Shown: positions 1 to 64,000 of the stretch, piece after piece | How the letters are laid out: every line of letters starts with the position of its first letter | Position numbering within the stretch: the stretch's first letter is position 1 | From: Pristiophorus japonicus | Lineage: Eukaryota | Direction of reading: 5' to 3' | Assembly: GCF_044704955.1 (NCBI RefSeq) | Contig: NC_091996.1 | Location: forward strand, 87,358,001-87,422,000 | DNA: 64,000 nucleotides | Notes under the pieces: generated by a model | Seen by the model: the letters and a program-made list of their open reading frames with translations, nothing else | Databases searched by the model: none | What the model was told of the DNA's origin: nothing | Position numbers and translations under genes: made by a program

Positions 1-289
1 TATCCCTGAGCTACCAAACGGGTAAAACATTACCTAAAAGAACTTTAAAACCTGCTGCTGAAGGAAGAGAGTGGGTATTTACCCCATAGATCTAATATGC
101 GCCCCGACCGCATCAGCGGACACCACCCAACTGAGGAACACGCAGCAAGAAGTCCTCTCCTATGTTCGGGGTACGGCTAGCAGTATCGACAAAATCCAAC
201 GCACCCCGAAACCGCGACCCATTACCGACTGTCAAGGAAGGATTGATGAGCATAGTTCCTGAAGCCCCAGTGCCTAACCTAGTTAGACA

Positions 290-490
290 GGGGGAACTGG
301 GAGGTGGGAGGTGTTGTACTGCTGTGTATTCTCTTGTGTTTGAGTAAAGGATTCCCCATTAAAGTGATACATTTTCTCTCATTTAAAGTGATAAGTTTTC
401 TCAGTTTTTAATAAAAGGTGTATTCATTCTTCTTGAATAAAATCCATACATTTCTTTGTTCAAAACGGTTGTCTGCTGCACTTTAACACA
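290..490 (+). mobile_element. Possible PPT plus short 3' LTR of an LTR retrotransposon extending left of the window
   Basis: Purine tract GGGAGGTGGGAGG immediately followed by TGTTGTAC (312); AATAAA twice (~409, ~436); candidate end ...TTAACA(CA) ~487-489. Partner LTR not visible. Confidence 0.3.
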
Positions 491-704
491 CCCTGATTAA
501 TAAATCCAGGCTCGAGAACCAGGGAGTGGGGGTGATTCGCAACCGCTCTGGGCCAGGAAGGCAAGTTGACAGACCCGCCACCCCCTACACCATTGGTTGA
601 AGGGTCAGGAACCAGAGGACACAAATTTAAGGCGATTGGCAGAAGAATAGAAGGCGACATGAGAAAAAACTTCCTTACGCAGCCAGTGGTTAGGATCTGG
701 AAGA

Positions 705-3055
705 AAGAAAGACTTACATTTAAATAGCGCTTTTCATGACCACTGGACGCTTTACAGCCAATGAAGTACCTTTGGTGTAAAAATAAAACGGGGAAGAGGC
801 TAACAAGGGAAATTAGGGCTAGTGTTAAATCCAAGGAAGAGGCATATAAATTGGCCAGAAAAAGCAGCAAGCCTGAGGACTGGGAGAAATATATAATTCA
901 GCAGAGGAGGACAAAGGGTTTAATTAGGAGGGGGAAAATAGAGTATGAGAGGAAGCTTGCCGGGAACATAAAAACTGACTGCTAAAGCTTCTATAGAAAT
1001 GTGAAGAGAAAAAGATTAGTGAAGACAAACAAAGGTCCCCTGCAGTCAGATTCAGGTGAATTTATAATGGGAAACAAAGAAATGGCAGACCAGTTGAACA
1101 AATTCGTGAAGACACAAATAACCATCTGGAAATACTAGGGGACCGAGGGTTTAGTGAGAAGGAGGAACTGAAGGAAATCCTTATTAGTCAGGAAATTGTG
1201 TTAGGGAAATTGATAGGATTGAAGACCGATAAATCCCCAGGGCCTGATAGTCTGCATCCCAGAGTACTTAAGGAAGTGGCCCTAGAAATAGTGGATGCAT
1301 TGGTGATCATTTTCCAACAGTCTATTGACTCTGGATCAGTTCCTATGGATTGGAGAGTAGCTAATGTAACATCACTTTTTAAGAAAGGAGGGAGAGAGAA
1401 AATGGGTAATTATAGACCGGTTAGCCTGATATCAGTAGTGGGGAAAATGTTGGAATCAATTATTAAAGATGAAATAGCAGCGCATTTGAAAAGCAGTGAC
1501 AGGATCGGTCCAAGCCAGCATGGATTTATGAAGGGGAAATCATGCTTGACAAAGCTTCTGGAATTTTTTGAGGATGTAACTGGTAGAGTGGGCAAGGGAG
1601 AACCAGTGGATGTGGTGTATTTAGACTTTCAAAAGGCTTTTGACAAGGTCCCACACAAGAGATTGGTGTGCAAAATTAAAGCACATGGTATTGGGGGTAA
1701 TGTACTGACATGAATAGAGAACTGGTTGGCAGACAGGAAGCAGAGAGTTGGGATAAACGGGCCCTTTTCAGAATGGCAGGCAGTGACTAGTGGGATGCCG
1801 CAGGGCTCAGTGCTGGGACCCCAGCTATTTACAATATACATTAATTATTTAGATGAAGGAATTGAGTGTAATATCTCCAAGTTTGCAGATGACACTAAAC
1901 TGGGTGGTGGTGTGAGCTGTGAGGAGGACGCTAAGAGGCTGCAGGGTGACTTGGACAGGTTAGGTGAGTGGGCAAACGCATGGCAGATGCAGTATAATGT
2001 GGATAAATGTGAGCTTATCCACTTTGTGGGCAAAAACGCGAAGGCAGAATATTATCTGAATGGCGGCAGATTAGGAAAAGGGAAGGTGCAACGAGACCTG
2101 GGTGTCATGGTACATCAATCATTGAAAGTTGGCATGCAGGTTCAGCAGGTGGAGAAGAAGGCAAATGGTATGTTGGCCTTCATAGCTAGGGGATTTGAGT
2201 ATACGAGCAGGGAAGTCTTACTGCAGTTGTGCAGAGCCTTGGTGAGGCCTCACCTGGAATATTGTGTTCAGTTTTGGTCTCCTAATCTGAGGAAGGACGT
2301 TCTTGCTATTGAGGGAGTGCAGCGAAGGTTCACCAGACTGATTCCCGGGATGGCAGGACTGACATATGAGGAGAGACTGGATCGACAGGGCCTGTATTCA
2401 CTGGAGTTTAGAAGGATGAGAGGAGATCTCATAGAAACATATAACATTCTGATGGAACTGGACAGGTTAGATGCAGGAAGAATGTTCCCGATGTTGGAGA
2501 AGTCCAGAACTAGGGGACATAGTCTAAGGATAATGGGTAAGCCATTTAGGACTGAGATGAGGAGAAACTTCTTCACTCAGAGAGTTGTTAAGCTGTGGAA
2601 TTCCCTAACGCAGAGAGTTGTTGAAGCCAGTTCATTGGATATATTCAAGAGAGAGTTAGATGTGGCCCTTACGGCTAAAGGGATCAAGGGGTATGGAGAG
2701 AAAGCAGGAAAGGGGTACTGAGGTGAATGATCAGCCATGATCATATTGAATGGTGGTGCAGGCTCGAAGGGCCGAATGGCCTACTCCTGCATCTATTTTC
2801 TATATTTCTATGGAGTGCAGTCACTGTTGTAATGTGGGAAATGCGGTAGCCAATTCTGTGCACAGGAAGCTCCCACAAACAGCAGTGTGATAATGACCCA
2901 GATAATCTGGTTTTTTGTGATGTTGTTAGAGGGATAAATATTGGTCCCAGGATACCGGGGAGAACTCCCCTGCTCTACTTCGAAATAGAGGCTGTGGGAT
3001 CTTTTACATCCACCTGAGAGAGCAGACGGGGCCTCGGTTTAACGTCTCATCTGAA
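705..3055 (-). mobile_element. Deu-domain (SacSINE1-like) SINE split by the CR1 insertion (parts 705-770 and 2811-3055)
   Basis: Left part ends ...CAGCCAATGAAGTACC; right part resumes TGGAGTGCAGTCACTGTTG... and runs through the reverse complement of GATGAGACGTTAAACCGAGGCCCCGTCTGC. Confidence 0.8.
771..2810 (+). mobile_element. CR1 LINE, 5'-truncated, decayed ORF2 (RT)
   Basis: ORFs 761-985, 1198-1713, 1726-2721 contain KSPGPD, NYRPVSL, YLDFQKAFDKV, [10 protein letters not shown], FADDTKL; broken by stops; CR1 3' UTR with TTTCTAT tail at ~2795-2810. Confidence 0.95.
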
Positions 3056-3278
3056 AATGGGATCTGGAATGCGCTGCCTGAGAGGGTGGTAGAGGCAGTC
3101 TCAATCGCGGCTTTCAAAAGGGAGTTGGATAAGTACCTGAAGGAAAAAAAATTAGCAGGGCTACGGGGAAAGGGCGGGGGGAGTGGGACTGGCTGAAGTG
3201 CCCTTGCAGAGAGCCGGCATGGGCTCGACGGGCCGAATGGCCCCCTTCTGTGCTGTAAATGTTCGGTGGTTCTATAAC
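3056..3278 (+). mobile_element. CR1 3' end fragment
   Basis: WNALPERVVEA...FKRELDKYL coding remnant plus GGGCCGAATGGCC 3' UTR. Confidence 0.8.
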
Positions 3279-3279
3279 T

Positions 3280-3600
3280 TGCCGCCATTGGTCAGCCCAC
3301 ACATCCACCCTCACAGGACACCGTAGTCCTGCACCAATCGAAAAGCGGACGGGCACTTCTTCGCCCGATTGGATGATTTTTTTGACTGTCGCCCAAACCG
3401 CCTTTTTTGTTACCCATCTCCAATATACTTATAACTGATCGACAAATGCGTACAAAAGCAAAAGAAACAACCCTTTATAATTCTTCTTCTGGTTGATCTG
3501 TTCACGTCAGGGTCCTGGAGATTAAATGCTGGAGACAGCGGGTCGATTCTGGAGGGTTGTCATGACAACCGTAGGCATCGGGCCTACTGCGTTTAGAATC
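3280..3600. promoter_or_regulatory. Candidate promoter: three CCAAT boxes and a palindromic RFX X-box
   Basis: ATTGG ~3287, CCAATC ~3334, GATTGG ~3368; GTTGTCATGACAAC at 3556-3569; non-repetitive and CpG-containing. Confidence 0.45.
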
Positions 3601-3721
3601 TATACGGGGAGCCTTGCCAGTGGCCGCTGGAGGGCATGAAGGAAAGGGTTAATTCTGCCCCTTTGGACATTGAATTTGGATGTTGCCAGTTCAAAACCGT
3701 GTTCGTGTGACTTTCTTTAGC

Positions 3722-4200
3722 GTCAGTTGTGACTCAGTGGGTCTCTGAGTCAGAGATGTTATGTATGCAACCCTATGTAACCAGTATTCTACCGCCACCA
3801 GAGGGCGTATCTGTTGGAGTCCCAAGGGATCCCAGCATCCCTTGAGAGCACTGTATATAAGCAGGCCTCCCATGCTGTACCAACACTCTGGAGTTAGAAT
3901 GAAGAGACTAAGGTCACACTTACTCACGTCTACAGTACTCAATCACATTACTTTATTCTGGACATAACAAGAAGGTTGTGGGATGACACTCCTAGTGCAG
4001 TGCTAAGGGAGCCCCACACTGCCAGAGGTGCCGTCTTTCCGATGAGACGTTAAACCGAGACCCTGTCTGCTCTCTCAGGTGGACGTGAAAGATCCCATGG
4101 CCACTATTTCGAAGAAGAGCAGGGGAGTTCTCCCCGGTGTCCATGGTGCCAATATTTATCCCTCAATCAACATAAACAAAAACAGATTATCTGGGTCGTT
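3722..4200 (+). mobile_element. Deu-domain tRNA-SINE (interrupted by solo LTR)
   Basis: tRNA-like head GTCAGTTGTGACTCAGTGG; core GCCGTCTTTCCGATGAGACGTTAAACCGAG...AAAGATCCCATGGCCACTATT. Confidence 0.8.
3757..3969 (+). mobile_element. Solo LTR inserted in a SINE head
   Basis: TGTTATGT...ACATAACA 8-bp inverted termini; TATATAA ~3854; interrupts SINE sequence CTGAGTCAGA|AGGTTGTGGG; flanks AGAGA/AGAAG (imperfect TSD); similar to the LTR at 55210-56223. Confidence 0.8.
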
Positions 4201-4796
4201 CATCATCATCATCATAGGCAGTCACTCGGAATTGAGGAAGACTTGCTTCCACTCTAAAAATGAGTCCTTAGGTGGCTGAACAGTCCAATACGAGAGCCAC
4301 AGTCCCTGTCACAGGTGGGACAGATAGTCGTTGAAGGTAAGGGAGGGTGGGACTGGTTTGCCGCACGCTCCTTCTGCTGCCTGCGCTTGGTTTCTGCATG
4401 CTCTCAGTGACGAGACCCGAGGTGCTCAGCGCCCTCCCGGATGCACTTCCTCCACTTAGGGCGGACTGTTCTTTGGCCAGGGACACCCAGGTGTCGGTGG
4501 GGATGTTGCATTTTATCAGGGAGGCTTTGAGGGCGTTGATATGTCCTTACTACACAGTATAAATGCACACGAGGCCCATGCTTGAGAGGTCAGTCTGTGA
4601 CCTGTCCTTTATTCCTTAGCACTCAAGTGATGAAGGTGGGTGGAGCTTCCCCTTTTATACCTAAAGATCCAGTTTAGGAGTGTCTCCCACCTAGTGGTCA
4701 GTGTTCTCACGGTGTACAACTTAGGTCAGTTTATACATGGGTTAAAATGCTGGTTGAATACATGACATCACCTCCCCCCCCAAAGTCTTATTGGGA

Positions 4797-7082
4797 TCAC
4801 AGGTTGAGTCTCTCTGGTGGTTTACGCTCCCTTGTAGAGCGCCTGAGTTGGGGCTCCGGTTGTTGGGCGCTGGCCTGAGTGTCTGCTGTTTGCGGTGCCT
4901 CAGGCCTGTCCGGACTGCCCACAGTGACTGGGCTCTCCTCCCTTTGGTTCCGGTGTTCGGTCACCTGTGGTGGAGTGAACTCTATATCGTGTTCTTCCTC
5001 TGCTTCTTCTATGGGGTTGCTGAACCTCCTTTTTGTTTGATCCACATGTTTGTGGCAGATTTGTCCATTGGTAAGTTTAACTACCAGAATCCTATTTCCC
5101 TCTTTGGCAACCACAGTGCCTGCGAGCCATTTGGGCCCTGCAGCGTAGTTGAGGACAAAAACAGGATCATTTACATCAATACATCGCACCCTCGCATTCC
5201 TGTCATGGTAGTGATATTGTGACTGGCGCCTGCTCTCGACAATTTCTTTCATGTTGGGGTGTATAAGGGATAATCGGGTTTTGAGCTTCCTTTTCATTAG
5301 TAGCTCTGTGGGTGGAACCCCTGTCAGCATGTGTGGTCGGGATCTATAGGCCAACAGGAGGCGTGATAAGCGGGTTTGTAGGGAACCCCCTTGGAATCTG
5401 AGCATCCCCTGTTTGATTATCTGCACTGCTCGTTCTGCCTGGCCGTTTGAGGCCGGCTTGAACGGTGCTGTTCTAACATGGTTAATTCCATTGCCTGCCA
5501 TGAAGTCCTGGAATTCAGTGCTTGTGAAGCACGGGCCATTGTCGCTGACCAAGATGTCCGGTAGACCGTGAGCGTCGAACATTGCCCGTAGACTTTCTAC
5601 CGTGGCAGAGGATGTGCTTGAATTTAAAATGTCACACTCGATCCATTTGGAGTAGGCATCTACTACAACCAAAAAGATTTTCCCCATGAAAGGACCTGCA
5701 TAGTCCACATGGATGCGTGACCAAGGCTTGGCGGGCCATGGCCAGAGGCTAAGGGGGGCTTCCCTGGGCGCATGGCCCAGCTGGGCACACTTGTTGCACC
5801 TGCGAACACAAAGTTCCAGATCTGCGTCTATCCCTGGCCACCAAACGTGTGACCTGGCAATTGCCTTCATCGTGACAATGCCCGGGTGCTCATTGTGGAG
5901 TTCTCTGATGAACACCTCTCTGCCCATCTGGGGCATGACAACTCTGTTTCCCCACAGTAGGCAATCGGCCTGAATCGAGAGTTCATCCTTGCGCCTGTGA
6001 AATGGTTTAAATTTCTCAGGGCATGCCCTGTACGTGGCTGCCCAGTCCCCATTTAGGACACATTTCTTGACTAGAGACAATAGCGGGTCTCTATTTGTCC
6101 AGACTTTAATCTGACGGGCTGTCACGGGTGAGCCTTCGCTTCCGAAAGCTTCAACAGCCATGACCATCTCAGCACCATGCTCGGTAGCCCCCTCAGTGGT
6201 GGCTAGTGGGAGCCTGCTGAGTGCATCTGCGCAGTTTTCGGTGCCCGGTCTGTGCCGAATTGTGTAGTCATAGGCAGCTAACGTGAGTGCCCACCTCTGT
6301 ATGCGGGCCGATGCGTTTGCATTTATGGCCTTGTTGTCGGCCAAAAGGGACGATAGGGGTTTGTGATCTGTCTCCAGCTCAAATTTCCTGCCAAACAGGT
6401 ACTGGTGCATTTTCTTTACCGCATATACACATGCGAGCGCCTCCTTTACTACCATCCCGTAGCCCCTTTCTGCCTGGGACAGACTCCTGGAGGCATAAGC
6501 TACCGGCTGTAACTGACCCTTGGCATTGACATGCTGCAACACACACCTGACACCATAGGACGACGCATCGCACGTTAACACAAGTTTCTTACATGGGTCA
6601 TATAGCGTTAACAGATTGTTGGAACATAACAAATTGCGTGCTCTATTAAAAGCCCTTTCCTGGCTGTCCCCCCAGACCCATTCGCGACCTTTGCGTAGGA
6701 GCACGTGTAGCGGCTCTAGCAGCGTGCTCAATTTGGGAAGAAAGTTACCAAAATAGTTCAGGAGCCCCAGGAACGAACGCAGCTCCGTCGTGTTACGGGG
6801 TCTGGGTGCTCTCTGGATCGCTTCCGTCTTGGATGCAGTAGGGCTGATCCTGTCTGCTGCTACCCTCATCCCCAGGAATTCTACCTCTGGAGCTAGGAAG
6901 ACGCACTTCGCCTTTTTCAGTCGCAGATCTACCCGGTCCAGTCTGCGTAGCACCTCCTCCAGGTTGTGGAGGTGTTCTTCAGTGTTGTAACCCGTAATGA
7001 GGATGTCGCCCTGAAAAACCGCCGTCCCTGGAATCGACTTGAGGAGGCTTTCCATATTTCGTTGGAAGATCGCGGCGGCCAA
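4797..7082 (-). pseudogene. Gypsy pol C-terminal part: RT end, RNase H, integrase
   Basis: LRSFLGLLNY, LTCDASSYG, ETDHKPL, ADALSRL, integrase H..H..C..C, HVDYAGP, SDNGPCF, NGQAER; the RT YxDD motif reads FQGD (degenerate). Confidence 0.9.
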
Positions 7083-7161
7083 GCAAATCCCGAACGGACA
7101 GCTCGGATGGTGGTCAGCTTCTTCAACTCACTCGCCAGCTCCTGGTTCATGTAAGCTGAGG

Positions 7162-7884
7162 TCAGGTCCAATTTTGAAAAAGTTTGCCACCGGATAGCGT
7201 CGCAAAGAGGTCCTCCACTCTCGGTAGCAGGTACTGGTCTTGGAGTGACACCCGATTGATGGTGGCCTTGTAATCACCACATATCCTGACCGACCCATCC
7301 GCCTTGAGCACCGGCACAATCGGGCTCGCCCAGTCACTGAATTCGACTGGCAAGATGATGCCTTCCCTCAACAGGCGGTCCAATTCACCTTCGATCTTTT
7401 CCCGCATCACGTACGGCACTGCTCTGGCCTTGTGGTGTACTGGTCTGGCGTCCGGGTTTATGTGAATCACTACCTTGGCCCCCATGAAAGTGCCAATGCC
7501 GGGTTGAAATAATGAGTCAAATTTGTCCAGGACCTGTGAGCATGATACTCGCTCCACAGAGGAAATTGCATTGACATTGCCCCATTTCCAGTTCATGACA
7601 GCAAGCCAACTCCTCTCCAGTAGTGCGGGACCGTCCCCTGGGACAATCCAGATTGGCAACCTGTTCTCCGAATCTTTGTGGGTCATGACTACCATGGCGC
7701 TGCCAAGCACCGGAATGATCTGCTTTGTGTAAGTCCGTAGCTGTGCGTCAATCGGCGATAATTTTGGCCTCCTGGCCTTGGATGCCCACAACTTTTCGAA
7801 CTGTTTGATACCCATCAGGGACTGGCTGGCCCCCATGTCTAACTCCATTGATACTGGGATGCCATTGAGGAGCACTTTCATCAT
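7162..7884 (-). pseudogene. Gypsy pol N-terminal part: protease and RT start
   Basis: MELDMGAS (degenerate DTG protease motif), WASPIVPVLKADGSVRICGDYK; frameshifted from the downstream pol ORF. Confidence 0.85.
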
Positions 7885-7911
7885 TATCGGTGGCGTCCTG
7901 GTGTATGAACT

Positions 7912-8394
7912 CTATACGTGCTCCACATGAACTCGCTGAACTTCAGCTTCCAGCGATTTCCCCCAGTGTCCATTTCTGCAATTTCTGCAGGTATTTTGCT
8001 CATCTCTGCAAACTCTGGCTGAGTGTGTGCCTCCACGCCTCCAGCATGAGTTGCGGTTTGAAACAAAAGGTCCCTTGCCAGTCGATCGTCCCTGACTGCC
8101 CCTGTTATTGTCCTTGAGTGCACTATTAACAGGTGTTGATGGCCCCATTACTGGCCGCATTGTCCCTTGCAATGGCGTGAATCGCTGTTCAACTTGCCAT
8201 TGTCTCTGTCGAACTCCCCCTCTGGGTTCGACTACATGTTGGGGCATGTCTGACTGCCCTTGTCTGCCTGGAGAACTGTGTGCTGCTTTAACAATGTTGA
8301 ATCTCTGTCCCAACCATTCCTTAACACAGTACCTCTTGTCTGTTCTGCTAGTGGCCATGCTCGCGTGGTTTAAATCCCAGTTTCTTGTCGCCAT
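7912..8394 (-). pseudogene. Truncated gag remnant
   Basis: Zinc-knuckle relics CWRRGGTHSARVC and CRNC directly after the PBS; far too short for a full gag. Confidence 0.6.
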
Positions 8395-9689
8395 TGATAC
8401 GTCCTTACTACACAGTATAAATGCACACGAGGCCCATGCTTGAGGTCAGTTTGTGACCTGTCCTTTATTCCCTAGCACTCAAGTGATGAAGGTGGGTGGA
8501 GCTTCCCCTTTTATACCTGAAGGTCCAGATTAGGAGTGTCTCCCACCTAGTGGTCAGTGTTCTCACGGTGTACAAGTTAGGTCAGTTTATACATGGGTTA
8601 CAATGCTGGTTGAATACATGACAGGCGTCCTTGTAACGTTTCCTCTGCTCACCTGGAGCTCGCTTGCCATGAAGGAGTACCGAGTAGAGCGCTTGCTTTG
8701 GGAGTCTCGTGTCGGGCATGCGGACAATGTGGCCTGCCCAACGAAGCTTGTCGAGTGTGGTCAGTGCTTCATCTGGGTCATTATCACAGTGCTGTTTGTG
8801 GGAGCTTGCTGTGCGCAAATTGGCGTCTCCCACATTACAACAGTGGCCACACTCCAAAACGTTATCCATTGGCTGTGAAGCACGTTGAGACGTCCGGTGG
8901 TGGTGAAAGTCGCTAAATAAATGCAGGTCCTTCTTTCTTTTCTCAAGTGATGTTGGCTGAGGGATAAATATTTTGCCCCAGGACACCGGGGAGGACAGCC
9001 CCCACCCCTGCTTCTCTTCAAAATAGTGGCCGTGGGATCGTTTATGACCACCCGAGAGGGCAGACGGGCTAAGTTCCCCCGGGTGCGCGTGGGGGGGGGG
9101 GGGGGCGGGAGATCGCGCGATGCCCGCTGGGACAGGCACCGAGCATTGGCGCCCGCGCTGCAAATGTAACGGGACCGCGCCCCGGGGAAAAAATCTCGAG
9201 GGAACCTTGCAGAAGGGTTACAGCTCATGTGGAAACGGAACAGGGTTAATGGCTCCAAGCTTAGATCCAATTCCTCGGTAAGGGAGTCGGGGGGGGGGGG
9301 GGGGTGGGGGTGGAGAGGGCGTGGTGCGAGGGACGGAGGGGCGGGAGTTAACAAACGTCTGTAACACAGGGGACGGCAAGCTGCTGAAGATCTAACGCTT
9401 GATGAAGTGTAATTAGCTTGGAACAGGCAGCTGAAGGCCCCCAGGGGGGACTCTGTACTTGCCTGCATTAGCACAACCCAGCGGAGCCCACATTTTCCGC
9501 AGTCGCTGAACCCGAGACACCCCCTCGGCATCACAGCGACTCCCCGCAGACGGCATTGTCCATGGGGGAATGGGGGCCGATCCTCTCCCACTTGGCCCCA
9601 AGCACCATTTGCCCCCGTGTCCAAACTCGCTCCCCAGTCCTCGACCCCCACCTTGGCTCCCATTCCCCCCCCCCTCCCTGTCCCGCCGC

Positions 9690-11240
9690 ACACTGTAAAA
9701 TCCTCATCCTCTTATTTACAAATCCCTCCGTGGCCTTGTTCCCCCCCCTCTCCCTATCTCTGTAATCTCGTCCATCCCCACAAACCCCCCCACCACCCCG
9801 AGATCTCCGAGCTCCTCCAATTCTGCCCTCTTGTACATCCCCGATTTCCATCGCCCCATCATCGGTGGCCGTGCCTTCAGCTGCCTGGGCCCCAAGCTCT
9901 GGAACTTCCTCCCTAAACCTCTCCACCTTTCTCTCCTCCTTTAAGGCCCTCCTTAAAACCGACCATTTTGACCTAGCTTTTGGTCACCTGCCCCAATGTC
10001 TCCTTTTGTGGCTTGGTGTCTAATTTTGCTTGATAATCGCTCCCGTGAAGCGCCTCGGGACGTTTTACTAACTCGCACCAAGTCCCGCTCACCCATCACC
10101 CCCTGTGCTCGCTGCCTCGTGTCCTAACTCGCACCAAGTCCCGCTCACCCATCACCCCCTGTGCTCGCTGCCCCGTGTCCTAACTCGCACCGAGTCCCGC
10201 TCGCCCATCACCCACTGTGCTCGCTGACCTACATTGGCTCCCGGTTAGCCAACACCTCAATTTCAAAATTCTCATCCATGTTTACAAATCCCTCCATGGC
10301 CCTTGCCCCTCCCTATCTCTGTAATCTCCTCCAGCCCCACAGCCCCCACCGAGATGTCTGCGTTCCTCTAATTCTGCCCTCTTGAGCATTCCTGATTATA
10401 TCATCATCATAGGCAGTCCCTCGGAATCGAGAAAGACTTGATTCCACTCTTAAAATGAGTTTTTAGGTGGCTGAACAGTCCAATACGAGAGCCGCAGTCT
10501 CTGTCACAGGTGGGACAGACAGTGGTTGAGGGAAGGGGAGGGTGGGACTGGTTTGCCTCACGCTCCTTCCGCTGCCTGCGCTTGGTTTCTGCATGCTCTC
10601 AGCGACGAGACTCGAGATGCTCAGCGCCCTCCCGGATGCACTTCCCCCACTTAGGGCGGACTGGTCTTTGGCCAGGGACTCCCAGGTGTCGGTGGGGATG
10701 TTGCACTTTATCAGGGAGGCTTTGAGGGTGGTCCCTGTAACGTTTCCTCTGACCACCTTTGGTTCGTTTGCCGTGAAGGAGATCCGAGTAGAGTTCTTGC
10801 TTTGGGAGTCTCGTATCTGGCATGCGGACAATGTGGCCTACCCAGCGGAGCTGGTCGAGTGTGGTCAGTGATTCAATATTGGGGATGTTGGCCTGGTCGA
10901 GGACGCTAACGTTGGTGCGTCTGTCCTCCCAGGTGATTTGTAGGATATTGCGGAGACATCGTTGGTGGTTATAATCGGTCCATCATCGGTGACCGTGCCT
11001 TCTGTTGCCTGGGCCCCAAGCTCTGGAACCCCTTTCCTAAACCTCTCCGCCTCGCCACCTGTCTCTCCTCCTTCAAGATGGCTCCTTAAAACCTACCTAT
11101 GTGACCAAGCTTTTGGTCACCTGTCCTAATATCTCCTTATGTAGAACGGTGTAAAATTTCTGTCTGATTACACTCCTGTGATGCGCCTTGGGATGTTTTA
11201 CTACGTTAAAACGCGCTATATAAATGCAAGTTGTTGTTGC
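9690..11240 (+). mobile_element. L2-like LINE 3' fragments with a nested minus-strand RTE fragment (~10401-10970)
   Basis: SPITPVLADLHWLPV-like motif; GGCCCCAAGCTCTGGAAC...GCGCTATATAAATGCAAG 3' end; L2 text CCTGATTATA|ATCG is interrupted by RTE sequence. Confidence 0.75.
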
Positions 11241-11471
11241 TGTTGTGGGGCTGGTCATTTTGGAGGTATTGGATTAGCTCCGCGATGTCCCAGCTGCCTG
11301 CTTGCTGAGGGAGCGCCGCACTGTGGGAGGGGCCGTCTTTCGGATGAGACGTTAAACCGAGGCCCCGTCTGCTCTCTCAGGTGGACGTAAAAGATTCCAC
11401 AGCCACTATTGGAAGAAGAGCAGGGGAGTTCTCCCCGGTGTCCTGGGGCCAATATTTATCCCTCAATCAAC

Positions 11472-12290
11472 AAGACCTGGACAACATTCAGGCTTGGGCT
11501 GATAAGTGACAAGTAACATTCGCACCAAACAAGTGCCAGGCAATGACCATCTCCAACAAGCGAGAGTCTAACCACCGCCCCTTGACATTCAATGGCATTA
11601 CCATCGCCGAATCCCCCACCATCAACATCCTGGGGGTCACCATTGACCAGAAACTTAACTGGACCAGCCACATAAATACTATGGCTACAAGAGCAGGTCA
11701 GAGGCTGGGTATTCTGCGACGAGTGTCTCACCTCCTGACTCCCTCTCCACCATCTACAAGGCACAAGTCAGGAGTGTGAGGGAACACTCTCCAGTTGCCT
11801 GGACGAGTGCAGCTCCAACAACACTCGAGAAGTTCAACACCATCCAGGACAAAGCAGCCCGCTTGATGGGCACGCTACCCACCACCTTCAACATTCACTC
11901 CCTCCACCACCGGCGCCCCCTGGCTGCAGTGTGTACCATCTACAAGATGCACTGCAGCAACTCGCCAAGGCTTCTTCGGCAGCACCTCCCAAACCCGAGA
12001 CCTCTACCCCCTAGAAGGACAAGGGCAGCAGGCGCGTGGGAACACCACCACCTCCACGTTCCCCTCCCAGTCACACACCATCCCGACTTGGGAATATATC
12101 GGCCATTCCTTCATCGTCGCTGGGTCACAATCCTGGAACTCCCTCCCTAACAGCACTGTGGGAGCACCTTCACCACACGGACTGCAGCGGTTCAAGAAGG
12201 CGGCTCACCACCACCTTCTCAAGGGGCAATTAGGGGATGGGCAATAAATGCCGGCCTTGCCAGAGACGCACACAACCCAGGAATGAATAT
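11472..12290 (+). mobile_element. CR1-clade LINE (second family) 3' fragment
   Basis: ILGVTIDQKLNW, SAAPTTL, HSLHHRR, WNSLP motifs; 3' end GGCAATAAATGCCGGCCTTGCCAG; related copy at ~42175-42690. Confidence 0.75.
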
Positions 12291-12619
12291 TTTTAAAAAT
12301 CACTAAAACAGATGATCTGGGTCATTATCACATTGCTGTTTGTGGGAGCTTGCTGTGTGCAGATTAGATGCCGCGTTTCCCACATTACAACAGTGACCAC
12401 ACCCGTCGAAAAGTACTTCATTGGCTGTAAAGCGCTTTGGGACGTCCGGTGGATGTGCAAGGCGCTATGGAAATGCAAGTCTTTCAGTATAGAGTGTGTG
12501 GCTTTTATGAGTATATTTGAGAGAGTGAGTGTGAGGATGTGTGAACGTGGGCTGGCCCGACCTGTGTGAGAACACCACCGCAGGTCGGGGCTACAAATAG
12601 AGCTGGAGCACCAGGCCCT

Positions 12620-12915
12620 GGAACATTGTGGGCGGAGGAGTGGTGAATGAGGGTACGGGGCCCAGGGGCAGCACGGGCCCAGCCCACACTGCGCGATATG
12701 TGCGCGCAGTAGGTCCGTGCAGCAGAGCTGGTCTCCAGTCGTCCTGGTTAACCCTTGCCACTGGACCAAGACCTCGCTCTGTCAAGCCCGTGTGGTGGCT
12801 GGTGTGCAACGGCCACCCCACGTTAAAAAAATCCACCCACAGGCATTTTCCACCCCCTCAACTGGAGTTCAGGACTGGAACATCGGGTCCTTCATTGAAA
12901 CATCTGTGAACTCTT
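12620..12915 (+). mobile_element. Non-autonomous element/SINE with RTE-type tail; copies at ~23715-24230 (+) and ~27085-27530 (-)
   Basis: Shared GGGCAGCACGGGCCCAGCCCACACTGCG...CAAGCCCGTGTGGTGGCTGGTGTGCAACGGCCACCCCAC; the 24180-24230 copy ends TGGAAGCAAGTCATCCTC...(ATG)n like the RTE 3' end. Confidence 0.65.
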
Positions 12916-13789
12916 CATCAGCCCCAAGAACTCAGCGCCAGTTTTATTGTGCTGGAAAAAAAGCTGGGTCTTTCTGGACTTGAGCTCCATCAGAGCTTGG
13001 GTGATGTCCTGCTCGCCTTGCTGCTCCTTCTCCAAGATGATCCTGGCTCGCTCCTCGTCGGTCTCGTCCCCGCTCTTCCTGATCAGGGCTTGCATCTGGC
13101 CCTGATCAGGAAGGGCCGTCTATGATATAAGAATTAGGAACAGGAGTAGGCCATCTAGCCCCTCGAGCCTGCTCCGCCATTCAATAAGATCATGGCTGAT
13201 CTGGCCGAGGACTCAGCTCCACTTACCCGCCCGCTCCCCGTAACCCTTAATTCCCTTATGATGATGATGACGATAATTATAACTAACAATCAGAGGGCTG
13301 CAGCACACGCGTTGCGTTCGGTCCATCATCATCATCAGTCCCTCGGAATCGAGGAAGACTTGCTTCCACTCTTAGAATGAGTCCTCAGGTGACTGAACAG
13401 TCCAATACGAGAGCCACGGTCCCGGTGGCGGGTGGGACAGACAGTGGCCGAAGGAAAAAGGGGTGGGTGGGGAGCCTGGTTTGCCGCACGCTCCTTCCGC
13501 TGCCTGCGCCTGGCTTTCTGCAATGCTCCCGGGCGACGAGACTCGAGGGGCTCAGCGCCCCCTCCCGGGTGCACTTCCTCCGCTCGGGTGGGGGGGGGGG
13601 GGGGGCGGACCGGTCTTTGGCCCCAGGGGGGGGCTTCTCAGGTGTCGGTGGGGAACGTCGCACTTTTTTTCACGGGGCGGCTTCGAGGGCGGTCCTCGTA
13701 ACGTTGCCTCTGCCCGCCTTTTGGCTCGCTTGCAGCGAAGGAGTTGCGAGCAGAGCGCTTGGCTTTGGGAACACTGTTGGAACACATGC

Positions 13790-14300
13790 CTCACCACTCC
13801 TCTCCTCTCCCGCCCCGCGCATGCGCGAGCTTTCAGCCGCCATTGTGCTTTGCCCCCTGCGTGCGAGCGTGTGGATTTGGAGACGTCCCCTGAGCAGTCG
13901 GCAGCGGAGCCAGCAATCAATCCGGCGGCAGGTTGGAGACAGACAGACAGAGTACGGGGGGACGGAGGGATTGCCAGATGGAGCCCGCAGGCCCCGGGTG
14001 TGAGGTGACGCTTCACACACACACACCCCGCTCTCCCCCTCACGGCCTTCGCCCGGCCACCATCCCGCGGCGGGACACTCGCTGCGGCCCACCAGAAATC
14101 AGAGAGTGGCCGGCGGCGGGGCCGGGGGGGGGGTCCGAGAGATCCGCGCAATGGGCCGCATCCGATCGGCCGATGTTCCCGTCCAGCGCGGTCAGTCCCA
14201 CGGCAGGCCCGGTCCCGCCTGTTGCCCGTCACAGCCAGAGGGGGAGGGGAGGGAGGGGCTAATGGGGGACAGCCTTGTGTGGGGTGGGGCCCCACCCCCT
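13790..14300 (+). promoter_or_regulatory. CpG-island-like promoter with candidate first exon
   Basis: GC box CCCGCCCC abutting NRF1 palindrome GCGCATGCGC (~13817-13826); YY1-like GCCGCCATT (~13837); possible donor GCAG|GTTGGA ~13931. Confidence 0.5.
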
Positions 14301-14394
14301 CCCTCTGTCAGCTCGCACGTCACATGGCAAGACCTACGTTTATATAGCGCCTTTTACCACCTCACGCCGTCCACAAAGCGCTTCACAGCCAATC

Positions 14395-14925
14395 AACTCG
14401 CACCGAGTCCCGCTCACCCATCACCCCCTGTGCTCGCTGCCCCATGTCCTAACTCGCACCGAGTCCCACTCACCCATCACCCCCTGTGCCCAGTGTCCTA
14501 ACTCGCACCGAGTCCCGCTCACCCATCACCCCCCTGTGCTCCCTGCCTCGTGTCCTAACTCGCACTGAGTCCCACTCACCCATCACCCCCTGTGCTCACT
14601 GCCCCGTGTCCTAACTCGCACCGAGTCCCACTCACCCATCGCCCCCTGTGCTCGCTGCCCTGTGTCCTAACTCGCACCTAGTCCCGCTCACCCATCACCC
14701 CCTGTGCTCGCTGCCCCGTGTCCTAACTCGCACCGAGTCCCACTCACCCATCACCCCCTGTGCCCAGTGTCCTAACTCGCACTGAGTCCCACTCACCCAT
14801 CACCCCCTGTGCCCTGTGTCCTAACTCGCACCTAGTCCCGCTCACCCATCTCCCCCTGTGCTCGCTGCCCCGTGTCCTAAGTCGCACCGAGTCCTGCTCA
14901 CCCATCACCCCCTGTGCTCGCTGAC
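14395..14925 (+). repeat. ~52-bp tandem repeat derived from an L2 ORF2 segment (short array also at ~10070-10230)
   Basis: Unit CCCCGTGTCCTAACTCGCACCGAGTCCCGCTCACCCATCACCCCCTGTGCTCGCTG, about 10 copies, running directly into L2 sequence. Confidence 0.9.
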
Positions 14926-15699
14926 CTACATAGGCTCCCGGTTAAGCAATGCCTTGATTTCAAAATTCTCATCCTTGTTTACAAATCCCTCCATGGTTCT
15001 CGCCCCCTCCCTATCTCTGTAATCTCCTCCAGTCCCACAACCCCCCCCCCCCCCCCACCCGAGATGTCTGCGCTCCTCAAATTCTGCCCTCCTGGCCATC
15101 CCTGATTATAATCGCTCCACCATCGGTCGCCGTGCCTTCTGTTGCCTGGACCCCAAGCTCTGGAACTCCCTTCCTAAACCTCTCCACCTCTCTACCTCTC
15201 TTTCCTCCTTCAAGATGCTCCTTAAAACCAACCTCTTTGGCCCAGCTTTTGGTCACCAGCGCTAATTTCTACTTATGCGGCTCGGTGTCAAATGTTGTGT
15301 CTCGTAACACTCATGTGAAGCGCCTTGGGACGTTACAGGCGCTATATAAATACAGATTGTTGTTGTGCTTGGTGGTAGAGGTCGCAGGTTTGGGAGGTGC
15401 TGCCGAAGAAGCCTTGGTGAGTTGCTGCAGTGCGTCTTGTGGACAGCGCACACTGCTCTTAACCTTCTGATCTTCTGCAATTTCTGTAGTCTGTAATTTG
15501 ACGGGCACTGGAAATGCGTGTGATCGGAGAGTGTGCCGCTCGGTCCTGGGCTTTGCTGGTGAAGTTTTTCAGCAGTGCCCCTCGCCCCTCACGGCATCGG
15601 CACCGTCAAACCCGCTGGGGGCCCTCGGTTTCGCTCGTTACACCCCTCCCCCATCTCCCCCATCCTCGAACGGCACAAGCTCCCCTCCAGGCTGCAGAC

Positions 15700-18600
15700 C
15701 CGGGGTTGGGGGTAATATATTAGCATGGATAGAGGATTGGCTAACTAACAGAAAACTCGGGTTGGCAACCAGTAACAAGTGGAGTGCCGCAGGGATCAGT
15801 GCTGGGGCCCCAACTATTTACCATCTATATTAACGACTTGGAAGAAGGGACTGAGTGTAACATAGCCAAGTTTGCTGACGATACCAAGATAGGAGGAAAA
15901 GCAATGTGTGAGGAGGGCACAAAAAATCTGCAAAAGGACATAGACAGGCTAAATGAGTGGGCAAAAATTTGGCAGGGGGATGGGAACCTATACAGGGAGA
16001 CAGAGGGAGACAAAAAGGAGGCAAAAGCAAAAGACAGAAAGGAGATGAGGAAAAGTGGAGGGCAGAGAAACCCAAGGCAAAGAACAAAAAGGGCCACTGT
16101 ACAGCAAAATTCTAAAAGGACAAAGGGTGTTAAAAAAGCAAGCCTGAAGGCTTTGTGTCTTAATGCAAGGAGTATCCGCAATAAGGTGGATGAATTAATT
16201 GTGCAAATAGATGTTAACAAATATGATGTGGTTGGGATTACGGAGACGTGGCTCCAGGATGATCAGGGCTGGGAACTCAACATCCAGGGGTATTCAACAT
16301 TCAGGAAGGATAGAATAAAAGGAAAAGGAGGTGGGGTAGCATTGCTGGTTAAAGAGGAGATTAATGCAATAGTTAGGAAAGACATTAGCTTGGATGATGT
16401 GGAATCTATATGGGTAGAGCTGCAGAACACTAAAGGGCAAAAATCGTTAGTGGGAGTTGTGTACAGACCTCCAAACAGTAGTAGTGATGTTGGGGAGGGC
16501 ATCAAACAGGAAATTAGGAGTGCATGCAATAAAGGTGCAGCAGTTATAATGGGTGACTTTAATATGCACATAGATTGGGCTAGCCAAACTGGAAGCAATA
16601 CGGTGGAGGAGGATTTCCTGGAATGCATAAGGGATGGTTTTCTAGACCAATATGTCGAGGAACCAACTAGGGGGGAGGCCATCTTAGACTGGGTGTTGTG
16701 TAATGAGAGAGGATTAATTAGCAATCTCATTGTGCGAGGCCCCTTGGGGAAGAGTGACCATAATATGGTGGAATTCTGCATTAGGATGGAGAATGAAACA
16801 GTTAATTCAGAGACCATGGTCCAGAACTTAAAGAAGGGTAACTTTGAAGGTATGAGGCATGAATTGGCTAAGATAGATTGGCTAATGATACTTAAGGGGT
16901 TGACTGTGGATGGGCAATGGCAGACATTTAGAGAACGCATGGATGAATTACAACAATTGTACATTCCTGTCTGGCGTAAAAATAAAAAAGGGAAGGTGGC
17001 TCAACCGTGGCTATCTAGGGAAATCAGGGATAGTATTAAAGCCAAGGAAGTGGCATACAAATTGGCCAGAAATAGCAGCGAACCTGGGGACTGGGAGAAA
17101 TTTAGAACTCAGCAGAGGAGGACAAAGGGTTTGATTAGGGTAGGGAAAATGGAGTACGAGAAGAAGCTTGCAGGGAACATTAAGGCGGATTGCAAAAGTT
17201 TCTATAGGTATGTAAAGAGAAAGAGGTTAGTAAAGACAAACGTAGGTCCCCTGCAGTCAGAATCAGGGGAAGTCATAACGGGGAACAAAGAAATGGCAGA
17301 CCAATTGAACAAGTACTTTGGTTCAGTATTCACTAAGGAGGACACAAACAACCTTCCGGATATAAAAGTGGTCAGAGGGTCTATTAAGGAGGAGGAACTG
17401 AGGGAAATCTTTATTAGTCGGGAAATTGTGTTGGGGAAATTGATGGGATTGAAGGCCGATAAATCCCCAGGGCCTGATGGACTGCATCCCAGAGTACTTA
17501 AAGAGGTGGCCTTGGAAATAGCGGATGCATTGACAGTCATTTTCCAACATTCCATTGACTCTGGATCAGTTCCTATCGAGTGGAGGGTAGCCAATGTAAC
17601 CCCACTTTTTAAAAAAGGAGGGAGAGAGAAAGCAGGGAATTATAGACCGGTCAGCCTGACCTCAGTAGTGGGTAAAATGATGGAATCAATTATTAAGGAT
17701 GTCATAGCAGTGCATTTGGAAAATGGTGACATGATAGGTCCAAGTCAGCATGGATTTGTGAAAGGGAGATCATGCTTGACAAATCTTCTGGAATTTTTTG
17801 AGGATGTTTCCAATAAAGTGGACAAAGGAGTACCAGTTGATGTGGTATATTTGGACTTTCAGAAGGCTTTCGACAAGGTCCCACACAGGAGATTAATGTG
17901 CAAAGTTAAAGCACATGGGATTGGGGGTAGTGTGCTGACGTGGATTGAGAACTGGTTGTCAGACAGGAAGCAAAGAGTAGGAGTAAATGGGTACTTTTCG
18001 GAATGGCAGGCAGTGACTAGTGGGGTACCGCAGGGTTCTGTGCTGGGGCCCCAGCTGTTTACATTGTACATTAATGATTTAGACGAGGGGATTAAATGTA
18101 GTATCTCCAAATTTGCGGATGACACTAAGTTGGGTGGCAGTGTGAGCTGCGAGGAGGATGCTATGAGGCTACAGAGTGACTTGGATAGGTTAGGTGAGTG
18201 GGCAAATGCGTGGCAGATGAAGTATAATGTGGATAAATGTGAGGTTATCCACTTTGGTGGTAAAAACAGAGAGACAGACTATTATCTGAATGGTGACAGA
18301 TTAGGAAAAGGGAAGGTGCAACGAGACCTGGGTGTCATGGTACATCAGTCATTGAAGGTTGGCATGCAGGTACAGCAGGCGGTTAAGAAAGCAAATGGCA
18401 TGTTGGCCTTCATAGCGAGGGGATTTGAGTACAGGGGCAGGGAGGTGTTGCTACAGTTGTACAGGGCCTTGGTGAGGCCACACCTGGAGTATTGTGTACA
18501 GTTTTGGTCTCCTAACTTGAGGAAGGACATACTTGCTATTGAGGGAGTGCAGCGAAGATTCACCAGACTGATTCCCGGGATGGTGGGACTGACCTATCAA

Positions 18601-19860
18601 GAAAGACTGGATCAACTGGGCTTGTATTCACTGGAGTTCAGAAGAGTGAGAGGGGACCTCATAGAAACGTTTAAAATTCTGACGGGTTTGGACAGGTTGG
18701 ATGCAGGAAGAATGTTCCCAATGTTGGGGAAGTCCAGAACTAGGGGTCACAGTCTAAGGATAAGGGGTAAGCCATTTAGGACCGAGATAAGGAGAAACTT
18801 CTTCACCCAGAGAGTGGTGAACCTGTGGAATTCTCTACCACAGGAAGTAGTTGAGGCCAATTCACTAAATATATTCAAAAGGGAGTTAGATGAAGTCCTT
18901 ACTACTCGGGGGATCAAGGGGTATGGCGTGAAAGCAGGAAGTGGGTACTGAAGTTTCATGTTCAGCCATGAACTCGTTGAATGGCAGTGCAGGCTAGAAG
19001 GGCTGAATGGCCTGCTCCTGCACCTATTTTCTATGTTTCTATGTTTCTATAATGTGGGAAAGTGTGAGGTCATGCACTTTGGCAAAAAAAAATCAAAGAG
19101 CAAGTTATTATTTAAATGGAGAAAGATTGCAAAGTGCCGCAGTACAGCGGGACCTGGGGGTACTTGTGCATGAAACACAAAAGGATAGTATGCAGGTACA
19201 GCAAGAGATCAGGAAGGCCAATAGAATCTTGGCTTTTATTGCAATGGGGATGGAGTATAAAAGCAGGGAAGTCTACAGCTATACAGGGTATTGATGAGGC
19301 CACACCTGGAATACTGCGTTCAGTTTTGGTTTCCATATTTACGAAAGGATATACTTGCTTTGGAGGCAGTTCAGAGAAGGTTCACTCGGTTGATTCCGGA
19401 GATGAGGGGGTTGACTTATGAGGAAAGGTTGAGGAAGTTGGGCTTCTACTCATTGGAATTCAGAAGAATGAGAGGTGATCTTATCGAAACGTATAAGATT
19501 ATGAGGGGGCTTGACAAGGTGGGTGCAGAGAGGATGTTTCCACTGATGGGGGAGACTAGAACTAGGGGGCATGATCTTAGAATAAGGGGCCGCCCATTTA
19601 AAACTGAGATGAGGAGGAATTTCTTCTCTCAGGGGGTTGTAAATCTGTGGAATTCGCTGCCTCAGAGAGCTGTGGAAGCTGGGACATTGAATACATTTAA
19701 GGCAGAGATAGGCAGTTTCTTAAACGATAGGGGAATAAGGGGAGCGGGCGGGGAAGTGGAGCTGAGTCCATGATCAGCCAGCCATGATCGTATTGAATGG
19801 CGGAGCAGGCTCGAGGGGCCATATGGCCTACTCCTGCTGCTATTTCTTATGTTCTTATGT
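15700..19860 (+). mobile_element. Older CR1 (15700-15975 and ~19047-19860) split by a younger CR1
   Basis: RT text ...RLNEWAKIWQ breaks at ~15975 and resumes YNVGKCEVMHFG at ~19047; tail TTCTTATGTTCTTATGT at ~19845-19860. Confidence 0.9.
16045..18951 (+). CDS. Intact CR1 ORF2 (APE endonuclease + reverse transcriptase), ~968 aa
   Basis: Uninterrupted: LNARSI, GITETW, GGGVALL, VYRPP, MGDFN, LDWVL, SDHN; [23 protein letters not shown]; 3' UTR and (TTTCTATG)n tail to ~19049. Start codon choice uncertain. Confidence 0.9.
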   Translation: MRKSGGQRNPRQRTKRATVQQNSKRTKGVKKASLKALCLNARSIRNKVDELIVQIDVNKYDVVGITETWLQDDQGWELNIQGYSTFRKDRIKGKGGGVALLVKEEINAIVRKDISLDDVESIWVELQNTKGQKSLVGVVYRPPNSSSDVGEGIKQEIRSACNKGAAVIMGDFNMHIDWASQTGSNTVEEDFLECIRDGFLDQYVEEPTRGEAILDWVLCNERGLISNLIVRGPLGKSDHNMVEFCIRMENETVNSETMVQNLKKGNFEGMRHELAKIDWLMILKGLTVDGQWQTFRERMDELQQLYIPVWRKNKKGKVAQPWLSREIRDSIKAKEVAYKLARNSSEPGDWEKFRTQQRRTKGLIRVGKMEYEKKLAGNIKADCKSFYRYVKRKRLVKTNVGPLQSESGEVITGNKEMADQLNKYFGSVFTKEDTNNLPDIKVVRGSIKEEELREIFISREIVLGKLMGLKADKSPGPDGLHPRVLKEVALEIADALTVIFQHSIDSGSVPIEWRVANVTPLFKKGGREKAGNYRPVSLTSVVGKMMESIIKDVIAVHLENGDMIGPSQHGFVKGRSCLTNLLEFFEDVSNKVDKGVPVDVVYLDFQKAFDKVPHRRLMCKVKAHGIGGSVLTWIENWLSDRKQRVGVNGYFSEWQAVTSGVPQGSVLGPQLFTLYINDLDEGIKCSISKFADDTKLGGSVSCEEDAMRLQSDLDRLGEWANAWQMKYNVDKCEVIHFGGKNRETDYYLNGDRLGKGKVQRDLGVMVHQSLKVGMQVQQAVKKANGMLAFIARGFEYRGREVLLQLYRALVRPHLEYCVQFWSPNLRKDILAIEGVQRRFTRLIPGMVGLTYQERLDQLGLYSLEFRRVRGDLIETFKILTGLDRLDAGRMFPMLGKSRTRGHSLRIRGKPFRTEIRRNFFTQRVVNLWNSLPQEVVEANSLNIFKRELDEVLTTRGIKGYGVKAGSGY

Positions 19861-20196
19861 GTCAACACGACACCAGGTCCGGTCGGGAGATCGCGAGGTT
19901 GCAGGCAGATAAACGGGCTGCGTTCAGCTTGCTCATCCGTGGCCACGGCAGCCGGTGGCAGCCGGGGAGCCCGGCCAGACTGGTACACGGCAACCAGGGC
20001 AATTAGCGAGCTGTCAGACAACACGCGGGCACGAGGACGTGTCCGGGGGCACCAGTCCCAGCAGTGTCAGCAATCCACGATAAACCATTAATCACAGGCC
20101 AGGCTCCAGGTGCTACGATTAATTCTTTATGATGGGGAAGTGGCAGGGGATGAGTGTAATCTGTTGCAATGTTTTCAAACTATGTCTGCACTGACT

Positions 20197-20692
20197 GATA
20201 CAGAGTAAAGCTCCCTCTACACTGTCCCATCAAACACTCTCAGGGCAGGTACAGCACGGGGTTAGATACAGAGTAAAGCTCCCTCTACACTGTCCCATCA
20301 AACACTCCCAGGGCAGGTACAGCACAGGGTTAGATACAGAGTAAAGCTCCCTCTACACTGTCCCATCAAACACTCCCGGGGCAGGTACAGCACAGGGTTA
20401 GATACAGAGTAAAGCTCCCTCTACACTGTCCCATCAAACACTCCCGGGGCAGGTACAGCACAGGGTTAGATACAGAGTAAAGCTCCCTCTACACTGTCCC
20501 ATCAAACACTCCCAGGGCAGGTATAGCACGGGGTTAGATACAGAGTAAAGCTCCCTCTACACTGTCCCATCAAACACTCCCAGGGCAGGTACAGCACGGG
20601 GTTAGATACAGAGTAAAGCTCCCTCTACACTGTCCCATCAAACACTCCCAGGGCAGGTACAGCACGGGTTAGATGCAGAGTAAAGTTCCCTC
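20197..20692 (+). repeat. 61-bp tandem repeat, about 8 copies
   Basis: GATACAGAGTAAAGCTCCCTCTACACTGTCCCATCAAACACTCCCAGGGCAGGTACAGCACGGGGTTA. Confidence 0.95.
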
Positions 20693-21120
20693 TGTTTATA
20701 TGGCTGTGTGGTGTACGAATATCCCTGTTTCGGGGGAGGGGGTTGGACAAAATGGTGGTAAGACGATTAGGGGAGGAGGGAGGGGTGGTGTTTCCCGATG
20801 AAGCCAACTGTTCAGAATTGTTGGTACCAAATGGGTGACTGGAGCATTTGGCACGGGTACCAGGACAACAGATGGAGCTTATTAAATACCTCATCGTGCC
20901 ATTCTTCTAACCGGAGATGCGGTGAGGGTGTTCCTGATTCCCGGAGGTCTAATTGCAGTGTGTCACTGTGCCCGACAGTGTTTGTGCGAGTTTGGATCAG
21001 TTTATGCTTCACGCTCAAACAGCGAGAATATCAACCCAGGCTTCCAGCACCCTCTGTGGGCAGGCTCTGCTCACTGCACCGTCACACGCTGCTCACTGAC
21101 ACACCGAGACCTTTATGACA

Positions 21121-22070
21121 ATGTGTGTGTGAGAGAGTGAGAGTGTGTGTGTGAGAGAGTGAGAGTGTGTGTGTGAGAGAGTGAGAGTGTGTGTGTGAGA
21201 GAGTGAGAGTGTGTATGTGAGAGTGTGTGTGTGAGAGAGTGAGAGTNNNNNNNNNNNNNNNNNNNNNNNNNNNNNNNNNNNNNNNNNNNNNNNNNNNNNN
21301 NNNNNNNNNNNNNNNNNNNNNNNNNNNNNNNNNNNNNNNNNNNNNNNNNNNNNNNNNNNNNNNNNNNNNNNNNNNNNNNNNNNNNNNNNNNNNNNNNNNN
21401 NNNNNNGTGTGAGTGGGAGAGAGTGTGTGAGATATTGTGGGAGTGAGATAGTGTGAGTGAGTGTGTGTGTATGTGAGAGAGTGTGAGAAAGTGTGAGTGT
21501 GAGAGAGTGAGTGTGAGAGGGATAGTGTGGGAGTGAGTGTGTGTGAGTATGTGTGTGTATGTGAGAGTGTGTGTGAGTGTGTGAGATAGTGAGAGAGAGA
21601 TTGAGAGTGTGTGTGAGAGATTGAGAGTGAGTGAGAGAGAGTGTGTGAGATAGTGAGTGTGTGTATGTGAGAGAGTGTATGTGTGAGAGAGAGTGGGAGT
21701 CAGTGTGTCTGAGAGTGTGAGCATGAGTGGGAGATAGTGAGAGAGTGGGAGTGAGTGTGTGAGTATGTGTGTGTGTGTGAGTGTGTATGTGAGAGAGACT
21801 GTGTGAGTTTGTGTGTTAGAGAGAGAGAGTGTGTGTCTGTGTGTGAAAGAATGAGTGTGTGTGAGTGTATATGTGAGTGCGCGCGCGTGTGAGAGCGACA
21901 GTGTGTGAGAGAGCGGTTGTGTGTGAGTGTGTATGTGAGAGCGACAGTGTGAGAGCGACAGTGTGTGAGAGAGCGGTTGTGTTTTGTGTGTGCGTGTGAG
22001 TGTATGTGAGAGCGACAGTGTGTGAGAGCGACAGTGTGTGAGAGAGCGATTGTGTGTTGTGTGTGTGTGC
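21121..22070. repeat. Complex (TG)/(AG) microsatellite containing assembly gap 21247-21406
   Basis: Direct reading; 160 N. Confidence 0.95.
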
Positions 22071-22119
22071 GCGGCCCCCAAGCACCATCGGAGCAGGCCG
22101 GGTGCGGAAGGAGCAGCGT

Positions 22120-23715
22120 GGGATTGAAGGCCGATAAATCCCCAAGGCCTGATAGTCTGCATCCCAGAGTACTTAAGGAAGTGGCCCTAGAAATAGTGGA
22201 TGCATTGATGGTCATTTTCCAACAGTCTATTGACTCTGGATCAGTTCCTATGGATTGGAGAGTAGCTAATGTAACACCACTTTTTAAGAAAGGAGGGAGA
22301 GAGAAAGCGGGTAACTATAGACTGGTTAGCCTGACATCAGTAGTGGGGAAAATGTTGGAATCAATTATTAAAGATGAAATAGCAGCGCATTTGGAAAGCA
22401 GTGACAGGATCGGTCCAAGTCAGCATGGATTTATGAAAGGGAAATCATGCTTGACAAACCTAGAATTTTTTGAGGATGTAACTGGTAGAGTGGACAAGCG
22501 AAAACCAGTGGATGTGGTGTATTTGGACTTTCAAAAGGCTTTTGACAAGATCCCACACAAGAGATAAGTGTGCAAAATTAAAGCACATGGTATTGGGGGT
22601 AATGTGCTGACATGCATAGAGAACTGGTTGGCAGACAGGAAGCAGAGAGTCGGATAAATGGGTTCTTTTCAGAATTGCAGGCAGTGACTAGTGGGGTGCC
22701 GCAGGGCTCAGTGTTGGGACCCCAGTTATTTACAATATACATTAATGATTTAGATGAATGAATTGAGTGTAATATCTCCCAAGTTTGTAGATGACACTAA
22801 GCTGGGTGGCGGTGTGAGCTGTGTGGAGGATGCTAAGAGGCTGCAGGGTGACTTGGACAGGTTAGGTGAGTGGGCAAACGCATAGCAGATGCAGTATAAT
22901 GTGGATAAATGTGAGGTTATCCACTTTGGTGGCAAAAACACGAAGGCAGAATATTATCTGAATGGTGACAGATTAGGAAAAGGGGAGGTTCAACGAGACC
23001 CGGGTGTCATGGTACATCAGCCATTGAAAGTTGGCATGCAGGTACAGCAGGCGGTGAAGAAGGCAAATGGTATGTTGGCCTTCATAGCGAGGGAGATTTG
23101 AGTATAGGAGCAGGGAGGTCTTACTGCAATTGTACAGGGCCTTGGTGAGGCCACACCTGGAATATTGTGTTCAGGTTTGGTCTCCTAATCTGAGGAAGGA
23201 TGTTCTTGCTATTGAGGGAGTGCAGCGAAGGTTCACCAGACTGATTCCCGGGATGGCAGGACTGACATATGAGGAGAAACTGGATCGACTGGGCCTGTAT
23301 TCACCGGAGTTTAGAAGGATGAGAGGGGATCTCATAGAAACATATAAAATTCTGATGGGACGGGACAGGTTAGATGCAGGAAGAATGTTCCCGATGTTGG
23401 GGTAGTCCAGAACCAGGGAACACAGTCTAAGGATAAGGGGTAAGCCATTTAGGACCGAGATGAGGAGAAACTTCTTCACTCAGAGAGTTGTTAAGCTGTG
23501 GAATTCCCTACCGCAGAGAGTTGTTGATGTCAGTTCATTGGATATATTCAAGAGGGAGTTAGATATGGCCCTTACGGCTAAAGGGATCAAGGGGTATGGA
23601 GAGAAAGCAGGAAAGGGGTACTGAGGTGAATGATCAGCCATGATCTTATTGAATGGTGGAGCAGGCTCGAAGGGCTGAATGGCCAACTCCTGCACCTATT
23701 TTCTATGTTTCTATG
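22120..23715 (+). mobile_element. CR1 LINE, 5'-truncated, decayed (same subfamily as 771-2810)
   Basis: GLKADKSP...KAFDKIPHKR and later RT motifs with stops and frameshifts; tail TTTCTATGTTTCTATG. Confidence 0.95.
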
Positions 23716-24231
23716 TGGCGGCGTACCACTCCAGGGAGTACGTCCTGGAGCAGGAGAGCAACAGCAGTGAAAAGGGACGTCACCAAGGTCCAGGTTGGTG
23801 ATTGGAGCGTGGGCAGGTATAGCAGGAGCGGCGAGGTCGGGGCAAAGGAGCGGCGACTGATCGTGCAGCGACATGGTCAGGGCCCAGGAGAGGCGCGAGT
23901 TCGGGGCCCAGAAGAGGCGAGGGCCCAGGGGCAGCACGGGCCAGCCCACACTGCGGAATGTGCACGCACTAGGCCCGTGCAGCAGAGCTGGTCTCCAGTC
24001 GTCCTGGTTAACCCTTGCCACTGGACCAAGACCTCGCTCTGTCAAGCCCGTGTGGTGGCTGGTGTGCAACGGCCACCCCACATTAAAAAAATCCACGCAC
24101 AGGCATCTTCCACCCTTCGCGATGTAGTTCGGGATCCGGAATATTAGTTCCTTCATTGAAACAGGTGTGAACTTTTTGACGTGGAAGCAAGTCATCCTCA
24201 ACTCGAGGGACTGTCTATGATGATGATGATG

Positions 24232-25062
24232 GTGTGTGAGTGTGGGTGTGAGTGTGAGAGAGTGTGTGTGTGTGTGTGAGTATGAGAGTGTTTGTGTGTG
24301 TGAGTATGAGAGTGTTTGTGTGTGTGAGGATGAGAGTGTGTGTGTGTGTGAGGATGAGAGTGTGTGTGTGCGTGTGTGTGTGAGGATGAGAGCGTGTGTG
24401 CGTGAGGATGAGAGCGTGTGTGCGTGAGGATGAGAGCGTGTGTGCGTGAGGATGAGAGCGTGTGTGCGTGAGGATGAGAGCGTGTGTGCGTGAGGATGAG
24501 AGCGTGTGTGTGTGTGAGGATGAGAGTGTGAGGATGAGAGTGTGTGTGTGAGTATGAGAGTGTGTGTGTGTGTGTGTGTGAGTATGAGAGTGTGTGTGTG
24601 TGTGTGTGAGTATGAGAGAGTGTGTGTGTGAGTATGGGAGTATGTGTCTGTGAGTATGAGTGTGTGTGTGAGAGAATGTGAGTGTGTGAAAGAGCATGAG
24701 AGAATGTGAGAGAGTGTATGTGAGAGAGTGTATGTGAGAGAGTGTATGTGTGGGAGCGTGTGAGGGAGCGTGTGAGAGTGTGTGTGGGAGAGAGAGTGAG
24801 TGTGTGGGAGAGAGAGTGTGGATGAGTGTGTATGAGTATGTGTGTGAGAGTGTGTATGAATATGTGTAAGTGTGTGAAAGAGAGTGAGAGTGTGAGCGCG
24901 CGTGTGCGAGNNNNNNNNNNNNNNNNNNNNNNNNNNNNNNNNNNNNNNNNNNNNNNNNNNNNNNNNNNNNNNNNNNNNNNNNNNNNNNNNNNNNNNNNNN
25001 NNNNNNNNNNNNNNNNNNNNNNNNNNNNNNNNNNNNNNNNNNNNNNNNAGAGTGTGTGAGAG
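24232..25062. repeat. Complex (TG)/(AG) microsatellite with GAGGATGAGAGCGTGTGTGCGT subrepeat; gap 24911-25048
   Basis: Direct reading; 138 N. Confidence 0.95.
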
Positions 25063-25720
25063 AGTCACCAAGCTCATGGTCTACAGAGCTGTAGTGATAC
25101 CCGCCCTCCTGTATGGACCATGTACAGTAGACACCTCAAGTCGCTGGAGAAATACCACCAACGATGTCTCCGCAAGATCCTGCAAATCCCCTGGGAGGAC
25201 AGACGCACCAACATTAGCGTCCTCGACCAGGTCAACATCCCCAGCATTGAAGCACTGACCACACTCGACCAGCTCCGCTGGGCAGGCCACATTGTCCGCA
25301 AGCCAGACACGAGACTCCCAAAGCAAGTGGTCGACTCGGAACTCATTCACGGCAAAAGAGCCAAAGGTGGGCATCTGGAAACGCTACAAGGACACCCTCA
25401 AAGCCTCCCTGATAAAGTCCGACACCTGGGAGTCCCTGGCCGAAGACCAGTCCGCCCTAAGTGGAGGAAGTGCATCCGGGAGGGCGCTGAGCACCTCGAG
25501 TCTCATCACCGAGAGCATGCAGAAAGCAAGCGCAGGCAGCGGAAGGAGCGTGCGGCAAACCAGTCCCACCCACCCTTTCCTCCAACCACTGTCTGTCCCA
25601 CCTGTGACAGAGACTGTAATTCCTGTATTGGACTGTTCAACCACCTGAGGACTCACTTTTAGAGTGGAAGCAAGTCTTCCTCAATTCCGAGGGACTGCCT
25701 ATGATGATGGAGATGATGAT
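25063..25720 (+). mobile_element. RTE LINE 3' fragment (others at ~13325-13770 -, 35083-35730 +, 43305-43865 +, 44992-45505 +, 54490-54640 -)
   Basis: TKLMVYRAVVIPALLYG, YHQRCLRKILQIPWEDR, LRWAGH, C-terminal CPTC..C..HLRTH zinc finger, (ATG)n tail. Confidence 0.9.
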
Positions 25721-27539
25721 GTGTGAGAGAGAGTGAGAGTGCGTGCCAGCGTTTCAACGGTCGTGGTCGAGTTAATTCAGTGACAAAGGTCTCAAGTGGC
25801 ACTGAGTGTGAGACACGATGTGAGTGAGTCAGAGAGCACTCGCTTTAGGGGCTGGGGGGAGGAGGGGAGGGAGGGGGCTGGGGGGAGGATGGGGAGGGAG
25901 GGGGCTGGGCGGATGGAGCTGTACGAAGGGGAGCTGAGGGGAGGGAGGGGGCTGGGGGGAGGAGGGGAGGGTGGGGGCTGGGCGGAGGGAGCTGGGGAGA
26001 GGATGGGGAGGGAGGCGGCTGGGCGGATGGAGCTGGACGAAGGGGAGCTGAGGGGAGGGGGCTGGGGGGAGGAGGGGGCTGCGGGGAGGGGGCTGGGTGG
26101 ATGTAGCTGGACGAAGGGGAGCTGAGGGTAGGGGGCTGAGTGGTGTGAATTGGGTGGAGGGAGTGGTTGGGTGTCAGGGGTCTGGTTGGAGGAACGCACA
26201 AACTGACACTGAGTCTAGAGTGCCACTGACACCAAGTCACGTGGGATTCCATACTCCATTTTGGAATGATACTTTCTGTCCCAAATTTTACATTCCCAGT
26301 ATAAATTCCTGCCTCCCCAGTTAGCATTGACAGGGTCTATGTAAACACGTCACACTGCAATTACACCCTCCTGCCAGGGGTGGCGCTGTGGTGCTACTGG
26401 TTTTCGCCCCTCTCCAGTGAAGCTGTCAGCTCCCTGTTTAACCCAATCTCCGGCATTCTCTTCCACCGACCCCAATTTCCCTGGTCCGCCTGTTATTTTT
26501 ATGTCCCAGTTGTGGTTTCATTTCTTGATGAAAAAAAGAACACGTTTCACTGCCGTTACAAACATATCTATTTGTATTTTTGCCCAACAGATTTCATGGC
26601 TCCTCCCCTTTGTCCTTCCCGGTCGCAGTTTCCACTCGTCTCTCGGAGCTGCCCGTCCATACCAGCGCCAGCTGCCCCTCCGCCGCCTTGCCCAAAGTGG
26701 CCACGCTTGTTGAACTCTTCTACCATGGGGTGCCATCACAGCCGAGGCCAAACCTGCCCTCGCTTGACATCTGCGCACCTGCGCTGTCCAGCTTTTAAGG
26801 AACAGAGTGGCGGGGTCAGCGGGAATTCGCTGAGGGCCGTCTTGATGGGCACTGAGGCCGGTTCTGGCTCCTCCCCCCCCCCCCCCCCACTACCTCCCCC
26901 AATATTGCACACCGCAAGATCCCAAAATGTTGGCCCGGGACACTGGGGCGGGGTGGGCGGGGGAGAAACAAAACCCTTCTTCCAATAGTGGCCCTTGGGA
27001 TGCACCTGAGAGGGCAGCCGGGGCCCTCGGTTTTGTAGGATGTTTGGTTTGTATCTCTCTGCTGATTTTTAGATCTCTCAACTTATCAGTCCCTCGAAAC
27101 GAGGATGACTTGCTTCCACGCCAAAAAGGGATGAGTTCACAGGTGTTTCAATGAAGGACCCGACATTCCAGATCCCGAACTACATCCTGAAGGGTGGAAG
27201 ATGCCTGTGGGTGTATATTTTTAATGTGGGGTGGCCGTTGTACACCAGTCACCACACGGGCTTGACAGAGCTAGGTCTTGGTCCAGTGGCAAGGGTTAAC
27301 CAGAGCGACTGGAGACCAGCTCTGCTGCACGGACCTAGTGCGCACACATATCGCACAGTGTGGGCTGGGCCCGTGTTGCCCTTGTCCCCGAACTCTCGCC
27401 TCTCCTGGGCCCCAATCACGCCCCTCTACAATCTCTCGCCGCTCCTTCGCCCCGACCTCCAATCAGCGACCAGGACCTTGATGACGTCACTCTTCGCTGC
27501 CGTCGCCCTCCTGCACCAGCTCGCGCTGCTCCTTATAAG

Positions 27540-28162
27540 TGAGAAAGGACAACACGTGACACAAAATTTTAGGCTTAACCCAGTGGTCGGTTTTATTAAC
27601 GCATCAAAAAACGGCTAAAACTACAGGACTAGACTTCCGAGAGAAATTTGACTTTAGACATACAATCACCAGAAATTCGTGGTCGTTGATTCCGTGACTT
27701 GCCGGTTCTCCTTCTGTCCGTTCTCTGCAGTGCCTCTTCCTTTCATGTCCTTCCCTGCTTTCTGTGTCCTTCCTCCTGCTTCTGCGTAACCTGCTTGTGT
27801 GTCTGTGTCCGTCTATTTATATCCAGCTTTTGAATACGTTGGGGTGAAATTCGATTATCGAATCTGTTTACCTGGTTGGTGATGAGTGTGAATGGCTACT
27901 AATTTGCATACAGCGTCGACAGTGCAAAATATATTTCCTTATGCTGAATGCTCTGTTATCCACAAATTTGCATTTCGTAGAGTAATTGTTGTCCGGTCTT
28001 ATTACAGTCTCGGTGTCTCCAGTGGCTGTTTTCCCCACCCTGGTCAATCAAGTTCAGGGCCGCACGTAACAACTCCATTGTTCTGCATGAAGCCAGTTTT
28101 ACGTCCTAGGCCACAGAATGTCCTTAATTGTCTGTCTTAATTCAAAAACCTTGGATTAATCA
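27540..28162 (-). mobile_element. Possible solo LTR
   Basis: TG...CA bounded; on the minus strand TATAAATA (~27815-27822) precedes AATAAA (~27592-27597); no TSD found. Confidence 0.35.
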
Positions 28163-28211
28163 ATTTTTTCGTTCATGAGCTGCGTTTTTCTGAAGATTGG
28201 TAACCTTGCAG

Positions 28212-28870
28212 TTTGACGCCTCATCTGAAAGACGGCACCTCCGACAGTGCGGCGCTCCCTCAGCACTGCCCCTCCGACAGTGCAGTGCTCCCTCAGTACT
28301 GCCCCTCCGACAGTGCGGCGCTCCCTCAGCACTGCCCCTCCGACAGTGCGGCGCTCCCTCAGCGCCGCCCCTCCGACAGTGCGGCGCTCCCTCAGCGCCG
28401 CCCCTCCGACAGTGCGGCGCTCCCTCAGCGCCGCCCCTCCGACAGTGCGGCGCTCCCTCAGCGCCGCCCCTCCGACAGTGCGGCGCTCCCTCAGCGCCGC
28501 CCCTCCGACAGTGCGGCGCTCCCTCAGCGCCGCCCCTCCGACAGTGTGGCGCTCCCTCAGCGCCGCCCCTCCGACAGTGCGGCGCTCCCTCAGCGCCGCC
28601 CCTCCGACAGTGTGGCGCTCCCTCAGTACTGCCCCTCCGACAGTGTGGCGTTCCCTCAGTACTGCCCCTCCGACAGTGTGACGCTCACTCAGTACCGCCC
28701 CTCCGACAGTGCGACGCTCTTTCAGTACCGCCCCTCCGACAGTGCGGCACTCCCTCAGTACTGCGCAGGCCAGTGCCGGCCCTGGATTATGGGTCTCCTG
28801 TTCCTGGAGATTGGGGCTCGAACCCACGGCCTTAGGAGAGGGACGAGGTGCTGCCCACTGAGCCATGGCC
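28212..28870 (-). mobile_element. Deu-domain tRNA-SINE with internal 33-bp minisatellite (~15 units)
   Basis: Unit GCAGTACTGAGGGAGCGCCGCACTGTCGGAGGG between the tRNA head and the Deu core; gives spurious 11-aa repeat ORFs. Confidence 0.9.
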
Positions 28871-29169
28871 AACAGTGTCACGTGACTTCTCTGCCATACA
28901 GAGTTTGCACTTGGGAGGTGGTGGCCCTATTGGCGGAACCGAATCCGGAGGCGGACAGGGAGGGAGTGCAGCTGAGTAGCCAGGATGGAAAACAGGTTGC
29001 ACAGGGTAACGCGGCGGAACATTTTAGCCGCCTATATTGGAACAGTTGCACAGATACACTACAAATACAATACAAATAGAAAGACAGAATTGTATTTACG
29101 TAGCACCTGTCACGACCAGCGGACGTCCCGAAGCGACTTACAACAATTTTGTTGAACCAATAATCAAGT

Positions 29170-29432
29170 GCCCCTTGAATAAAGGGGCCACTAAAACCGA
29201 CAGATTAACTCTTAACAGTAAATGGATCAAATTAAAATTTGGTTGCCAGGGGTGATGATGCACTCCAGTCCCTCTGGCGCCCACCTCTCGCGGAAGACTG
29301 TACGCGCGGAAGAGAGGCAGCCAGTCGGGCTGAACGGCCCCCTCGACCGCCCGCTGCCTGGACCGGCTGATGGCCCCCTTGGCCAGGCCCAGGAGCAGTC
29401 CTACGAGGAGGCCCTCCGACCTGCCCGCTCCG
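29170..29432 (-). mobile_element. L1/Tx1-like LINE 3' fragment (related copy ~35735-36050, +)
   Basis: LLLGLAKGAISRSRQRAVEG...RERWAPEGLECI C-terminal text followed by T-rich 3' UTR. Confidence 0.55.
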
Positions 29433-29929
29433 AAGCGCCTTACAGCCAATTTCTGAAGTGTAGTCACTGCTGTAAAGTGGGAAACGCCAATTTGCGCACA
29501 GCAAGTTCCCACAAACAGCAATGCGATAATGACCCAGATTATCTGTTTTTGTTATGTTGATTGAGGGATAAATATTGGTCCCAGGACACCGGGGGGAATG
29601 CCCCTGCTCTTCGAAATAGGATCTTTTATGAGTCTGCCCTCTCACAGGTGGCGTAAAAGATCGCAGGACACTATTTCGAAGAAGAACAGGGGAGTTATCC
29701 CTGGTGTCCTGGATTTTTGGATCACTCGCTCACAGAGCCAGCACAGGCACAATGGGCCGAATGGCCTCCTGCTGCGCTGTATCGTTCTGTGATTGGGCGC
29801 AGCAGAAACAATTTGTTCTCCAATCAGGATGGACTTGTTTCTGACCATATCCAGGTTGGGTGTGTGGGTCCGTTTGGATTACAATGAGATGGTGTCTTGG
29901 TCTGGCTGCGTCCGTCTTCATCTGATTTG

Positions 29930-30532
29930 GGTGTGGCAGGACGTTTGCAGCTGGGTCTGGTCTAAGATGGACCTGAATCTGGTCTAGGATGGAATTGGGT
30001 CTAGTATAGGATTGACCTGGATCTGGTTCAGGATGGACCTAGGTCTGGTCTCGGATGGACTTCAGTCTGGTATAGGATGGACCTGTGTCTGGACTAGGAT
30101 GGAATTGGGTCTAGTCTAGGATTGACCTGGGTCTGATTTAGGATGGACCTAGGTCTGGTCTAGGATGGAATTGGGTCTAGTCTAGGATTGACCTGGGTCT
30201 GGTCTAGGATGGACTTCGGTCTGGTCTAGGATGGAATTGTGTCTAGTCTAGGATTGACCTGGGTCTGGTTTAGGATGGACCTAGGTCTGGTCTAGGATTG
30301 ACCTGGGTCTGGTCTAGGATGGACTTCGGTCTGGTCTAGGATGGACCTCGGTCTGGTCTAGGATAGACCTGAGTCTGATCTAGAATGGAATTGGGTCTAG
30401 TCTAGGATTGACCTCGGTCTGGTCTAGGATGGAATTGGGTCTAGTCTAGGATTGACCTCGGTCTGGTCTAGGATCGACCTGGGTCTGGTCTAGGATGGAC
30501 CTGGCTCTGTCCCAGGATGGACCTGGCTCTGG
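29930..30532. repeat. Pentamer-based ~20-bp tandem repeat directly downstream of the CHST stop codon
   Basis: Units such as GGTCTGGTCTAGGATGGACC and GGGTCTAGTCTAGGATTGACC, alternating; degenerate toward 29800. Confidence 0.9.
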
Positions 30533-30538
30533 CCCCCG

Positions 30539-31738
30539 TCACACCAGCGGCTCGGACAGCAGCGAGACGTTCATGTCCAGCAGCTGGGCGCGGTCCTTCA
30601 CCATCTGGTAGCCGAGCTGCCTCATTGCGCCGCCGCAGAAGCCCTGCACCTTCTCCACCGTCTCCATCCCCAGCTGGCCCCTCCAGCCGCTGGCCACCAG
30701 GCCGGCGTCGCGGGCCGACACGGCGAAGGGCTCGCTCTGGTTGTGGCGCCGGCCGCCGGAGAGGCCCAGCAGGAAGCCCTCCAGCTCCCTGGTCACCCGC
30801 AGGCCGGCGAAGGCGTACAGCCGGCGCAGGGAGTGCAGCGGGCGGGCCAGCAGGTCCTCGAAGCGCAGGAGCAGGTAGTTGTCCCGGTAAGGGGGCCGCC
30901 GGGCCAGGGCCAGGCTGCGGTTCAGCCCGGCGCACAGCACCTCCAGGGCGCCCACCGCGTTGAGGTCGGGGGGCAGGCGGGCGACCGGTGGCTGCCTCCT
31001 CTCGTGGAGGCGCCGCAGGACCTGCAGGTTCTCCCGGATCAGCCCGTGGCGGGAGCGGAGCCTGGAGCTGCCAACGGCCCGGGGGTCCCTGACCAGGTGG
31101 ACCACCTTCAGGCCCAGCTCCTCGATGAGGGGCTGCAGCACCCCCAGGTCCAGGATGCGCACCCCCTTGATCACCACGGCGCCGTACTTGGGGCACTCGG
31201 CCTGCAGCCGCTCCAGGCTCTGCGGGGGGCAGTCGCGCTTGCAGATGTCCTCGTTGACCATCTCCACCCGGTCCTTGTGGCAGGCCGGGCACTGGGGCCG
31301 GGAGCAGACCACCTTGTTGCGGGAGGCATAGAAGAGGTCGCGGGTGGTCAAGGCCTCATCGGCCCCGCCCTTCGCCGGCCGCGGGTGGTAGAGCTGCAGC
31401 ACCGAGAGGTCGCAGCGGTACAGGCCGCGCAACACATCGCGCACCGCGCCCTGCAGGCTCTCGGCGTCCCCGGGGTACAGCGCCTGCCAGGCGTGCCAGG
31501 CCGGCTCGAAGTGGTAGAAGACGTCGGGGTGCTGGTTGAAGAGCTCGCCCACTAGGGACGAGCCGGAGCGCCAGGTGGTGAGCAGGTAGACCCGTCGCGT
31601 CGGGTCCCCCGGCGGGATCTGGGATGGGGGTTCCCCGCAGCCCCGGAACGCGATCAGGTAGTTGACCGCCAACGTGACGGTCACCAGGGCCCCCAGCAGG
31701 ACCGCGGACCGCTGCATCCGGCCGCCGCCCGCCGCCAT
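30539..31738 (-). CDS. Carbohydrate (GlcNAc-6-O) sulfotransferase, CHST2/CHST7-like, 399 aa, single coding exon
   Basis: Type II signal anchor (SAVLLGALVTVTLAVNYLIAF); 5'-PSB motif TTWRSGSSLVGELFNQHPDVFY; LYPGDAESLQGA; NKVVCS; VIKGVR; 3'-PB motif HLVRDPRAVGSSR; GC3-rich intact ORF; Kozak GCGATGG. Confidence 0.95.
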   Translation of the reverse strand: MAAGGGRMQRSAVLLGALVTVTLAVNYLIAFRGCGEPPSQIPPGDPTRRVYLLTTWRSGSSLVGELFNQHPDVFYHFEPAWHAWQALYPGDAESLQGAVRDVLRGLYRCDLSVLQLYHPRPAKGGADEALTTRDLFYASRNKVVCSRPQCPACHKDRVEMVNEDICKRDCPPQSLERLQAECPKYGAVVIKGVRILDLGVLQPLIEELGLKVVHLVRDPRAVGSSRLRSRHGLIRENLQVLRRLHERRQPPVARLPPDLNAVGALEVLCAGLNRSLALARRPPYRDNYLLLRFEDLLARPLHSLRRLYAFAGLRVTRELEGFLLGLSGGRRHNQSEPFAVSARDAGLVASGWRGQLGMETVEKVQGFCGGAMRQLGYQMVKDRAQLLDMNVSLLSEPLV

Positions 31739-31915
31739 CGCTCGCGGGCCGTGTGGGGAGAGTCGGAGACCGGTTCACAGCCCTGGGGCTGCAGCTCTGT
31801 CCGCAGTGCTCAACGTCTGACGTCCGCTTATAGCCGCGTTCCTGCAACGTCTCACCAGCCCATCCAGCGACATCTTCCAGAACCTGACGGGGAGGAGCCA
31901 CTACATTAGTTCGTG
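31739..31915 (-). promoter_or_regulatory. Splice acceptor and 5' UTR part of the CHST coding exon
   Basis: Minus strand ACTAAT (branch point) GTAGTGGCTCCTCCCCGTCAG|GTTCTG, exon starting at 31883; candidate upstream donor GAG|GTGGGA at ~33312. Confidence 0.55.
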
Positions 31916-31944
31916 GTTTCAATCCCTCACTTAGAGGAGAAGGC

Positions 31945-33300
31945 TAATATCTCTCTCTCTCTCGGTCCCCAATTACTTTCTCTCTCTCTCTCTCACTCGG
32001 TACACTTTCTCTCTCTCTCGCTCTCTGTACATTCACATTCTCTCTCTTGGTCCCCACTTACTTTCTCTCTCACTCGGTACACTCTCTTCTATCTGTACAC
32101 TCACGTTCTCTCTCTCTCTTGGTCCCCACTTACTTTCTCTCTCTCTACACTTTCTCTCTCTCTATGTATGCTTTCTCTCTCTCGCTGCACACTTTCTCTC
32201 TACGCTTTCTCGCTCTCTACACTTTCTCTCTCTACATTTTCTCTCTTTCTGTTGTTCCCCACTTCTTTCTCTCTACATTTTCTCTCTCTCTATATACACT
32301 TACTGTTGTAGGCATTAGGCACCTGCTGAATATATCAAAACCTAGGGCAGCGGCACCTGTAGCATGAGGTTAGAATTACACCTGTAGCATAAGGTTAGAA
32401 CTAAATGTAACTCTAATACCATAAAATGGCTACCCGTGAAGCCTCAAGGGATTTCTGTTAGCTGAACTAGACCGCATTCCTGGAAACTGATAATTGTTGT
32501 TTCCCACACACAGGACTAACAAGCAAACTTTGCAGATGTCTCTAATCAGCCAGGCCTCAGACAAAATGTTCTGGTGAATGTAAGGACAATACGACTCTGT
32601 AACAGGATTAAGATAAGGAGGCTACCCAAAGACAGCGCCCAAGGACAGTAAGATAAGGGGGGCCTGGGCCATGTTACAAGGTACATGAGTCATTCCTAGC
32701 AACACATCTCTTAGCAACACATCTCTTAGCAACACATGAGCCACTTTATGTTTAGAAACTAACTCTATCTATTGGTCTAATTGAATCTATAATCTATATG
32801 ATTGGATAGTGTCCAGCCAAAATGGGCTGATGTAACTGTAGTAAACTGTTGTAAAACATATAAAAATCCATGAAATCCTTTGTTCGGCGGAGAGAAGTGC
32901 CTGGATCCAGTCCTGAGGCTTCCTCCCGGCTGGCATAAATAAAGGCCGCATTGGCGTTGGAACCGACTCTGAGTGTTGAGTGATTCTTCCAAGAAAACAT
33001 TCACGCTAACACTTACTCTCTCTCTCTCTCTCCATACACTCTCTCTCTCTGTACACTCTCTCTCTACACTTTCTCTCTCTCTCTGTACACGTACTTTCTC
33101 TTTCTCTCTCTCGGTTTACCTACGTTCCCTCTCTCTACCTACGTTCCCTCTCTCTCTCTTGGTCCCCACTTACGTTTTCTCTCTCTCTCTCTCTCTCTCT
33201 GTACACTTCCACTCTCTCGCTCTCTGTTTACCTACGATCCCTCTCTCTCTTGGTCCCCACTTACGTTCTCTCTTTCTCTCTTTCTCTCTCTTTCTCTCGC
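31945..33300. repeat. (CT)n-rich low-complexity repeat split by an LTR
   Basis: CTCTCT with recurring TGGTCCCCACTTAC and TACAC on both sides of 32304-32999. Confidence 0.9.
32304..32999 (+). mobile_element. ERV-like solo LTR (~700 bp)
   Basis: TGTTG...AAACA termini; internal direct repeats (CACCTGTAGCATxAGGTTAGAA x2, TAGCAACACATCTCT x2-3); AGATAAG x2; TATAAAA ~32859; AATAAA ~32938; interrupts the CT repeat; TSD imperfect. Confidence 0.7.
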
Positions 33301-33691
33301 CGATGGTCCCACCTCGCCCTTCTGTCAAAGTCTTCGAAAGGCGAGCGGCCCTTTTCCCGAAGCTGCTCCGAGCCCAGCAGCGATCAGCCTGTCCCTCTCC
33401 AGGCTCGAGTTTCCTGCTGGGGAAATACTGCTGCTGTGACGTGGCGGCTGACTGGACCTTTGTCCCGCTGATGTTTGGGGACGGGCAGGGTCGAGAGTCG
33501 GGGTCATTGCACGACCTCGCCAAGACAAACACTTGCGCAACGGCTGAACAAACTCTGCCCTGGATACCGTCTCGTGAAAAGTTACCTCGGCAGAAAATCG
33601 ATTTGCGGGCCGAGGACTTTCAGTGTGGGTGAGAGACGAGGCCACAGATTATGGTCGTTGATGTCAGAGGGCGAGATATCGGCATCATTTG

Positions 33692-34550
33692 GAGCCGTGG
33701 CTCAGTGGGCAGCGGTCTCTCACCTCCCGAGTCAGAAGGTCGCGGGTTCGAACCCCCACTCCAGGGATTTGAGCACAAAAATCCACAGCTGACACTCCCA
33801 GTACAGGGCTGAGGGAGCGCCGCACTGTCGGAGGGGCAGTGCTGAGGGAGCGCCGCATTGTCGGAGGGGCAGTGCTGAGGGAGCACCGCACTGTCGGAGG
33901 GGCAGTGCTGAGGGAGCGCCGCACTGTCGGAGGGGCAGTGCTGAGGGAGCACCGCACTGTCGGAGGGGCGGCACCAAGGGAGCACCACACTGTGGGCGGA
34001 GCAGTACTGAGGCAGTGCCGCACTGTCGGAGGGGCAGTACTGAGGGAGTGCCGCACTGTTGGAGGGGCAGTACTGACGGAGCGCCGCACTGTTGGAGGGG
34101 CAGTACGGAGGGAGCGCCGCACTGTGGGAGGGGCAGTACTGAGGGAGCACCGCACTGTCGGAGAGGCAGTACTGAGGGAGCGCCACACCGTCGGAAGGGC
34201 AGTAGTGAGGGAGCACCGCACTGTCGGAGATGCCACCTTTCGGATGAGACGTTAAACCGAGGCCCCGTCTGCTCTCTCAGGTGGCCGTAAAAGATCCCAC
34301 GGCCACTATTGGAAGAAGAGCAGGGGATTTCTCCCCAGTGTCCTGGGGCCAATATTTATCCCTCAATCAACATAACAAAAACAGATTATCTGGGTCATTA
34401 TCACATTGCTGTTTGTGGGAGCTCGCTGTGCGCAAATTGGCTGCCGCGTTTCCCACATTACAACAGTGGCTACACTCCAAAAGTGCTTAATTGGCTGTAA
34501 AGTGCTTTGGGATGTCTGGTGTGAAAGGCGCTATATAAATTCAAGTCTTT
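33692..34550 (+). mobile_element. Full-length Deu-domain tRNA-SINE with 33-bp minisatellite (~12 units)
   Basis: A box TGGCTCAGTGG, B box GGTTCGAACCC, repeat array, Deu core, L2-like tail GGCGCTATATAAAT. Similar copies at ~44190-44725 +, 52842-53775 +, 57180-58000 -, 58740-59185 +, 59560-60105 -, 63525-64000 +. Confidence 0.9.
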
Positions 34551-36149
34551 CTCTTCTCCCATAGTCCCGCAAACGTCTTTTACATACAACGTCAACTTTC
34601 ATTTATATAGCTCCTTTGGCGTAGTGAAACGGCCCAAGGTGCTTACTTCTGTCTGCCATTTTAACTGAGGCACCTTCTCGAGGGGCAATTAGGGATGGGC
34701 ATTAAATGCCGGCCTTGCCAGCGATGCCCACATCCCAGAATCGAATAAAGAAAAGATCCCTGGGCGAACTATTCTGTCTAAATCCACATCCCACAACACA
34801 TTCAGGGCAAATCTCTCTCACTCGGTATGGCTGCTTTGGGAGTAATGCTGCCACTGGAACAGTAGGGGGCAGTGGTGTACTGGTACTTTTATCAGTGAGT
34901 CTGAGACATCGTTCATGTGACATCCTTATGGGATGGGGCTTGTGTGTGGAGTTGGGATTTATGATACAGGGATTGGGGTTTTACCGAAGCAGGGATTAAA
35001 AAAATTTGTTCCTGGGATGTGGGCGTCACTGGCAAGGCCGGCATTTATTGCCTATCCCGAATCGCCCTCGAGAAGGTGGGGGTGATACCCACCCTCCTGT
35101 ATGGCTCAGAGACATGGACCATGTACAGTAGACACCTCAAGTCGCTGGGGAAATACCACCAACGCTGTCTCCGCAAGATCCTGCAAATCCCCTGGGAGGA
35201 CAGACGCACCAACGTCAGTGTCCTCGACCAGGCCAACATCCCCAGCATCGAAGCACTGACCACACTCGACCAGCTCCGCTGGGCAGGCCACATTGTCCGC
35301 ATGCCCCGACACGAGACTTCTCCAAAGCAAGCGCTCTACTCGGAACTCCGACACGGCAAGCGAGCCCCAGGTGGGCATAGAAAATGTTACAAGGACCACC
35401 CTCAAAGTCTCCCTGATAAAGTGCAACATCCCCACCAACACCTGGGAGTCCCCGTACCAAAGACCAGTCCGCCCTAAGTGGAGGAAGTGCATCCGGGAGG
35501 GCGCTGAGCACCTCGAGTCTCGTCGCCGAGAGCGTGCAGAAAGCAAGCGCAGGCAGCGGAAGGAGCGTGTGGCAAACCAGTCCCACCCTCCCTTTCCTCA
35601 ACCACTGTCTGTCCCGCCTGTGACAGGGACTGTAATTCCCGCATTGGACTGTTCAGTCACCTGAGAACTCACTTTTACAGTGGAAGCAAGTCTTCCTCGA
35701 TTCTGAGGGACTGCCTATGATGATTATGATGATCTTGAACCGCGTAGTCCTTTGGTTGTGGTGGTTTGGTGAGCCCCGGGTGTCCCGGGAGATGGAGCAC
35801 GCGGTGTCCACCGGTACGCTCGCGGCCTTCCGCGAGAGGTGGGCGCCGGAGGGACTGGAGTGCATCGTCGCCCCCGGCAACCAAATTTTAATTTGATTTA
35901 TGTTTCTGGCTAAAAGTTAATTGGTTTGATTGTCGGTTATAGTGCCCGCAGTTAATAAGGGAGCAATTGATTGATTGTGTCAACTAAAATGGCTGTCGAC
36001 CTGTCCATTGTGCCTTGAAAAAAGGGGCACTTGATTTTAAAGTTTTACAAAAATAGTTGTCGTGGTTTGGTGCAACTGAGTGACTTTCTGGGCCATTTCA
36101 GAGAGCAGTTAAGAGTCAACCACATTGCTGGGTGTACAGTGCTCACTGG

Positions 36150-36790
36150 ATGTCAGTGAGTTGCCATGGGAGAGGAGTCAGGGGCTTCCTATCCGCGTGG
36201 CTATTCGCTAGTCCGGCCCTTTCCTTCCCCCTCCCACGCGCTGGGTCCTCTGGGCCATTGTCCCGAGCCTCTCCTCTCCCCTCCCCTCTCCTCTTCCCCG
36301 GAGCAAGATGGAGGAGCACCTCAAGCTGGGCCTGGCCCAGTGTTTCCACCTCGACACCATCACCCCTAGACTCGCCTGACGTCCTGAGCGGCATGGCCCT
36401 GCGATTGGTCAGGTAACGGGGGGGGGGGTGGTGAGGGGGGTTTGTGGGGGGGGGGGGTGAGCGGCAGGAGGCTCGAGTGCTTAGATTTTCCCGCGTGCGC
36501 GTGTATGTGTGTAAAATCGTCTGTTTGTGTCACAAAATGGCCGCCCCCATCGACACCACGAATGCACAAATGGCTCCGATACATCATGTGACTTTTAGCG
36601 GTGTTTCCTAGCCGTTGCAGTACTGCAGTACACCACCAGGTGGAGCCCCACATTACCCCCCCTCCCCCACTTTCTCCAGACCCCACCTCTTTTCGATTCG
36701 TCTCTCTCTCTCTCTCTCTCTCCAGACACTCCCACCTCGACCCCCACCTTCGGACCTTCCCTCTGCAGCCTCCCTCCGGACACCCAACAT
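36150..36790 (+). pseudogene. Internally deleted duplicate of the KCTD11 locus
   Basis: 36153-36310 aligns to the 5' flank and ATG (37366-37558); 36311-36416 aligns to the last ~35 codons (38266-38371) with a frameshift; 36470-36790 aligns to 38790-39100. Confidence 0.85.
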
Positions 36791-37555
36791 AAAAATCAGA
36801 GGCAGGAGTTGGCCATACGGCCCCCTCGAGCCTGCTCCGCCATTCAATACGATCGCGGCCCATAACCCTTCACTCCCCTATCGCTCAAAAATCTGTCTAT
36901 CTCCACCCATAAATATATTCAATGACCCAGCCCCCCACAGCTCTCTGGGGCAGAGAATTCTAAAAATTCACGATCCTCTGAGAGAAGAAATTCCTCCTCA
37001 TTTCCGTTTTAAATGGGCGGCCCCTTATTCTGAGACGCTGACCCCTAGTAGCAGCTTAAAACAAAGGGAATAGTCTCCAAACGAATCCTTCCCGTGACCA
37101 GATCTTGTTTGTCCATCTCCGCCGTTGTAACCACCTTCACGTTGCAACTTGCCGACAATTCGCGGACGACTCTTACTGCCTGTGAAAAGCGTCGGTGTGC
37201 ACGAGACGGTCTTTAAACTTCACACGGGGCTTTGGGTCCGAAAACAACGTGACCGAGTCTGTATCGGCCACCTTGGAGCAGTTTTCAAGCTCTGTTATTA
37301 GTCGAAAGATGGGACAATGAAAATGCTGTTGACTTACGGCGCAGCTTGATGGACAATGTTCTCTCTCAGTGAGTTGCCGTGGGAACGGTGTAGAGACGTC
37401 CCATCCACGAGGCTATTCGCTGCGTCGGCTCCGCTGGTCCGGCCCTTTTCTCCCCCCCCCCCCCCCAGGCCCCACCCCACCATGGGCTGGGCCCTCGAGG
37501 ACAATGCCCAGAGCCTCGTCTCTCCTCTCCACTCCTGCGTTCCCCGGAGCCAAAG

Positions 37556-38374
37556 ATGCTGCGTAGCCCAAGCCTGGAGCCGGTGTCCCTGAACGTGGGG
37601 GGCACCCTGTACACCACCCAGGGCGAGACCTTGAGCCGCTACCCCGACTCCATGCTGGGGGCGATGTTCCGCGGGCAGCTGGCCAGCGCCCGGGACCAGA
37701 GCGGACACCTCTTCATCGACCGGGACGGCAAGCCCTTCCGCCACATTCTCAACTACCTGCGCTCCTCCCACCTGGACCTGCCCGAGGGCTACAGGGAGAT
37801 GAGGCTGCTGAGGCGCGAGGCTGACTTCTACCAGATCCGGCCGCTGCTGGACGAGCTCGCGGCCCGGCGGCAGGGCCAGGAGCAGGCCCTGCTCCAGTGC
37901 AACGTCCAGTCCCGCCGGCAGACCCTGCACTTCAACCTGCGGCGGGGGCCCCATCACTACGCCCTGTCCGCCTGCCCGCTCACCGCCCACCGCGCCCACA
38001 TCTTCTGCACCTGCCCCGCCTTCCTGGGCCTGCTGCGCTCCGCGCTGGGCTGCCCGCCGGCCCCCGAGACCCCGGCGGAGGGGGAGGAGGGAGGCGAGGG
38101 GGAGGGGGAGGCGGCCTCCGACGGCACCCCCTCCGCCTGCCGCCTGGAGCTCCTCTGGACCCCCCGCCCCCCCGAGCTGCCCGAGGCCGAATACGCCAAG
38201 CACGGCTTCCGCCGCCTCCGCGCCCGGCCCGGCGGCCGCGAGCTGGTCGACGGCCCCGCCTTCGTGGAGGAGCTCCTCAAGCTGGCCCTGGCCCAGCGCT
38301 TCCGGCTCGACTCCGTCCTCCCCGACCCGTCCGACGTCCTCAACTGCACCGCGCTGCGATTGGTCAGGTACTGA
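37556..38374 (+). CDS. KCTD11: BTB/POZ domain protein KCTD11 (KCASH family Cul3 adaptor), 272 aa
   Basis: T1-type BTB (PVSLNVGG...YPDSMLGAMF...FIDRDGKPFRHILNYLR...EADFYQIRPLLD) and KCTD11-type C-terminus (RRGPHHY, WTPRPPELPEAEY, FRLDSVLPDPSDVLN..LRLVRY). Confidence 0.9.
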   Translation: MLRSPSLEPVSLNVGGTLYTTQGETLSRYPDSMLGAMFRGQLASARDQSGHLFIDRDGKPFRHILNYLRSSHLDLPEGYREMRLLRREADFYQIRPLLDELAARRQGQEQALLQCNVQSRRQTLHFNLRRGPHHYALSACPLTAHRAHIFCTCPAFLGLLRSALGCPPAPETPAEGEEGGEGEGEAASDGTPSACRLELLWTPRPPELPEAEYAKHGFRRLRARPGGRELVDGPAFVEELLKLALAQRFRLDSVLPDPSDVLNCTALRLVRY

Positions 38375-38755
38375 GGGGTGGGAGGGGGGACAGGCCGAGC
38401 ACGTATGTTCTCCCGAGCTGCGATTGGTCAGGTACTGAGGGGTGGGGGGGTGGGGGGACGAGCGGGGGGGTGGGGGGGGCAGGCCGAGCGCGTATGTTCT
38501 CCCGCGCTGCGATTGGTCAGGTACTGAGGGGTGGGGGGGTGGGGGGACGAGCGGGGGGGTGGGGGGGGGCAGGCCGAGCGCGTATGTTCTCCCGCGCTGC
38601 GATTGGTCAGGTACTGAGGCTGGGGGGGGAGGGACGAGCGCGTATGTTCTCCCGCGCTGCGATTGGTCAGGTACTGAGGCTGGGGGGGGAGGGACGAGCG
38701 CGTATGTGCTCCCGCGCTGCGATTGGTCAGGTACTGAGGCTGGGGGGGGGGGGGC
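38349..38755 (+). repeat. Tandem repeat (60-90 bp) of the KCTD11 terminal codons and stop
   Basis: CGCGCTGCGATTGGTCAGGTACTGAGG plus G-tract, 6 copies (GATTGG at ~38358, 38422, 38511, 38601, 38661, 38721). Confidence 0.95.
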
Positions 38756-41147
38756 GGGCAAACAGTGGGGGCGAGGGGGAGCGGGCCTTGTCGAGCGCGT
38801 ATATTTTCCCGCGTGCGTGTGCGTAATCGCCCGCATCTGTTAGTGTCATAAAATGGCCGCCCCCCCACATCACGAACGCGCACAGGGCTCCGATACATCA
38901 TGTGACTTTTATCGTGTTTCCAGCCGTTGCGGTACCACAGTACTCCACCAGGTGGAGCTCCACATTACCCCCTCCCCCACTTTCTTCAGACCCCCCCCCC
39001 TCTTTCCGACCCAGCTCTCTCTCTCTCTCTCCGGGCACTCCTACCTCGACCCCCACCTTCGGACCTTCCCTCTGCAGCCTCCCTCCGGACACCCAACATA
39101 AGAACTAGGAGCAGGAGTCGGCCATTCGGCCCCTCGAGCCTGCTCTGCCATTCAATAAGGTCGTGGCTGATCTGATCATGGACTCAGCTCCACTTCCCCG
39201 CCCGCTCCCCATAGCCCTTCAGTCCCTTATCGCTCAAAAATCTGTCTATCTCCGCCTTAATGACCCAGCCTCCACAGCTCTCTGGGGCAGAGAATTCCAC
39301 AGATTCACGACCCTCTGAGAGAAGAAATGTGTGTAATCGCCCGCGTCTGTATCACAAAATGGCCGCTCTCCACCCCCATCGACATCACTAATGTCCACAC
39401 GGCTCCGATACATCATGTGACTTTTATTGTGTTGTAGTACCGCAGTACTCCACCAGGTGGAGCCACACACTCCACCCCCACTTTCTTCAGAACCCCCTCT
39501 TTTCGATCCGGCTTTCTCTCTTCAGGCCTACCCTCCGCACGCCCCATCAGACGTTCCCTCTGGAACCCCCTTGATCCCTGCTCCGGGCACCCTCCCACCC
39601 CCCTCCCCCTTCAATTCCTCTCCTCCCCCCGGGCTCATCTCTCTTCACTCCCCCCTCTGGGCCCTCGACAACAACAACCTGTATTTATATAGCTCCTTTC
39701 ACATAGTGAAATGTCCCAAGGCGTGTCACAGGAGTGTCACACGGCAGAAATGTAACACCAAGCCGCATAAGTAGAAATTAGCGCAGGTGACCAAAAGAGG
39801 TCGGTTTGAAGGAGCGTCTCGAAGGAGGAAAGAGAGGTAGAGAGGTTTCGGCAGGGAGTTCCAGAGCTTGGGGCCCAGGCGACAGAAAGCATGGCCACCG
39901 ATGGTTGGGCGATTATAATCAGGCATGCTCAGGAGGGCAGAATTAGAGCAGCGCAGAGATCTCAGGGGGAGGGGTGCAGGGAAGGGGAGGGGTTATATTG
40001 GGAAGGCCGAAGCCATTGTTTTCAGTCCCCGTTCCCCAGCTACCGACTCCATCCCTTTCTCCAACTCCTGTCTGAGGCTGAACCAGACGGTTCACAACTC
40101 GGTGTCCTATTTGACCCTGAAATGAGCTTCCGACCGCATATCCGCGGCATAACCAAGACCGCCCATTTCTCCCTCCGTAACCCTCTCCCTCGATTTCCCC
40201 CCTCTCTCTTCAAGCCCCCCTCTCTTCGACACGCCCCCTCACTGCAGATCCCAATTTCTCTGGACCTCCTGCCCCACTGGACCCCCCCCTCCAGAAACCC
40301 CCCCACCAGACTCCCTCTCCTGGGAACCCCACTCCGAATACCACCTCAGGACTCCCATCTTGCACCGGGAGTCCCCCATTTCCTCTCTCCGGGAACCCCC
40401 TCCACCAGACCACCTCTCTTGGGAACCCCCCCTCCCGAGCACCCCCTCTCCAGAAAACACCCTCAAAATCCCCCCTCTAGATCCCACTCGCCCATGTCAA
40501 CAGGCCCCCTCGCTTGGAAATCCCACTCCCAATTCTCCCTGAGGACCACCCCTTCTCCGGATCCCCACCCCCTCTCCGGAACCCCGCCCCTTCCGAATTC
40601 CCTTTCAGCCCTCCTTTCTCCCCCACCAGACCCCCTCTCTTGGGAACCACACTCTGAATCCCCCCTCCGGACCCTTGCCCTTGGAACCACCCCCCGCACA
40701 GCTGTTCACAGAAGATGAACGGTCACTGTGCAGACGTATTGGCGCGGCGGGCATTAAAAGACCAGACCGATTCATCGAGCTCGCCCCACACCCCATGGTA
40801 ACTGGGGTTCGCTACCCCAGCCTCATCACACGCCTGCCCCTACAGCCCTCCACCAGTCATGCACTCTCCTGGAAGACCCCCAAAACAAGAGAGACAATAC
40901 CCCGGGTCCAATAGGGTCAGATGCTGGTACTGTCCTCTCCGCCCCCAGCAGGTAACAGCAGGCATTCCCTGGAGATCACACTGACTGTCTCAGGGTGGCA
41001 CGGACTGCCCGCCATGCCTACTGCTCTGGTGAAGTGGTGGCTGTCTTCGTTGTGCCACGAAGTGCCAACGTGCGAGAGGGCCATCGGCTGGAGGGGTCAC
41101 ACCCCCCCGGGGCTTCTGGGACCACTGAAAGAGCGACACACAGACAG

Positions 41148-41757
41148 ATCAAACACTCCCAGGGCAGGTACAGCACGGGTTCGATACAGAGTAAGCTCCC
41201 TCTACACTGTCCCATCAAACACTCCCAGGGCAGGTACAGCACGGGGTTAGATACAGAGTAAAGCTCCCTCTACACTGTCCCATCAAACACTCCCAGGGCA
41301 AGTACAGCATGGGGTTAGATACAGAGTAAAGCTCCCTCTACACTGTCCCATCAAACACTCCCAGGGCAGGTACAGCACGGGTTAGATACAGAGTAAAGCT
41401 CCCTCTACACTGTCCCATCACACACTCCTAGGGCAGGTACAGCACGGGGTTAGATACAGAGTAAAGCTCCCTCTACACTGTCCCATCAAACACTCCCAGG
41501 GCAAGTACAGGGGGTTAGATACAGAGTAAAGCTCCCTCTACACTGTCCCATCACACACTCCCAGGGCAGGTACAGCACGGGGTTAGATACAGAGTAAAGC
41601 TCCCTCTACACTGTCCCATCAAACACTCCCAGGGCAAGTACAGCACGGGGTTAGATACAGAGTAAAGCTCCCTCTACACTGTCCCATCAAACACTCCCAG
41701 GGCAGGTACAGCACGGGGTTAGATACAGAGTAAAGCTCCCTCTACACTGTCCCATCA
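41148..41757 (+). repeat. 61-bp tandem repeat, about 10 copies (same unit as 20197-20692)
   Basis: Direct reading. Confidence 0.95.
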
Positions 41758-44700
41758 GGCACTACGCAGACAGATATAGAAGGGCTGGGACCACTGGCGA
41801 TCTCGCTCTGGACCGTCCCAGATCCCCGCGCAGCAGCGCCTCCTCCTGGATGGGTGCGGCATTTCCATTTCCCAGCCCGTGTCGTGACCTCTGTCCTTGG
41901 TGAAGCCCTAGTGCCGGCGCTGCTCACCCCTCTCATTTGCAAGTGACGCGTTCCCCCCCTCCGGCCCTCTTCGCAACCGCAAGTCACGCCTTCACCCCCT
42001 CCACCATCGGCGCCCCCTGGCTGCAGTGAGCCCCATAATCCAGACCGACACTCCCAGTGCAGTGCTGAGGGAGCGCCGCACTGTCGCAGGTGCCGTCTTT
42101 CGGATGAGACGTTAAACCAAGGGCCCCGTCTCTCTTGAGTGGTGTAAAAGATCCCACAGCCACTATTGGAAGAAGTCGGGAGTGTAATGGAACACTCTCC
42201 ACTTGCCTGGATGAGTGCAGCTCCGACAACACTCGAGAAGCTCGACACCATCCAGGACAAAGCTTGATCGGCCCGCTACCCACCACCTTCAACGTTCACT
42301 CACTCCACCACCGGCGCCCCCTGGCTGCAGTGTGCACCATCTACAAGATGCACTGCAGCAACTCACCAAGTCTTCTTCGGCAGCACCTCCCAAACCCCTG
42401 ACCTTTACCCCCTAGAAGGACAAGGGCAGCAGGCGCATGGGAACACCACCACCTCCACGTTCCCCTCCGAATCACACACACCGTCCCGACTTGGAAATAT
42501 ATCGGCCGTTCCTTCATCGTCGCTGGGTCACAATCCTGGAACTCTCTCCCTAACAGCACTGTGGGAGCAACTTCACCACACGGACTGCAGCGGTTCAAGA
42601 AGGCGGCTCACCACCACCTTCTCAAGGGGCCATTAGGGACGGGCAATAAATGCCGGCCTTGCCAGCGACGCCCACATCCCATGAACAAATACAAAAATAA
42701 CATTGGCGGGCAGGAAAAGACCAGCAAAGCTTCTTGCACAGGATCATGATGGCCAGAGGATTGTAACTGAACACTTTCTGTCTGCCTCCCCCAGAGGAGG
42801 GACTTAAATCAACAGGCGGGCAGAATGCCACACTAATCCATTAAATGTTCCTCCCCTAATCTCATCGGAATGAATTATTAGGCAACGGTGATTAAGCAAT
42901 AACAAACCTGAGCTCTCAGAGCTTTGCGGGAAGGCAAGGAGATGTGCCCCCCGGGGAAAGGATGAGTTTGATAGAAGCGACATTATGTTCAGCAACACGA
43001 GGCTACAGGGCAGTGGACGAGTGAGCAGGTCGGGCTGTTTGGAGTTGAAGAGGAACCAGTCGAGGTGGGACACACTGCCCACCATAGCCTCAAGAGACAA
43101 TTCTTCCCAATAATGCTCCTCGGAGTGCCAGCCTAGATACAGGGTAAAGTCTTTGAATGGGTCTTGAACCCACCACCTTCTGACATCTATTGGTAAGAGT
43201 TCTACCCACTGAGCCAAGCTATCCACATGAGAACGTTCAACTCCCAGCGATGTCCAGGCTGTTCTCCTTGAAACATTGAAGGAGCACGTTCATCGTCCCT
43301 CATTGTGTACAGCAGGCACCTCAAAACGCTGGAGAAATACCACCAGCGCTGCCTCCGCAAGATCCTGCAAATCCATTGGAAGGACCAGTGTTCTCGCTCA
43401 GGCCAACATCCCCAGCATCGAGGCATTGACCACGCTCGACCAGCTCTGATGGGCGGGCCACATCGTCCGCATGCCCCGACGCGAGACTCCCGAAACGAGC
43501 GCTCTACTCCGAGCTCCGTCACGGCAAGCGAGCCCCAGGAGGGCAGAGAAAACGCTTCAAAGGCACCCTCAACGCCTCCTTCAAAAAATGCAACATCCTC
43601 ACCAGCACCTGGGAATCCCGAGCCCGAACCCGCCCAAAGTGGAGGGGGAGCATCCGGGAGGGAGCCGGACAACTCGAGTCTCTTCGCCGGGACCACGTGG
43701 AAGGAGCGTACGACACACCAGACTCCCCACCCACCCGTCCTTCCAACCACCGCCTGCCCCCGACCGGTGACAGAGACCGTGGGTCCCGCGTTGCTCTCAT
43801 CAGTCACCTTTTAAACTCGTGTTAGTGTGGAAGCAAGTCATCTTCGACCCCAGGGAGACTGCCGAAGGAGAAATTTGGGCGTGAGGAGACTGTGGGGGTG
43901 AGAGACTTGGGCGAAGACCTTTAGCAAGTGGTGAATGTGGAGCAGAATAAACAGCGAGAGGCGATTTCAGACAAGTGTGCTCCTTTCACACACACACACG
44001 GAAAGCTACTCAGCCACACCCCGTTTCAGTATGAAAGAGTGTTTCAGCTTGATATAATGACGCAGACATTCCACGACCAGACATAATCTTAAGCTGTCAA
44101 AGCCTTGCGTTGCATAGAATGCTACAGCACAGAAACAGGCCATCCAGCCCAACTGATCCGTGTCGGTGTTTATGCTCCACACCTCTTCATCTCCCACTCC
44201 AGAGACTTGAGCACATCCACCCAAGCCGACACTCCCAGTGCAGTGCTGAGGGAGCGCCGCACTGTCAGAGGGGCAGTGCTGAGGGAGCGCCGCACTGTCG
44301 GAGGGGCAGTACTGAGCGAGCGCCGCACTGTCGGAGGGGCAGAGCTGACGGAGCGCCGCAATGTCGGAGGGGCAGTGCTGAGGGTGCGCCACACTGTCGG
44401 AGGGGCAGTGCTGAGGGAGTGCCGCACTGTCGGAGGTGCCGTGTTTCAGATGAGTCGTTAAACTGAGGTGGCCATAAAAGATCCCACGGCTTCTATTTCG
44501 AAGGAGAGCAGGGAAGTTCTCCCCGGTGTCCTGGGGCCAATATTTATCCCTCAATCAACATAACAAAAGAACAGATGATCTCTGTGGGAGCTTGCTGTGC
44601 ACAAATTGGCTGCCATGTTTCCCACATTACAACAGTGACTACACTCCAAAAGTACTTCATTGGCTGCAAAGTGCTCTGAGATGTCCGGAAGTCGTGAAAG

Positions 44701-46454
44701 GCGCTATATAAATGCAAGTCTTTCTTTCTCTTCATCTCAACATAAGCTTCTTTCTCCCTCATGTGTTTATCCAGCCTCCCCTTAAATGCATCGATACTAT
44801 TCGCTTCAACCACTCCCTGTGGCAGTGAGTTCCACATTCTCACCACTCTCTGGAGAAAGGAGTTTCTCCTGAATTCCCCATTGGATTTATTAGTGACTGT
44901 CTTGTACTGATGGCCCCTAGTTATGGTCTCGCCCACAAGGGGAAACATCTTCTCTACGTCCACGCTATCGAAACCCTTCATCATTATAAAGCCCAACATT
45001 AGCGTCCTCGACCAGGCCAACATCCCCAGCACCGAAGCACTGACCACACTCGACCAGCTCCACTGGGCGGGCCACATTGTCCGCATGCCAGACACGAGAC
45101 TCCCAAAACAAGTGCTCAACTTGGAACTCCTTCATGGCAAGCGAGCCCAAAGTGGGCAGAGGAAACGTTACAAGGACACCCTCAAAGCCTCCCTGATAAA
45201 ATGCAACATTCCCACCAACACCTGGGAGTCCCTGGCCAAAGACCAGTCCACCCTAAGTACAGGAAGTGCATCCGGGAGGGCCTTGAGCACCTCGAGTCTC
45301 GTCGCCGAGAGCACGCAGAAAGCAAGCGCAGGCAGCGGAAGGAGCGTGCGGCAAACCAGTCCCACCCACCCTTTCCCTCAACCACTGTCTGTCCCACCTG
45401 TGACAGAGACTGTAATTCCCGTATTGGACTGTTCAGTCACCTGAGAACTCACTTTTAGAGTGGAAGCAAATCTTCCTCGATTCCGAGGGTCTGCCTATGA
45501 TGATGACAGCCCTCTATCAGGTCACCCCCCTCAACCTTCTGTCTTCTCGAGAAAAAGAGCCCGCAGTACGTTCAGTGTTCCAGCCGGTTCAAACGCAGAA
45601 GAGATGATACCGTTCGGCGGGGAGTGTGAAAATGCCAGCGGTTTGGGAACACGAGGTGAGGGTGTTTGGTGTGGGCCACCAGGGCGGCAGCCTCTGGCAC
45701 ACATGGAATAGAATCATAGAAATTTACGGCACGGAAGGAGGCCATTCGGCCCATCGTGTGCGCCGGCCGACAAAGAGCCACCCAGCCTAATCCCACTTTC
45801 CAGCTCTCGGTCCCTAGCCCTGTAGGTTACGGCACTTCAAACACTCATTTTTAAAAGTGGTGAGGGTTTTAAGAGGCGCACACGAGCGATAATGGCGCAC
45901 CTTACTTTAGCAACATGCCCGCTGTATTTCCTGCCAAATGGAAAAAAATACCCGAGAGAGAGAAAGAGAGCGAGAGAAGGAGAGAAAGATGTGCGAGTGG
46001 CTTGGATCTGATCTGCAAGCTCCCGTGGTTCAATATAATCGGGTGCATCATCGCAACAGTTGCGAGAATCCTCACTCCATCCTGGGACAGTGATTATAGA
46101 ATCGGAGATTCATAGAAGTTTCCATCCGGTGAGCGGGTTTGGCACGGCACATCTGCCGACGGGCGTTGGATGGGACAACGGAGAAACCCCCCCCACCCCC
46201 AACTCCCACCATATTTCCTGGGTGGAGGTTTGAGGAACCATGATGGTCGTATAGGCGGGACAGAACTTTGGCCGACGGACGCCCGCACCTTCTCAACTCC
46301 CTCCAAGAGAACTCGGCTCCTCCGGTTCTGGCAGACATTCGCCGCCCAAGCTCGGCAAAGGACGGTCGCGGCAGAATCTCAGCGTTTTTTTCTTACAGAA
46401 TGAATGTTTTAATAACGGCATCGCGGTTTCATAGAATCGCAGAAATTTTCAACA

Positions 46455-49400
46455 AGTAATCGGTAGGCGGTTTAGAGGGGATTTGAGGGGAAGTTTCTTC
46501 ACCCAGAGGGTGGTGGGGGTCTGGAACTCACGGCCTGAAAGGGTGGTAGAGGCAGAAACCCTCACCACATTTAAAAAGTACCTGGATGTGCACCTGAAGT
46601 GCTGTAACCTGCAGGGCTACGGACCGAGAGCGGGAAAGTGGGATTAGGCTGGGTGGCTCTTTGTCGGCCGGCACGAACACGATGGGCCGAATGGCCTCCT
46701 TCCGTGCTGTAACCATTCAATGATTTTATGCTTAAAACCTGTTACATCATGAACTTTTTCCAGTTCTGTTCATACAATCGTAGAAATTTACAGCACGGAA
46801 GGAGGCCATTTCGGCCCATCGTGTCCGTGCCGGCCGACAAAGAGCCACCCGGCCTAATCCCACTTTCCAGCTCTTGGTCCATAGCCCTGCAGGTTACGGC
46901 ACTTCAGGTGCACATCCAAGTACTTTTTAAATGTGGTGAGGGTTTCTGCCTCTAACACCCTTTCAGGCAGTGAGTTCCAGACCCCCACCACCCTCTGGGT
47001 GAAGGAATTTCCCCTCAAATCCCCTCTAAACCTCCTACCAATTACTTTAACTCTGTGCCCCCTGGTTGTTGACCCCTCTGCCAAGGGAAATAGGTCCGTC
47101 CTATCCACTCTATCCAGACCCCTCATCATTTTATACACCTCAATCAGGTCTCCCCTCAGCCTCCTCTGTTCCAAAGAAAACAACCCCAGCCTATCCAATC
47201 TTTCCTCATCACTAAAATTCTCCAGTCCAGGCAACATCCTGGTAAATCTCCTCTGTACCCTCTCCAGTGCAATCACCTCGTTTCTGTAATGTGGTGACCA
47301 GAACTGCACGCAGTACTCCAGCTGTGGCCTAACCAGTGTTTTATACAGTTCAAGGATAACCTCCCTGCTCTGGTATTCCATGCCGTGGCCAATAAAGGCA
47401 AGTATTCCGTATGCCTTCTTAACCATCTAATCCATCTGGCCTGCTACCTTCAGGGATCTGTGGACCTGTACTCCCAGTTCCCTCTGTTCCTCTACAATTC
47501 TCAGTGTCCTACCATTTAATGTGTGTTCCCTTGCCTTGTTAGCCCCTCCCCAAATGCATTACCTCACACTTCTCTGGATTGAACTCCATTTGCCACTGTG
47601 CTGCCCACCTGACCAGTCCATTGATATCTTCCTGCAGTCCGCGGCTTTCTTCTTCATTATCAACCAATTTTAGTATCATCTGCAAACTGCAGGTTGCAGC
47701 AGAATTATTCATCGTGACCACTGCCACCATCTTGTGGAAGGATCTAGGCTGGGATCCTGTCCACAAACTGCACCGATGCACCATGGGGAGGAGCTTCAAG
47801 CGTCAAAGGCTTTCATAGAAACATAGAAAATAGGTGCAGGAGTAGGCCATTCGGCCCTTCGAGTCTGCTCCGCCATTCAATATGATCATGGCTGATCCTC
47901 TGTCTCAACACCATATTCCCGCTTTGTCCCCATACCCCTTGATGCCTTTTGTGTCTAGAAATCTATCTATCTCCCTCTTAAATATATTCAGTGACTTGGT
48001 CTCCACAGCCTTCTGTGGTAGAGAATTCCACAGGTTCACCACCCTCGGAGTGAAAACATTTCTCCTCATCTCGCTCCTAAATTTCCTACCCCGTATCCCG
48101 AGACTGTGACCCCTTGTTCTAGACTTCCCAGCCCCGGGGAAACATCCTCCCCGCATCCAGTCTGTCCAACCCCGTCAGAATTTTATACGTTTCAATGAGA
48201 TCCCCTCTCATTCTTCTAAACTCCAGTGAATACAGGCCCAGTCGACCCAATCTCTCCTCATACGACAGTCCTGCCATCCCAGGAATCAGTCTGGTGAACC
48301 TTCGCTGCACACCCTCTGTGGCAAGTAATATCCTTTCTTAGGTAAGGAGACCCAAACTGTAAAACTGCACAAAACTTCAAACTTCTGAGACACTGCAGTA
48401 GTGGCCTCTTGTGCCAAGATTTTTTTTAAAAATGACCCAGATAATGGGAGGGGAGCTGAGAAGACACGAGTTATTGTGATCTGGAGCTCGCTGCCTGAAA
48501 GGTCGGTGGGAGCAGATTCAATAGTGACTTTCAAACGGGGAATTAGATTAACATAGAAAATAGGTGCAGGAGCAGGCCATTCGGCCCTTCGAGCCTGCAC
48601 CACCATTCAATATGATCATGGCTGATCATGCAACTTCAGTACCCCATTCCTGCTTTCTCTCCATACCCCTTGATCCCTTTAGCCATAAGGGCCACATCTA
48701 ACTCCCTGTTGAATATATCCAACGAACTGGCCTCAACAACTTTCTGTGGTAGAGAATTCCACAGGTTCACCACTCTCTGGGTGAAAAAGTTTCTCCTCAT
48801 CTCGGTCCTATATGGCTTACCCCTTATCCTTAGACTGTAACCCCTGGTTCTGGACTTCCCCGACATCGGGAACATTCTTCCTGCATCTAACCCGTCACAA
48901 TTTTATATGTTTCTATGAGATTCCCTCTAATTCTTCTAAATTCCAGTGAGTATAAGCCTCGCCGATCCAATCTTTCTTCATATGTCAGTCCTGCCATCCC
49001 GGGAATTAGTCTGGTGAACCTTTGTTGCACTCCCTCAATAGCAAGAACGTCCTTCCTCAGATTAGGAGACCAAAACTGCACACAATACTCAAAATGTGGT
49101 CTCACCAAGGTCCTGTACAACTCCAGTCAGACCTCCCTGCTCCTATACTCAAATCCTCTCGCTATGAAGGCCAACATGCCATTTGCCTTCTTCACCGCCT
49201 GCTGTACCTGCAGGCCTACCTTCGGTGACTGATGTACCATGACACCCGGGTCTCATTGCACCTTAAATACTTGTAAGGGGTGGCTACAGGGGAAAGAGCA
49301 GAGGGGTGGGGTGGGGGGGGGGGGACAAGACTAATTGGATAGCCCAAGCCAGCACAGGCACGATGGGCTAAATGGCCTCCCTCGGTGCCAAGTGATGCTA

Positions 49401-51560
49401 TAATGTTAATATTTCGCAACGCTGTCGTGTTGTCTTTCTCAATGAGATCATTCAGTTATTCCGGTTTGAAGGGGTGAGTTTGATTGCCGATGTCTAACTC
49501 AAAATCTGCCGAGAGCAATCAGAACGTGGCTCAGTTATCGAGGACGGGAGGTGCGTAGATAGTTCAGATCGCACTCCAACGGAGTGGTGGGGGGAGGGTC
49601 GCGTGTGGGACAGAACGCCCAAGGAAGGAGACCAGACAGTGTAGCAATAGTTAAGGGGAACAAGGTCAGAGAATGTGGAGTCAGGAGAGAAAGAGCAGAA
49701 TGGATCGCTAGCTGGTTCAGGACGGAAAGCAGAGAATCGTGGTAACAGGTATCTATTCACAGCGGCAGAAGGCGGGCAGTGATGTTCCACAAGGACCAGT
49801 GCTGGGACTGCTGTTCACAATCTACATTGACGATTTAGACTTTGGTACCAAAAACACAATTTCTAAATGTGCAGATGACACCAAATCGGGGGCAATAATC
49901 AATACTGAGGAGGACTGCAACAAATTACAGGAGAACATTAATAAACTTGCAGAATGGGCATATAATTGGCAAATGAAGTTCAACACAGATAAACGTGATG
50001 CATTACATTTTGTTTGGCAGAATAGGGAGGTCACTTATTACTGGGAGGGTGTGAGTCTGGGTGGGGTAGAGGAACAAAGGGATCTCGGCTACAAACACAC
50101 AAAGCACTAAAAGTTGCGACACAAGTTAACAAGGCCATAAAAAGGCAAACCAGGAACTAGGGTTTATTTCTAGAAGGATAGAATTGAAAAGTGGGGAAGT
50201 TATGCTGAACCTGTATCGAACCTTGGTTAGACCGCACTGGGAGCACTGCGTACAGTTATGGTCACCATATTATAAACAGGATATAGAGGCACTGGAGAGG
50301 GTGTGGAGAAGATTTACAAGGATGATACCAGAAATGCGAGAGTAGACATATCAGGGAAGGATGAACAGGCTGGGTCTCTTTTCTCTTGAAAAAAGGCAGA
50401 GGGGTGACCTAATAGAGGTCTTTAAAACGATGAAATGTTTTGATAGAGTGGATACAGAGAGAATGTTTCACTTGTGGGGAAGAGCATAACTAGAGGCCAT
50501 CAATATAAGATCGTCACCAAGAAACCCAGTGGGGAATTCAGGAAAAACTTCTTGACCCAGAGAGCGGTGAGAATGTGGAACTCGCTGCCACAGGGAGGGG
50601 TTGAGGCGAATAGTATCGATGCATTTAAGGGGAGGCTGGACAAGCGCATGGGGGAGAAGGGAATAGAGGGTTATGCTGATAGATTTAGATGAGGAAAGAC
50701 GGGAGGAGGCTCGAGTGGAGCATAAACGCCGGCATGGACTGGTTGGGCCGAATGGCCTGTTCCTGTGCCGTATAACCGATGGAATCCTGTGTAAAAGTAA
50801 TTAGGATATCTAAGGGGAGCGGGCGATTGAGTTTTTGGTTATTGGCCCTGGTTTCCGATGAACTGCGTGAGTTTCCGTACTTTCCTGTCAATCACAAGCC
50901 TGAATCAGGATGAGGAATGACAACTGAAATTTAAACAAAGGAGAAGTGAATAGGTTTTAGTCTCCCTTTATCCTCCCTTCTTATCCATTCAGTGTGGCCC
51001 AACTCAGTCTTCCACCTTCCATCGTGCATAAGCTCAACTTGTTGAATCACAGAAATTTACAGCACGGAAGGAGGCCATTCAGCCCATCGTGTCCGCGCCG
51101 GCCGACAAAGAGCCACCCGGCCTAATCCCACGTTCCAGCTCTCAGTCCGTAGCCCTGTAGGTTACGGCACTTCAGGTGCACATCCAAGTACTTTTTAAAT
51201 GTGGTGAGGGTTTCTGCCTCTACCACCCTTTCAGGCAGTGAGTTCCAGACCCCCACCACCCTCTGGGTGAAGAAATTTCCCCTCAAATCCCCTCTACCAA
51301 TTACTTTAAATCTATGCTCCCTGGTTATTGACCCCTCTGCCAAGGAAAACAGGTCCTTCCTATCCACTCTATCCAGGCCCCTCATAATTTTATACATCTT
51401 AATTAAATCTCCCCTCGGCCTCCTCTGTTCCAAAGAAAACAACCCCAGCCCATCCAATCTTTCCTCACAGCTAAAATTCTCCAGTCCTGGCAACATCCTG
51501 GTAAATCTAAATCTCGTGCCTGGAGCCATTTTAGTACATCTCTTCTGTACCCTCTCACCA
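46455..51560. mobile_element. Cluster of CR1 3' fragments of several subfamilies (~46455-46720 +, 46775-47690 -, 47815-48380 -, 48550-49262 -, 49735-50790 +, 51045-51560 -)
   Basis: Recurrent LVRPxLEYCVQFWSP, RRxRGDLIE, FFTQRVVxxWNSLP motifs and GGCCGAATGGCCT 3' UTRs. Confidence 0.9.
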
Positions 51561-51943
51561 AAGCTTTCATGTCCTTCCCAAAGTGCGGTTCCCAGCTGAT
51601 AGTGTGTCCTGGGATAGTGTCCCTGGGTATCAGCCAGTAGCACTGACAGACCAGGGGTATTTCGTGAGAGGGTAACGAAATTCGGACTGGTCACCTGCCC
51701 GAGATATAGTGGTGGATCATGACGCGTGGTGTACTGTGTGACCTCTGTTTCTCTACAGGAGCTAACCTTGCAATCGTTTCAATCAGTAACATTGCTATGC
51801 CTCGCTGCAGCCTCCTGGTTTCCATGGCGTGCAGTCATGGAAACGATGTCTCGAACCTTCTGATGAAATCCTAATAAAATTGACATGAACGCTGACTGGT
51901 TTCAAGTGGTTCTTGTCTCCTGCTATGTCTACCACACTTCAAA

Positions 51944-52760
51944 TAACATAGGGGCATAGGAGCAGGAGTCGACCATTTGGCCCCTCAAGCCTGCTCCGCC
52001 ATTCAATAAGATCATGGCTGATCTGATCATGGGCTCAGCTGCACTTCCCTGCCCACTCCCCATAACCCTTCACTCCCTTATCGCTCAAAAATCTGTCGAT
52101 CTCCACCTTAAATATATTCAATGACCACAGCTCTCTGGGGCAGAGAATTCCACAGATTTACAACCCTCTGAGAGAAGAAATTCCTCCTCATCCCAGTTTT
52201 AAATGGGCGGCCCCTTATTCTGAGACTATGTCCCCTAGTTTTAGTTTCCCCTATCAGTGGAAATATCCTCTCTGCATCCACCTTGTCAAGCTCCCTCATT
52301 ATCTTATAAGTTTCAATAAGATCACCTCTCATTCTTCTGAACTGCAATGAGTAGAGGCCCAACCTACTCAACCTTTCCTCATAAGTCAGCCCCTTCATCT
52401 CTGGAATCAACCTCGTGAACCTTCTCTGAACTGCCTCCAATGCAAGTATATCCTTCCTTAAATAAGGAGAGCAGAACAGTACGCAGTACTCCAGGTGTGG
52501 CCTCACCAATACCCTGTACAGTGGTAGCAGGACTTCTCTGCTTTTATACTCTATCCCCCTTGCAATAAAGGCCAACATTCCATTTGCCTTCCTGATCACT
52601 TGCTGTATCTGCATGCTAACCTTTTGTGTTTCATGCACAAGGGCCCCCAGGTCCCGCTGTACTGCAGCACTTTGCAATTTTTCGCCATTTAAATTATAAT
52701 TTGCTTTTCTATTATTTCTGCCAAAGTGGATAACCTCACATTTTCCCACATTATACTCCA
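51944..52760 (-). mobile_element. CR1 3' fragment
   Basis: ORF 52108-52761 MEYNVGKCEVIHFG...WNSLPQRAV; 3' UTR. Confidence 0.9.
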
Positions 52761-54679
52761 AAGCTACTTCATTGGCTGTGAAGTACTTTGGGATGTCCTG
52801 AGGCCGTGAAAGGCGCTATATAAATGCAAGTTCTTTCCCTCGGTGTCAGCCGTGGCTCAGTGGGCAGCACCCTCGCCTCTGAGTCAGAAGGTTGTGGGTT
52901 CAAGTCCCACTCCAGAGACTTGAGCACAAAAATCCAGGTCGACACTCCCAGTGTCGGAGGGGCAGTACTGAGGGAGCGCCGCACTGTCGGAGGGGCAGTA
53001 CTGAGGGAGCGTCGCACTGTCGGAGGGGCAGTGCTGAGGGAGCACCGCACTGTCGGAGGGGCAGTACTGAGGGAGCGCCACACTGTCGGAGGGGCAGTAC
53101 TGAGGGAGCGCCGCACTGTCGGAGGGGCAGTGCTGAGGGAGCGCCGCACTGTCGGAGGGGCAGTACTGAGGGAGCGTCGCACTGTCGGAGGGGCAGTGCT
53201 GAGGGAGTGGCGCACTGTCAGAGGGACAGTACTGAGGGAGCGCCGCATTGTCGGAGGGGCAGTACTGCGGGAGCGCCGCACTGTCGGAGGGGCAGTACTG
53301 AGGGAGCGCCGCATTGTCGGAGGGGCAGTACTGAGGGAGCGCCGCACTGTCGGAGGGACATGACTGAGGGAGCACCGCACTGTCAGAGGGGCGGCACTGA
53401 GGGAGCGCCGCACTGTCGGAGGGGCAGTGCTGAGGGAGCGCCGCACTGTCGGAGGTGCCATCTTTCGGATGGGACGTTAAACCGAGGCCCCGTCTGCTCT
53501 CTCAGGTGGACGTAAAAGATCCCATGGCTACTATTTTGAAGAAGAGCAGGGGGAGTTCTCCCCGGTGTCCTGGGGCCAATATTTATCCCTCAATCAACAT
53601 CACTAAAACAGATTATCTGGGTCATTATCACATCGCTGTGTGTGGGAGCTTGCTGTGCGCAAATTGCCGTTTCCCACAATACAACAGTGACTACAATCGA
53701 GAAGTACTTCATTGGCTGTAAAGCGCTTTGAGATGTCCGGTGGTCGTGAAAGGCGCTATATAAATCCACGTCTTTCTTTTCAAACAAAAGCAAGATACCG
53801 CGGATGCTGGAATTCCGAAATAACAAGAGAAAGTGCTGGAAACGCTCAGCAGATGAGGCAGCATCCGCGGAGAGAGAAACAGAGTTAACGTTTCGTGTCT
53901 GTGACCTTTCAACAGTGTGTGTATTTTATATATATTTATATGTGTTGTATATTTGAGGGGCCTGGATAGAGTGGATAGGACTTGACCCATTTCCCTTAGT
54001 GGAGGGGTCAACAACCAGGAGCCATAGATTTAAAGTAATTGGGGGGAGGTTTAGAGGGGATTTGAGGGAAATGTCTTCACCCAGAGGGTGGTGGGGGTCT
54101 GGAACTCACGGCCTGAAAGGGTGGTAGAGGCAGAAACCCTCACCACATTTAAAAAGTACTTGGATGTGCGCCTGAAGTGCCGTAACCTGCAGGGCTACGG
54201 ACCCAGAGCTGGAAAGTGGGATCAGGCTGGGTGGCTCTTTGTCGGCCGGCGCGGACACGATGGGCCGAAATGGCCTCCTTCCACGGCATATAATTCCATG
54301 GGGCCGAAATTCACCGTCCCCGAAGGGACGACGGCCACAGAGTGTGGGCGGGCGACCGATAAAATCAATGGGCTGCCGTGGTCAGGTGATTTTCCCTCAC
54401 CGAGCCATATTCAGCTCGTGGGGGGAGGGGTGCACTTGCGTGGTAAACGGCGCGGTAAAGCCGCTGTAAAGGAGACGTTCCTTGGTGCCTGTAGACCATG
54501 AGCTTGGTGCCGGATTTGAGGGCCTGGTCTTCGAACACTCTCGGCCTCAGGCGGCCGAAGGCTGCGCTGGCGCACTGGAGGCGGTGTTGGACCTCGTCGT
54601 CGATGTCTGCCCTCGCTGATAGTAGGCTCCCGAAGTACGGCGAGCGTGTGCCATATTACAACAGTGACTGCACTTCCAA

Positions 54680-55098
54680 AACATAGAAACGTAGAAAATA
54701 GGTGCAGGAGTAGGCCATTCGGTCCTTCGAGCCTGCGCCACCATTCAATATGATCATGGCTGATCATGCAACTTCAGTACCCCATTCCTGCTTTCTCTCC
54801 ATACCCCCTGATCCCTTTAGCCGTAAGGCCCACATCTAACTCCCTTTTGAATATATCTAACGAACTGGCCTCAACAACTTTCTGTGGTAGAGAATTCCAC
54901 AGGTTCACCACTCTCTGAGTGAAGAAGTTTCTCCTCATCTCGGTCCTAAATGGCTTACCCCTTATCCTTAGACTGTGACCCCTGGTTCTGGACTTCCCCA
55001 ACATCGGGAACATTCTTCCTGCATCTAACCTGTCCAGTCCCGTCAGAATTTTAGATGTTTCAATGAGATCCCCTCTCATTCTTCTAAATTCCAGTGAA
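54680..55098 (-). mobile_element. CR1 3' fragment inserted in a SINE tail
   Basis: ORF 54774-55079; tail ACATAGAAAC abuts SINE text ACAGTGACTGCACTTCCAAA. Confidence 0.9.
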
Positions 55099-55209
55099 CG
55101 TACTTCACAGGATATAAAGCAGTAGGTAGAAAGTCACTGTATAAAGGCAAGTCTTTTTGATGACCTGTTTCAGAGACACTGGTCTGAATGGCAATAAGAA
55201 TTTGGGAAC

Positions 55210-56223
55210 TGTTATGTATGTATGGAATACAATGTCGGAAAGTGTGAAAAAACTGTAAAAGGGAATATTATTTGAATGGGGAGAAATTACAACATGTTGT
55301 GGTGCAGAGGGACCTGGGGGTCCTTGTGCATGAATCCCAAAAAGTTAGTTTGCAGGTGCAGCAGGTAATCAGGAAGGCGAATGGAATGTTGGCCTTCATT
55401 GCGAGAGGGATGGAGTACAAAAGCAGGGAGGTCCTTCTGCAACTGTACAGGGTATTGGTGAGGCCGCACCTGGAGTACTGCATGCAGTTTTGGTCACCTT
55501 ACTTAAGGAAGGATATACTAGCTTTGGAGGGGGTACAGAGACGATTCACTAGGCTGATTCCGGAGATGAGGGGGTTACCTTATGATGATAGATTGAGTAG
55601 ACTGGGTCTTTACTCGTTGGAGTTCAGAAGGATGAGGGGTGATCTTATAGAAACATTTAAAATCATGAAAGGGATAGACAGGATAGAGGCAGAGAGGTTG
55701 TTTCCACTTGTAGGAGAGGCTAGAACTAGGGGGCACAGCCTCAAAATACGGGGGAGCCAATTTAAAACCGAGTTGAGAAGGAATTTCTTCTCCCAGAGGG
55801 TTGTGAATCTGTGGAATTCTCTGCCCAAGGAAGCAGTTGAGGCTAGCTCATTGAATGTATTCAAGTCACAGATAGATAGATTTTTAACCAATAAGGGAAT
55901 TAAGGGTTACGGGGAGCGGGCGGGTAAGTGGAGCTGAGTCCACAGCCAGATCAGCCATGATCTTGTTGAATGGCGGAGCAGGCTCGAGGGGCTAGATGGC
56001 CTACTCCTGTTCCTAGTTCTTATGTTCTTATGTAAACATTGTAACTGTGTAAGACTTGCCACCAGAGGGCGCAACTGTTAGAGGCCCAAGGGTCACCTGC
56101 ACACCTCGTCCAAAGATTGTCTGCCATGCTGCTTAGGCACTCCGGAGTTGTATTAAAGAGACTAAGGTCACATCAGTTTTAGCTCACAGTATTCAGTCTT
56201 GTGGCGTTCTTCCGTACTTAACA
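55210..56223 (+). mobile_element. Solo LTR (TSD GGAAC) interrupted by a CR1 fragment (~55222-56033)
   Basis: GGAAC|TGTTATGTATGTA ... TACTTAACA|GGAAC (55205-55209 and 56224-56228); shares GCCACCAGAGGGCG, CCCAAGGG and AAGAGACTAAGGTCACA with the LTR at 3757-3969; ATTAAA at ~56152. Confidence 0.9.
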
Positions 56224-58054
56224 GGAACTAAATGTGAATTGAGCAAGGAGAGCTCGGAGGTGCTGGGACATTCCCCGGAGATTGGCTGGAAGCCCTTGGA
56301 GATGGGTCTGGGGAATCCCCGCCTTCCCTTCCCTTGTGGCCACGCCCTGTCCCCGCAGGCCCCACCCACCTACCCGTGGCCCCTCCCACACCTGGCCCAG
56401 GTGTGGCCTCCGCAATTCAATCCCGAGACAGCGCTGGAGAAGGAGCTGCCAGGTAAGTGAGGCTGGGGAGAGAGAGAGAGAGAGAGATGTGGTGAGTTGG
56501 ATGATTATAAATGAGAGGGGTTCCTGGCTCGGAACCTTGCCTTTAAGGGCCACTGTGCAAGCGGGTGGAAGCGCTCGCACCTTCCGAGCGCCGGCTACGC
56601 TGTTCCAGAGGGAGAGTCTTAAAGGCGCGGGGGCACCATTATATGTCGGCTCACTCACTTTTTTTTTAAACCTGTGATAACTTTTCCAACAAAGTTTCTC
56701 TGTCGCAAAAAACTATCTGGGAACACAAAACTCCCCTCCACTGTAATCCTGCCCTGCAGTCAAAAAGTTTGAAAGGCCTCTCTGTGGAGAGTTGAAGTGA
56801 AATGCCTCTCTCTGTGTGTTAACTTTGTTGAGTAATTATGTGATTGAAAATACCTTTGGTGTGTTCGAATCTCGCCTCGGTTCACATTCCTCTCAGCCCT
56901 GCTCCGACATGTCAGGTTTTGCACACACAACCCCCCCAGGCTGGATTTGTCAATGTTTTTTGGGGGGAGGGAAATGATAGGACAGGAAATCAAACATGTA
57001 GAATTATTTCATACTTCTAACTTTTATCTTCCTGCAAAGGAGGGCCCCCTAGTTAGAGCAATCCGGAAGTTCCACTCTATTTCACTATCTCTGACTGGGC
57101 AACTCTAAGGTGGCCCTGTCGTTAACCCCTTCAGTACACGTGCTGACCAAGTTCCACCGACATCTCAGTTTCTAGAAAGACAGACTTGCATTTCTGTAGC
57201 GCCTTTCATGAGCACCGGATGTCTCAAAGCACTTTACAGCCAATGAAGAACTTTTTTTGGAGTGTAGTCGTTGTTGTAATGTGGGAGATGTGGCAGCCAA
57301 TTTGCGCACCTGTTTTTTTGTTATGTTGATTTGAGGAATAAATATTGGCCACAGGGAGAACTCCCCCCATGTTCTTCTTCGAAATAGTGGCCATGGGATC
57401 TTTTACGTCCAACTGCGAGGGCAGACGGGGCCTCGGTTTAATATCTCATCCGCAAGACGGCACCTCCGACAGAGCGGCGCTCCCTCAGCGCTGCCCCTCC
57501 GACAGTGCGGCGCTCCCTCAGCGCTGCCCCTCTGACAGTGCGGCGCTCCCTCAGCACTGCCCCTCTGACAGTGCGGCGCTCCCTCAGCACTGCCCCTCCG
57601 ACAGTGCGACGCTCCCTCAGCACTGCCCCTCCGACAATGCGGCACTCCCTCAGCACTGCCCCTCCGACAGTGCGGCGCTCCCTCAGTACTGCCCCTCCGA
57701 CAGAGCGGCGCTCCCTCAGTACTGCCCCTCCGACAGTGCGGCGCTCCCTCAGCACTGCCCCTCCGACAGTGCGGCGCTCCCTCAGCACTGCCCCTCCGAC
57801 AGTGTGGCGCTCCCTCAGCACTGCCCCTCCGACAGTGCGGCGCTCCCTCAGCACTGCCCCTCCGACAGTGTGGCGCTCCCTCAGTACTGCACTGGGAGTG
57901 TCAGCCTAGATTTATGCGCTTAAGTTCCTGGAGTGGGACTACGAACCCACAACCTTCTGACTCAGAGGCGAGAGTGCTACCCACTAAGCCACAGCTGACA
58001 GTACCTGAGGAGAGTGAATCGTTAGCAATGTCAGCTAATATCTAAGTAGAATCT

Positions 58055-58722
58055 CAGAATCAGAAATTTACAGCACGGAAGGAGGCCATTTGGCCCATCG
58101 TGTCCGTGCCGGTGGACAAAGAGCCACCCGGCCTAATCCCACTTTCCAGCTCTGGGTCCGTAGCCCTGCAGGTTACGGCACTTCAGGTGCACATCCAAGT
58201 ACTTTTTAAATGTGGGGAGGGTTTCTGCCTCTACCACCCTTTCAGGCAGTGAGTTCCAGACCCCCACCACTCTCTGGGTGAAGACATTTCTCCTCAAATC
58301 CCCTCTAACCCTCCTAATGATTACTTTAAACCTATGGCCCCTGGTTGTTGACCCCTCTGCTAAGGGAACTAGGTCCTTCTTATCCACTCTAAGCCCCTCA
58401 TAATTTTATACTCCTCAATAAGGTCTCCCCTCGGCCTCCTTGTCCCAAAGAAAACAACCCCAGCCTATTCAATCTTTCCTATGGCTAAAATTCTCCAGTC
58501 CAGGCAACATCCTTGTAAATTTCTGTACCGTCTCTAGTGCAAACACATCTTTCCTGTAATCCTGTACTCCAGCTGTGGTCTAACCAGTGTTTTATACAGT
58601 TCAAGCATAACCTCCCTGCTCTTATATTCTATGCTAATAAAGGCAAGTAATCGTATGCCTTCTTAACCACCTTATCTACCTGGCCTGCTACCTTCAAGGA
58701 TCTGTGGACATGCACTCCAAAG
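58055..58722 (-). mobile_element. CR1 3' fragment
   Basis: ORF 58133-58387; same subfamily as 46775-47690 and ~53955-54300. Confidence 0.85.
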
Positions 58723-60872
58723 TCGATCTTAGTTTCTAAGTGTCAGCTGTGGCCCAGTGGATAGCCCCCTCTCTCGCCTCTGAGTCTGAAGGTCGTGGGT
58801 TCGAGTCCCACTCCAAGGACTTCAGCACATAAATCTAGGCCGACACTCCCAGTGCAGTGCTGAGGGAGTGCCGCACTGTCGGAGGTGCTGTCTTTTGGAT
58901 GAGGCGTTAAACCGAGGGCCCCGGCTGCCCCGTCAAATGGATGTAGAAGAGCAGGGGCGATCTCCCCTGGTGTCCTGGGGCCAATATTTATCCCTCAATC
59001 AACATCACTAAAACAGATTATCTGGGTCATTATCACATTGCCATTTTTGGGAGCTTGCTGTGCAAAAATTGGCTGCCGCGTTTCCCACAATGCAACAGTA
59101 AGTACACTTCAAAAGTGCTTCATTGGCTGTACAGTGCTTTGAGACGTCCGGTGGTTCTTGAAAGGCGCTATATAAATGTAATCTTTTTTTCTAACTGGGC
59201 CTTAGTTACCCAGCTTTGTTGATGTTGAGGAGGCTGTAATTAAGGTAGTGCGAGCTGACATTGAATCACAAGGGAAGACTGGTTCGAAGGTTTGACTCTC
59301 AGAAGCTGGATGGTGTGTAGCTGCACGGTATAATTTATGCGAGTGGAGAGGGGTGGTGATGGAAACATGAGTCGCTTCAGTTGACTGGAAGGTGAGTGGC
59401 TGGATACTACGGGGAATCCACCTAGAAACCAGACCTGGGTATCAGCCATCGCTCTGTGGGTAACACTCCCGAGTTCAGAAGGTCATGTGTTCACGCCCCA
59501 TGTGAATACCCAATGCTGGCCGACACTCCCAGTGCCAGTACGGAGGAAAAAACAGAGAATAATTTGCATTTCTATAGCGCCTTTCACGACCACCAGACGT
59601 CCCAAAGCGCTTTACAGCCAATGAAGTTTCTTTTTGAAGTGTGGTCACTGTTGTAATGTGGGAAAGCCAATTTGCGCACAGCAAGCTCCCACACACAGCA
59701 ATGTGATAATGACCAGATCATCTGTTTTTGTTATGTTGGTTGAGGGATAAATATTGGCCCCAGGACACCGGGGAGAACTCCCCTGCTCTTCTTCGAAATA
59801 GTGGCCATGGGATCTTTTACATCCACCTGAGAGAGCCCCGGTTTAACATTCATCCGAAAGACAGCACCTCCGACAGTGCGGCACTCCCTCAGTATTGCCT
59901 CTCCGACAGTGCGGGGCTCCCTCCGCACTGCCCCTCCGACAGTGCGGCGCTCCCTCGGCACTGCCCCTCCGACGGTGCGGTGCTCCCTCGGCACTGCCCC
60001 TCCGACGGTGCGGCGCTCCCTCGGCACTGCCCCTCCGACGGTGCGGCGCTCCCTCGGCACTGCCCCTCCGACGGTGTGGTGCTCCCTCGGCACTGCTCCT
60101 CCGAGAGTGGGACTTGGTACGAATTAGGACACGGGGCAGCCGAGGTTTGGACCCCCCCTTAAAACCTACTTCTTTGACCCTTTTTTTTGGCCACCAGTCC
60201 TAATATCGGCTGATGTGTCTAGGTGTGAAATTTGGGTGGGTAACGCTTCCTGTGAAGCGCCTCGGGACGTTTTGCTATGATAAAGGCGCTATATAAATGC
60301 AAGTTGTTATGTACACACTGGGACATTGGAGAGCCCTGGGTTTGTCCCACATGAGCCCAGCACTCTCCAACTCCTGTTCTCTTTGTGTTGTACAAGGTTC
60401 CTCTGCCACATGACATTGTTCATTGAACACGAGCCTTGGAACAGGTTCCTCCAGTTCAGGAACTGCCTTGCAGCGTTTTTGAGCTCCCGTGTAAAATAGT
60501 TTCACTGAGGAGGTCAGTGACGTGGTGGAATCACTGCTGTCGGCCCTCCAGTCCCTTTCTCCTCTCTTCCAAGGCCTCTGTCCTCTGGGATCAACAGTCT
60601 GGCCAGAACAGTGGACCTCCTCTGGCCAAGTCAATGGATCTTCTCTAGCCCAGTGCTCCCTAAATCCACCCCGGGACTGGATCAGGATTGCCAAATCTGG
60701 CGGTACATATTTCTGGAGATGTCACCACATGAACTTCAACTGCCCCGCCCCCCCCCTCCCCCCACTCTCTCGCTATTGGTCGCCCAACATGTCCATCCTC
60801 CTGGTGCCCCGCCTTCCTACGCCAATTGGGAAGTGAATATACCCGTCATTCCCCGTTGGCCATCTTTCCCCA

Positions 60873-62930
60873 TATAATGTGGATCAATGTGAGGTTATCC
60901 ACTTTGGTGGTAAAAACAGAGAGACAGACTATTATCTGAATGGTGACAGATTAGGAAAAGGGAAGGTGCAACGAGACCTGGGTGTCATGGTACATCAGTC
61001 ATTGAAGGTTGGCATGCAGGTACAGCAGGCGGTTAAGAAAGCAAATGGCATGTTGGCCTTTATAGCGAGGGGATTTGAGTACAGGGGCAGGGAGGTGTTG
61101 CTACAGTTGTACAGGGCCTTGGTGAGGCCACACCTGGAGTATTGTGTACAGTTTTGGTCTCCTAACTTGAGGAAGGACATTCTTGCTATTGAGGGCGTGC
61201 AGCGAAGGTTCACCAGACTGATTCCCGGGATGGTGGGACTGACATATCAAGAAAGACTGGGTCAACTGGGCTTGTATTCACTGGAGTTCAGAAGAATGAG
61301 AGGGGATCTCATAGAAACGTTTAAAATTCTGACGTGTTTAGACAGGTAAGATGCAGAAGAATGTTCCCAATGTTGGGGAAGTCCAGAACCAGGGGTCACA
61401 GTCTAAGGATAAGGGGTAAGCCATTTAGGACCGAGATGAGGAGGAACTTCTTCACCCAGAGAGTGGTGAACCTGTGGAATTCTCTACCACAGAAAGTTGT
61501 TGAGGTCCATTCACTAAATATATTCAAAAAGGAGTTAGATGAAGTCCTTACTACTAGGGGAATCAAGGGGTATAGCGAGAAAGCAGGAATGGGGTACTGA
61601 AGTTGCATGTTCAGCCATGAACTCATTGAATGGCGGTGCAGGCTAGAAGGGCCGAACGACCTACTCCTGCATCTATTTTCTATGTTTCTATGTTTCTATA
61701 TCTGATCAACTCATAAACAAAAGTCTTCAAACAATTTTTTTAAGTCCCCGATGATGTTTCATACGGACATAAGAATTCGTAGCTGGAGGCGGCCATTCGG
61801 ACCCTCGAGCCTGCTCCACCAGTCAGTGAGATCATGGCTGATCTTCGACCTCAACTCCACTTTCCCGCCCGATCCCCATATCCCTCGATTCTTTTAATAT
61901 CCAAAAATCTATCGATCTCAGCCTTGAATATATTCAACGACACAGCCCTCTGGGGCAGAGAATTCCAAAGATTCACCACCCTCTGAGTGAAGAAACTCCT
62001 CCTCATCTCAGTCCTAAATGGCCGACCCCTTATCCTGAGACTGTGACCCCTGGTTCTAGACTCCCCAGCCCGGGGGGAAACATCCTCCCTGCATCTACCC
62101 TGTCAGGCCCTGTAAGAATGTTGTATGTTTCAATGAGATCACCTCTCGTTCTTCTAAACTCCAGAGAATATCGGCCTAGTCTACTCAATTTCTCCTCATA
62201 GGACAATCCCCGGAATCAGTCTGGTGAACCTTCGTTGCACTCCCTCTGTGGCAAACCCTGTCCTGGATTTTTTCTTGCAGTAATCTTCAACTCCTGGAGA
62301 TTCCAGGGCAGTGAGGGAGGGTTGACCACCCAGAGCCGGATGTAACCTAGTTTTGGACACTACTTTAGTGCGGATGTCAAGGCTTTAGTTTTGGTCTCCA
62401 TATTTAAGGCAGGATATACTTGCATTGGAGGCTGTTCAGAGAAGGTTCACTCGGTTGATTCTGGAGATGAGGGGGTTGACTTATGAGGAAAGGTTGAGCA
62501 GGTTGGGCCTCTACTCATTGGAATTCAGGAGAATGAGAGGTGATCTTATCGAAACATATAAGATTATGAGGGGGCTTGACAGGGTGAATGCAGAGAGGAT
62601 ATCTCCACTGATGGGGGAGACTAGAACTATGGGACATAGTCTCAGAATAAGGGGCCGCCCATTTAAAACTGAGATGAGGAGAACTTTCTTCTCTGAGGGT
62701 TGTAAATCTGTGGAATTCTCTGCCCCAGAGAGCTGTGGAGGTTGGGTCATTGAGTATATTTAAGTTTGAGATAGACAGAGTTTTGAGCGATAAGGGAGTC
62801 AAGGGGTATGGGGAGCGGACGGGGAAGTGGGGCTGAGTCCATGATCAGATCAGCCATGATCTTATTGAATGGCGGAGCAGGCTCGAGGGGCCGAATGGCC
62901 GACTCCTGCTCCTATTATGTTCTTATGTTC
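60873..62930. mobile_element. CR1 3' fragments (60873-61700 +, 61765-62255 -, 62385-62930 +)
   Basis: 60873-61700 is nearly identical to 18223-19049; CR1 C-terminal motifs and tails. Confidence 0.9.
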
Positions 62931-63037
62931 TTGGAGAGGTTGACGGAGAGTTATGAGGAGACACGAGGGAATCTGGGACGCTTTTCGTTAGAACAGAGCA
63001 GCTCTGGTGGAGATCTGATAGAGGTGTTCAAAATAGA

Positions 63038-63350
63038 GGGGTACAGTAGCATAGCGGTTACGTTACTGGACCAGTAATCCAGACCCTGGACTAATGATCC
63101 GGAGACACGGTTCAAATCCCACCACGGCAGCTAGGGAATTTAAATTCAGTTAATTAAATAAATCTGGAATAAAAAGCTAGTGACCATGAAACTACCGGGT
63201 TGTCGTAAAAACCCACCGGGTTCACTAATGCCCCTTTAGGGAAGGAAATCTGCCGCCCTTATCCGGTCTGGCCTATATGTGACTGCAGACCCACAGCAAG
63301 GTGGTTGACTCTTAACTGCCCTCTGAAATGGCCCAGTGAGACATTCAGTC
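63038..63350 (+). mobile_element. tRNA-derived SINE of a second family (Meta-domain-like)
   Basis: A box TAGCATAGCGG, B box GGTTCAAATCCC, central GGTTCACTAATGCCCCTTTAGGGAAGGAAATCTGCC; family assignment from memory. Confidence 0.6.
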
Positions 63351-64000
63351 GCACCAAACCTGCTACGACAAAGTCAGCACTGTGTGGGAGCACCTTCACC
63401 ACACGGGACTGCAGCGGTTCAAGAAGGGGGCTCACCGCCACCTTCTCAAGGGGCAATTAGGGATGGGCAATAAATGCTGGCCTTGCCAGCGACACCGACA
63501 CCTCATGAATGGATTAAAAAACAGTATCAGCTGTGGCTCAGTGGGTAGCACACATGGCCCTCTGGGTCAGAAGGGTGTGGGTTCAAGTCCCACGCCAGAG
63601 ACTTGAGCACATAAATCTAGGCTGACACTCCCAGTGCAGTACTGAGGGAGCGCCGCACTGTCGGAGGGGCAGTGCTGAGGGAGCGCCGTATTGTCGGAGG
63701 GGCAGTACTGAGGGAGTGCCACACTGTCGGAGGGGCAGTACTGAGGGAGTGCCGCACTGTCGGAGGCACAGTACTGAGGGAGTGCTGCACTGCGGGAATG
63801 GCAGTACTGAGGGAGCACCGCACTGTGGGAGGGGCGGTACTGAGGGAGTGCCGCTCTGTCGGAGGTGCCATCTTTTGGATGAGATGATAGAGAGGCCCCG
63901 CCTTTCCTCTCAGTAACAAAAGATCCCATGGCCACTATTTTGAAGAAGAGCAGGGGAGTTCTCCCCGGTGTCCTGGGGCCAATATTTATCCCTCAATCAA

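Follow-up and report, generated by a model that had tools for sequence, protein, structure and literature searches.

A candidate ancient third paralogue of the sulfotransferase genes CHST2 and CHST7 in the shark Pristiophorus japonicus

Our analysis of a 64,000-nucleotide stretch of Pristiophorus japonicus DNA (the window) shows that it encodes an intact sulfotransferase, at C20:87.389 Mb of the genome, and this gene is most likely an ancient third CHST2/7 paralogue that arose by genome duplication. The original prediction had put forward a candidate third 1R/2R-derived paralog, and it gains support from the position of the gene outside CHST2 and CHST7, from the separate CHST2 and CHST7 genes of the same genome and from synteny with a paralogous block. 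The new lineage branches before CHST2 and CHST7 each divide into shark and bony lineages, and sequence relationships firmly indicate a gene older than the split between sharks and bony vertebrates.

The frame is open from ATG to stop and the protein carries the Pfam domains Sulfotransfer_1 and Sulfotransfer_3, both above their cut-offs (34.8 bits for PF00685, cut-off 22), so that the claim of an intact 399-residue sulfotransferase holds (Table 1). A chance frame is excluded by a match to a horn shark protein at E 2e-163 and by a GC3 of 0.97 compared to 0.46 at codon position 2. Enzymes of the C6OST family are type II Golgi proteins with a membrane anchor near the N-terminus, which bind PAPS via two motifs and sulfate the 6-hydroxyl of a sugar. 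In the predicted structure of the new protein the anchor region is a helix at residues 5-32, and the stem between the predicted helix and the catalytic domain is about 17 residues long, compared to 48 in the animal's own CHST2 and 58 in its own CHST7 by the same crude measure, in agreement with the very short stem first described. The family motifs given in the available text of a published survey are RxGSSF for 5'-phosphosulfate binding (5'PSB) and RDPRxxxxSR for 3'-phosphate binding (3'PB) (PMC7353957). The change of F to L at the last 5'PSB position is found in the window protein only, and the related horn shark and lungfish proteins retain F. The LNMT sequon is present in 16/16 CHST2 and 11/14 CHST7 references and is lost from the window, horn shark and lungfish proteins, which have L326 and S327 of LLGLS in common. 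The window protein has a two-residue deletion near residue 207 and retains 84 of the 94 columns that are invariant across 29 CHST2 and CHST7 proteins, and 43 of the 47 that are conserved across 44 gnathostome C6OST family members.

Table 1. Features of the window, with positions counted from its first nucleotide
Feature	Position	Strand	Basis or remark
CHST2/7-related sulfotransferase, single coding exon, 399 aa	30539..31738	-	uninterrupted frame, ATG to stop
Predicted type II membrane anchor, residues 13-31	31646..31702	-	hydropathy, mean 2.21
5'-phosphosulfate-binding motif RSGSSL	31553..31570	-	5/6 positions of family consensus RxGSSF
3'-phosphate-binding motif RDPRAVGSSR, residues 217-226	31061..31090	-	full RDPRxxxxSR match
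LLGLS replacing the LNMT glycosylation sequon of CHST2/7	30758..30772	-	sequence comparison
Possible 5' UTR intron	31884..33312	-	from sequence: donor-like site at 33312 and an acceptor-like site that ends at 31884
22-bp tandem repeat, 26.5 copies	29951..30532	none	directly after the sulfotransferase stop codon
KCTD11/21-type gene, 272 aa	37556..38374	+	Pfam domains BTB_2 and KCTD11_21_C
Degraded partial KCTD copy	36234-36427	+	5' flank joined to 3' end, 75-79% identity
Tandem arrays repeating the last bases of the KCTD gene	38375-38753		
Open stretch similar to Pfam TC1, C-terminal half	12892-13119	-	E 4.5e-9
LTR-type pol in pieces	4797-8394	-	retrotransposon frames named by inspection
LINE-type ORF2, 1015 aa without stop	15904-18951	+	named by inspection

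Elsewhere in the window, repeat-like DNA and an acceptor-like site come before the stretch that matches TC1, which may be a second exon or remnant of a TCIM/AVPI1-type gene. The degraded KCTD copy lies 1.2 kb upstream of the intact KCTD gene.

Of 17 scored candidates in a search of the P. japonicus genome with the window protein, 9 matched. Besides the window gene itself (C20), they comprise a gene on C6 (52% identity), another on C10 (49%), a group of three on C13, and single genes on C14, C15 and C22. In our trees the C6 gene falls within CHST2 and the C10 gene within CHST7; a C13 copy groups with CHST5, and the genes on C22 and C14 belong to the CHST1/3/16 branch, while the C15 gene lay outside the tree sampling. 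The genes on C22, C14 and C15 are probably CHST3, CHST16 and CHST1, respectively. Matches to Na/H exchanger, DIPK2, scramblase and ATP1B genes adjoin the C6 CHST2, and the C10 CHST7 has a weak match to a Na/H exchanger at a distance of 85 kb; SLC9A6/7/9, DIPK2 and PLSCR are listed as neighbour families of CHST2/CHST7 in the survey text available (PMC7353957). The window gene is outside the gnathostome CHST2 clade, and the SLC9A9/DIPK2A-type locus is occupied by the C6 CHST2; it is equally outside the gnathostome CHST7 clade, and the SLC9A7-type place is held by the C10 gene, where the exchanger match is weak. Since the canonical CHST2 and CHST7 loci are both filled, the window gene is an additional copy, and a single gene standing in for one of them, which would have run against the original prediction, was not what we found. 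On C13, three near-identical CHST5-type genes of alternating orientation lie within 135 kb (C13:157.49-157.63 Mb), and the GC3 of one of them was measured as 0.40.

An orthologue is present in the horn shark Heterodontus francisci (XP_067880082.1), with 66% identity over the whole length and 69% in a global alignment; it scored 562 bits compared to 372 for the best CHST2 in our first protein search (best 120 of 426 matches). It is a record separate from horn shark CHST7, and its gene lies on a 19.5-Mb sequence whereas horn shark CHST7 lies on one of 163 Mb. The existence of this orthologue disposes of a retrocopy specific to P. japonicus. A profile search of the same protein collection gave no further orthologue among the best 120 of 866 matches. 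An exhaustive search of 50% representatives found a 403-aa protein of the lungfish Protopterus annectens (XP_043932150.1), which is annotated 'CHST2-like' and is distinct from lungfish CHST2 (XP_043926940.1). When the lungfish protein was used as the query, no closer relative appeared among the best 120 of 427 matches, in which the horn shark protein ranked second, behind chimaera CHST2. The lungfish protein was absent from the best 120 of 426 and of 866 matches, so that equally divergent orthologues may be missed. Among the matches listed there was no tetrapod, ray-finned fish or coelacanth candidate, and many annotated sharks and rays that had a CHST2 or CHST7 match showed no orthologue; for a gene on a GC-rich block, such absence may reflect gene loss or an assembly gap. 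Both the horn shark and the lungfish relatives are known only as automatic 'CHST2-like' annotations.

Several other candidates were set aside. An Acipenser match (462 bits) proved to be an internally duplicated CHST7, the CHST4/5-like proteins of amphibians and turtles fall in the CHST5 branch, and two bichir 'CHST2-like' proteins nest within CHST2, where they are unusually fast-evolving (branch about 0.7). We also dropped a count of unique residues as support for the three-protein clade: the unique columns that the lungfish protein has in common with the shark pair number 5, and those in common with the long-branched bichir CHST2 pair used as control number 6, so that the count is non-discriminating. 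RefSeq accession order, which may not follow position, failed as a proxy for lungfish and horn shark synteny; the accession-number neighbours of the lungfish record are ANXA2, HIF1A, HIF4A and a desmin, and no gene of 17p13 type is among the entries listed (including PMC13004952).

The KCTD11/21-type gene lies head-to-head with the sulfotransferase, 5.8 kb away, and is likely KCTD11 rather than KCTD21 from gene order and sequence features; the Atlas comparison did not tell the two apart. To the right of it, exons on the + strand encode SAM_TNK, tyrosine kinase, SH3 and GTPase-binding domains. This ACK/TNK kinase is 85 kb from the sulfotransferase and its closest solved protein is ACK1; of 150 candidates scored with the kinase exon, just two reach E<=1e-22, one on C20 and the other at C6:264.8 Mb. 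A scramblase follows on the - strand (C20:87.514-87.521 Mb, 125 kb from the gene), with paralogues 2.3-2.6 Mb from CHST2, and then a TSC22D first-exon motif (C20:87.610 Mb, 220 kb from the gene), which matches two loci upstream of TSC22 domains (C6, C11) and has its best paralogue on C6; on C20 we did not find the TSC22 domain itself. We take the individual names of these neighbours from family and position rather than from trees. On C20 the order (Mb) is ArfGAP 85.9, new gene 87.39, scramblase 87.52, TSC22D-like 87.61 and ATP1B 93.97; on C6 it is ATP1B 224.6, CHST2 226.2, scramblases 228.5 and 228.8, TSC22D 234.7, p53-family 251.1 and ArfGAP 256.4. The scramblase, ACK/TNK, TSC22D, ATP1B and ArfGAP families are thus on both, with the order CHST, scramblase, TSC22D in common, and a p53-family match was not found on C20 (match counts are lower bounds). 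C10, the CHST7 chromosome, also has scramblase, KCTD11/21-type and ArfGAP matches, and because it shares some block families synteny alone does not name the sister. Synteny is thus better evidence for membership of the paralogon than for which paralogue is the sister.

The kinase and scramblase downstream follow the human 17p13 order KCTD11-TNK1-PLSCR3, as had been anticipated. For ACAP1, also expected among the flanking genes, an ArfGAP-domain exon is present on C20, but it is 1.4 Mb away and ACAP1 as a close neighbour is unconfirmed. A published gene list for human 17p13, which is not a full annotation, includes ACAP1, KCTD11, TNK1, PLSCR3 and NLGN2 and no CHST gene in the part available (PMC5791184), in keeping with the earlier statement that no CHST2/7 gene is known there. 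Regions of human X, 3, 13 and 17 descend from one pre-duplication region according to the accessible text of PMC11762692, in line with the proposed paralogy of 17p13 to 3q and X. In the 200 kb left of the window a GC3-based exon scan revealed no clear gene by eye; Pfam was applied to 12 of the 94 exon candidates, a set that did not extend to those left of the window. The genome has three KCTD11/21-type genes (window; C10:190.31 Mb; C3358), of which the C10 copy, 9 Mb from CHST7, is 48% identical to the C3358 copy and 35% to the window copy and is possibly another retained ohnologue. DIPK2-type and ATP1B matches also occur together at C11:63.2-65.7 Mb, where CHST had no match, and this region may be a fourth block of the paralogon.

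The motifs quoted in the original prediction occur in the window protein and sort CHST2 from CHST7 as it stated. LYRCDLSV was read directly in the window protein and scored against the references as LYRCDLS. TTWRSGSS is found in 16/16 CHST2 and 0/14 CHST7 references, VIKGVR in 14/16 and 1/14, and QALYPGD in 0/16 and 13/14; RSRHGLIRE is exact in only 3/16 CHST2 references, its looser form being present in 16/16. At 28 columns diagnostic between CHST2 and CHST7, the window protein agrees with CHST2 at 11, with CHST7 at 10 and with neither at 7. Eight of these CHST7-type residues and seven of the CHST2-type ones are also found in one or more of four outgroups. The mixture is present as described, but since 8 of the 10 CHST7-like residues also occur in outgroups it is not an independent sign of an intermediate position; it consists mostly of retained ancestral states, as expected of an early-branching third lineage, with no need of recombination. 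A CHST2/CHST7 chimera was dropped on the same comparison, as the CHST7-like residues are mostly ancestral.

Our main tree (32 rows, careful search, LG+C20+F+G4) unites the window, horn shark and lungfish proteins (95/95) and makes this clade the sister group of gnathostome CHST2 as a whole (88/84), with the CHST2 and CHST7 clades at 100/98 each. The corresponding values in a catalytic-domain tree of 31 rows are 91/88 for the three-protein clade and 87/88 for the sisterhood with CHST2, and a quick tree of 55 rows agrees in shape. The CHST2/CHST7 branch, including the window protein, is set apart from CHST5 and CHST1/3/16 at 100/100 in the 32-row tree and 99 in the 55-row tree. Eight AU tests were applied to the 32-row set, chosen after the first trees had been seen and read at nominal p. 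They clearly reject placing the shark pair among the CHST2 proteins of cartilaginous fish (p 0.0028) or among their CHST7 proteins (p 9e-5), and such nesting, which would have counted against the original prediction, was thereby not observed. Placing the lungfish protein as a duplicate of lungfish CHST2 (p 0.039) or with bichir CHST2 (p 0.036) was marginal. The stem branch of the new gene is long (0.36-0.58 across trees), the lungfish branch measures 1.1-1.3, and the path between the two sharks is 0.53 for the new gene compared to about 0.32 for their CHST7; by these sequence distances the new gene evolves faster than CHST2 and CHST7.

On balance the new clade is more likely than not the sister of CHST2, and the lungfish protein is probably orthologous to the shark pair. 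The strongest competing explanation keeps the gene as an ancient paralogue but makes it a first-round copy or the sister of CHST7, with the lungfish gene perhaps a fourth copy drawn in by long-branch attraction, and we consider this possible but doubtful. When the five long rows (lungfish, two cyclostome, two bichir) are removed, the shark pair, CHST2 and CHST7 form a three-way fork, and the AU tests do not reject a new clade outside CHST2+CHST7 (p 0.12), a new clade with the cyclostome CHST2-like pair (p 0.084) or a lungfish protein that goes with CHST2 apart from the sharks (p 0.12). The best match of the lungfish protein in the P. japonicus genome is likewise CHST2 (331 bits, vs 297 for the window gene). 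Sisterhood with CHST7, in turn, is marginally rejected (p 0.047), the diagnostic residues of the window protein that are absent from all four outgroups include 4 of CHST2 type and 2 of CHST7 type, and the two-member ACK family pairs C20 with C6. As for a separate lungfish copy, the short stem, the loss of LNMT and the shared R243, L272, L326, S327 and Q365 support orthology of all three proteins. The proposed retention in cartilaginous fish is therefore borne out by two sharks but is probably not confined there, as the lungfish protein joins the clade.

With the gene read as a third CHST2/7 paralogue, the parsimonious acceptor is GlcNAc, because the human genes of the branch all carry GlcNAc6ST names (CHST2, 4, 5, 6 and 7 in the survey text available, PMC7353957), and by analogy the enzyme is quite likely a GlcNAc 6-O-sulfotransferase. 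By the same analogy it is likely located in the Golgi. An enzyme acting mainly on chondroitin N-acetylgalactosamine, an acceptor that CHST7 (C6ST2) can use, rather than on N-acetylglucosamine is unlikely. CHST7 is indeed also active toward chondroitin sulfate (PMC7353957, available text), and it is CHST7 that the window protein resembles at 10 of the 28 diagnostic columns; yet most of those matches (8 of 10) are ancestral states, CHST2 is the sister that our trees favour, and the same source, as far as accessible, argues that chondroitin activity arose separately in CHST3 and CHST7. The predicted structure (pLDDT 68.9, from a 10-sequence alignment) has a sulfotransferase fold that matches tyrosylprotein and other sulfotransferases, and the Atlas model aligns with a chordate sulfotransferase cluster at TM 0.84, but a predicted fold of this kind gives no information on the acceptor. 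Searching solved structures by sequence, we obtained a single match (E 0.27) and found no solved C6OST structure, and a literature search showed no usable mutagenesis data among 15 of 123 matches. Nothing in our analysis connects the gene to the abundant sulfated glycosaminoglycans of sharks, and we do not retain that suggestion.

It is very improbable that the gene is a duplicate or retrocopy of CHST2 peculiar to sharks or cartilaginous fish, which would have diverged rapidly and come to lie near KCTD11 by chance. The long stem branch, the strong GC bias and a certain orthologue in only one other shark, among the matches listed, would fit such an origin, and the intronless frame does not speak against a retrocopy, since the coding regions of CHST2 and CHST7 are also intronless. 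It is opposed by the AU rejections of nesting given above, by H70, Y75 and A86, which are ancestral residues kept here and lost by all CHST2, and by the place of the gene in a paralogous block. A decaying gene with an open frame and little or no activity would account for the altered 5'PSB motif, the small deletion, the lost sequon and the fast evolution, and the degraded KCTD copy nearby shows local turnover, but we regard it as highly unlikely given full-length frames in two sharks about 30% apart that keep 43 and 44 of the 47 family-wide columns, an intact 3'PB motif and the predicted fold.

Among known relatives, CHST2 (GlcNAc6ST-1) resembles the new gene in its TTWRSGSS, KGVR and SRHGLIRE-type motifs, its intronless frame, its neighbours from the same families and its standing as favoured sister in three trees; the new gene differs from it in lying outside the CHST2 clade (98-100) and on another chromosome, in a stem about 30 residues shorter, and in sequon loss and rate. 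With CHST7 (GlcNAc6ST-4 / C6ST-2) it shares FNQHP and QALYPGD, residues that are ancestral, whereas it is without ATWRTGSS and KDVR and keeps a C-terminus of CHST2 length. CHST16 (Daza and Haitina, PMC7353957, available text) is likewise a genome-duplication paralogue kept in fishes and lost in amniotes, but it belongs to the CHST1/3 branch, and has two coding exons, and the CHST16-type gene of P. japonicus is a different locus, on C14. A lamprey CHST2-like protein has a similar residue mosaic, although in the best trees the cyclostome 'CHST2/7-like' proteins are excluded from the gnathostome group (87-92).

We propose that a duplication in the early vertebrate genome doublings would have given a third CHST2/7 gene beside CHST2 and CHST7, in a KCTD11-TNK1-PLSCR3 block (human 17p13) that would be the counterpart of the CHST2 segment (human 3q). 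The copy would have evolved faster than CHST2 and CHST7 and been kept in at least two sharks and probably lungfish, with presumed losses where it was not found, in tetrapods and ray-finned fish; on the negative searches and the published human gene list, it is likely lost in mammals. Only tentatively do we specify it further, as a second-round twin of CHST2 on a 17p13-type microchromosome block, kept in sharks and lungfish and lost separately in ray-finned fish and before tetrapods, whose short stem and lost sequon might give a sulfation pattern absent in mammals.

A survey of 158 species, the only one of the whole family that we found, recognised six C6OST subtypes, with only CHST2 and CHST7 in this jawed-vertebrate sub-branch, and held that two genome duplications added just two genes, for six in total (2019 survey, PMC7353957, in the text available). 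Its species table lists seven cartilaginous fishes, and the accessible part of its supplement does not mention lungfish, Protopterus or Heterodontus. Our literature search, with subscription journals mostly outside its scope, found no description of a third CHST2/7 gene among the matches listed, and the best reading is that this ohnologue is missing from the survey as far as its text was available. With it, the genes added by duplication would become three and the C6OST total seven. Genes prone to loss are reported to lie in GC-rich regions that go back to ancestral microchromosomes (PMC10208646, where the available text does not mention CHST), and the new gene would be another example of a gene hidden in a GC-rich block. 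A third ohnologue implies no new chemistry. If the lungfish gene is an orthologue, the loss would date near the fish-to-tetrapod transition, and the new gene offers a comparator for studying how chondroitin activity was acquired by CHST7 and GlcNAc specificity kept by CHST2.
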